64,000 bases of DNA. Source: Eledone cirrhosa. Taxonomy: Eukaryota. The DNA lies in NCBI GenBank assembly GCA_964016885.1, contig OZ024740.1:192200001-192264000 (forward strand), given 5' to 3'. Numbering within the stretch: the stretch's first letter is position 1; the number at the start of each line of letters is the position of its first letter. Made by a program: the position numbers and the translations under genes. Shown one piece after another: positions 1 to 64,000 of this stretch. The notes below the pieces were generated by a model. The model ran no database searches. It was not told where the DNA came from and saw nothing but the letters and a program-made list of their open reading frames with translations.

Positions 1-40
1 CCCTTTATATTAATTCTTTGTTTTTTTTAATAAACACATC

Positions 41-176
41 TCATCATTTCTGAGTACGGCATGTATATGTGAAGGTATGTATATTTCCTCTGATAATTTG
101 TAATATTTTTATATAGATCTATATGATATGCATACCAACACACATATACATACCAGAAACGATCGTAAAATGATGA
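41..176 (+). ncRNA. Type I hammerhead ribozyme motif with mutated core, PLE pLTR family A
   Basis: Stem I tcatcattt(41-49)/aaatgatga(168-176). Core CTGAGTA differs from CUGANGA at G8. Long stem II ggcatgtatatgtg/cacatatacatacc, then GAAAC-gatc-GTA. Homologous to 7978-8131(-). Confidence 0.7.
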
Positions 177-375
177 TTTTTTTAAATATAAGGAACTTGT
201 TCTTTGTGTTTATTTCATTGCTTTTATTAATTGATCTTGACTCTGTTTTCCTATGATTTTTATCGTAAATTTTTTAATGCATCTTCTCTTTTCATGATAT
301 CTTCTATATTTGGATTACATTGAGTTCTTCATACGGATTGGACACTACGGTATATTTTGGTAGATGTATCTACAC

Positions 376-377
<2 letters not shown>
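41..377 (+). mobile_element. PLE pseudo-LTR fragment (family A) ending at (TA)n
   Basis: 183-374 aligns with 8192-8370 (shared tacattgagttcttcatacggattggacactac). It carries an HHR and abuts a (TA)n tract. Confidence 0.6.
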
Positions 378-423
<46 letters not shown>

Positions 424-1092
424 GCATCAGACTATCACCCGTCAAAAAACACCTTGTCTACTTCCAAACTAATCAGTTTCCGCCTCCAGAATCGAAAAAT
501 GAGAGGCGCACCACCTATCCTCCTGAACTCGGCTTATGTAACCGGACCACAATAGCCACCTAATGTTAAAGACATTATACATATATACATGTACACACAG
601 AAGTCAGAAGTTTGCCATTACATCATAGAACATTTCACCGGAACGTTCAAGCAGGTGAGTTTCCAGACCATCTATGGTTATAAGGACACTTTCAGGGATG
701 CGACATTCGGACTGTCTGTCTCCTGGCATTGGTGTCTTTTCATGCATACTACGATACGTTGTCAGCCCACCAGCTGACTTGGAAATTAAGCCACACTCAT
801 GTGATATCAGATTACCATAAACACTGTATTGTTTTGTGAATCACTAGTCTGACAGGCCAGGTAAGTCCTGGAATGGTCTTCATAACTCATATGGATGATA
901 TTGATCAAATATTCTGCGAAATACACTGAATAAGTTGATGCACAAATCAAATCTTAAATACCTGTTAACGGAATTTCACGTTGTCCTTAATATATATATA
1001 TATATATATAACATATATATACATGTGTGTATATATGTGTATGCATATACATACACACACACACACACAGCATTATATATATATATATACGA

Positions 1093-1137
<45 letters not shown>

Positions 1138-3343
1138 AATATATATATACGAGTATATATATATATATACGTAAATATATATATATACATACATATTTGT
1201 ATAGGTTTATTTTGATTCCATTAGTCTATTTACATATATTGCGTTTCATCTAGGACGTTCTCTAAACTAAACGAGAACGATGGGTATACATTATGTTCTA
1301 AACTCCGTGTTCCAGAGACAAAGCAGCTAATGATGTTACAAAACATGTCAATGATTTTCTTGTTCAAAGATTTATGTTCTTACATTTTCGACTCACTCAT
1401 ATATATTTAATCGATTTTGCATTGGTAAATGCGAAATCTTGTGTTTCCTAAGAGATAACTAAATGTGTATGAACACACTATTTGAAACAAACAACAAAAT
1501 GAAACATACCTTTAAAAAAAAAAAATCTATTCTAATCACAATACGATATTTTAGGTTGTCAGTCCATAGTCTACTACGGAGCACTAAAACTCAACAATAA
1601 CTAGCGTTATATTGATGCTTAATCTCAGATGTAAAGAAACGACCAATGCATATCATCAATCAAACAAGATTCTATGTTATCAATCAGTTACAGTTTTCAC
1701 GGCTATTTTTCTGTAAGGCAAAATCGATCAATCATTACTGTCTACACAATTTCATATCCACAATGCATTAATTCATAATTTTATCCATTGCCTTGCACGT
1801 ATCGCATTCTTATATATATTTTCTATGAAGTATGACGTGGGATATATATTTAATTCTTATCCAAAATGTCCATGAATAATATAGAAGCATGATATATCTT
1901 CTTGAACTAGTGACCGTCGTGTTATAAATCACAAGAACAAAAAATATGAACTGTCGTGGCTGAAATAATGTATGACGTGTATAACGGTTACTTTAGATGT
2001 CGATGCTAACATCATTCAATATATTCTATTTTAATAGAATCTTCCAGAAAGAAATGCAATACATGACAAATGGTAGCAAAACGTGAGCTATGCCGTAGAA
2101 ACCAGTCTCGCCTTTTCAGCTGTGGAAGTAGATCTTATCTTATATATGTTATTGTTTATAAGAAAAAGTGTGTCGAGATTGTTTTGTGTATGCATGTAGG
2201 TATCTTGGTAGTCCTGATCGAATACGCCTGTGATAAAAAAATGTTCCTGTCATGACTATCACTTTAGTTTCTATATTAAAGATTGTATTATTCGTGTATT
2301 ATTACGTGTTTCGTTTCACAAAATAATAGTTGCTATGTTGAACTTTTGAGACACCCACGTAATGGTTTATTGCTGACATGAGTTCAGTCTCAGATATTTG
2401 TTTGAGGAAATATCACGGCGGTTGCGACTTGAATACATAACATTATTCAAGAGACGAAATTTCGGTTGTAATAATATCCTCCCAAATCTAACTTCAGCTT
2501 GATCACATATATGTACATTTAAGAAATTAGTAGAATTTCATATTATATGTATATATATTATAATTATAAATATTCATGCAGAAAATATAAATATTAATTC
2601 AACTACTAATTTTACTTCATGCTATGTACAACATATTGCCAGAGAGTAATTATCAAGAAATCTCAATAAATTGGTATTTAGTTACAATGTTGTACGTTAT
2701 TTGAATATATTAATTAATATGAAATATAGAATTTATCCGGCAAATTCAGAGCGTAGTTAAATATCGTCCGAATGATTATTCGAATGTGTTTTTTTTTATA
2801 TTCTATGCCGGTTGACAAACCTATTCAATTTCAATTCAACAATCTTTATTGTTATATTGCATGTTGTCATATTTTAGTGATATGTGTTTAAACCACACAC
2901 ATATGTTTCAACAAATGTTTAGATAGCGCATAAATGTTTCTGGTTTAGGTGCTGGAATATTATATTATTGTATAAACATGTACTGAATTCTTGTAGTTCT
3001 GATATAAAGCAGTAAGAATCTAAACTGATAAGAATTTTAAATGTTCAAGCAAATCGAAAGTATGCATAGATGCTCTTCACTCCTCAGCATGTATATTGGT
3101 TATGTATGACGTTTATTGTAGATATGAAGGGATTGCATATAAGGATGTTGATATTGTTACTGCGACCGGAAAATCCTATGTTCAGAAACATAAATCATTC
3201 CGATTGAAATATACATTAATGTATTTACATACACGGTATTCTCGTTTGAATTTCGCTCTGTTGCTACATTTAGCAGCTGCGTTGATTACATTGAGGTTGC
3301 CACGCAGGAATATCAGTTGTATTTGTAAATATATTGTGTGAGG

Positions 3344-3545
3344 CAGGCATGTCAATCTGAGAATCACCCAAGGGCCACATGGGTCATATATGTGTTGTCT
3401 GAGGGTCACACACAACTAATTGCGCAAATTACAACTAATTTTACGAATATAAAACATGCTCACGCAGTAAAAACCTTTGTTGAGGTCGAAGGTGAGCTTA
3501 TAAATGGCCGCATGTGGCCCGTGGGCCGCATATTTGACATGCCTG
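3344..3545. mobile_element. hAT-like MITE, about 200 bp
   Basis: TIRs caggcatgtcaa/ttgacatgcctg, subterminal gggccac/gggccgc motifs typical of hAT non-autonomous elements, and a degenerate 8-bp flank match (gtgtgagg/gtgttggt). Confidence 0.7.
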
Positions 3546-3860
3546 GTGTTGGTAATTAAATAAGTTTTGTTTGAAATTGTTCATCAATGTAAAGTATGCG
3601 CTTTGATGTCTACTATGCGTCATGCTGTTGTTGACAACATAACTATTGTAACACATTATAGATCGATCGAGAAGTTAAAATACATCTTATTTTTATAATT
3701 GAATGTCACCACTAACATTCGATCATTAGTAAATATTCATATCATATTGTAAGAGTGATTAACAAGTCTTTGATAATGAATGTGAAACCCTTGAATCGTT
3801 TCACGAAATAATAGTGATCTTTTATTTACCACTCCGTACAATTCAATATGTTGATATTAG

Positions 3861-4016
3861 GTTCACGCTTGAGAGTGGGGGGTATACACATACACACATA
3901 TATACATATATATATATATATATATGTGTATGTGTGTGTGTGTCTGTGTGTGTGTGTGTGTGTCTGTGTATGTGTGTGTGTGTGTGTATATATACCCCCC
4001 ACTCTCAAGCGTGAAC
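3861..4016. repeat. Perfect 26-bp inverted repeat flanking a TA/TG microsatellite
   Basis: gttcacgcttgagagtggggggtata (3861-3886) / tataccccccactctcaagcgtgaac (3991-4016). Confidence 0.9.
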
Positions 4017-4112
4017 TTAATACCAAAACTGTTCGTAACTGCACTCCTTGTTATTGTTTTTGTTTTGTACTTTACCTATATATATATACAAAGCGAATGC
4101 AATAAAATCAAC

Positions 4113-4186
<74 letters not shown>

Positions 4187-4389
4187 TCTAGTCGACGTAG
4201 CTCCCTCTTCATTCTGAAACCGGGTAATTTCTCCAGTAGGATTTAGAATATCATCTTTATATATAGAATGTGAGCCTCCTTCTGGATCACGCTGGGACAG
4301 ATAACGACGGGATCTCACAATAGAGCTGCTATTTTTGCTACCCATGTTTTCTATTAGCAGAAAATAATTGACCATGTTATCCTCCAAAC

Positions 4390-6075
4390 ACGCAGTGCAT
4401 TAGTATCCAAAATGACATTGATGCTGTAAGGTTAGAGAGAACGAATTCATTTCCTTCTTCTTCTAGAAGAATCATCAGTATTCAAGGTTTATCCCCAAAC
4501 TGTTGTTCAACCAACAATCCTCTGCCAGAAGATGAAGTAGAAAAGTGTTACTCTCAACTGATTGTCAATGCTTTTCAAGTAACACCACACGTAGAGCTAA
4601 TTGTTGTCGATTTCAACGCAACAATTAGCGGTAAAGTTATAGACCATTTCACTCATATTGAGAAACATCATATTTCTAGTAGAGATCTTGCATCAACATA
4701 CTCTCATAGCTAGTAATACCATCTCACAGAAATTGAATCGAAAAATCTTGACTGAGAAACACTTAGTTATCTCTCCCAAAATGAATTTATTATTTATAGG
4801 AAACAATGGAGGAACATCATTCATGATTGTAAAGCGCAGACTTCCTCTGCAGGCGTAAGGGGAGAAAAACAACGACCAATGTTAAGCTCAGCCAGTACGA
4901 AATAGCTTTACAAGAGTGTATTAAGGGAAGATGTCAACCTTGCAAAAAAATGGTTGATACAGATGAATCATTATAACCCAAAGGGAAATAGTTTGGTCCA
5001 GTTGTGTCCATCTTTAATTAAGTGGTTGAGAAAACCTACCAAGACATCCTTAAATCGACAACTTTATATCTACAGGTTTAGGCATGGAAAAACACCGGAA
5101 ATTTCAGCACATTGCTTTCAACTATCTGGTTGAGGTAATTGAGAATAGTAAGTACAAGACTCCCAGGACAGCTAGGAAACTGATAAAAGATATGTTTTAA
5201 GACGAAAAGGAGGAATATAGTAACTCCAGTGTTAAATCCATCCTATGACTTGGAGAGAACATTTCACAAACTCGAAAATCTTTGAGAGCCAGACGTAGCG
5301 ATTGCCCCATTATTTGTGGTCTATCCAGGGAGAAGCACTTCTGAATTCACCATAGAACAGGGTACTGCACAACAAGAAACAAAGCAAAGCTTGATTTGAT
5401 GGCCTAACTACGCCTATGAAAAATACACCAAACTCGCAAGTTTAAAGAAAGTGTCTGCATTGAAACCTTTGAATGTCACAGGAATTGGGAATATCAAGAA
5501 TATTGCCAATACCCAAGGAAGTATCATCCATATCAGTAACAACTATAAAGACACCAGTCTTACACAAATTGCTGCAAAGTTGATTCTGAATAGAAATAGA
5601 CATTGCATCGAGAGCCTTCTACGTTCCAGTCAATATGAATTTCACCCTTCTCTGTTGACTACACAGGAATCCTGGGTCTATGAAGTATTATTGAGGAGAT
5701 AAAAAATAATAGGAAGTTGGCTGCAATTGCATTCATAGGCCTCGAAATACGTTGCTCTGAATCCGTCTTGCCTGTGTGATATATCGTCAAATTCTGAATG
5801 TATGAAAATACTTCTGCATTTTTAATGAAAACTGATACCGGCATCCTCCAGGTATGTCATTTGTTTCGTTTCCTTTTTAGGTTATAGTTTGTTTATACAT
5901 TGCCTAATGTTAGTGGATCATCAGATGTATTAACGCTGAATAGTCGGCACTGTGCCTAACACCCGGATGAAATTCTACACAAATTGGCTCATGCAGATGA
6001 CATTGCAGATGACGTAGCAGCTTATGTATTACACGAGAGGCTCCCGTTCAGTCGATGGGAAACTTTTCGAATGTT
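4390..6075 (+). mobile_element. Heavily decayed RTE-like LINE (APE + RT remnants)
   Basis: Ordered remnants DEVEKCYSQL, VDFNATI (GDFNA-like), NYKDTSLTQIAAK (NYRGISL-like), TGILQ and ADDIA, interrupted by many stops and frameshifts. Confidence 0.7.
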
Positions 6076-6083
6076 AACAGAAG

Positions 6084-6354
6084 AAAATTAATGCATGACA
6101 ATGCAACAACAATTGACCACATGCATTCCTTAAATGAGGTGGAGAGTGAAGAAATAGGTAGCTTCTTATATATTGGTATTTGAAAGAACACAGGACGCGG
6201 TCCGGCCTCCTGGATAGGCAACGAGATGGAAATATATGCAGAACACTCAATTCCGGCATATACTAATGTATAAGAAGCTACCCAGTTCTTCACTCTCCAC
6301 ATCATTTAAGGAATGCATCTGGTCAATTGTTGTTGCATTGTCATGCATTAATTT
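6084..6354. repeat. Fold-back inverted repeat with ~95-bp arms and ~85-bp spacer, adjacent to (TA)n
   Basis: aaaattaatgcatgacaatgcaacaacaattgacca... is the reverse complement of ...tggtcaattgttgttgcattgtcatgcattaatttt. Confidence 0.85.
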
Positions 6355-6375
6355 TATTCTATATATATATATAAA

Positions 6376-6625
6376 TGTATGTATGGTATATTTGGCAATG
6401 TACTGTATGTTTGATTAAAAATATTTTGAAGACCATTCGCTATGAGTTTAAAGCAGTGAATATGTTCCTTACTTATTACTGCTCTAAAATAGCGATGTAT
6501 ACAGGGATGTATGTTTGGCAATATAGCGAATGGTCTTCAAAATGACTTTAAATAGACACAGTATATTGCCAAATATTGTATACATATATTCATGTATACA
6601 TGGCTATTTCAGAGCACCAATGCTA
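6376..6625. repeat. Nested inverted repeats between (TA)n tracts
   Basis: 6388-6443 pairs with 6524-6576 (ttttgaagaccattcgctat/atagcgaatggtcttcaaaa). 6480-6503 pairs with 6593-6616. Confidence 0.75.
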
Positions 6626-6843
6626 ATATATATATATACATATATATATATAATATTAAAGATACTATTTATAGTTATGTATATACTATACTATAAATAA
6701 CGATAAACAGGGAAGGTCAGTAATTTATTACTACCTCATTACCAGTAAGAGAAATAGCTCAATGTAAGAACATCAGGTGTATTACAGAGCAGTATTATAG
6801 ATGACATAAGTATCAAAAGTATGTTTAAATCATTTAATCACTT

Positions 6844-6961
<118 letters not shown>

Positions 6962-6993
6962 TTACTTATGTATCAAAGTTATGTTTAAATCCT

Positions 6994-7049
6994 TTAATCG
7001 CTGACAATTGTTTCTTCCCAACTTAAGCTTGGATTCCTCGGAGCATTAA
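6994..7049 (-). ncRNA. Minimal type I hammerhead ribozyme, CCGAGGA core (family B)
   Basis: Reverse-complement copy of 7222-7277. Confidence 0.65.
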
Positions 7050-7221
7050 CAATGTTTATACTTATAATTAACCTCCTATTGAACTGAAGAATCATACAGA
7101 TACATATTTATTGATGTTGAGGACAACCTGTAAACATGAACCTGTTGTCCACAACATCAATATATATGTATCTGTATGATTCTTCAGTTGAATAGGAGGT
7201 TAATTATATGTACAAACATTG

Positions 7222-7277
7222 TTAATGCTCCGAGGAATCCAAGCTTAAGTTTGGAAGAAACAATTGTCAGCGATTAA
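7222..7277 (+). ncRNA. Minimal type I hammerhead ribozyme, CCGAGGA core (family B)
   Basis: Stem I ttaatgct/agc(g)attaa, core CCGAGGA, stem II tccaa/ttgga, then GAAAC-aatt-GTC with palindromic stem III (acaattgt). Confidence 0.7.
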
Positions 7278-7309
7278 ATGATTTAAACATAACTTTGATA
7301 CATAAGTAA

Positions 7310-7346
<37 letters not shown>

Positions 7347-7354
7347 GAAAAAGT

Positions 7355-7573
7355 ATGACCCCGACGGCAAAGCTCAAGCCGTTTCGGCGGCTATTTCTGA
7401 AATGTTCGACGGCTATTTCTGAAATTTTCGACGGCTATTCCAGAAATAGCCGTCGAAACGGCTTGAGCTCTGCCGTCGGGTTGATATTTTTTCCTATTTT
7501 CAAATCTACTACCCTAAGTATTGAGTACTCTGGTGCGTTATGGTCCACCTGGTTCCTTACCACAATTCCTTTG

Positions 7574-7575
<2 letters not shown>
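7355..7575. mobile_element. Fold-back pLTR insert (family C) with 3' half of an HHR and asymmetric tail
   Basis: The short inverted arm from 7355 pairs with 7441-7485, and the right arm extends about 90 bp to (TA)n. It contains gtcGAAACggcttgagctctgccGTCggg. Homologous to 14505-14643(-), 16122-16180(-) and 21648-21976. Confidence 0.75.
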
Positions 7576-7649
<74 letters not shown>

Positions 7650-7860
7650 TTGGAGGAGAAGGCAATACGTTCAAAATCAAATTTACCACCTTACACGGGG
7701 TTTCATCGAAGCAATATCAATATAAGAATTCTATACATATATGTGTGTACGTATGCATGTATATTATTATAAATAATATTTTCATAGAATCTTCAGAGAA
7801 GAAATATTATTGTTTTTGATGATGTTGTTGGAAGGTGTTCTAATCTATCTACCATTATAT

Positions 7861-7910
7861 AGTAATGCACTGGGTAATTGCTGGCCTTGTGCCTAAAGTA
7901 GAAACAATTA
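7861..7910 (+). mobile_element. SINE family 1, 3' tip
   Basis: agtaatgcactgggtaattgctggccttgtgcctaaagtagaaacaatta matches the 3' end of the full copies. Confidence 0.8.
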
Positions 7911-7923
7911 TATATATATATAT

Positions 7924-8527
<604 letters not shown>

Positions 8528-8654
8528 TTGTGTGTCTATGTGTGTGTGTGTATGTGTGTGTGTGTGAGTGTGTGTGTGTGTGTGTGTGCGTGCGTGCGCA
8601 CATAAGTTGTAAGTATTCTAATGTATTCGGGCCTTGAAGATCATCACGCCAGTC

Positions 8655-8850
8655 GTTATCCTCGTTTCGGTAACATCAAGCGGCTGAGTGTGCAAGATTC
8701 CCCACTGGAGAAGACGCCAGTCCATTGCACAGTTATTAAGGCCTAGCCTCTGCTGGTACTCACCTTCAGTTGATTATACTGTAGCAATATATAATGGAGT
8801 GTTTTGCTCAAGAAAACAACACACAAACCAGTCTAGGAATTGCACCCATG
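8655..8850 (-). mobile_element. Degenerate SINE related to family 2
   Basis: gagtgttttgctcaagaaaacaac resembles the central part of the 37056-37281 and 53849-54072 copies. Confidence 0.45.
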
Positions 8851-11330
8851 AAATTATCATCGCAAGTCCAAGCGCCGCCAAGAAGAGAGGAGAACATATT
8901 CTATCAAATGAAACTATCCTCGGAAACATTTCAGATTATCTGGATACAAATCAAGGAGGCCTGGGAGAGAAAAACCTCTGGGTTATTCTTGTCAGGAAGT
9001 AAGGATACTATTTAAATTGAAGATGCTGTTGGTCAAGTCGACATGAACACCCTCGCTAGGGAATCATATTTGCTTTCTTTTGATATAAATGATTAATGGT
9101 ATGACAAGAATGATGAACGAATACCTGTTCCTACAGTTCAGTGAAATCATGCATTAAAACTCATTAGATATAGCCGCAGTTGATTCTAACATGGGAAATG
9201 GTAGATGCTCAAGATGAGATCCATATAATCTAGAGTAGGACCAAATTACTCATGTGGATGTGAGCCATATTTGTCAAAAATCGTCTCGTGAAACTCTTCT
9301 TTTTTCTGTATAATATGTGAGGGATATAGTCAAGTGCAAGTGGTGCTACGAGGAGAAGTCAGATTTAGATACGAAATTATTGCAAAACAGTTTGGCTGTT
9401 GACTGTTGAACCGTCTCTCAATGTATCGGCTTTCGTAAACAAGTATTGCATTTTGTTCTTACAGAGTAACTATCCCACCCCCATCTATCAGTGTGGCTTT
9501 AGAGTGGGTTGCCAACCTAGTCATTAAAAACCAAAACCATTTTACCAGATAACCATTTGTTTCATTTAAATTAGTTTAATCCATTGTTAGTGTATATGGT
9601 CTTACGATATCGAATAGGAGAATCTGTACGGTTCACTGATTAGTTACTTCGTCAAAACATATAAGCATATGTCTTCAGCACATATGTTACGAGTGTAAGC
9701 AGGGAGAAAGAAATGTTAGACCATGAATTAGGTCATTTTATTGAAAGAAATGCCGACATGTATATTGTGTAAGAATGCCTATAAATATATATATATATAT
9801 ATGTATATATATTTGTTAGAATATGTCTTTTAGAAAGGAAATGTTTTAACAAGAACAACTTAAATCGAAATGTAATAATTTTAGCAACATATATCATCAA
9901 CGATTACATCATTCATTTTTCCTATCATTTCATGATAAAAAAAAAACATTAGAAACGTATGTAAAACACTACATAAGAAAATTAGACGAACAATTGTAGA
10001 AAAATAAACATTTTAACCGAATGTAAGCTATAACTTTAATTGGTGGTTACTAACGGACTAATAGAATAGAGTTATATCTAGTAGAATATAATTATATCTA
10101 AGCTGTGAGGAGACGTTTTAATGTACACACTGTGTGGTGCAAAATGGGTGTAATCTAAATTGTAATGCCGGTAATAGTATTAAAGTAGGTCATTAAACGC
10201 AGCTTAACAAACATACTATAGAAATGATCTAGTTATTGGTGTATTCAAAATATAATATGCACTTAATAATAGAGCAGAAGCAAATTGATCGATGTACAGA
10301 TTATGGAAAACATTACCAAGATGAATTTTAAAATGGAAATATGTATAAATGATTTCCTATATAGAGCCTGACTAATTTCGACACTTACCGGTGCCAGCAT
10401 ATCAATTTCAAATTTTTGAGATACGAACCCACATTTGAGAACAAAGTCCTATCAATTCCATATTCACTTCAACGTTGAAGAACTTTGATAGCAACTATGT
10501 ACTAATAGCCTTTTGGTAGAGAGCCAGTGTAACGTGCAGAATGTACGAATTAACCAAATCATGATTACATTACTGGCTGTAGTCTAGTTTTATTTTCATC
10601 GTTAGGTGCTGCTGTATATTGTCTGTGATTACTCGTTGTTAATTCGTCTTTATTATTTAAGTAAAATAAGGAATAATTATGAAAGCCTAATGGTGTACGG
10701 AATTATCATTTCACGCTATTTTGACATATATTCTCTTCAGTTACGTTGTCCATGGTTTTGCTCTGGAAAAATAAGTAAAAAATAAGTGCCTCACAGAATC
10801 TCATTCCTCGCTCTATTGAATATGTGACATCCTGTCTAATGAAGTAATTTATATTACTAATTTATCTATATTACTAATTTATCAAGTATTGTAAAATATA
10901 TTTTAAAAATGTCTCTATTGTGTTTACTTAACACAATATTTGACGTTATTAGATATGTTTTTTTGTTTGTTTTGCTGTATATTAACTGTAAACTGGCCTA
11001 TTAATTGGCCCTCTAAGGTGGCCCAGTCAATTACACCGGCTTACGTAAATACAGTTAATATAAAGCGAACCTAAATTACGTAAGCATATTTCAACTGAGT
11101 TCACTATGAGAAATAAGTACGACGAACATTATTATTACATACAGCTGCATCATTTTTACCGTCTTTTCATTAAAACATAATGATTCGAAAATGTATTTGT
11201 GCAAATACCTGAGCCCCGACAAATATACGAACGTATAGAGAACACAGCATTTCAAAGCATTTATTAACTATTCTAGGAAACATTGCATAGCAATAAAAGT
11301 ACCGTGCCTCAAAATGTGTGTCATACAATA

Positions 11331-11436
11331 ATAATTGTTTCTATTTTTGGCACAAAGCCAGGAATAATACTAGTGCATAACTGGTACTTTAGTTTATCGA
11401 CCCCGTTATGATGTAAGGCGAAGTTAACCTCGGCGA
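11331..11436 (-). mobile_element. SINE family 1, 3' half
   Basis: ataattgtttcta...ctggtacttt...tatcgacccc...aaggcgaagttaacctcggcg. Confidence 0.8.
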
Positions 11437-12990
11437 TAATAATGATTATAAAAAACAAATGTTTCCTGTCAGCAAGATATTTTAATAATTAATCTATCAT
11501 ATAAAGAAAACTCAAAATATTTCCTGATATGAATACATTTTAGTATGACTCATGAGTCATTTCAACAAAGTTTATTGCAATATACAGCCATTTTTCTTAA
11601 CAAATTACGTGAAAAATCAAAACATGATAGCGTCTAGATAAGAAAGAACATCGTGAACGATGACAGTATGATGTCAGTATGTAGAATTCCATGGCATAAA
11701 TTTGATGGATGTGATACGTTGGAAAACAATATTGGCTGTGTTGAACTAGGAAATTAGTTGCTGGAATTAAAATGGATTCTACTAGGTTTCTGGGGTGTAC
11801 CATTTCTTTTTTTTTTGGTAATCTGACTATAACAAATAACGACAGTCTTGTTAGTGGAATTATTGGTGTTTATATTAACAATGATAAATAAAAGATTACA
11901 TAATGCAAACATAACAAAGCTCTCAATAACATACATACCACTATTACTAATAACCAACTTGCCTTCGCAGGTACTAGAGAATATCTGTTGGCTGAAGGAA
12001 CTCAATAAGGAATTGGAGAAGCATGTGATCAGACAATATATACAACTAACTATTTGCATACCTGTCTAGAATATCTTAGAGACACCTCATGGATAATGCA
12101 CCTTAGAACGGTCACCTATTGTTAAATGCCGCAACTAAATGAGGGACAATATAAGAAGAATAAAGGCTGAAATTAGCAGCCCTAATATATATACACATAT
12201 TGATATAATAACTTAAATAAGTTCATATGCGCTACCATAACTACACACATAAAACGAATTCTGTGATAAATATACAACATATCGTCACAAGGTATATTAC
12301 ATCAGTTGCAACACCACAGTCTACTTGTCACCAGCAACACAACAATATAGCAGATACAACTGGAAATATCTCTATGAAAACCAGTCTTTTAATTACCATT
12401 TATAACAACTATGCAACGTTCACAGCAGTTTCAAAACAAGTACAAAGTACACAAAACAACAGTGAATATATATAGGTCGACATGAATATCAACGTTCTCT
12501 AATATTGTCTCTTTCAACAGATTTGCGTCACTTTCAACAGATTTGCTCCGTTGCTTCCCACAATGTTTATGAATTTATTTCATTTAGCAACGCGTTTTCA
12601 TTGAACTAACGTGGCTTAAATTGAGTAGCAATCCACTTCAAACGCTTTCCTACATTTTTCATTATCTAAAGGATTTTCTGGTTTTATATAGCCAATACTT
12701 CTGAGCAGCGTTCATCAATCAATATTAATTGGGCATGAAAGAGATGGATACAGTGTTTTTCAGACTACTTTCTTGTGTCTTGTTGTTTTCATATGTTGTT
12801 TGCTCGTCTCATCTCCTGTTTTCTTTATTATGCTTGACTATGTTGTTCCTTTTCAAAAACATGGGATCTTATAGTGTCATTATTTCAATTACGATTACCA
12901 ATTTTATGCAGGTTTTTAATGCAGCAACACACAGCCTCATACATACATGCATACATACATGCATACATTCATACATACATACACACACAC

Positions 12991-13064
<74 letters not shown>

Positions 13065-13544
13065 CTGTGTGTATGTGTATAGGGGTGCATGTTTGCGTAT
13101 GTGGGTGTGAGGGTGTGACGGTGGAAGGGTAATGTTGCGACATATTTTCTAAGGATAGAGTCAGATATGAAATACATAATTTAATGTAAGTCGAAGAATA
13201 TCTTACTTAAAGCAGATAATGTTGCCCTAGTATTATTTTCTACGAAATGGTGGTTTTTTCAGCAAGGAAATGGGGAGATGCTAAACTCCCATTGGGCTCA
13301 CAAACTAGCAAGAAGATCGAGTCACTGAAATTCCATCATTGCACATTTATTTATTTTTTTTTTTTGCAGCCGTCAATTTACACCTGAATATGTTTCACGC
13401 GTTAAACTCAGATATCTCTACAGAGTAAACCTTCAATATGCAATGTAAGTCTCAGAATATAAGCATGTTTATGTGATAGGAAATCTTTCAAAGTAACCAA
13501 ATCAACAGCGTTACCAGTGTTATTATGCTTATTTATATAACTCT

Positions 13545-13885
13545 AGTTTCACCGACACTTTCTGCGGCCGCAACCTGGCGACTAACGCGGATTCTGCTGT
13601 ACGTCGGGCTGAGGAGGCTAAACTCCTCAAATACCGGTCGCTTTCCGACAGTTTTGAGGTTGTACCCCACGGCAGTGGAGACTTCTGGTGTCCCCAGCCT
13701 TAGGACTACTTCCCTACTCACCACCATAGACGCTGAGCTGGCCAGCCGCAGGTGTGATCACGGCGAGTTGGAGTGGCTTTTCCAGCGCTCTCCCTTTCCG
13801 TCCTCCGGAGAAACGCCTTCTCCATTCTGACCGCCGGGGCTGTGTGTGTTGGGGGGCATCGCGTATCATTCCGTATTTAATTATG
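13545..13885 (+). mobile_element. CRE-clade non-LTR retrotransposon, C-terminal restriction-like endonuclease fragment
   Basis: Frameshifted translation SAVRRAEEAKLLKYRSLSDSFEVVP/AVETSGV...EWLFQR/LSLSVLRRNAFSIL fits the CRE pattern K..KY...F.P.A.ET.G...FQRLS....RGNA. Locally GC-rich. Confidence 0.75.
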
Positions 13886-14312
13886 GTCGGTATGTGTATG
13901 TATATGTTTTGGATATTGACGGTTGATGCTCAAATATTTATATTTGGTGAAAATAACTCTAGTTGTTATGAGATTATACATATTCGAATTAACATTTTAT
14001 GAAAGTGCGAATAGCAAAAGTAATAATGCTTCCTCTGAATATGTTTTCCACACATATTGCAACGTACATGAAGAAAGGTTATATACATTTTTGACAGCCA
14101 GCTAAATAGACAAGAAGCCATACGTGTTAGATCTGCTATTATCATAGAAATGATTTCAATTATATCATGAAAAAATAAATCAAAGAATAAAAATAAAAAT
14201 GTCACCATGAAGAGAACGTACGCGCATATGAAATGTTCTATGTATTTTTTATATGTCTATCTATCTATTAAACTATCAACACACACACACACTTACACCC
14301 AAACACACATAT

Positions 14313-15398
<1,086 letters not shown>

Positions 15399-15434
15399 GT
15401 GTGTACATACATGATTACATGTGTGTTCCTGGTA

Positions 15435-15468
<34 letters not shown>

Positions 15469-15922
15469 GTATGCGGGTGTTCATGTTCTCATGTGTGTGC
15501 AATACACAATATTGAAGTTTAATATTCCTTATTTGAATAAATATATGCTATAACAGGTTTCCAAACAACGGACACGAAATGAGGGATGATGTATATAAGG
15601 CGAACATTTAGTCGCTCTCTTTGCATTATATAACAGGCGTCATAATGTGCAGATATCATACATTGAGTTTGTTTGTTTGTTTATTATGTCGCCATTTGGC
15701 TTATAATTCGCTAAGGTAATATTCAAGAATAAACGGCATGTAACACCGTGTGTATCTACAAGGATTTAATTTATGGCTGTGTCTAAGTATATTGTTATAA
15801 ATATATTGTATGAATACTAGTAACCTGAACTAGAGAAGCGTTCAAATAACAACTCAAACAAAGTTATATTTTTCTAATTACATATGCATGCATATATTTT
15901 CATGAGCATGGACATAAACAAT

Positions 15923-15974
<52 letters not shown>

Positions 15975-16044
15975 CTTACATTTCTTCTTTTTTCAGTTTC
16001 CCTACTTTTAATCGATCCTTTAGATTTATGGCATTTCTTTTGAC

Positions 16045-16084
16045 CGGTCTAAATTCTACTTATAGTAATTGATATAAACACCCG

Positions 16085-16125
<41 letters not shown>

Positions 16126-16318
16126 AAACTAGTCAGGACCCCGACGACTGAGATCTGGCCGTTTCGACAGCTAGATCCGAACACAAATACCCCCCTACAC
16201 ACACACACCCCATACCCACTCACACATATATATATATATACATACATATATATATATATATGTATGTATGTATATATATATATGTTTATATCAATTACTA
16301 TAAGTAGAATTTAGACCG
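16045..16318. repeat. 36-bp inverted repeat around microsatellites containing a family C stub (16122-16180)
   Basis: cggtctaaattctacttatagtaattgatataaaca / tgtttatatcaattactataagtagaatttagaccg. Confidence 0.85.
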
Positions 16319-16884
16319 CTACGCCTCCGATCATCGCATTTCAACCTGATTCAACGACTATCATTATACCGAGCACGGCGTTCAGAGGGCGCACACATCT
16401 AGTGAAAATGAAATTCATTAATAATAAGGTTCAAACATTTGAATGCGTAATAGTTCCAGCATTTTAAATCGTTAAATTCAGTAGTCGACAAAGCATATTA
16501 TTTTAAAATATAAATACCTTGACACAAAGAAGCAGACAGGAAAGAATTAAAGAAGCTAGAAATAAAACAAGACAGGAAACGGTGAAAAGATTTGCCATAA
16601 ATCTAAAGGATTGAATAAAAGTAAGGAAACTGAAAAAAGAAGAAATGCAGGTAAAAGAATCGAATTAAAAGAAAGAACGATAAAAAATAAAGGAGAAACA
16701 TGCTCTATAAAATTACATGAAACTGACATGTATCTACAAGCGTTACTTTGTAATATATAAAAAGAAAATATGATATGTAGATCAGATAATTTTGGTTGCA
16801 AGCAAATAACAAAAGTAAAGAATAATAAGGAAGGGAAAAGTGAAATATACAAGATAAATAGCAATATAATCATGTGAGTACACG

Positions 16885-16936
<52 letters not shown>

Positions 16937-17029
16937 GAGAGAGACAGAGAGAGAGAAAAAGGAAATCATTTAATTAAAGTCAGAACAATGAAAGAATGAC
17001 ATACAATGTGGTACACTGTTGGTTACGAT

Positions 17030-17303
17030 GACGAGTGTTCCACTTGATTTGAAGCAGAATACTCGTCAATTTAACGTGAAAGTGTTTCACCCGTCATGTA
17101 GCTTTCAGTGAAATTCGGTGTGACAAAGGATGTAACAACACTTGGTCGTTGAAATGCAAGTACAACTCATTTGTTACCAGGATGTACTGGAGCGACGTGA
17201 AATAGAGTGTTTTTCTCAAAGGAAGAACGTGCCATTTGGAATCAAACTCACAACCTTACAATTATAAGCCAAATACCCAAATGTTTACGCCACGGGCTTT
17301 ACA
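17030..17303 (-). mobile_element. Degenerate SINE, family 2-like
   Basis: gagcgacgtgaaatagagtgtttttctcaaagg...aatcaaactcacaacc...gccacgggctttaca parallels 37170-37281. Confidence 0.55.
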
Positions 17304-19139
17304 TGATATCTGATATGTTGATCAGAAACAAAAATTAAAACGAAGAAAATATGGAGAGAGGTAGAAGAGTGAATATACATAAAAGAATATCTTATAGCGA
17401 CAAAAACATAAAGGAAATATATATATGTGAATAGCAATATAGAAACACAAATACCCAGTACAAAAGAATATGTGTCATATATTCTGTATATGACACTAGA
17501 TTATAATTTGTGTGTATTTAATTCCAAATCGGAAAAACATAGATGGCGTTAAACAAAATATATCTACAATTCACACACAAAAAAAAAATTTTTGAAATGA
17601 TAACTTACACTTTGATAGAATATTACCAATTAACAAAGAGGACCTCAGAAAATTAAAAAGACATCCAAAATACATAAAATAACCTCCGACATTTTCGAGG
17701 AATTTCAATATTATAAAAGAGAAATATGTTCAAACTGTAGAGAAAATAACATTCCGTATCCGGTAATTATTTTCATTACATAATGTTGGTGCCCCAGCAT
17801 GCCCTCAGCCTGTCGGCTGGAACAGGTAACAGAGTATTTTGGAGGAAGTGCATTACTTATATTTAAAAGGACACATCTATTCTGATATACGCATGGGAAA
17901 GGCACCGTTGTATAAACACTAGATTATGTTTTCAAAATTCAAAATCTAATATTAATATCTAAATGTCTGTCCTGTTTTTTAATTTCAGTCTCGTGATATG
18001 TTACGATAGAACACTAGTGTAACACTTTCCTATTAATCATTAATCGAATACCGATTATACATACTCTTCTAGGTATGGTCTATCATCACAAACTTTCAAA
18101 TTCTGTTGTCAGTTTTCATTTTTCTAAGCCATAACCTTGTATGTTTCTAGATCGGATATATTCAGCAGTTTCAAAACGTTCATTAACAGATTTTTTTTCA
18201 ATTTATGTAATGAATCCATTTCCGAATATCTTTGTACAAACAAGCACAGTCAAGTTTACACAAAGGTTTAAAATGCATAATTGTGTAGGTTTTTGTTGCA
18301 TGCAACACTTTATATACTTGTGCATTTGCTCCGTATGTCTGCATTGTCCCTAATTTCCCGAGGAAGTCGTAAAGACACCGTAATAACATACGGCGTTTCT
18401 AAACTAAATATGGGTACATGTGTCCGTACCTGAAATGATGTTTGTACGTATTTGTGTAGTATATTTATTTCAGAGAACGCTTAAATAGTCACATTAATCG
18501 TGAATATATTTGAATCACACTCGCTCTTTGTTTCTTTAATACAATAGAGTATTGTTTGAGTTGAATGAATTGGAAAATAGCCGGTATTAGATACCACTTC
18601 GTCTCGTTTTATTTCTAAGTTTCAATAGAATTTGAAATGGAACTTGACAAAATAACGAAAATAATTTGTCTGTTGCCAGTTGTAGTATGATAGGGTTGTT
18701 TTGATTACACACAAATTATACAGTTCTAAATAAGTAAGCAAAGTATTAAGAGAACTTTATTTCGTGTTCATGTGATATAGAAGGGATACAATAGTTTCAA
18801 CAAAAATTAGGACCATGACTGCGCTATTAGTTTCTAGAAAGCCTAGAATTTGCATTACCAAAACATTGCTTTTTTGCTTTAGAATATTAGTCACAGCAGA
18901 AGGCTATATGTATTTTTCATAGAATACAAAGAATATGTGTAGTTGGCTGGAATACATCTTATTTTATTGAGACCAAGCGTGATGTGAACTCAAAATATCA
19001 CACTAAATTATTACAAATTCAGCGAACTTGCAAAGATAATCCTGGTAACTATGATATTAGTTTACTTGCATTTTCCAGATAAAGATACAAAGCTTGAGTG
19101 AGTGAGGAAGTGAGAAAGAGATATAAATGAAGAATCGAC

Positions 19140-19432
19140 TCTAAACTGGTACGTTTCTATCGACATCAAAAGGACGAAAGGCGAAGTTGACCTAGGAAGG
19201 CTTCCATTTCAAAGAGCAAATGGCTGTAACGTTTACCGCAAAACATTATGTCCGGTATTCAAAAGATTTCACCAATTCGCCGCCCGATAATATGCATCAC
19301 ATTCGGATTTTAAATCCGCCGTGGTTAGCATTATGGGGTCGATAAAATAGGCTTCTAGTAACGCACTGTGGTCGATTTAATCGATGATCCTCTCCCCAAA
19401 TTTGTTGGCCTAGTGCCCAAATAAGATACTAT
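19140..19432. mobile_element. Two old head-to-head SINE family 1-like copies
   Basis: ctggtacgtttctatcgac...aaaggcgaagttgacct on the minus strand and ggggtcgataaaata...ttgttggcctagtgccc on the plus strand. Confidence 0.55.
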
Positions 19433-20430
19433 TACTGCCAGCTCAAATCACATATTTGCAATATTTCTCAGAAACATACCTTTTCACTCAATATATATAT
19501 ATTTCTTTCTTTATTTTTTTCAGAAGCAACCACATCATATGAGATAACACAAAAATGAGAGTATATATTGCTACCCTATTTTGTTTCATGATGCATTGTC
19601 ACAGAATAAAACAATACTAAAATTCATATTAATTAGTGGCAGACAGATGACTAAAAATTAAATACAAACAAACGTAAAAGCAACCAACTCAAAGTTATAT
19701 TGAATACACCTCGCTGTGCTACAAATGGGAATTATACAAAGTAGTCTGCATCCACTTCATATTGTTCCGAAAATGATGTGAAATTTAGTTCTTAGTAATG
19801 ATTGATTCGGATCTGCTGGCGGAGATTTCCATGCTGTTCTTGTACACCTACGTCACATCTATTGCGTGTATGCTTTTCAGAAACTCTGGAGCTTTTTGGA
19901 AGTATCGGTATAAATATAAACAGTACAGCCCATCGCATAACAGCAATCTTTCCCTCCAGTGAGCTAAGAAAAATGCAGATACATTAGTGTATGCTGCCCT
20001 ACGCGGCACACTTTCGTCTCTTGAACATCACGAATAAAAAACAAACGTAATCATATATTCGACAGTACTCGTATTTACACAGAGAGATAAAGATAGTTAA
20101 TTACAACTAGAATGTAAGCCTAGTCGATTAAAATAGATGATATTGTGTATGTACACATCTCTCATATATCAACGACAGGATACAAGATAATGTGACATTT
20201 AATTAGATAATCAGTGACTGACCAGATAACTAAAGTCTGATGAAATGTCTTGATAGAGTTAGATAAAAAAAAAAGTATCAGGTAGATATGAAGGTGTAAT
20301 TGTGTTTCAATGGATATCATGTCTATAATGCAATTGCTTCAACTAAAATGTGCGAACTCTATGGGAAGCCCTGAGAAGTGAGACTACAATAAATGCACAT
20401 ATATACATAATTGTATATATATATATATAT

Positions 20431-20858
20431 ATTGGTAAACGGAATAGAAAATGCTGACAAATTGTTCACAGTTGAAAGATGGTTTAATTAGGAATACAAG
20501 AGTATTAGTAATTGTATGGGTTAGTATTCAGTTGTGGTTTTAAGTTTTTAAGTTTTTACCGGTTGCGCATTTCTAAATGCTTTACAAAAATAATTTTGAG
20601 ATAGAGTGTCCGTGCTGTTTGCTCAGATCAGAGCAAACAGCACGGACACTCTATCTCAAAATTATTTTTGTAAAGCATTTAGAAATGCGCAACCGGTAAA
20701 AACTTAAAAACTTAAAACCACAACTGAATACTAACCCATACAATTACTAATACTCTTGTATTCCTAATTAAACCATTTTTCAACTGTGAACAATTTGTCA
20801 GCATTTTCTATTCCGTTTACCAATATATAATAACTTGTGTGTTACACCTCTATTCTTT

Positions 20859-20862
<4 letters not shown>
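20431..20862. mobile_element. Near-perfect ~395-bp palindrome made of the pLTR of the 47.6-52.6 kb PLE family, plus a 34-bp tail
   Basis: Arms 20431-20624 and 20631-20824 (one mismatch seen) with 6-nt loop agatca. The right arm plus tail aligns to ~47686-47907. (TA)n on both sides. Confidence 0.92.
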
Positions 20863-20953
<91 letters not shown>

Positions 20954-21040
20954 AAATGAAGTAATTCCGTCTGAAAAGTCCAGGAAAAAAGAGTGCTCTA
21001 TGTGGAGAGCTTAATAGTTATGTTGTTTATTACATAACTA

Positions 21041-21143
<103 letters not shown>

Positions 21144-21195
21144 ATATATATATGTGTGGGGGGGACATGTGTGTGGGCGGGTGTGTGTGTATGTA

Positions 21196-21274
<79 letters not shown>

Positions 21275-21340
21275 ATATAAGGGAAAAGGAAGAATCAGTG
21301 ATGAATCGGAACTCAATTGTTTCCCCAGCGAACAGCTCGA

Positions 21341-21466
21341 GGTTGGATCTGTGTGTCGATCTAACCTGACTCTGGATTCTCAAAGAGGATTTGCTCCGAA
21401 GCCACTAGACCTGTCTGAGAAACCTGCGAATCCGGAGTCAGGTTAGAGCCACCCACAGATCGAACC
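21341..21466. repeat. Imperfect 42-bp inverted repeat in a 270-bp island between (TA)n tracts
   Basis: ggttggatctgtgtgtcgatctaacctgactctggattctca / tgcgaatccggagtcaggttagagccacccacagatcgaacc. Confidence 0.8.
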
Positions 21467-21548
21467 ATGTTATCATACTCTGCTCCGTAGGAGCGTAGAA
21501 TGCTCAAACGGAATACCGCCCATGGACGCACCTGAGCTACAATAAGAC

Positions 21549-21585
<37 letters not shown>

Positions 21586-21647
21586 TAAAGTGTTCCTTCA
21601 TCAGTGATCTTCCAACCATCACAGGTATTTCTTCGATATATATATAT

Positions 21648-21974
21648 AGGAATGAGTAGGACCCCGACGGCTGAGCTCAAGCCTTATCGACGGCTAATTC
21701 TGGACGGGGTACAATAGTTTCAACAAAAATTAGGACCATGACTGCGCTATTAGTTTCTAGAAAGCCTAGAATTTGCATTACCAAGACATTGCTTTTTTGC
21801 TTTAGAATATTAGCAGAAGGCCATATGTATTTAATAGAGTCCAGAATTAGCCGTCGAAACGGATTGAGCTCAGCCGTCGGGGTCCTACTCGTTCCTATTA
21901 CCCACTCTACTACCCTAAGTATTGAGTACTTCGGTATGTTATGGTCCACCTGGTTTCTTACCACATTTCCTTCG

Positions 21975-21976
<2 letters not shown>
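21648..21976. mobile_element. Fold-back pLTR insert (family C) with captured spacer and tail
   Basis: Arms 21648-21705 and 21839-21897, tail to 21976. Spacer 21706-21838 is a copy of 18783-18923. Confidence 0.85.
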
Positions 21977-22006
<30 letters not shown>

Positions 22007-22216
22007 TTACTGTGGTTACCTCCGATTCAACCCGGAATAACGTATATATATATATATAAAATAGTGATAATAGAGATTCAGTCGTATTTTTGACTGGGTA
22101 AATTAGCCTAATAGTTAGAGTTATAACACGCACACAATGGACAAAGGATGAGCATTGACGTACATAAGAAACAAACCCACACCTTTGATTATCATAACCA
22201 ATGTGTAAAAAACAAA

Positions 22217-22405
22217 TAATTGTTTCTACTTTAGGCACAAGGCCAGCAACTACCCAGTGCCTCACTGGTACTTTATTGTATCGACCCCTTAAGGATAAAA
22301 GGCAAAGTCAACCTCGGCGGGATTTGAACTCAGATCGTAAAGGGACGTAACTATGCTAGAAAGCATGGCGTCCGACCCTCTACCGATACTACCAATCCAC
22401 CGCCC
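22217..22405 (-). mobile_element. Full-length tRNA-derived SINE (family 1) with 19-bp TSD
   Basis: A box tggtagtatcggtag and B box gagttcaaatcc on the minus strand. TSD tgtgtaaaaaacaaataat at 22202-22220 and 22407-22425. Confidence 0.92.
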
Positions 22406-22578
22406 TTGTGTAAAAAACAAATAATGAAAAATTAAAAGTACTACTTGTGTCTAACAAAGAAAGAAGGACAAACACGGACATAGATATCACTCTCCTCTCT
22501 GAATATGTATGTAAAAACTAATAATGTTTCTTCCCCTTCATTATTCGAATACATATGCAACATTATTCATATCCGCAG

Positions 22579-22610
22579 TTGCAGAAGCATATAATGCCGA
22601 AACCGGTATT
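22579..22610 (+). ncRNA. Degenerate minimal hammerhead-like motif
   Basis: ttgcaga-agcatataatgcc-GAAAC-cg-GTA with palindromic stem III accggt. The core is decayed and stem I is not evident. An AATAAA follows. Confidence 0.3.
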
Positions 22611-22784
22611 ATTAAATTCTGAAATATACACTTTATAAATAAATGTTTCGATATTACACTGAAAGAATCTCTTCAGCATGTTCTACTGAAAACATCTTTT
22701 TCCTCTCTACTATTTAATTTTATATACATCAACTCATGTGTTACTTCCACACACACACAGACACACACACACACACACACATAC

Positions 22785-22860
<76 letters not shown>

Positions 22861-22957
22861 TCAGGTTTGAGGATCACCACTGGATAGAGCTGGTCAATTC
22901 CGTATGGTCATTCTCAATGTAATAATATGGAGAGTACACAACGTAAAGCAGTTCAAG

Positions 22958-23015
<58 letters not shown>

Positions 23016-23020
23016 GTGTG

Positions 23021-23055
<35 letters not shown>

Positions 23056-23084
23056 GTGCGTGTGTGTGTATATATGTATGTATG

Positions 23085-23124
<40 letters not shown>

Positions 23125-23457
23125 CGTGTGTGTATGTGTTTATATATATATGTGTGTATATATATATGTGTGTATATATATATGTGTGTGTATTTCATTA
23201 GTATATTGTCTCAAACTACCCTACGGTCAATTTAGCCCGAGAATGTACTAACTGCTTTTTCTAGCAAATACGATTTTCACTTTATGTCCTCTGTATCAAG
23301 TATTAATATCTCCCTCCACCTCTTGAGATATTGTCAATTGCTTCAAAAGAATGGGTCCTTTTCCTTGACCGATGTATCACGTGTTAATTCCTCCGCCTAT
23401 AGAGTTGTTCTCACTTGCTGCAAAAGCGTCGAGGAAACAGTTATTTATATCAGAGGT

Positions 23458-23545
23458 GTCCCTTGAAAAGGTGATTTGCCTTAGAGCGATGATGCTATTT
23501 TAGAAAGCCCAGCTGCACATGGATCAGCGAAACTGCATTCGGGAC
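23458..23545 (+). ncRNA. Degenerate type I hammerhead
   Basis: gtccc-ttgaaaa-ggtgatt...gatcagc-GAAAC-tgca-ttc-gggac. Stem I is intact, while the core and cleavage triplet are mutated. Confidence 0.45.
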
Positions 23546-23651
23546 TTTGAAGAAAACATAGGTATATTTTTGTCTATTTCCTCATATTTTGTAATTTGTT
23601 ATATATATATGCATACACACCCTAATACACACACACATACACACACGCACA

Positions 23652-23696
<45 letters not shown>

Positions 23697-26600
23697 CCAC
23701 ACACACACATATATATATATATACATATGTGTGTGTGTGTGTGTGTGTGTATGGATATATAATGTACGTATTGTGTATTTAATAATATACTGTATGTTTA
23801 TTTAAATACACTTTGAAGGCCTAAAGAAAAAAAAAATATATATATATATATATATGCGCGTGTGTGTGAGTGTATGTGTTTGTGTGTGTGTGTGTACGTA
23901 CCTGAGTGTGACTGTGTGTGGGGCTGTATGACTGCTCACGTGTGTGTGTAAATAGAAAATTCAGATTTGTATGAATATATGTATATATTTTCTCTATTAC
24001 GATCTGTTTACACCGATAGCCATAGAATATACATTCTATAAAATATAAAATGTATTCATGCTTTTGTATCTAATAGGTAGTAAGGGTGATAGATTTATGC
24101 CTAAGCGCTTTCACTGACCAACATCATTAATGTTTTCATTAAATGTGGTCTTCGCATATATTGAAACATTAGTCACACAAATGGTCATATATTGTATAAG
24201 ATTTCGCCACATTACGCTTGATAAAAGTATTGTATGCGAAATAATAGAATATTTTATTGTTGTGTGAAATCCAGCATAATATTGTCTATATTCTTTGTTA
24301 AATTATATTGCGTATTATTAGATCGATAATGAATATTTTATTATCAGAATATTACGGTGTAGAATGTTCTAGAAAACAATGTTATAGAAAATTGCAGTGG
24401 AAAGCTGAATCTACTCATAATTTTAAGTAAATTTAAAGGTTCTGTAGGAGACTTGTATAATTCTTAGATATGTTTCACGTATGAATATGTCCTAATTGAA
24501 GTGAATATAATAACAAGTCAGTCTTTAGTCTTTTTTTCTGCATTTGAGGTTCACATTAAACATAAGACTGTCCATCTCAAGTAGGAAATGATGTAATGGA
24601 GTTTCTATTTAGTCACCTGAGAAAAGGAGCAGTTATATATGTTTCCGTCTAATCACAGTATATTGTCCTAAAAAACAAAATACATATTTGCAAATGTAAT
24701 ACTGGGTACACCATGTGTACGATAAATACAATAATCAATACTCGATTGAATCTGGCAATTCGAAATGATCTAGAAAAGAAACACGTATGATATGATGATT
24801 GAATATCTGACGTATGAGTTGCCAAAGTAAAAGGGAACATATATTTTAGAAGCTATGTTTGTTTATGATCTGGTAAAAGGTATTTACAGGATGCCTGATA
24901 AAACTTTTTAATTATGGCTGTATCGTCTACTGAGGTACAAACGCAATTGGCTTTCAGGACAATATGATAGACACATACAAGATAAAGGTAAAATAGGTGT
25001 GTATATTAGAGATAACATTTCTGGAACAAGACTTTTGACAGCAATGTAATTCAAAACGGTATCTTCGATCACTTGATGTTAATTTGCGCTGTATAAAATA
25101 TGTTAGTGGATGTTTAGTTTTATCCGTAACCGCATCAAGGTTTGCGACTGTTTAAGCAAATCACACAATCGTTGAAATACATGGGAGACGGATAAAATGT
25201 ATCAGATACATATCAGAAGCGGATTTGAAAATATAAGTTCGTAAGTAAGGGTTTGAGATTATTATTGATTTGCTCTCAGCAAAATTCGATAAATATTTTA
25301 TTAAAATGTGTTGGTACAATCTAAAATCAACTAGAAGGCTTCAGTCCCTCTCAAGCTTGCCGTATTAAAATCGACGTTATCTATTCACGAGATATCAGTG
25401 AAGTTGCGCATATTCGAGATAAATTATATGTTTTAATCACTATCCCATAGCCTGCAAGAATTATAACTTTGAAATTCGGCATATGTTTAGTTTATAAACA
25501 TATTTAGATTCTTTATATTAATTTTGTGTCAGTTTACAGGTTATTGATGTGATTTTGTTACTGAAATATATTGAGATATTATGTGAAGAACTGTTGATAT
25601 TTATAATTCGTGAAATCCACGTCACACTTTAAACACACAAGCTCTCATGAATTGCATTTTAAACTCATTTAATAGATGTTATATATTTCGTAAAAGGAGA
25701 ATGTGTCTATGAATTGTAGAAAGTATTGAATAGTGTTATCAAATGTGATAGTAAATAGAAAAGCTGATAGGAAATATACATCGGCAACGTGATTGATGAG
25801 AGTCGTGTTAGAAGAATCCAAGACATTAGATATATTGCATGAAACAATTGAACCAAATATATGCCTGGTGTTTATCACTATCACAATTTAAGATGTATAT
25901 ACAATCCTTACTGTCACAATAATTACATATAAGCCTACAGCATTCGATAACATTGACGTTTTCTCCATTTTACGCTGTCATAGTTAGTGTACGATATCTA
26001 TGAACGTTTCATGTTTGTCTTAAACAAATGACAGTATATAGATTAATTCCAATAGCATTTCAACCCTATCTTAAATTATCCAGCCAACTGACATTATGGT
26101 CATCGCGTCTGTATTTAACTTTCTTCCATTTTGTTTTGAATTCATTACACCTTTACTACTATGACTAGTTTCAATTAATGCTGTACCCTTCTATTGTATT
26201 TTTAGAGCTATAGCCTTCCACTGTATTATGTGAATATTTACAAATTTTGCTACAAAATATTTGTCTTTAAGTATGAAAAACATTCTTATTTCAAAAAGAA
26301 TAATTGAATGAACAGAAATATATCAGAGACACAAAGTATGACGTAAATATATCAGGATATTATCATGTACGATATTAAATCAGCTGCATATACGAAGAAG
26401 CTTTCATTGTTTGAACAATTGAAAGGTGATTACCACATTTAAATAGGAATATAAATTCACAAAATATAAATGTATTACCCCTTTACAACAAACAAAAATA
26501 AACATACACTCACCAAATACTTACATTTTGTAAAATATCCTAATATAAAAATATGCTAAATAAAGTTAGATATTACACCTGCAAAGTTTTCTTGAAATGA

Positions 26601-27753
26601 CTTCTTTCGCGAAATGAAACTGTTTATCGGAATATTTCAGCTGATAGATGCCCGCATAATACTTTGTCTTTGTTGCGATTATAATCGCAATAAAGATAAA
26701 GGTTAAATAATTATTTAACCTTCAACTGAATGTAAGGGACAGAACCGAACCGTAAATTCTATAAACATCTATTTATATAGTCCAAAGCTTTTGTAACCGA
26801 TATTTTGTTCGCTTGTTTTTTGTGAATCCATATAGCCTTACGTGTCGAAACAATAGTTTAATTCCCTTACGAATGTCGGGATAATCACAAATTCACTGAG
26901 TTTCAATCGAAAATATTTAATAAACCCTACTAGTTTGACGTGTGTGTGTGTTTATGTGTGCGTGTGCGTAATAAAACCTACCAGTTTGACATGTGTGTGT
27001 GAGCATGTGTGTGTATGTGTGTGTACGCGTGTGGGTGTATGTGTGTATGTGTGTGATTGTGTGTGTATGAGTGCATGTATGCGTGCGTGTGTGAATGAAT
27101 GATGTAAAACAAGTTGTTTTAACATTGCTACTCTAACAAGAATGAGGAGGATGGACCGATTATATTCCGTTCTCATCGAGGCCGGATATGAATCGGATCG
27201 ATTAAAATCTAGTTCTATTAAACAAATAAAGCAATCATTTTAAACCTTTGCAATGTACAGTGATTTTATTTGGGATAATTGTGAATCCATCATTTTGAAG
27301 TCATTTTTTAGTTGAAATATATATAAATGTGAGATCAAATGATTGAATGCTTTTAACGTCAACTCCAAATATTATATATTTATTTCCTAGATTACCTTCA
27401 GTCCATACTTCCTTATGACGATGGCTAATACACACACACACGCACAAACATTAACACACACACATATATACATATATAAGCTTCGACATGGTTGTGTGGT
27501 TAAACATTGATGCAGTCATTGATTTGTTTGTTGTTAAGGATAGGCGAAGGCATTTTCGTGGAGTTATTGGGTTAGATTTACAGCTATATTATTGTGGCTA
27601 CAGTGGTGCTGGGCGAAGCCTTAACCAAGTATCATGAACTTTAGACTGGTGTTGACCAATGTCTCATGAATGAAGTGTGGTAGCAGGAAAACAAAATGTC
27701 CATAATGTACACGCCACGGATGCACCCCCCCCCCCCCCACACACACACATATA

Positions 27754-27841
27754 TATTTAGTGTCACTCTTTTGTTTTGCCCTACACCATCTTGTTTTTGT
27801 GTAGAACAGAACAAAGTAGATACACAAAATATAAGCCAATT

Positions 27842-27906
<65 letters not shown>

Positions 27907-27996
27907 GTGTGAATTGGCTTATATTTTGTGTATCTACTTTGTTGTTCTACACGAAAACAAGATGGTGTAGGGCAAAATAAAAGAGTGACACTAAAT
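27754..27996. repeat. ~90-bp inverted repeat centred on a (TA)n tract
   Basis: tatttagtgtcactctttt...ataagccaattcacac / gtgtgaattggcttat...aaaagagtgacactaaata. Confidence 0.92.
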
Positions 27997-28218
27997 AGAA
28001 ACCTAGTTGTGGAGGAAGTCACAGAATATGTGAGGAAAGAACTTTGACAATATATAAACCACCATCCAGTTATCGAATTAACCAATCAACCAGAAGTGTA
28101 TAATAAATTGAAGTGAACACCAACATGTGCGTGTATAACAATATTTGTTTCAACACATGTTTTCAGATAAGAAATCTTGCAAAGCCAATTCAAAAACGAA
28201 GTATATATATATATATAT

Positions 28219-30083
28219 CTCACGGGGCGAACTCCTCGCTTTCCGCTCCCTCCGTAGCCGAGATGACATCGTCATCAAACCGGCGGACAAGGGAGGCGCC
28301 GTAGTGGTATGGTGCGCGGACCTCTACACGGCCGAAGCCCTCGGGCAGCTCTGTAACCCCCTCTTTTACCGCCCTCTACCCTCCGATCCCACCCCCCTCT
28401 ACCAACAACAAGTCTCCTCCACCATCATAGACCTTATCGCCTCATCCCTCCCCCCCACTGCTTCCCACCTCATCGTCCGCACCCCCCGCACCCCCACCAT
28501 CTACTTCCTCCCCAAACTCCACAGACCCGACAACCCCGGCCGCCCCATCGTCTCCGCTTGCAACTGCACCACTGAACTCATCTCCGCCTTTCTCGACTCC
28601 CTCCTCGCCCCCCTTGTCACCACCCTCCCCTCCCACACCTCTGACACCAACCACGCCCTGCGCCTCTTCGACTCCTTCACCTACCTACCCGGCCCACAGC
28701 CCTTCCTCTTCACCCTAGACATCAAGTCCCTCTATAGAGTCATCCCCCACGCCGACGGCCTTCGCGCCCTCAAACACTACCTCGACCTTCGCCCCTCCCC
28801 CATCCTCCACCCCCACCCTCCTTCGCCTCGCTGAGCTGGTCCTCACCCTAAATTGTTTCTCCTTCTCGGGTGAGTTTTACCAACATGTCACGGGGGTAGC
28901 CATGGGCACAAGAATGGGCCCGAACTATGCCAACCTTTTTGTTGGCCATGTTGAGGCCCAAATCTTTGCCCAGTACACCGGCCCCACGCCCGAACTGTAC
29001 GGTCGTTACATTGACGACTGTATCGGAGCCACGACCCTCACCCGAGAACAGCTCGACTCCTATCTCTCCATCTTCTGCTCCTTCCACCCCTCCCTCCACT
29101 TCACCACCTATATCTCCACCACCCACGTCCACTTCTTAGACATCTCCGTCGCCTTCGACCCCTCCCACCACTCCCTCGTCACCTCCGCCTTCTTCAAACA
29201 CACCGACTCCCACTCTTACCTCAACTTCACCTCTTCCCACCCCACCCACACTAAACACTCCATTCCCTACTCCCAACTTCTCAGGATCCGCCGCCTCTGT
29301 AGCCGTGATGCTGACTTCGAGTCCCAGGCCCTTCCCTAGTCAGCCATTTCATCCGCAGAGGTTACCCCCCCCCCCCTCTCTCGTCTACACCGCTCTCACC
29401 CGCGCCCGTGCTGTCCCCCGCTCCACCACCCTCACCCCACGCCACCGCACAAACACCCACCGTCTCCCCTTTCCCATCACCTACGACCCCTCCACCTTAC
29501 CCCTCCACCGCACCATCCGCCGCCTCTTCCGACGCCTCCAGTCCGACCCCTCCACCTCCCACATCTTACCAACCCCACCACTCCCCTCCTTCAAACGCGC
29601 ACGCAATCTCCGCACCCTCCTTGTCCACAGCTCCCTGCCCCCCAACCCACGCTCTGTTCCCCCCCTCGGTTCCTTTCCCTGTTCTAGGCCCTGCTGTAAC
29701 ACCTGTCCCCACATCACCAACACCAACACCTTCCAGGGTCCCGACGGCCACTCTCTCTCGTCCGGCATGCCTTCCGCTGCACCTCCTCCAACCTCGTCTA
29801 CGGACTTCGCTGCACGGAGTGCTGCGCAACTTATGTCGGACAGACGGGACGTCGCCTGGCGGACCGAGTCACGGAGCACCTCCAGGATATTCGTCTCGGG
29901 AGCAGTTCCCCCATCGCCCGCCACTTTGGTGGCCCTGGACACTCCGCACGCCATCTCTCAGTCTGTGGCCTACTCCAGTGCCACGGAACACCCGCCCATC
30001 GCCTTACGGTCGAACAACGAACTATGTTCATCTTCCAGACCCACACTCCCCTCGGTTTGAACTCCCCACCCTTATTCCTTTAG
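28219..30083 (+). pseudogene. Frameshifted PLE RT + Cys linker + GIY-YIG endonuclease
   Basis: IVIKPADKGGAVVV, YFLPKLH, PGRPIVS, TLDIKSLY, GVAMGTRMGPNYANLF, RYIDD, FLDI, CSRPCCNTC. A third frame then reads CTSSNLVYGLRCTECCATYVGQTGRRLADRVTEH...GLN with a stop at 30081-30083. Confidence 0.95.
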
Positions 30084-31555
30084 CGTTCGACCGCCCCCTC
30101 CCCCACACTTATCCCCCACTAACACCACTAACCCACCCCTCCTTTTCACCGCCTACTCCACACTAACAATAATAACACCTCCACTCCACCCCTCATCTGA
30201 CCAACGTTCCCCAACTAACATACTAACATCCCTTCCCTCCCCTCTTCTCCTCCTCCCCCTCCTTATCACACGCACACACCCACCAGCACATATATACACG
30301 CGCTCACACTAAACACACACCCTACTACCACCACTAACCCTCACCCCACACCTCTCACCCCCACACCACCATCCCACCACCCCGCAACTAACCTCACTAA
30401 CACCCCCTAACCCCAAGCACACGAACACACGCACCCACGTACACCACCCACCTCACACGCAACTAACATCACTAACACCCCCCAACCCCACGCACACGTA
30501 CCCACACACCCACGTACACCACCAACTCCACACACCCTACCACCACTTACCCCCACTCACACCTGCATTCAACCCCTCCCCACCTCCCGTATACTAACAC
30601 CCACTAACACCTCTTCCTCAAACTACACACACACCAGTACACCACACTCCCTCCATAGAACCACACACACCCTTCTCTCCCCGCTCCACCCACACCCTGG
30701 CTCCACACTCACTCATCCCACTAACACCCCTACTAATACACACACACACACCCTCCTCACTCCAACTTTCACACCTACCCATCCTCGCCCCCTTACCATT
30801 CCACCGACTGCTGCTATGCCCTCTGACCACCTCCCAGCACTAACAGACCACAGAACTCCCACTGCTGACCACTTCCTGTTGCGCGCGCACCCACATCTCT
30901 CCTGTTCCGACCACCGCTTCATGGATTACCCACACGCAGAAATTGACTTACAACCAATCCACTAAACATCCTTGGAATTTACCAACTTTTCAACCATCCT
31001 CTTACGTAATCACCTATATAACTCCCCCACACACACAACCCAACAAATTTTTTTTCTCCACACGCCACCCACACCGACAACAAGCTTAAACCCCCCACAC
31101 ACGTGCTTTCCACCACATATTTACACCCTCAGCCTCCTGATTCCTCTCCCCCCACCCGCTTATCCACACACGCACAGACACTCCGACCCACAAAAACACC
31201 CCCACACACACCTCTTCCTGAACATGCAACCCCGTTCTTCCCCCAACCCTTACTTTCACATACACACCCACACACACGCACACCTACACACACACACCAC
31301 CTTCAGCCCTGCCCGCTCGGACACCCCGTCTCCCTCTCCCCACTCCTACTACTCACCCCACACCCTTCCACCACCTGTTTACCCCCCTTTTAATTTCAGT
31401 TTATTTTGATCATGCCTTTATTTTAAATTTATCTCATTCCTTGCATTTTGATCATGCTTTATTTTTATTTTTATCTCTATTTGTTATTTTTTCATTCGCA
31501 TCGTTTCCTTTCGCTATATGTCTCTCCACCACTCCCCTACACAACTTTTGAACTC
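28219..31555 (+). mobile_element. 5'-truncated Penelope-like element (Neptune-like), extremely C-rich, with long 3' region
   Basis: Starts at a (TA)n tract, followed by RT and EN remnants and about 1.4 kb of C/A-rich sequence. The 3' boundary is approximate. Confidence 0.85.
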
Positions 31556-31564
31556 TGTTCCCTC

Positions 31565-31690
31565 TGTTAACGGGATCTTCTGAAAATAAAAAAGTCAATC
31601 TATTACCGCAGATGTAAATATGTAGAAAAACGTTGCAACCGAAGGAAAACAGGAAGACGATACATTGGTGCACCTGGCAATGAACGGAAA
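31565..31690 (-). mobile_element. Internal fragment of the Helitron family at 41988-43328
   Basis: taacgggatcttctgaaa...aaaaacgttgcaaccga.ggaaaacaggaagacga matches 42621-42680 and 42850-42931. Confidence 0.7.
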
Positions 31691-32001
31691 AAAGCGAAGA
31701 TACTACGTCGTTATGTGGAACGATGAGAACAATTACACGCAAAGTCAATACCACGTTTATGTAATAAATGAAGCTGTAGACTAATATTCTAATTTAGGAA
31801 ACCGAATGATTCTCGGGTTCAGAGTTAAGAATAATGTAAATATGCGTACATACATATACGTACATACACATGTATACGCGAAAACACCCGACATACATGC
31901 ATATAACAGCACGTACACATAAACACGCGCACACTTACATAAACCTACGCGACACCTGTACCCTCACGCATAAAAAAAAAAATATATATATATGTGTGTG
32001 C

Positions 32002-32100
<99 letters not shown>

Positions 32101-32932
32101 TGTTATATAAACGTATATAAATATACACACGTAAATACGTATATAACGCAGGCACACACATAGCTACAGGTAAATTCACATATATTCACTAAACATACGT
32201 CAACCAACACACAAAGTACACATATACACACCTTACATACGTGCAAACATGTATACACACACAAACACAAAATACGCATATACTCATAACCATATACACA
32301 TATACACAAAATATGCATATATACACATAACACGCATATACAAATGAACCAGTATATATAATATACACCTATAACAAATACAGGCAAACATACGTACGAG
32401 AAACTATACGTAGCTTCATAAAACATACGGGTAAGATATACTTACCTCTACAAATAAGTAATAGTGTAAACATAAAATATACTTAGCTACCACATCAAGA
32501 CGTAAATTATCCGCGTATTATTCGTACTATCTGTTAGGGTATAATGTGGGGCTGTAATACATGAAGGTTCTATGCAATTTATGTTTACAAGCCGAAATTG
32601 CCTCAGATTTGTTGTTTAAGATGTGGTCATTGGGGTAGGGTATTTCCAGGGCTTCAGCGGCGCAAAGATCGCATGGCCTTATATTTCCATTATACGATCT
32701 AGCCCTAGCTAGGATCTGCCAGTGTAACCTCTATTGGGTGTGTTTGTCTTTTATACTCCAGTTATAAGCTGAAAGTGACGTCATATTCCTTGTTAAATGG
32801 TTAAGAAAAGAATGGGTGTGCTTGTAAAGACGCGGCTTGAATCTTATATATTTGATATATATAATCCTCTTTAGATTTTAATCTTCTAATTTATTTATTA
32901 TGCTTTGAAGCATACAGTTACCTCCCTGTATG

Positions 32933-33052
32933 ATCTGAGTTCAAATCCCGCCGAGGTTAACTTTGCCTTACATCCTTCCGGGGTCGATAGAATAAAGTAC
33001 CAGTAAAGCATTGGGTAATTGCTGGCCTTGTGCCAAAAGTAGAAACAATTAT
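32933..33052 (+). mobile_element. SINE family 1, 5'-truncated
   Basis: tctgagttcaaatcccgccgaggttaactttgcc...ggggtcgata...gtagaaacaatt. Confidence 0.88.
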
Positions 33053-33107
33053 TATTAGTATATATGTATATATGTGAGTGTGTGTGTGCGTGTGTGGGGG
33101 GGGGGGG

Positions 33108-33147
<40 letters not shown>

Positions 33148-33163
33148 TGTGTGTGCGGGGCGC

Positions 33164-33226
<63 letters not shown>

Positions 33227-33792
33227 TATTATGAAATGGATTGGATTCAAAACATTAAAAGCTGTGGTTGGTAAATACCATCGGTAACAATCAAGTAAAA
33301 TATGTATTATATGCGTCCCCGATGGAAATTTGGTAGGATCTATATGCATATCTGTCATCAAGATTCTTAGTTGTAATTGGAAAATCTTGGCAAGTGCTTA
33401 TTTGAGTTATAATAAATAGCAGCTAAATCTCTTTCAAGTCCCAATTATTGTAATATATGTATAGGAAAGGGCAAATTAGATAATGCATTATATACAACAA
33501 GATCGCGTTGATGTGGCCAATGGCACTAACGATCAATGTGTATTTTCTATGTATTCAGTTTTGTACTACAACTAAACAGTCATGACAACAACGGAACAGC
33601 ATTTTAAGTATGAAGCAAGAATGATAGATCTGAGTGGGCATTCAACGTGATTTGATATCAGGCATACATCTTTCAATTCGAAGTCCAAATGAAATAATGT
33701 GAGGCTGAGATATTGTACTAGTTGATCTTAAAGAGGCAGGACGTTAAAAATCGTCATTTCTTTGGTCACACGTTATTGTCTATCGGGATTAA

Positions 33793-34566
33793 TCTATATA
33801 TATAAAACTGTGGTTGTCTGTCTGTCTATCGATTTGTGGCACACATCTCCTCTTAGAATCTCTCACGGAATTGCACCGAAATTGCTAGACTTGTACATTG
33901 AGCCCTAGCGAAGACATCGGAAAAAAAAAATTTCAAATTGACCCACCCTATGTGACGAAATCGAATATAATGTATCGATTTTTGAGCGTAAGTTATCAGT
34001 TATTTCCCTTTGTTCTGTTTACATTGAGCGTCTTACGTAAAAAATTACGCTGGCTTTCTCAGCGTTTAAAATGACATTAACACAATACACGAACATTCGA
34101 ACACTAAGCTTCCGTTTTGCTTCATTTCCATTTAAAAGCATTTTAAAACAATATTTTTACTTGAAAACAAGTCTATTTAAAGACTACGTAAAACAAGCAA
34201 ATATTTCAGGCGTGCAGACAGACAGTCGTGCAGAGAGGTGATATAGGCGTGCAGGCAGACATAACTGATAATTTGGTTACGCTAATGTTTTTCTCTGCGT
34301 TGCAGTGTTTACATTTTCGATCTTTGTTAATAAATAACCAGTGCAGTTTTTATCCCCAGCATCCTCTTTTGTTATAACATTCGGGTTATCGTTATGTTTT
34401 CTTAACTTCATAAGGCATATTGTTGGTTGAGGGAATATTAATCAAAAACACCACATGCAAGTCTGCACAGTAGACACTACAGTTTTTAAGCCAAAAAAGA
34501 AACTTAACATTGTAACTTTAACACAGCTACTGAGCGACCCCGAGCAACGCCGGGCTTTACTGCTAG
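33793..34566 (+). mobile_element. Non-autonomous Helitron
   Basis: 5' A|TCtatatatataaaa followed by (gtct)n. 3' hairpin cccgagcaacgccggg then CTAG|T. No TSD. Confidence 0.85.
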
Positions 34567-35747
34567 TATGCAATAAAATAACAACGAATACAAAGCTTTT
34601 CATTACGAAGAGTGGAAACTCTTCGTGTTCATCGGACCAGTATTAATTTGAAATTGCCCACTAGAGCCATTAAACACATGAAATATTTCAAGTGTTAGAT
34701 AATTAGAAAAAAAAATGCTGATGAAATGTTCTGGTACAAGGGCTCAATTAGCCATACCATTGCCAATATTGATATGTAGTTAAAGAACGGTGGTTTAAAG
34801 AGCCTCATGTTAGGATAACTCTAGCTGATGCTGCTGGTAATTATATCTCAATTGACTGCACTGGATCAACGTGAAATTAGGTTACATGCACAATGTGCAG
34901 CGCATCACGAAAGCAGTGAATCAATTCTATTAACTAAACGCTCCTAGGATTAACACCGTATCCAATAGGCCATATTCCTATATTACATACAATATATCCT
35001 AAAATCCTAGGATCTCATCGCCGGGCGTGCGTTAACATGATCATGGCATATGTAATATAAATAGTAGCAACACTTTCAGATAATTTGCAAATATGGTAGC
35101 GCAAGTGTGACATCAATAGTTACAAGTAGAGCTCGTTTTGTATAACACAGAAGTACTATTATGAAATATCGGTATGGAACAACATTCATGCCACGACATA
35201 TAAGACTATGTTGTTGCTTGATACCTAGAACAACAGTTTACTTTAGATATACAGCCTACATTTGTAACGGGCTGTTTCTCTACCTGAAGCAAATGATAAC
35301 CAAATGTTATCGAATTTATTCCCTTTCATCTTAAAAAGGACAGAAACATTGGATAATGTAGTTTTTTTTCATCATTGTGAAAATAAAGCTCAACATAGTA
35401 TTTACGATACCAAAGTCATTAATCAATGGTCGCTTAGATCAAAGGTTAGCGAAATGCTAGCAATTGACACATACAGTTTAGATTCAATTCTGAAGTAGAT
35501 ACACATTGAATAAAAGCAAAGATGTGAAGTTACTGAATCTATGCAAGTCATAGATCGGCGAGACCAAGGATTACATGAAAGATCACATGAATCCTTATGG
35601 AATTGTAGGAAAACGGCTTTTCTAGAGCATTTTATAAGTACGGAGCCCATCTTTCAGCATGTCTGATCACAGCAGATTTCTTACAGAGAAAGATAGAAAG
35701 TGAGAGAGGGGAATTGAGAAAGACATATACAAGAAGAATCGATCCTA

Positions 35748-35900
35748 GTACTAGAATGTTACTTATTTTGTCGACAGCAAAAGCTTGAAAGGCAAAGATT
35801 ACTTCGGCAAGATTTTATTTGAAATCAGAGTAGAGAGCCCAATTGAATATCGCGAAATATTCTCTGCGACCTTCTAACGGCTCTGCAAATTTGTTGCCTT
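35748..35900 (-). mobile_element. Old SINE family 1-like copy
   Basis: ttattttgtcgac...tgaaaggcaaagattacttcggcaaga...tttgaaatcaga. Confidence 0.5.
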
Positions 35901-37055
35901 GGATTGAAGATTAAGTATAGTTAAACAACAACATTACCTGATATATATTAGTCAACACTAGCCCATAGAAATTTAGATACAATATTAATATTCAGAATTT
36001 ATTCTTCCGTATATGTTTATATCCAGGTGCTACTTGAGACTACATGACAAGAACAACACCATCCTTACAACCAACGACATTTCTAAATTCTGAAGATACT
36101 TTGGCTCTGAAGATAATTTTTTAAATAAAATTAAACACTCAGGTACTTAACACGTAAGATCATGAACCTGAATTTTCAAGGAAGGTATATTGGCCATTAT
36201 TTCTTTTTTTACTTATATGCAGCCAATTGACGTTGGTTGGCACCAAGAATAACGTTTTGTGCATTTGCTCTGTGACATTACGGTCTGATGTTAAATCCCG
36301 CCTTTTAACAACTTTCGTCTTCTTGATATCAAAAGTTTAAATATCAGACCCAAAATGGTGAAGTGACGTAATTGTTAAAGTGTCTAACAGAGTTACTAGG
36401 AATATGTCTTCTGTCTATGTGGGATCTAACTTCAAATACCTCTATAAGACACGGACATTTCCGTGACCATGTACCATGAGTTGTAGACGTCATATAGTCT
36501 CAAGAATGAAAAGTTCGGTGGAAACACTATTTCAGTAATCGGACCTAGAATATCACTTCAATTCATTTCGTTAATCTTGTGTTCAAACTCAATGTTTCTT
36601 GAAAATATTGTTAGGGGGTCGAATCAGTACTACTGAAGCAGAACTTTGATGAATGGCATTCTCATTTCAAAACACCGCCTAATTTTATTTGTGTATCCAG
36701 GATTACATTGTCAACTGTCCCTTTCCTCTCGTAAGACATCATTTAAGAAAGTCTTGCTGATCAAGCCATCACGTAAAAGCACGGATATTGATTTGCTTTT
36801 AATCTTCGTGTTGCTGATGCTATTGATGTTCTTGTTTGTCTGAGGAATGATCAATGACGTTCCTTCTGATGATTCGTTTTTCGAAATAGCTTATGACAGT
36901 ATAAATTATTAGAGAGGTACTTTCTCTTTTATTGTATTAAGTGACTTGACTGCAATTAAGCGCATATTTATTGCGAATCCATGAGACACATAGCTTTTGT
37001 TTTATTGTTTGCATTTGCAATCCGTGATATCCATAGGTGAATAGAAATTGGGTAT

Positions 37056-37281
37056 TATCGACCGTCGATCGCCTTTCGTCAAATCGGACCGAGGAAACAA
37101 TGCTTCCATTGGTCTTTCCAATTGCGAATACTTTCTATCGGTCGCAACTCTAGGGAGAAGGTGGCAACGTCAAATAAAGTGTCTTGCCCAAGGACATAAC
37201 GCATCGCCCGGTCCAGGAATCGAACTCACAACCGCACCATTGAGAGTCCAATTCTTTTACCACTCAGCAACGTGCCTTCAC
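37056..37281 (-). mobile_element. Full-length tRNA-derived SINE (family 2)
   Basis: The reverse complement aligns end to end with 53849-54072, and A/B boxes are present. Confidence 0.88.
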
Positions 37282-37412
37282 TTGGGTACTATGACTGGTA
37301 TTTATTTCTACATTGTCTTAGAGCTCATATTGGACCGTTATTCGCCTGATGTAGCGGCATGCATATCGTCATGTAAACATGGTAGCCGGTTATGAAACAC
37401 CAGTAATCAGTA

Positions 37413-37860
37413 CCTTCTTTTTCTTCAATCGCCCACATATTTCTGAGAGGTTCATGGAGGCAGAGTCCTCAAACACTCATTCCAGTGTATCTTGTCAAAG
37501 GTAACTGTTTCCAACTGAAACGACTGGATCAACAATAGAGAACAGCCAAGTTCATAGTTTCAAAAAATAAAAGAGCCATTTCGTGGAATGTCAAGATACT
37601 CGGATAATCAATACTGGGAGAACTGAAGTGTTATCATCGGGAGGCAAGTTCATCAAATAATATGGGATAAGAGGTAAACTTTGACACACATACCTGATCA
37701 CTGTTAGAATGTATATGTGAACAACCTGTTGAATTGCCAGATATTTATCTACACAAAAAAGGACTGTTTGCATACACATTATAAAATCATGCCGCATAAA
37801 AAGCCCCATGGTGTAAGCAGCATGGGGCAGCTCCAATATTGCATGAGCATTTTCTATACA
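37413..37860 (-). mobile_element. Old RTE LINE 3' fragment
   Basis: The 3' end (tttctgagagg..catggaggcagagtcctcaaacactc) resembles 39385-39435 and has a ttc-repeat tail. The distal extent is approximate. Confidence 0.55.
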
Positions 37861-38198
37861 GTGTGTTCCTTAAATGCTTTGAGCTGAACAGGACGATTCT
37901 TTTACTGCTACTACTAGCGTCAATATATAACCGTCGTATCGTCGTGATACACTGAGTAGAAAATGAAGAACAAGTATTTTATTTGGATCAAAACAAAATA
38001 ATTGTTATTCAACCGACAACGAACATAACCGAAAAATATAAGTTGAATCCCTTACTTTAGAAAGGACAGACGAGCACCAAAACAGTCAGTCGCAGAGCAA
38101 CGAAAGAACATCACAAAAAGATGTTTATGATAACGTAAGAGAAAGCATGCACGATAAAAACCAAATGTTTGCACATGTTATAAAGATCTCTTTTATTT

Positions 38199-38304
<106 letters not shown>

Positions 38305-39366
38305 AATATATATATGAAAAAATATATATATGAAAAACTGAATCCTCCGTTCGATCATGAATACCACGAGTTTGTCAGTCACGTAAGTCTGATATTTGAT
38401 TTCGGATTCAAATAATCACTTTAAACGATTGATCGTTTGATTTGTCCAGGTGTATTTTTCTCAACCTGATTAGCTCTATCGTTACTTTGGTAAAATATTG
38501 TGTGTTAGATTCGCCTAACACAATGTTCGAATTGTCAAGCTATTTAAACGTATTTTAAACGTAGGTTATTACTCGAAGGCCCCAACTTATCGAGTGCTTT
38601 GCTAACTCATCATTTCATATACGTAGGCCGAATTTACTTGCAAATCGCCAGAGATTCAATTTTACTATTTTCCAATTATATATATATATATATGTGTGTG
38701 TGTGTATATATATATGTATATATATACATTTATCATACACTGTTAGATGGAATCCTCACTTGCCATCGACAGTATTTGTCCTAATCAATATGCTATGAAT
38801 AACGAAATGAATTCTATGCACTTTTTGTTACCTTGTTTCCAGGCAAGTTAATATCATTTTACTTCCATGTATGTGATTTTTATAATGTAAATATTTGTCA
38901 ATATGTGTGCCTATTAATAGCAGGCATTTCATAAATATGTCATTCCGTCCGGAAATAATAATCTTTCACGCATGCCAACTTGAAAATAACTATAGTAAAT
39001 TGATAGAAATTAAACTGTAAAACTGCAAAACATATTTTAAATTACACAAACCGCATTAATTCTCATACTATTTTCGTTCAAAGGGAAGCAGTGATAATTC
39101 TAATCTGTAGTGAGGCTGATGAAACCGCGAAACTTGTTCAGTTTTAAATCTAATAAGCGATAAACATTGAAGCATGAATTGAAATAATGAGAATAGTGTG
39201 ACACAGATATTGGAATTCAACAACGCTGCAGAATGTAAATACCTGGGGAGAGAGTTCTGAATAATGCGGGCGGGTTTCTGCTAGCATATGTAGTGTGCAT
39301 ATTGGTATTACACGCAAATATATATGCATATAGATATATGTAAATTGAAAAGTAAACTGAGAATAT

Positions 39367-40010
39367 CTTCTTCTTCACCTACTTATTTCTGAGAGGGTCG
39401 TGAGGGCAGAGTCCTTCTCAAACACTCCTTCCAGCGAGTATGTCAGTAGCAAACATCTCTAACTAATCCAGCTGGATCCCAAAGCATGACCAGCCAAACT
39501 CATGGATGTTATCTTGCTCAGGGTCTACACCTGGGTCTCTTGCCGGTTGGTTTTGCTCGTAAAATGTGTCCAGCCAATCTTTACTGAGACATTGTAACCA
39601 CGTGCTCATTATATCGGAGTTGTGATCTCTCAATTCGGAGAAGTAGCGGCTCTACCAGGAGTGACTCTCTGGTCTCTGAGTTATGAACTTTATCGAGTAA
39701 CGTTACTCCGAAGACCCTTCGGAGGAATCCCATTTCTGCCAATTTTATTTGCAATTGTATTCTTTTGGTCATTACTCAAGATTCATGATCTTCGGTAAGA
39801 GTTGGCAGGAATACCAGGAAGACAGCGAGTTTGGCTATTACACCTACCCCATTCATCTGATTGCTGAGGCTGGAGCTTTAATGCATCAGCTTTTTTTAAT
39901 TCTTGCACTTAATTCAGTCTCCTGCATTCCATCACTCATGAAGACGGCTCCAATATACTTGAACTTCTCTAACTGCTTCAGTAGAACTCCATTCACATGT
40001 ATATACATTG
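39367..40010 (-). mobile_element. RTE-clade LINE 3' fragment
   Basis: LKQLEKFKYIGAVFMSDG...ELSARI and AEMGFLRRVFGVTLLDKVHNSETRESLLVEPLLLRIERSQLRY, with a (GAA)n tail at 39367. Confidence 0.9.
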
Positions 40011-40959
40011 AGGGACTTCTGTCCACCCGTCCATCACAATGTGTATGTGTGTTTGTGTGAATGTATGTGTGTATAAAAGGAAGGAAAGGGATACACACAT
40101 ATATGTCACTAACTTAAAAACAGTGACACACACAAACGTGTCTCTAATTTAAGAACGCCGACAAACTCATGCACGCGCACATACACACACTGTTCTATCA
40201 CTACTAAAGAGCTTTCGCCCGGGAAAACATCTCCTCAATTTTGGAACCATCTGGGTTGTCCTGAATTGATGAGAAACTTGACGGTCTTACTCTGAGCTCC
40301 TGGTCAAGAGGCAGGTGCCTTACCTGGGACGCCACAGTTAATAACTCTTTAGCTTCTTCCCACATTATGGATGCAGAGGTAAGGGCGAGAGCTACAACAT
40401 TCGCAGCTGAACGGAACAAAATCCTAAAATACCGTGTTCTGTCAGCTAAATACATTATCCAACCTGTGGCGTTCGAGAAGTTCGGGGGAGTCGGGCTACG
40501 GACAGCGATCTTTTGATCTTCATTGGCGGCTCGCCAAACAAAGTTAACTGGTAATACTCGGAGCGCACTTTGTTGTTCCAGCACCTCAGCCTCGCCTCAA
40601 CCCAGGTAACGATGCCAGCTTGTTGGACTGCCTCAAAAATTATTAGTGAGGTTTCCCAGTGCTCCTGGCTATATTGCTATCTTTTGCTCTGTAGCGGCTC
40701 GTTTTTCCACCCCTTGCGTCTGCATTTTGTTATATGGGGTCTAAAATGTGTGTATTACCTGCTTGTGTATTTGTTCTTTCTTTTTTCCCTTTCCGTTTCC
40801 TTTGTATATATTATATTTGTTAGTGTTTTCGTTCTGTAACCATTATATTAAATGAGTTTATAAAAAAGAGTTAACAAATAATTAAAGAGTTAATAAATAA
40901 TTAAATAAAACGTTATATTTGTTTTTACCCTCCCTCTCCAATTAATATTAATGATATCA

Positions 40960-41290
40960 TGACTGTATATGTGTGTTTGTGTAAATGTATAAGTGTGAAT
41001 GAATGTATGTTTGTGTAAATGTATATGTGTGAATGTATATATATTTATGTGAAAGTATGTGTGAATGTATGTTTGTGTGAAAGTATGTGTGATAGTATGT
41101 ATGTTTGTGTAAATGTATATGTGTCAATGTATGTATATGTGTGTGAAATTGTGTGTGGATGTATGTGTATTTGTGTGAAAGTATGTGTGAATGTGTGTAT
41201 GTTAGTGTAAGCATGTGTGAATGTATGTATATTTGAGTGAATGTAAGTGTGAATGTATGTATATTTGTGTGAAATTGTGTATTTGTCTGA
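40960..41290. repeat. Degenerate GT/AT-rich minisatellite-like array (tgtgtgaatgta/tgtgtgaaagta units)
   Basis: Direct reading. Confidence 0.75.
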
Positions 41291-41613
41291 ACTATGTCCC
41301 TGAGAGTGTATTTTTATAAGTTTGTGTTTGCGCGATTATAGTTATATACTCATAAAAGTTATATACTAATACACATAGATAGATGTATTTATGTGCACAA
41401 TCATACGCGTCAGCGTGTAGAAGGTCATAATCTCTCTATCTCCCTCATCATAAACTCTCTCTTTCTATATATATATTGGTAGTTGAAGTGGGGTGGTGGC
41501 GAACATATACCGAAAGTGCAACTTTGAAAAGAAGTCAATTTTAAATTATTTATTTTTACGAAATGATTTTTGTTTGCGAAATTGAGTAGATAAATTATGT
41601 AATATTCATTCAT

Positions 41614-41903
41614 TGCCTTTCATCCTTACGGGGTCGATAATATAAAGTACCAGTAATGCACTGGGTAATTGCTGGCTTTGTGCCAAACGTAGAAACAATT
41701 ATTTATTCAACAAAGTGTGGGGGATTGGCAATATCAGTAGAAGGTCGGACGCCATGCTTTCCAGCATAGTTACGTCCCTTCGGTCTGAGTTCAAATCCCG
41801 CCAAGGTTAACTTTGCCTTTCATCCTTACGGGGTAGATAAAATAAAGTACCAGTAATGCACTGGGTATTTGCTGGCCTTGTGCCAAAAGTAGAAACAATT
41901 ATT
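41614..41903 (+). mobile_element. Tandem SINE family 1: 3' half (41614-41700) plus full copy (41714-41903)
   Basis: ttgccttttcatccttacgggg...gtagaaacaattatttattcaa occurs twice. The second copy has A/B boxes. Confidence 0.9.
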
Positions 41904-41987
41904 TATTCAAAGTAATCCAACTTATTTTACAAACGGGATAAAAAAAAATAAACCGTATGCAATCCCGCAGACCTCCTTTATTTTAGA

Positions 41988-43328
<1,341 letters not shown>

Positions 43329-43639
43329 TGAGTAAAAACGGAAGGTCTCTTTACGAATGTGTGAAATCTAAAACCAACGATCTCAAGCAGGTGACAAAAA
43401 CGGCAGTGCTTGAATTTGAACGGCGGATAGCAACCAACCTTGGCAGTAAGGTGTTCTGTAAATATATACACTGAAAGCAGAGGCCATATTCTCCAGTTGG
43501 TTCTCTTCGCAATCCCCACACAAGCCAGAATACTGACGAGCCCACGGAATGCTCAGAACTCATTGCTGAATGCTATGCCGGCTTTTTCACTGTTGAAGAC
43601 TAAAATGTACCATCTCCACCACCTCTGACATCAAATTCC

Positions 43640-44862
43640 ATAAAAACTATGGTAATGCTGCGACCTGTAATGCTGCGACGCCACCTTAAGAATAAACCCA
43701 ACCATGCCTCTCCTTGTCTTGATGGCGTTACTTACCTGCTTCTCACACATGCTGGGTACTTCCTTCTGCACCAGCTATCACTTTTTTTTCAATTCTATCT
43801 TAACAACGATACTACTCCGGAGCAGTGGAAAACTGCCAGTGTCATTCCTCTGTTCAAAAAGGGTGACTACACATCACCTGTCAACTATCGCCCAGTCAGT
43901 CTTATTAGCTGCATTGCCAAACTGATGGAATCCTGTGACAGAGACACACATTGAAACCTTTCGAATTCTCAGTCTTGTCCGGGAATCGAAATTTGGATTT
44001 ATCCCTAACTCTAGTTGTTGCGATCAACTTATTGAGTTTCTTGAAGACATCACCCGGATCACTGATGGCAGCTCATGGGTGGATGGTGTTTACCTTGAGT
44101 TTGCTAAAGCTTTAATTCTGTGCCACACAAAAGACCTATGGCAAAACTCACTGCAATGGGGGGAATGATGATCTTTTTAACTGGTTGGAGTCTTTCATTC
44201 TTAGTCGAAGTGAGGTAGTCATGGTTCCAGGACAGCATTCCTCACCGTATGAGATGTCATCTTGTGTACCACAGGGATCTGTTCTTCGCCGCCTTTAGTT
44301 TGTTGCATATATTAATGACATAGATGCCAACTTAAAGAATACCACAGTACTGAAATATGCAGATGACATCAAGCTGTATCTTGAGATAAATAGGACAGAT
44401 CTTGAACACTATAGATCTTTCCTGCAATCAGACCTGGACACAATGAAGCAATGTATTACAAACTGGCACCTCAAACTGGATGTGGACTAGTGTACTACCA
44501 TGCATTTTGGGAGGAAAACCCAGCGTCCACAAATTCCCTCCACAACACTAATATCAAGAAATCATCTTGTGAACGTGACCTGGGAATTACCGTCAGCAGC
44601 GATTTACGTTGGACGAAGATCGTCACTGAAATTGTAAAGAAAGCCGAGGGTGTATTATCATCACTCAGCAACACCTTTGTCAACCGCGCTCCAGCTATCT
44701 ATTTATAGTTGTATAGAGATATGATGCGGCCACACTTAGAATTTGCATCACCAGTCTGGGAACCATATCTTGCTCAGAACGTTGACCCCCTGGAAACTGT
44801 TCAGAGACGTGCAACCAAGCGAATACCCTCCATCAGGCATCTACCATACTCTGAACGCCTTG
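43640..44862 (+). mobile_element. CR1-like LINE RT fragment (decayed)
   Basis: WKTASVIPLFKKGD, NYRPVSL, VYLEFAKA, VPQGSVL, YINDI, KYADDIKLY, ERDLGI, RPHLEFASPVW, LETVQRRATK. Confidence 0.93.
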
Positions 44863-44864
44863 TA

Positions 44865-46246
44865 GAAGCAATGGAATCCAGGTACCAACAGGTGAGATGA
44901 TAAAGTAAATTGACACAGAAGGGGGATACAAATATTTAGGTTTTCTGGAGGCAGATGCATCAAGAACAAAACAATGACGGAATTCATAAGATCTGACACA
45001 TAAGGAGAGTAAGTAGCGTATTAAAATCACATCTAAATAGAAGGAATGTCATAAGAGCAGTGAATTCCAAAGCTGTGTCTATTATTAGGTACAGTGCGGG
45101 AATTCTGAAATGGAATGTTGCTGAATAAAAAGAAATCGATAGGAAGACTAGGAAGCTATTGACTATCTACAACATGTTGCACAAGTGGAGTGATGTCAAT
45201 AGACTCTACTTAACGAGATCTGGAGGTGTTCAGATGGAGAAAAACAACCTGAAAAAAATACGTGACTGACAGAAGGAAGCCAATGCTCAAAATGTTACTG
45301 AAGTAGAAGACAATAGGCAAGGGGATAGCCAAGGAGGAAATAACAACAAGAAGGAGAGCAACCTTCATGGAAAATCCCTTCATAGTACCTTCTTTAAGAA
45401 AACTGAATTTAGAGATCCACAGACATGGAACTGGTTAAAAAGAGGAGACCTTCAAAAAGCTACATAAGGAATGCTAATGGCTGCGCAAGAGCAAGCCCTC
45501 AGAACGAGGGCGAAATATGCGCAGGAGCAAGCCGTTAGTGAAACATCATATTGACAAGGAGGAGGCTTGCACACTGTGTAGGATCTGTGGAGAGAGAGAG
45601 GAGATTGTGGCTCACATTGTATCCGAGTGTAAACACCTAGCCCAGACTCAGTATAAAGGCTGGAGACATGATGCGATAGGCAGGGTGATCCACTGGTATC
45701 TATGCAAAGTAAATAATTTACAACATTCTGAGAAGTAGCATGAGCATAAGCCAGAGTCGGTGATAGAAAACGATCAGGTGAAGGTGCTAGGGGATTTTAG
45801 GATACAGGCGGACAATAAATTAGAACACAATAGGCCTGACCTGGTGGTTTTGGACAAGGAAAAAAGATTGTGCCTGATTGTAGATGTAGCCTGCCCATTT
45901 CACACGAGAGTGTAAGAAAAGGAAAGGGAGAAAATTAACCGATACCAGGACGTAAAGTGGGAGATAAAAAGGATTTGGAATTGCCATGAAATCAAGGTCG
46001 TCCCGATTGTCATAGGCGCACTAGGTACTATCTCAAAGAGTTTCCAAGAATGGTTAAAGAAGATTTGTCCAGCCCCGCTTTTTGAAACACTTCAAAAGGC
46101 ATGCTTGCTGGGAACAGCAAGAACCCTCCGATACGTCCTGAATATGTGAGGCTGCAGGTAGCGGCTTGATATTCATATCAACAAACTTTCCAGTTAAATA
46201 ACATGAATGACTGAGACTCAAAGAACAATAATAATAATAATAATAA
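44865..46246 (+). mobile_element. R4/Dong-like non-LTR retrotransposon 3' part (thumb, CCHC knuckle, RLE)
   Basis: YKYLG, IDRKTRKLL, LMAAQEQAL, CRICGEREEIVAHIVSEC, RHD, NRPDLVV, IVDVACPF, EKINRYQD, VVPIVIGALG, and a (TAA)n tail at 46226-46246. Confidence 0.92.
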
Positions 46247-46482
46247 TGAAGTAATTGTGTACAGTGCTCAGGTGCACTACATATCATCAAATGTTCGCGT
46301 ACAAATATCAGGAAAATGAACGAAAAGTGTATGAGTCATGATATACATGTGTGCGTGAGTATGGAGGAGGGATATCCGATGTAGTCTCTGCTAAATTCAG
46401 GAAGCATGGAGGTTTTAAAGGATGCAGTGTCTCGGCAGCTAACAACCGATAAAACGTGTCTGTTCCATACTTCAGCAACTTT
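46247..46482 (-). mobile_element. CR1-like LINE extreme 3' end, inverted
   Basis: Minus-strand KVAEVWNRHVLSVVSCRDTASFKTSML fits the CR1 terminal motif V..WN.LP..VV.....FK. It runs into the (TTA)n tract. Confidence 0.7.
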
Positions 46483-46489
46483 ATATATA

Positions 46490-46902
46490 CATATCAAAAC
46501 CTGGTGACTAGAAATGTAAAAAGGCTACTTAACAACAAGTTGGAAATATCTATCTTCTACAGACACAGGATCGCCACTAAATTCATAAGATTTAAACCTC
46601 CGTGAATCGAACCAACGTAACGTAGCTTTCAACTTAGGATACCCCCCCACACACACACACACTACACTGCACGAACCACCACAGAAATATAATCATTAAG
46701 TATATTCTAGCCTTCTTAGTTCTATACCACACTAATGTCTGTAAGTACCTCATCAATCCATAGGCATATCTCTTCTCAGCTGCTGTCAGCACTTGATCCA
46801 AAATCCAAGAACATTTCAAAATACTACTACAACAGAACATTACCTTCCTCCTGTTATAATTATAGTCAGCATGTTTCCTCTTTATATGTATGTATATATG
46901 TG

Positions 46903-46950
<48 letters not shown>

Positions 46951-46957
46951 TGTGTGC

Positions 46958-47015
<58 letters not shown>

Positions 47016-47635
47016 CCTCCTTTACTTCTGTATTAACTTGCCCATTATATTGCTACTCTGTTAATGTTGTCTTATACATGTATGTTATTGATGATGAGAA
47101 AGCTAGACAACCCTTCATCTAATATAGACCACACAAACCTCACTACAGCGATAGATTCTTCATCTGTCAGATAATAACCGACTCTTACAGCCACCTGACC
47201 TACATTGTTTAAAGACACCAGCTTATTTTTACACTAGATATAATACACCACACGCCAGCTTTTACATGTCAATGTTATACATCTGCCTCATGTCAGCTAG
47301 TTTTACACGCTAAAATCGTAAATATACTATACTTCGCACCTAGATTGATGTTGTGATTATTTCAAATAATTTATTGCTACCATTGTTAGTATTGTTGTTA
47401 TTGTTTTGATTGAATGCCATTACTACTATATATAGTAGCCATGCCTGTATATTATTTTTCATTCTTACAAGCTCCGATGAATTGACTGGTTATATCTTTG
47501 TATTGGTGATCGAGTAATGTGAAAATAAGCGGGTAGCGATCTCTAGACCTACCAGTTCAGAGAAACAATTGTCAGCAGTGAGATTAAAAACCTTTTTTGT
47601 ATAGCAAACCGTGTCACTCTTCTTTCCTGATTTAT
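46490..47635 (+). mobile_element. Probable old PLE 3' remnant with pLTR/HHR
   Basis: Weak QHLIQNP remnant near 46787, C/A-skewed 3' region, HHR at 47463-47583, ATTAAA, and an end at (TA)n. Confidence 0.45.
47463..47583 (+). ncRNA. Type I hammerhead ribozyme, CCGATGA core, long stem II
   Basis: Stem I tcttac..gct / agc.gtgaga, core CCGATGA, stem II tgactggt/accagttca, then GAAAC-aatt-GTC. Confidence 0.65.
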
Positions 47636-47935
47636 TATATATATATATATAAAAACAGGTAGAATTCCCAAAACTAATCAGATCAGAGCAAACATCCCGG
47701 ACGCTCTATCTCAAAATTATTTTAGAAAAGCATTTAGAAATGCGCAACCGGTAAAACTTAAAACCAAAACTGATTACTAACCAATACAATTACTAATTCT
47801 CATTTATTCCTAATTAAACTATTTTTCACTGTGAACAATTTGTCAGCATTTTCTATTCCGTTTACCAATATATAATAACCTGTGTGTTACACCTCTATTC
47901 TTTTAACTATCATATCCTCACACGAGATACAGAAA

Positions 47936-49244
47936 ATGCCAACAAAAATGGATACAACCCGCATCAACACAAATGAAGAGATTCTACAGGAACTCAAGAA
48001 AATTAACACCAACCTATCTTTGCTGGTCGACAAACTTGACTCCACAAATAAGTAAACCGCCACGGGATACAAACCCTCCGAAATCGGCGATAAACTCCAA
48101 AACCTTTGCGATACTATCCAAACTATGTTCACTTCTACCAACACAGGAAAAACCAACGAAGAACCATGTGAGATTGATTCATACAAAATGAAAATTCGAA
48201 CAATTCCAAAATGGAACAAATCCCTCAGAGACAGAAAGTTCTCATTCTGGAAGATGATACAAAATCACAACAAAGCGGAGATATATGAAAAATGGCTTAA
48301 CTCAACCACTCTAACTCTCCCCCGTAAAATACAAATAAAGTCCATTCCAAATGAACCCGAACCTCCAAGACACCTTAGGGAAAGAATGGCATTGGAAAAA
48401 ATGAAGACAGAAATTGAACCTCTTAAACTGAGGGCCCAGACAAATGAGGAAAAAATCAAAACCATCGATGAAGAGATCCTCCTGGAAATCAACAATAAAA
48501 CTGAAAGCCCCAAGGTAGAGAAGATCTCCAAATTATGGAAAGGGGACTGCAACAGAGAAGAACTGAAATGCCTTCAACGCTGGGAAAAAAGTGCCGCTTG
48601 GTTCCTACACTATGAATCAACTTTTCAAACGGATTACACCTCCAATAACCCGTTCATAAAAATAGGAAAACCCATAACTGAAACGCACACAACTTCTCAA
48701 ACCCCCAAGTCACTAACAAACGAAGAAGGAAGCACCACACCGAAGATGAACTTCCCAACCTCGCTACCATAAGAAGGAAAAAAACCCAAGAAAGCATCTC
48801 CCCCAGAATGACATTTACAACTTTCCCCCTTCAAGGAGACACCATACCAAATCACTCAACTATTACGCAGATGCCTCATCGTCAAACATAGGGAAAAGAT
48901 ACCACCACCATGATAGATGTAACAACTTCCCCGATTCAAGGGGACAGCAAGGTAATTTCCATTTTCTCAACTCTCGCTTCCACAATACACAACATACCCA
49001 CAGCACACGTTACAACCAACAACGTAGGCCACCTAAAACACCACAATACAACATGGCACTTAGAAACACACACCCAAACTCGCAGTACAGGAACACCCTA
49101 TTCAATCTACAACCACCAACCCGAACCACAGTTTACAACAACAAGGAATATAACAAACACAGTAGAACACTTAACATCAGCAGACAACCCCTCTACCCCA
49201 ATCATTTTTTAGACACAGCACACAGATACAGGCAAACAAAATAA
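47936..49244 (+). pseudogene. PLE upstream ORF, frameshifted; helical/coiled-coil-like core plus low-complexity tail
   Basis: ATG at 47936 just after the pLTR (MPTKMDTTRINTNEEILQELKK), a 215-aa open segment at 48125-48772 with a heptad-like stretch, and a terminal segment ending NHFLDTAHRYRQTK*. Confidence 0.6.
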
Positions 49245-49252
49245 CACAAGAC

Positions 49253-51511
49253 ATGGAGGAGAAACCGATAGTAATAAACATTATCAATCTTACTAGTGCA
49301 GAACCAACACCCAACCTTATCAACTTACTCTCCAAAGGTCTTAAATTCACACCGACCCCACTACGTCCTAACTACTATGAAATGAAGGAAGACATCACAG
49401 ACTTCTGTAGAAAGTTACGACTCAGTGAACAACTATTCGACCAGTACAATGAGGATGAATCATTAGCCAGAAATAGAAGCAATTACACCCCATCAAAAGG
49501 TAGAAATAAATTCCTGGACAAATTCTGTGAACACATCACAAACTTCCCTTACCAACACTTGCACACACAAAAACACAAGCCAATCCTCAACAAGAAAGAA
49601 TGGGAAGAATTAAATAGATTAAAAACCGACAGCACCATTACAAATAAAGAGGCTGATAAAGGGAGTGCAGTAGTCCTAATGGAGACAGAATTATATATCA
49701 ACTTAGCGCTCTCCACTTTGGAAAACGAAACATACTACGAAAAGGCTGAACACTACAATCAACAGAAAATTATGAGAAACCTAAAAACTATAATCAACCA
49801 ATACAAAGAAGGACTCACTAACAAGGAATTCAGCTTCATCATAGACTTCATAAGTAAATCAAGCCTTGTCTACGGTATCCTTAAAGTACATAAAAGCGAA
49901 TTAATAAGTAAGGCATGCAAGGAAGCCACAGACATAGTCATCAATGTCCCCTCACCCAATGATCTCAAATTAAGACCTATAATAGCAGGCCCCGCTTGCG
50001 AAACCCACCGCCTTAGCAACTTCATTGATACCCTTCTCAAGCCCTTTCTCAAACACATCAAAAGCTATATAAGGGACGACCTAGATATGCTCAATCACCT
50101 CCCTAATATGCCACTTTCTGAACAAACCCTACTAGTGACGTTCGATGTAGTCAACCTATACTCCAACATCCCCACAACCTAGGAATAGAAGCTATCCAAT
50201 TCTGGCTAGATAATTACCACAATGAACTCCCACAACGCATCAAAAGAGAATTCGTGATAGAGGGACTCAAATTTATCTTGGAGAACAATTACTTCGTTTT
50301 CTATAACAAACCCTACAGGCAGAAATCTGGGACCGCTATGGGAACGAAAACAACCCCCACTTATGCCAACCTAGTCATGGGATACCTGGAAATCACCCTC
50401 TACACTAAAGTAATAAACAAATTTGGAAACACTCTCCACTTACACATAGAAAGGAACAAGAAGCGATATCTAGATGACTGCTTCATCCTTTGGCACGAAA
50501 ACGTCGAAAAGCTTAAAGAATTCCACACCCTTATAAATGGGCTCAACACGAATATTAACTTCACGATGGAATACAGCCATCAACAACTCCCATTCCTCGA
50601 CATCCTCATTAAGATCCATAACAAAAAAATAAAAACAGACATATACTACAAGCCCACAGACTCCAAGCAATATCTTCCTTTCAACTCTTGCCACCCTAGA
50701 CACGTTAACATTAATATTCCCTACAACTTAGCCAAGAGAATCCGTACTATAGTCTCCAATAAAAACACCTGCTACTTACGGCTACAAGAAGTAAAGGACA
50801 CACTCATAGGCATCATTAATTGACAATGGAATCCAATGTGCCCTAAAACTCAGTACCCAGGACCTTAGACACCCTAAAGTAAATCAACCGAAACTAAAAG
50901 CTCTTTCATACATCTCCACACACAACTCCCTCAACAATGAGGCCTTTGACACCATCCTCCAGAACATCCCTGTGTTGAAAAAGGACCATAGTATGAACCA
51001 AATCCTACGAACACACGATATCATAAAGGGCAAAAGACAATCCAAGTCAATGAAAAACATCTTAACACATGCCAAAGTACCACCAACCACAACAACGAAA
51101 CCCACAGTAAAAAAATGCGATAGACCCAACTGTGGCATTTGCATCAAATAGAGGGTTCGGAATTCTATTTCAAAGAAGGACAACGTTTTATAGTAAAACA
51201 CAATTTCACATGTGCATCGGAACATCTATTATATGTATTAAGTTGCACAGGTTGTCGAGAACAATACATAGGCCGGACCAAAGACAGCCTCCGCCAACGC
51301 ATGACTGTCCATAGATCCCAAATTAAAATACGGGAATACAGGAAAATACCACTGAGTGAGCACATTGATACCTGTGCCGCCCCAAAATCATCCCAACTTC
51401 AGAGACTTTCCCCTCTACAAATTTAAAGATAATGCCACCCACACCCAGCGCATCAGCAGGGAATCTTACTTTATTAACAAATACGGACCCCGTCTAAACA
51501 CTTCTCCCTAA
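49253..51511 (+). pseudogene. PLE RT + Cys linker + GIY-YIG endonuclease, few frameshifts
   Basis: LLSKGLKFTPTP, KEADKGSAVV, LRPIIAG, TFDVVNLY, GTAMGTK, RYLDDCF, LPFLDI, CDRPNCGIC, TCASEHLLYVLSCTGCREQYIGRT...RMTVH. Confidence 0.96.
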
Positions 51512-52035
51512 GACGAACCCACAACATACACACGTCAACATACATACCCACATATAAACACAATGACATACGTAAACACACATGTTCTATGGTGCAACAC
51601 AAACATATATATGTATATATATATATATATAGTGAATATATGTATGTATATATATATATAGTTAATATAATTTCACACCTTTTATTGTTAAGGTTTTTGA
51701 TGTTCTATTGAGAGAATCCATTTTACTGAAAATATCGAATAATGTACACCATTTTACCAGGGAAAAAATACTGGTCCACCCACACACACACACACACACA
51801 CATATTCTCACACATACACACACATATATACACATATACACACACACATATATACACACACACATACACATGCGTACATTAACATACGAAGAGACTTATA
51901 CACACACACACGCACACACACACACTTCTCCGTATAAGACAAGAGCTGAAAAATATATTTTAACATGTTAAAATATCACCCACTCACTTACAGACACATT
52001 CCTACTGACCATCCCTCTACGACGAATTACTCTGC

Positions 52036-52105
<70 letters not shown>

Positions 52106-52591
52106 TCTAAATAGGCATTTGAACTGTCAACAGGCTGCGGTTCGCACACACATCCGTGCTAAACATTATTACAACAACGAACACTTTACTACTACACACA
52201 CACACACACACATATTTGTTGTGAAAGAGTCAGTTCTCAGTCTTGGCGCAAAATCAATTTTTTACATTCACATGACCTCTACCGACCAATCAAAATTGTT
52301 TTGACCACAAGAATTTTTGCAACACGAATTGGCGCAAAAAAACAATTTTATTAGCGCTGGAGCCACTTTTTTAACATAAAAACAGGTAGAATTTCCAAAA
52401 CTAATCAGATCAGAGCAAACATCACGCACGCTCTATCTCAAAATTATTTTTGAAAAGCATTTAGAAATGCGCAACCGGTAAAAGTTAAAACCAAAACTGA
52501 TTACTAACCAATACAATTACTAATTCTTATTTATTCCTAATTAAACTATTTTTCACTGTGAACAATTTGTCAGCATTTTCTATTCCGTTTA

Positions 52592-52678
<87 letters not shown>

Positions 52679-52682
<4 letters not shown>

Positions 52683-53173
52683 CACGATAAATTAACGGAG
52701 GCATAGGCAGTCGTTAATTCCCTGTAAATAATGTGCTCAAAGGGGAAGAGATCCTGAGCCCTTTAGAATATAATATGTTGAGAAGGTAACACACCAGAGA
52801 GGTATATATAGTGCGTTATCAATAATACAGGGAAAAAACCACCAGTGTATGGAATCTATAACCTATGAAAGGCAGACTATAGACACGATAATTAAAAATA
52901 TAAATTAAACCGTAAATAAATACCTCTATAACTATATTACACACGTACAAATCCAGAGATATGTTTCGCCAGAGAAATTGTTGAAAGAAATGTTAGTTTC
53001 GGTTCATCAGCGTGTGTAAGGCTATTTACGCTTTAATTTATATTTTTAATTATCGTGTCTATAGTCAGCCTTTCATAGGTTATAGATTCCATACACTGGT
53101 GGTTTTTTCCCTGTATTATTGATAACGCACTATATATCTCTCTCTGGTGTGTTACCTTCTCAACATATTATAT

Positions 53174-53174
<1 letters not shown>
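52679..53174. mobile_element. Fold-back pLTR insert (family D) with an HHR at the apex and ~90-bp tail
   Basis: Arms ~52767-52918 and 53023-53174, extension 52679-52766, (TA)n on both sides. Confidence 0.88.
52937..53019 (-). ncRNA. Type I hammerhead ribozyme with canonical core
   Basis: Minus strand reads ttacacacg-CTGATGA-acc gaaa...tttc tct ggc-GAA-ACATATC tctg GATTTGT-A-cgtgtgtaa. Stem I is 9 bp, stem III pairs 6 of 7, and the triplet is GUA. Predicted cut between 52946 and 52945. Confidence 0.85.
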
Positions 53175-53232
<58 letters not shown>

Positions 53233-53234
<2 letters not shown>

Positions 53235-53324
53235 GTAGATGTTAAACTTTCCATTTTCCGGATTCCTGAAGAATACGTAATTGTATGACATGATCCACGT
53301 TCTCTCATCATCGTCAGCCGTATC

Positions 53325-53380
<56 letters not shown>

Positions 53381-53391
53381 GATCCGATACG

Positions 53392-53428
<37 letters not shown>

Positions 53429-53520
53429 GATACGGGTGGCGTTGATGAGAGAGCGTGGATCATGTTATACAATTACGTATTCTTCAGGAATCCGGAAAAT
53501 GGAAAGTTTAACATCTACGT
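53233..53520. repeat. ~94-bp inverted repeat centred on (TA)n, with an extra 16-bp abortive copy at 53379-53394
   Basis: acgtagatgttaaactttccattttccggattcctgaagaatacg... / ...cgtattcttcaggaatccggaaaatggaaagtttaacatctacgt. Confidence 0.92.
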
Positions 53521-53848
53521 GTGTCTAGAAATATCGTATAAAGCGCAAATTGTTTTATCTTGTAATCCCAAAATATTCTGTTTATATGTTCAGCATATAC
53601 TAGGGCCATCACCGATTTGATAACCTTACCAAATTGAAGGAAGTCAATTATATACTACCCGATTAGAGAATTCAATAAAATAAATATAATCAGTAGAATA
53701 CCGCAATGGAACTGACATATCAATTAGCCTAGACTTTCGTTATCCTTGTTTGATAGAATCAATAATAGCTATTATATCTGCAAAACATCGAGGATGGTAT
53801 TAGTAAAGAGAGGTTTACCGAAAATCTTGTCTTTCGTATATATATATT

Positions 53849-54067
53849 GTGAAGGCGTGTGGCCGAGTGGTTAGAGAATTGGATACCTAATCGTGAGGTT
53901 GTAAGTTCGATTCCCGGACTGGGTGATGCGTTATGTCCTTGAGCAAGAAACTTTATTTCACGCTGCTCCTTCTACCTGGAGTTGCGACCGATAGAGATTA
54001 CTAGCAATTGGAAAGACCAACGGAAACATTGTTTCCTCGGTCCGATTTGACGAAAGTCGATCGACCG

Positions 54068-54072
<5 letters not shown>
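53849..54072 (+). mobile_element. Full-length tRNA-derived SINE (family 2)
   Basis: A box tggccgagtggttag, B box gttcgattcc, central tgtccttgagcaagaaacttta. Second copy at 37056-37281. Confidence 0.9.
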
Positions 54073-54127
<55 letters not shown>

Positions 54128-55050
54128 CATGCGACGATAATATCTGTGGCAATTTGAACGCATGTATACGCAACGCCCTTTCTTTCACTCTCTCACTATC
54201 TCTATATCTGCCTCAGTCTCTATATGTCACTCTCTCCCTCCCTCTCTCACTCGCCATGTATGTATGTATATATATAATATATAAAGAACGCGATGCGTAT
54301 GTACGTGTTGAAACTCAATCGTTTAAAGAGAAGTGTTCCACTGAATGCAATCTATGCAACACCTATTGATGAAATAAATATGTAGTTCGCGGAGAATCCC
54401 ATAGACCCTTGTACCATTAACGTAGACCTTAGAGATTTCCACAATCAAAATTTGTGACATATACGATACTTTGCATTACAGGTATGTCTCATTTTCTTCC
54501 AGCTGATTGGACTGGTCAATAAAGTCACACCACAACGATGGCAAGCGAACCAAATGTCGATAGATTTGATCCCAGAATAATATAGTTTGAAATGTTGGCT
54601 CCCAAGCACGTATGGCGGTATAGTCATCGTAAATCACTTGAAAGGATTAATTATAAAACGCTTCGATAATGCACACTAAGACGAACAACATGTGGCCAGA
54701 TATGCTTGTGTGAAATGGCTCTGAATGTTTATGCAGGTTAACAATTCTAGATACCACAGAAAAGGAATGGTCATGGAGACATAATAACAATGCCAGAAAT
54801 CCGAACGATACGAAGTTATATTCCCTCTACACTTTTCGTCTCAAGAGGTATTCTACCAGACTTTGTCTACCAGTATTTCTGGAGGGCATCTATCATTGGC
54901 ACATATACATCTATTTCCCCTAGGCCCCTTAGTTTAACACGGTACAGTGAACGATTTGACTCGCTCAATATTTTGTGGAATGATTTCTACCCTGGTTCAA
55001 TATAATTTGGGTAAGTAGTGTTGCATGCATATATATATATATATATATAT

Positions 55051-55243
55051 ATAATTGTTTCTACTATTGGCACAAGGCCAGCAATTACCCAGTACATTAC
55101 TGGTACTTTATTTTATCGACCCCGTAAGGATGAAAGGCAAAGTTAACCTTGGCGGGATTTGAACTCAGAATGGCAAGGGCCGTAACTCTATGCGTCAAAG
55201 CATGGCGTCCGATCCTCTACCGATACTGCCAATCCACCGCCCT
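55051..55243 (-). mobile_element. Full-length SINE family 1
   Basis: Aligns end to end with 22217-22405. Confidence 0.92.
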
Positions 55244-55250
55244 CTATATA

Positions 55251-55410
55251 TAATATAAGATCAAAAGATGGTTAAAAGAGTTCCATGTATTTTATTCTTT
55301 TAACCATCTTTTGATCTTATATTATTTATACTCCAGTCCCACAAACTGTAGAGTGCTACTATCCGATATCTGCATTGCTTTAATATACTACAATAAAACT
55401 CACCTCCTAC

Positions 55411-55412
<2 letters not shown>
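55251..55412. repeat. 29-bp-arm hairpin with asymmetric ~90-bp extension to (TA)n
   Basis: taatataagatcaaaagatggttaaaaga / tcttttaaccatcttttgatcttatatta. The extension contains AATAAA. Confidence 0.8.
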
Positions 55413-55458
<46 letters not shown>

Positions 55459-56099
55459 TATATGCATACGTGTGTGTTTATTAAATTGTATTGGAATTAT
55501 GTCAATATCCAAAGTTCGATTCGGTTATCTATAGCTTATTAAACAAATAAACTTAATTGTTGTGTATTAAATCAAATACATATGTTTGTTGAAATTAGCA
55601 GTAATACGGCTGTAAAATATTCTGCTTTCTAATAGAAATGGTAAATAAGCTATTTTTATTCGTATCTGACTGAATAGTTGAATAATTAATGTAGCTATAT
55701 AATGATATTTTTGACAGTGATTGTTATTCATATTTCGTGAAAGATTGGCAGATTGCCATATCAAATTGAATATCTATCAGTGTGAAGGGTTGATTTTGAT
55801 TTCTACAGCTTTCCGATTCTCCATCTGTGCATATAGACAAAGGTACGTAGCTTAATGATTAGTGAGGTTGGTTCACATTCATATAATCCTGAGTGCGATT
55901 GTTGATCCGATTTCCGGACATTAAATATAACATTTTATTGAATGTTAAATGGACAGTCAAGTATAAAAAGAGACAATTCCGAGTATATACCTTTCTCTCT
56001 CTATATATATATAAATATCTTCCTATGAACACAGGTAGTTTGTACTTAATAGAATAATGGCTCAGTATTGTTGTGTGGGGAGGAATTACATTCAAACAT

Positions 56100-57302
56100 G
56101 ATTCTACGAAGCATGTTTTCCTGTAGTCCTTTTAACATCGAATTTCTTCGTTTATTGATTTAGCTCATCTTGTTGTCATTCCATGAGTGGTCAAGAATTG
56201 TACACGTCATCGGTATTTCTAGCCACTCATGGTTGCCCACTTCTAGCTTCCTCTCGTTCTCCACCTGTCAATCAAAATATCTTCATGTATCAGAATTACT
56301 ACTGTGGTGGGAAAGGGGCTGTAATCATGAATGGCTGGCATCACTTCCACGTCTTTATTGCCCCTAGGCGCCTTAGTCTACATCGGTCAGGTACACACCC
56401 GCAATTATGTATACACCAAACACATGCACATCTCATATACACGTTTATGAAATGGATGTTACACACAACCACAATAACTTGTTTGTGCACGCAGGCACGG
56501 CCCACTCCTACCCACAAGCAACGGGACCTGCATCATGCGCAGGCTCCTACCCAGTGCCTTAGCCCAACAGCCTCCATGTATATCATATAAACATTTGCAC
56601 CACAGCCCACAACTACTGTGTGAAACTTTAACCACACCTCGATAATGCCCGTTCCCCCTCTGCATCCTTGTCATGTATGCATTCTCTTTTTCCAGCATTT
56701 TATTTTATTGTATTTTATCTTTTATTTTATTATTGTATACTATTTCATTATTTTATGTTATGTGCATACAGGGTTTTTTTTATGATGAAAGCTTCCTTTT
56801 AAAAACGTTTTTTAAAAAACGTTCTTAATACAGGTTCTTTCTTTCCCTATTTCCTTTTCTTTTTGAAATATGTATGGCGGAGTGTATCCTAAGGCTATGT
56901 CCTACTAACGTTACGCTAAATATCCCCATGATTGATTTTTTTTTTTTTTTTTTTATTCCCGCAAAACATTATTTATGATGAACGCCGCATACAACATAAT
57001 TGCGTGTGTGTACCTGGCCGTTGTAGACTAAGGCGCCTAGGGGCAATGAAGACGTCGAAGTGATGCCAGCCGTTCAAGATTACAACCCTCTCCCACCACA
57101 ATAGTAATTCTGATACATGAAGATATTTTGATTGACAGGTGGAGAACGAGAGGAAGCAAGAAGTTGGTAACCATGAGTGGCTAGAAATACCGGTGACGTG
57201 TACAATTCTTGACCACACATAGAATGACAACAACAGGATCTAAATAAATAAAGGAAGAAATTCGATGTTAAAGGACTATAGGAACATCTGCTTCGTAGAA
57301 TC
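56100..57302. repeat. ~310-bp inverted repeat with ~580-bp spacer
   Basis: 56100-56410 is the reverse complement of 56994-57302. The ORF track shows the same peptides on both strands (56170+/57233- and 56183+/57451-). Confidence 0.92.
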
Positions 57303-57503
57303 GAGACGTATCTGACAACCGTGTTGATTTCAAAGTCAACTGTGATCACCATATCGATCGTGCCTCGCGCTGGTCGCCCGAGAAACATTTGCAATATGTC
57401 CAATAAATTCCTTTCGTCGCAACACTGGTTCTCTTTTTTCTGTGATATCATACTCTGCTCTACGAGGGCATTGAGTGCTCATACTGCCTACCGCATACGG
57501 ACG

Positions 57504-57521
57504 TTTTAAGCATCGAACACC

Positions 57522-57599
<78 letters not shown>

Positions 57600-57617
57600 G
57601 GTGTTCGATGCTTAAAA
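57504..57617. repeat. 18-bp inverted duplication across a (TA)n tract
   Basis: ttttaagcatcgaacacc / ggtgttcgatgcttaaaa, after which the TA repeat resumes. Confidence 0.9.
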
Positions 57618-57659
57618 TATATATATATATATATTTATATATGCGGGGCTGTGAATATT

Positions 57660-57755
57660 TGCGTCTCTTTCGTCGTCCTCCGGGGAAATCCCCTTCTCCA
57701 TTCTGACCGCCTGGGCTGTAGGTGGGCTGTTGTAGAGATCCTTCTAATTAAATAC
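57660..57755 (+). mobile_element. 3' tip of the CRE-like element seen at 13545-13885
   Basis: gtcctccgg.gaaa..ccttctccattctgaccgcc.gggctgt is shared with 13800-13843. Confidence 0.7.
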
Positions 57756-58107
57756 ACATTCTGAATTATTTGTGAATTGTAATCGAGAAAGTCTTCCAAG
57801 AGAGAAACGGAGATGGAAAATGATGCTGTATACGCTACTTAAACTAAAAATGCATGACGTTTTATAACTCTGTATATGACTACTTGAAATGTACTCAATC
57901 ATTACCAGTTGATGAGAATCATGTATATGTTACGTGATACATATGACAAGGAAAAATACATACATTTTCGAGACAGATAGTAGATATATGAACAATTGAT
58001 ATTTCGGTAGAAACAGGATTATACGGAGCTGCTAAACAACTGCGTCATATCCATAATTGGTTGGCCCTTTGCATTTTAACCATGCTGTTATTGTTGTTAA
58101 TATTCGA

Positions 58108-58290
58108 GTTGGCAGAATCATTAGGGCGTCAGACAGAATGCTTGGGTGTATTTAGTTACGGCCCTTTACCTCTGTGTTCCATCCGGCCAAGGTAAATTCC
58201 ATTCGTTTATGCCTGCAAAATATAGTAGCATTTAAGTTTTGGAGTCGATATATGCTGCCAAATTGTATACTCTTTGGCCAATGTTAAAAA
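58108..58290 (+). mobile_element. Old SINE family 1-like copy
   Basis: ttggcagaatcattagggcgtcagac...ccggccaaggtaaatt. Confidence 0.5.
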
Positions 58291-60249
58291 TTATTTTAAA
58301 CGAGCACGTTTACAATCATTTTGTATGCGAGTTTCAGTAGTTTCCCGATGCTTGAGTAGAAAGCTAATCTGAAAATATGTATTTACAAGTATTCATCTGA
58401 GAAGAAACGTTTTATTTATAATTTCACAGTGGATTTTGATAGATAAATACACGAGTTAAACTCCTATCGCGCTTTTTCGCTATTTCTGTCTTTCAAATTC
58501 ACGTATATATAATGTATACTGAGTGAGAGAGAGGGAGAAATTCAAAGAAGAAAGAATGAGTTAGAGGAAAATGGTAGAGGGAGAATGACTAGTGAAAAGA
58601 GAAAGGGGGTTAAGGAGAACGTCTAGAAGAAACGTGAGAGAATTTTATGGAACAAACTCCGTTAATTCATTACAAATTTTTGTTTGATCATACATCAAAG
58701 TTAACTTTACTGATATTGAATATAAAGAGATGTGATGCAAGGCTATTTAAAGTAACTCACAATAGGAAGTTAACGAAAGATATGAAAACAACCGAAATAA
58801 TTACAGGCTCTCTCAAGAACACTATAACAATTGTGATAATTTCATTGCTTTCAAAAGGCATAAATGTTCACGTTGGTCGCTGAAGGATTATTATTTTGAC
58901 AGATCCTGTTATCAAAATGTATTCACTACAAGTGTTAGGATCAGATGCTACACCGCTGTGATGGCAAACTTTATAGATACAAAAATACACTAGGAATCAC
59001 GCAATTATTAATTTGGCTGTTTACTATATAGAGTGCTAATGTGATTCAGTAAATATGGAAATAGTAAATAACTCTTGTTATTGTTTACTTTAAAAAGGCA
59101 AGAATGTTAAAATTGTGTCAAACAAGAAGTGTTTGAATGGAATTATGTGTAAAGGCATAAAAAATAATGATAAAAATGTACTCGCATTTACGTTATACTG
59201 CTTAGAATACAAAATATAAAGTAATATGTCAACTCAAGTTGTTTATACTGTATATTTCATATATTTATTTGAAAACACACACACACAGATACATACATAT
59301 TGTATATCTTTCTGCAAACATAATAACGCCAATCCCAATCCGGAATCCCAACAGCTGGTGCAAGTGACAAAATAAATCTTCTTCAAATCACGGGATGAAT
59401 TAATCAGTAAATGCAAAAACATAACGTAATCATTGATTAATTAGGCATGTGGAGTGACCAGGGTTGGATTGTCTTTGATAAAGGACAATGAAAAAATGCT
59501 GAACTAGGTCAAAACCACAACACCAATACCAAAATGGAGAAGCAACTAAACCTTCATGTAGAATGATGAATATACGTATATTAAGCTTCTGAATGTAATT
59601 CATGGTATTAGGATTATCAGTTATTGAATTATGTTACAATCAGAAGAAATATTATTCATACGGTTTACTTGTACACCGAAACCTATCAACCAGCCAAACA
59701 TATTCTCAGCTATTTGATAAAAATGACCGAGTCCGTAGCTATAAGGGGCACAGAAGCATTTTTAATATTGCGTGGAGTGTATATGTTTTGGTAACTTGTA
59801 AACATTCGTATACGCAGGTGTGTAGCCGACTTTCCTGGTTGAAGAAGGGGGAGAGTTACTGTTTAAGTTTAGCTCGGCTGAATGACTATGCGACGTAGCT
59901 GTACACGTCGTAGCTGCTGTACAGAAGAAGACCACAGGATGTTTATACACAATAACTAAACAAGTGAGCATGGTATGATTTTATTGATAGGTGTGTCCCG
60001 TCTACAGGTACGACTACTGGCATATTCATTCACGTAGATCATTTCCAGGAAACAGGAAAGCCCATATATATCCCTGAAGAATTTGCAATCCAAAGGCTTT
60101 TGGAACTTTTCCATCATACCACAAATTCCCCAGTAAACCGTACAGTGTTACGTCTTCCACACTCATAATCAGTAACCATTTATAGGACGTGAGGTAACCT
60201 TTCCAATGACCTCTTCATCCAACGTGTATACCTGACTAAGAATATAATC

Positions 60250-61584
60250 TCCGACTTGATTTGAACTAGGAAACATTAGTCATAGAATAAGGATAATAAC
60301 GTCCTCGGCCACTGACAAATGAAAATTATATACAACTTATATACAAGATCAACATTATCTTGACATTCTGATGATACCCTCAAATTATTTACAACATGCG
60401 ATCGGAATTTGTTTGTATAATGAGCGCAATATTCCGGTTTTTATATTTTACTACTGCTGCAATACCAATCTTGTGTTGAAGATTATATCTCAGAAAACCC
60501 CACTCTTGATTTGTATAATTTTGTATTTTATAAATTGGTAGTTGTTTCAATTATAGAAACGGAGAACGAATTTATGTTTCGGACATTTTATAAAATGTAT
60601 ATTGAAACAATTCTGAATGTAAACGAAGGTTACCATTTCATAAACATTGGTTTTCGTAAGATGGTACTTTCTATTTTAATATAATCAGTATGGTACTTTC
60701 TATTTTAATTTAAACCTGAATTAGTTAAGCAACATTGAACATCTGTACATACGAAAACACGAATCCGTACACAAATGTAGTCACGCATATATAGAAAATA
60801 TTCAGCATCTGGCAATATGCAGATCATAACACCAGATATACGACTCAGCTTGACGCGTGGTCTCGGTTCAGGCAAATAGGTCACCTGGGTTATTTAAATT
60901 TACATTCAAATATTTTCTATTAAAACAGTGCCCTGTGATTTATCGGAGAGGTGTCTGGTATTTCTAAAAGATCGAAATATAGAAGATATAATCAATATAA
61001 TATCTAAATAAGTTTCAGTGTATGCCGTTTAATTGAGCAGTTGATCTATGCTAAATAAAATTAATCAGGGAATCATTGAAAGCCATCCCCTGTCCAGACG
61101 AAAAAGAAGGTGGTGCCAGTTTTTTGAGACACGAAAAACGAGGCGGAGGTAGAGGAACTGCTAAATCTAAGTAATAGGGAAATGTTTCATGTTAATTGAA
61201 AGTATGATCCATTTTCGTTTTACATTTGAAATATCGTACTGAATTATAATGGGTAAAATATTGCTTTGTTTCGTCTTATTTGTCTTTCTTCACCATTTAT
61301 ATAATATATGTTTACCGTGTGAAGTACTGCTTTCAGACAGATACAGAGACATTTTGACATAGATGTATATTGGTAGAGAAATTATAAATGTATAAATAGA
61401 AATACACCGAGGAGTCCTACTCATACTATTATAAGGAACGGACATAATATACTGACAGGTACGCAACGTATCAGGAGAATAGAAATGTGAACATATTTTC
61501 CGTTGTGCACTGATATATCACGTTCAAGGTTCAATGGTAGTACAAGTAGCATTCATCTCAGACACACCGGAAAAAAATAAATGT

Positions 61585-61660
<76 letters not shown>

Positions 61661-62948
61661 GAGAGAGAGAGGGGAGAGAATGTTAGATAGACATATATAC
61701 ACTTCAAATACTATTATAGAAAATTCCAACATCATGTCTTAAAAGTATACTTCATTGATATAAATCATTATTTTTAATTTTTATATTCAATTACCAAACT
61801 GCTCAAAACTTATCTGTAATTTGCATTCATTAGGAACGATACACAGACTACATCAGGAGTATCGATTACTATATTTCTATTATTCATCTGAATATATCTC
61901 ATGTGAAACGTACAATAGAACAGGAAACGTTGGAGTAGCTGTTGCAATATGTTATTATCGACGAAATCAATGCTGTAGAAAACCGTGACTCCTGGTATAA
62001 GGTTGATTTATTTTGTTAATGATATATTTTAATAATGATTTTCATCACTGTTTTTGTCAATTGAATTAATATGCGTTATCTAAAGTCTTTTTTTTTTGCG
62101 GGGTATTATTTCAAGACTTATATATTAATCAAATGGTGATGAAGAAATGTAAAGAGCAGAATTATATCTCCCGTTTCCCTTCACAATAATGGTAAATTTG
62201 TCTAGCCGACTAAAACGTTAACGTTTTATCCAGTTTGTATATATGTGATTAAGTAGAAACTCTAAGATCAAATACAAACTGCATAAGCAATGTTAAAAGG
62301 TAAACCATTGCAAACGCATGATTATTCTCATCGAATATAAAATAATATTGCATTCATGCTTTGTCATAGTTAAACTACATAAAATAGAGAGCTCTGAATA
62401 TAGGCTAAGCTTAATACATTCTATATATGCGTGAGTAACTATGTGTGCGGTTTTTTCTTTTTGTATGTAAACAATTTCAATATTGTTTAAATAGTTGAGG
62501 TTTAAATTAAAGTAGAAAGTACCATACTTCTTTAAGATCACCCTCTTACGAAACACCAATGTTTATCAAATGGAAACCTTCGTTAATATTCAGAATCCTT
62601 TCAATATACGTTTCATAAAATGCCCGAAACATAACATCGTTTTCCCTTGTAAAATTAAAACGAATACCTACTCATAAAATGCAAAATTAAACAAATCAAG
62701 AGTATAAACTTCAATGCAAGATTGTCTTACATCAATACAGTGTCTATTGAAATATAAATAAGTATAACAACGAAAGTTTTGCGCTCATTTCAAACACAAA
62801 TTCCGATTGCCTGTTGTAAATAATGTGAGGGTAACATTAGAATGTCATATAATCTTGATCTTGTTCATAACTGTTCATAGGTTAGAGGCCGAGAACCTTA
62901 TCATCGTTATTTTATGACAAATGTTTCGTAGTTCAAATTAGCCAGGAA
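60250..62948. repeat. Old ~480-bp inverted duplication (60250-60742 / 62475-62948)
   Basis: Collinear reverse-complement blocks, e.g. agtatggtactttctattttaatttaaacct / aggtttaaattaaagtagaaagtaccatact and atttgaacta / tagttcaaat. Confidence 0.85.
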
Positions 62949-63569
62949 TACAACTCTTATGGAAAGCATAAATCAACTATTTGAAGTCTAACATAGATAT
63001 GCGTCAAATGTCATAGCTTTACTTTTGTTTCGCTATGGTTTTACGTGTTTCATTAGCGTTGAATAAAATCGTTACAGGTCCTCCCCCAGCTGCCGCTAAA
63101 ATACATTTTCGGCTGAATGAAATGAAATAATAAATTGCCTTGTCAACAGGTCATACCAGCTGGAAATATATTACACACTCCTCTAAACAATCGGTTACGG
63201 GCCCAGATAGTGTAGATAGATAGATATTTTGAATATATTTAAACATTAAATACGAGGCTAATAGACGAGGAATTTATTGTTTGAGACGTTCATACGTTTT
63301 ATGGTTTCAACAGTTTTCTAGACGAACGAGGATGTATAGTGTTTTTGATGTGGGTAGCAGCATATTTGAAAACATCCCGATCAAGATAGATTATGTTGTT
63401 TGGTTGTTATAATCTTCACGTGTGCTATTCTTTTAGCAACGTTGCTTCTAAAAGGTGGATTTCAGAGGTCTTCAAAAAATTCACAATCGTAAATCTAGAT
63501 TCAAGGAAGGATCTTAAATGATAACAAAATTCCTCTAGAATAATAATAGTACACTTAAAAAATAAATGT

Positions 63570-64000
63570 GGTGTAGTAGCAGAATCACTAGAGTATCACA
63601 ATAAATATATTCTGGAATTTACATATAAATACCAACTAAATCTTGCTGAAGTGAATTTTACTTTTCCTCCTACGAGTTCTGATAAAATAAGATACAAGCA
63701 AAAGACCTATGTCAATTTAATTGTCTAGCCCTCCTCCAAATTACTGATTTGTGCCAGGCTAGAAAAATAGTTCACACCAAAATGATGATGATATATAATT
63801 ATTTGCAACAGATATATATTTTCCATTATTGATTATAGGTGCTTTGGATTGGCTGTATCGGTAGAGCGTCGGACAACATACATTGCGGAATATATTTATG
63901 TCTCTTTATGTTCTGAGATCAAATTTTACTGAGATTAATTTTGTCTTTCGTCCTTACGTAGTCGATAACATAAAGTAGCATAATGCACTTGGGTCCATTT
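63570..64000 (+). mobile_element. Two old SINE family 1-like copies (63570-63770 and 63837 to window end)
   Basis: ggattggctgtatcggtagagcgtcggac...gttctgagatcaaat...tttcgtccttacgtagtcgataa. Confidence 0.65.

Follow-up and report, generated by a model that had tools for sequence, protein, structure and literature searches.

Structure of the insert

The window, a stretch of 64,000 nt of the Eledone cirrhosa genome (assembly GCA_964016885.1, contig OZ024740.1, positions 192,200,001 to 192,264,000), carries in a (TA)n tract a fold-back insert of a repeat designated family C, in which two arms enclose a spacer (Table 1). The arms are inverted relative to each other with 93% identity. Their inner ends lie at +57 (short arm) and +58 (long arm), both modal positions, which indicates that nothing was trimmed. 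The long arm contains the 3' half of a hammerhead-like motif. A target-site duplication was not discernible in the (TA)n flanks as read from the sequence. Because the sense strand of the reverse transcriptase (RT)/GIY-YIG coding region points outward to the (TA)n tract, the insert is, judged by its sequence, composed of two 3' ends of a Penelope-like element (PLE), placed head-to-head and joined at their truncated 5' sides in (TA)n.

Table 1. Features of the insert, its donor and two comparison copies (positions in the window)
Feature	Position	Strand	Description or basis
Left part of (TA)n target tract	21637..21648	.	sequence
Short arm	21649..21705	-	pLTR end of putative Hydra-clade PLE, sense leftward, ends at inner start site
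Captured spacer	21706..21838	+	copy of 18783-18923; alignment, genome search
Long arm, pLTR part	21839..21895	+	inverted partner of short arm
81-nt tail, one arm only	21896..21976	+	outer start site
Right part of (TA)n target tract	21977..22005	.	sequence
Donor	18783..18923	+	unique non-coding DNA without arms or TA flanks
Family C fold-back (comparison)	7347..7574	.	36-nt self-templated apex, no host spacer
Longer family C copy with one arm and a tail (comparison)	14506..15330	-	

In the preliminary description, the family C copies at 7355 and 14505 were said to lack the spacer, which is borne out by the anatomy of both; the 36-nt apex of the former is made up of repeats of its own arm end. 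Fold-backs of other families lie in or beside microsatellites at window positions 6080-6359, 6962-7309, 20432-20823 (a 99% perfect palindrome) and 52764-53177. The segment 28000-32000 has a GC content of 49-59% and a strong C skew, unlike the remaining window. About 70 kb downstream of the insert, a C2H2 zinc-finger ORF is present on the + strand (L225:8390-9079), and Helitron/PIF1 fragments lie further downstream on the - strand (L227:513-2521).

The spacer is a copy of nearby unique DNA

Alignment and BLAST within the window (E 1.7e-54) confirmed the match reported in the preliminary description: the spacer is a same-strand copy of the donor, with 4 substitutions over 133 aligned columns and deletions of 6 and 2 nt, both on the spacer side. 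The distance is 2,783 nt from donor end to spacer start, or 2,923 nt from start to start. Each spacer junction shares 1-2 nt of microhomology with the donor flanks. Two details were noticed after the fact, namely that the 6-nt deletion is flanked by two AG dinucleotides and that the last 30 nt of the spacer hold 4 of the 6 differences from the donor.

A search of the 2,996-Mb genome, which leaves out very common words, returned two matches to the spacer, the spacer itself and the donor, as had been anticipated for the 133-mer. With a 641-nt query around the donor, the same search gave the donor, the spacer and an unrelated repeat of ~65 nt located 150 nt downstream of the donor. Consistent with the earlier statement that the donor has no element arms, its flanks showed a repeat depth of 0 and were free of arms. 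Repeat finding over the whole window gave output dominated by microsatellites. In read-derived contigs, the spacer version was recovered in contig X1, which covers 21755-21846 over 92 nt with 0 differences and extends 8 nt into the right arm; the read runs behind X1 may come from the sample used for the assembly itself, so that its independence is uncertain. The donor version is present in separate read-derived contigs, and the whole insert is spanned by none. The occurrence of both versions argues against an assembly artefact.

Family C matches the Hydra clade of Penelope-like elements

Long family C copies run inward into a frameshifted ORF that encodes an RT followed by a GIY-YIG nuclease. 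At the loci L074, L088 and L090, YRDDG is followed by VIY..YIG, again with frameshifts. DKT replaces DKG in L109 and L090. A CxCX5C linker reads CNCPDGSIC in L075 and L090, and its last Cys is lost in L074 and L088. The nuclease is without CCHH and has one Cys between VIY and YIG. The RWK motif, also a mark of the Hydra clade, was absent from the three loci scanned for it, and an RWR stretch can be read by eye in L109. The structural features of PLEs, that is a pLTR, an inverted 5'-truncated copy and a one-ended tail, are all present, and pLTR and tail run on into the beginning of the ORF in L109. The family C insert at L109:1386-2547 contains in its apex an inverted short arm, pLTR, tail and ~700 nt of ORF start, with the pLTR just 5' of the ORF. 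Neighbors in a protein atlas scored 0.96-0.97, and 11 of 30 matches belonged to clusters in which 18% of the members carry GIY-YIG, a minority label. Searches with the family C ORF gave no match in Pfam and none below E 0.5 in the PDB.

Judged by its coding motifs, family C is an EN+ Penelope-like element, in agreement with the assignment of the inverted ends to a PLE in the preliminary description. Since DKT, the CxCX5C linker and the lack of CCHH match the published description of the Hydra clade, we place it in that clade on the strength of this motif match; its insertion in (TA)n is likewise as in Hydra. The Neptune clade was the first guess and was set aside, as a CX2-5CxxC linker and CCHH were not found.

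A further mark of the Hydra clade is a canonical hammerhead ribozyme. A hammerhead-like motif in type-I arrangement was found in 23 family C arms. Its core is non-canonical (YUGAGAA) and its stem II is long. The YUGAGAA core was seen in L011, L027, L030, L047, L049 and others. In 16 arms of another family, family D, the canonical CUGAUGA/GAAAC hammerhead core is present. Rfam returned no hammerhead match for the family C motif, its matches being microsatellite and hairpin noise, and the minimum free energy fold of the motif differs from a hammerhead (z -0.32).

Ends and apices of family C fold-backs

A search for family C arms gave 1,350 candidates, of which 40 were scored, and an exact short-arm pattern had 2,441 matches in the genome. 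Fold-backs of this kind number in the thousands in the genome. Among 132 mapped family C fold-backs, most of which came from search patterns favoring short arms, 97 have short arms starting at the same base as that of the window insert and 119 have long arms ending at -80/-81. The inner and outer start sites are 81 nt apart, and both end in TAT. In contiguous DNA, where there is no short-arm bias, 32 of 46 family C arms end at +50 to +63 and 1 of 46 extends beyond +80. Within an insert, the position of one inner end shows no correlation with that of the other (rho 0.01, n = 131). This inner-end cluster may mark the 5' end of the RNA. For short and long arms alike, it falls within stem II of the hammerhead-like motif; in family D, the arms seem to end immediately 5' of CUGAUGA.

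The apices of family C are overlaps, blunt joins or short fillers. In 13 of 26 short fillers (5-40 nt), the insert's own arm ends are repeated over at least 8 nt, and the mean match of filler to own arm is 8.1, compared with 4.4 after shuffling. Subfamily pairing of the arms within an insert gave 78 matched pairs and 0 GGGT/CAAT mixtures. Because the arms of an insert nearly always share their subfamily, both are likely to stem from one template source, a result equally compatible with fold-back synthesis of a single strand and with two priming events on the same RNA. A nested inverted duplication at L086:825-4935 takes in several kb of the microsatellite-rich DNA that flanks family C arms.

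Frequency of host DNA at the apex

The family C fold-backs surveyed, 149 in all, comprise 132 in short loci, 12 near the window and 5 on C3; a low-copy spacer of at least 25 nt was found in two of them, the window insert and L109. The 959-nt spacer of L109 is element ORF and not host DNA, which leaves the window insert as the 1 of 149 with host DNA at its apex. The origin of spacers, which the preliminary description suggested tabulating against distance for all fold-backs, was surveyed in 1.264 Mb of contiguous DNA, namely 864 kb around the window and 400 kb of C3. There, 115 repeat-arm fold-backs of all families (81 and 34, respectively) were collected with a detector that needs TA runs on both sides and ~20 matching arm bases and so misses old or disrupted copies. 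Two of the 115 have a unique local donor, and both lie near the window; no local-donor capture was present among the 34 on C3. When the window insert, which had been selected, is left out, the frequency is 1 of 114 (95% interval 0.02-4.8%).

Three other spacers had nearby matches at 67-78% identity, and one had nearby matches of 20-30 nt (E 7e-4). All four were set aside as matches within low-copy element families or as chance. For ~25 low-copy spacers, a local search found no donor within 30 kb; most of these are probably unsampled internal element sequence. Two further structures were observed on C3. At L263:6013-6399 and 9426-9812, a direct duplication of 387 nt of host flank (99%) lies in a cluster of PLE-like arms and resembles a very long target-site duplication. 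At L294-L296 (C3:200,319,554-200,334,170), a TTAA-bounded element, which we take to be piggyBac-like, is accompanied by an internally deleted copy 11-13 kb away.

A second capture and related local copies

The second two-armed capture is a family D insert at C1:192,102,630-192,103,083 (L213:2630-3083), 119 kb from the window insert, with a 78-nt tail and a 282-nt apex. In the apex, an inverted copy taken from 2.6 kb to the right comes first, and a direct copy taken from 3.8 kb to the right adjoins it almost directly. Genome search with this apex gave three matches, itself and the two donors, so that each piece is unique, and one read-derived contig bridges the join between the pieces. As in the window insert, the arms are untrimmed at modal stop points. 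At non-CpG sites, divergence in the window insert is 3.0% between spacer and donor and 5.3% between the arms; in the family D capture it is 11-12% between pieces and donors and 12.2% between the arms. By these values, which form a loose match given arms of 49-57 nt, the two captures would differ in age, and each spacer would be roughly as old as its own arms. The capture event recurs but is rare.

Inverted copies of unique (TA)n flanks across the tract were observed at window positions 15972-16654, 27754-27997 and 53234-53519, and another ~9 kb to the right of the window end. At L184, about 7500-7750, 382 kb to the left of the window, a 251-nt inverted copy of TA flank (95%) from 3.6 kb away is joined to a single repeat arm and takes the position of the second. 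The distances over which TA flanks were copied in inverted orientation range from 0.1 to 3.6 kb, several being 0.1-0.6 kb. The flank copies in and beside the window resemble the fold-back of an L1 flank shown in Fig. S9C of PMC11702581.

Origin of the spacer

The spacer is probably a templated insertion that was added while the element integrated; its most likely source is chromosomal DNA close to the open break. The donor is unique, nearby and left intact, and the copy is bounded by element ends, as expected of a templated insertion. Counting against such an insertion at integration are the number of events, two with one of them selected and none among the 34 fold-backs of C3, the looseness of the age match, the microhomology of only 1-2 nt, the order of the family D pieces and the nearly constant sharing of one subfamily by paired arms. 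The agreement of spacer and arm divergences in both captures fits capture at integration, and ages and untrimmed arms are compatible with capture and insertion in the same event. In the preliminary description, a polymerase was proposed to switch template during integration, before or while forming the second arm. Capture during integration agrees with the ages, and the event recurs in a second family. As to the second arm, two cDNAs that were primed separately and then joined at the apex account for the anatomy no less well than a single strand that folds back.

The following sequence of events is proposed. By analogy to in vitro work on another PLE, the GIY-YIG nuclease would cut both (TA)n strands. 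Each 3' end would then prime cDNA at one of two fixed sites; the sites are observed, and the priming is what we infer from them. Both cDNAs would stop near +50 to +63, where the observed inner ends cluster, possibly for the reason that the RNA 5' end is reached. The ends would be joined, mostly by the overlaps or short self-templated fillers seen at the apices. In rare cases, a free end would copy 125-140 nt from a few kb away before being joined. The product of this last step was observed twice and suggests the proposed timing and template; the copying polymerase could be the element RT or host polymerase theta. A DNA template is favored, since these targets often carry DNA snap-back copies and the same outcome is known from L1. 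The order of the family D pieces, inverted then direct with both donors to the right, misfits copying of resected single-stranded DNA with one piece per end; to produce it, strand invasion, an RNA template or two switches in succession would be required.

An RNA template would be used if the element RT, on reaching the end of the element RNA, had jumped to a nascent transcript of the host that runs through the locus, the spacer then being intronic or intergenic cDNA. We consider this unlikely, and equally so its specific form, in which a Hydra-clade RT primed on both (TA)n strands runs off its RNA at a fixed point, jumps to a nascent host transcript ~3 kb from the cut and places host cDNA between its inverted ends. 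Inner ends do cluster as at a template end, and L1 ORF2p has been shown to jump between templates, according to the part of PMC10830420 that treats it. The family D pieces, taken as one per cDNA end, imply a template of the same (+) strand with sites 1.3 kb apart, and twin priming on one RNA would give this geometry; however, strand invasion of duplex DNA yields the same. The window spacer also fits a + strand template, but the strand cannot be read from one direct piece. The downstream zinc-finger ORF on the + strand would count in favor if its transcript spanned the donor sites. A scan of 120 of 365 unique-sequence ORFs revealed no host exon at or near the two donors, and a protein atlas look-up of the longest ORF around the donors was uninformative. 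In addition, the nearby TA-flank copies run in both directions and are most simply explained as DNA snap-back.

Repair after integration is an improbable source of the spacer. Here a plain palindrome would have formed first, and the tip of its hairpin or cruciform would have broken later and been patched with local DNA by host repair. Palindromes are break-prone and polymerase-theta templated insertions are a general repair scar, both of which were counted in favor of such a course. The spacer/donor divergence of the window insert is also below its arm/arm divergence, and below twice the distance of the copy to its subfamily (8/194 sites). The difference is, however, within counting noise, spacer and arm ages agree in the older family D event, and the arms of both captures stop untrimmed at the modal points. 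There is hardly any chance that the spacer is a dispersed repeat or part of a family C subfamily, the case that the preliminary description had itself named against its reading, or an artefact of assembly. Although very common words are omitted from the genome search and no contig spans the whole insert, the spacer occurs at two loci genome-wide and in 1 of 149 family C fold-backs, differs from the donor at 6 places, and is found, like the donor, in read-derived contigs.

If templated insertion at integration accounts for both captures, the traceable donors show that the inner ends were free 3' ends, open to extension and able to reach over 2.6-3.8 kb. As fold-backs number in the thousands, even a rate of 1% would yield tens to hundreds of captures genome-wide, enough to test a DNA against an RNA template and one-strand against two-strand models from the strand and distance of the donors. 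The main value of the captures is that they allow the closing of PLE insertions to be tested across the whole genome. The preliminary description had proposed a route for duplicating host sequence; such a route is real but minor, as it concerns ~1-2% of fold-backs and short non-coding pieces of 125-140 nt. Should the nascent-RNA explanation be true, the thousands of apices would be a fossil record of the nucleic acid beside the open integration complex.

Comparison with known systems

Inserts made by polymerase theta or break-induced replication mediated by microhomology (MMBIR) are typically <50 nt and come from the immediate flank. The short self-templated fillers and the 1-2-nt microhomology at the junctions are alike, and pieces of 130 nt with a donor 3 kb distant would lie toward the upper limit of such inserts.

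The kind of event is already known from LINE-1, and host DNA between PLE ends from rotifers; traceable PLE donors in the kb range were not found in print. In the open-access literature, no paper was found that traces cis donors at PLE head-to-head apices. In their accessible portions, neither an octopus repeat annotation from 2026 (PMC13282606) nor a retrozyme preprint (10.64898/2026.07.22.740005) deals with local donors at PLE apices.

The Hydra clade, as characterized in the relevant sections of Craig et al. (2021, PMC8557442), has a C-terminal GIY-YIG nuclease, DKT, a CxCX5C linker, no CCHH and (TA)n targets. Family C shares the nuclease and linker motifs, the (TA)n target, the inverted 5'-truncated copy and the one-ended tail. 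Its tail of 81 nt contrasts with the 30-40 nt given there, and its YUGAGAA core, long stem II and lack of an Rfam match are unlike the Hydra description. Host DNA at the inverted junction is present here but does not appear in those sections, where the formation and closing of inverted structures by PLEs is called an open question. For Poseidon of Anolis, cutting and extension of both strands with two start sites were reported in vitro (Frangieh et al., 2024, PMC11167929, in the results available from it). Common to both systems are AT-rich targets and a pair of internal RT start sites by which the tail is defined. Poseidon belongs to a different clade and primes without homology, whereas both start sites end in TAT here; the in vitro work, in the same results, covers cutting and extension, with joining and capture outside its scope.

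In Penelope elements of Adineta vaga, host sequence lies between pLTRs, for which template jumps were proposed (Arkhipova et al., 2013, PMC3846280, in the passages on these elements). Unrelated host DNA between pLTRs and palindromic head-to-head junctions are shared features. In the same passages, the rotifer captures are spacers of 0.9-1.5 kb or whole genes, lie mainly between direct pLTRs and were moved in trans, with no neighboring donor traced; the window insert has a donor in cis, and its captured piece lies at a head-to-head apex.

The insertions mediated by L1 in the study of Mendez-Dorantes et al. (2024, PMC11702581, in the excerpts bearing on junctions) include 3 in which genomic pieces were templated into the insertion, reported along with 99 insertions of L1 and 235 of pseudogenes (~1%). 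Over the three, the pieces came from near the site or from other breakpoints; in one case, all four came from within ~1 kb of the site. As in the inserts described here, short genomic pieces from near the site, sometimes several, lie in the junction, and inverted flank duplications occur too. LINE-1 is another class of element, studied there in cultured human cells, and its all-local case is confined to ~1 kb. In contrast, the donors described here lie at 2.6-3.8 kb, and the copies are germline-fixed and placed between two inverted element ends.
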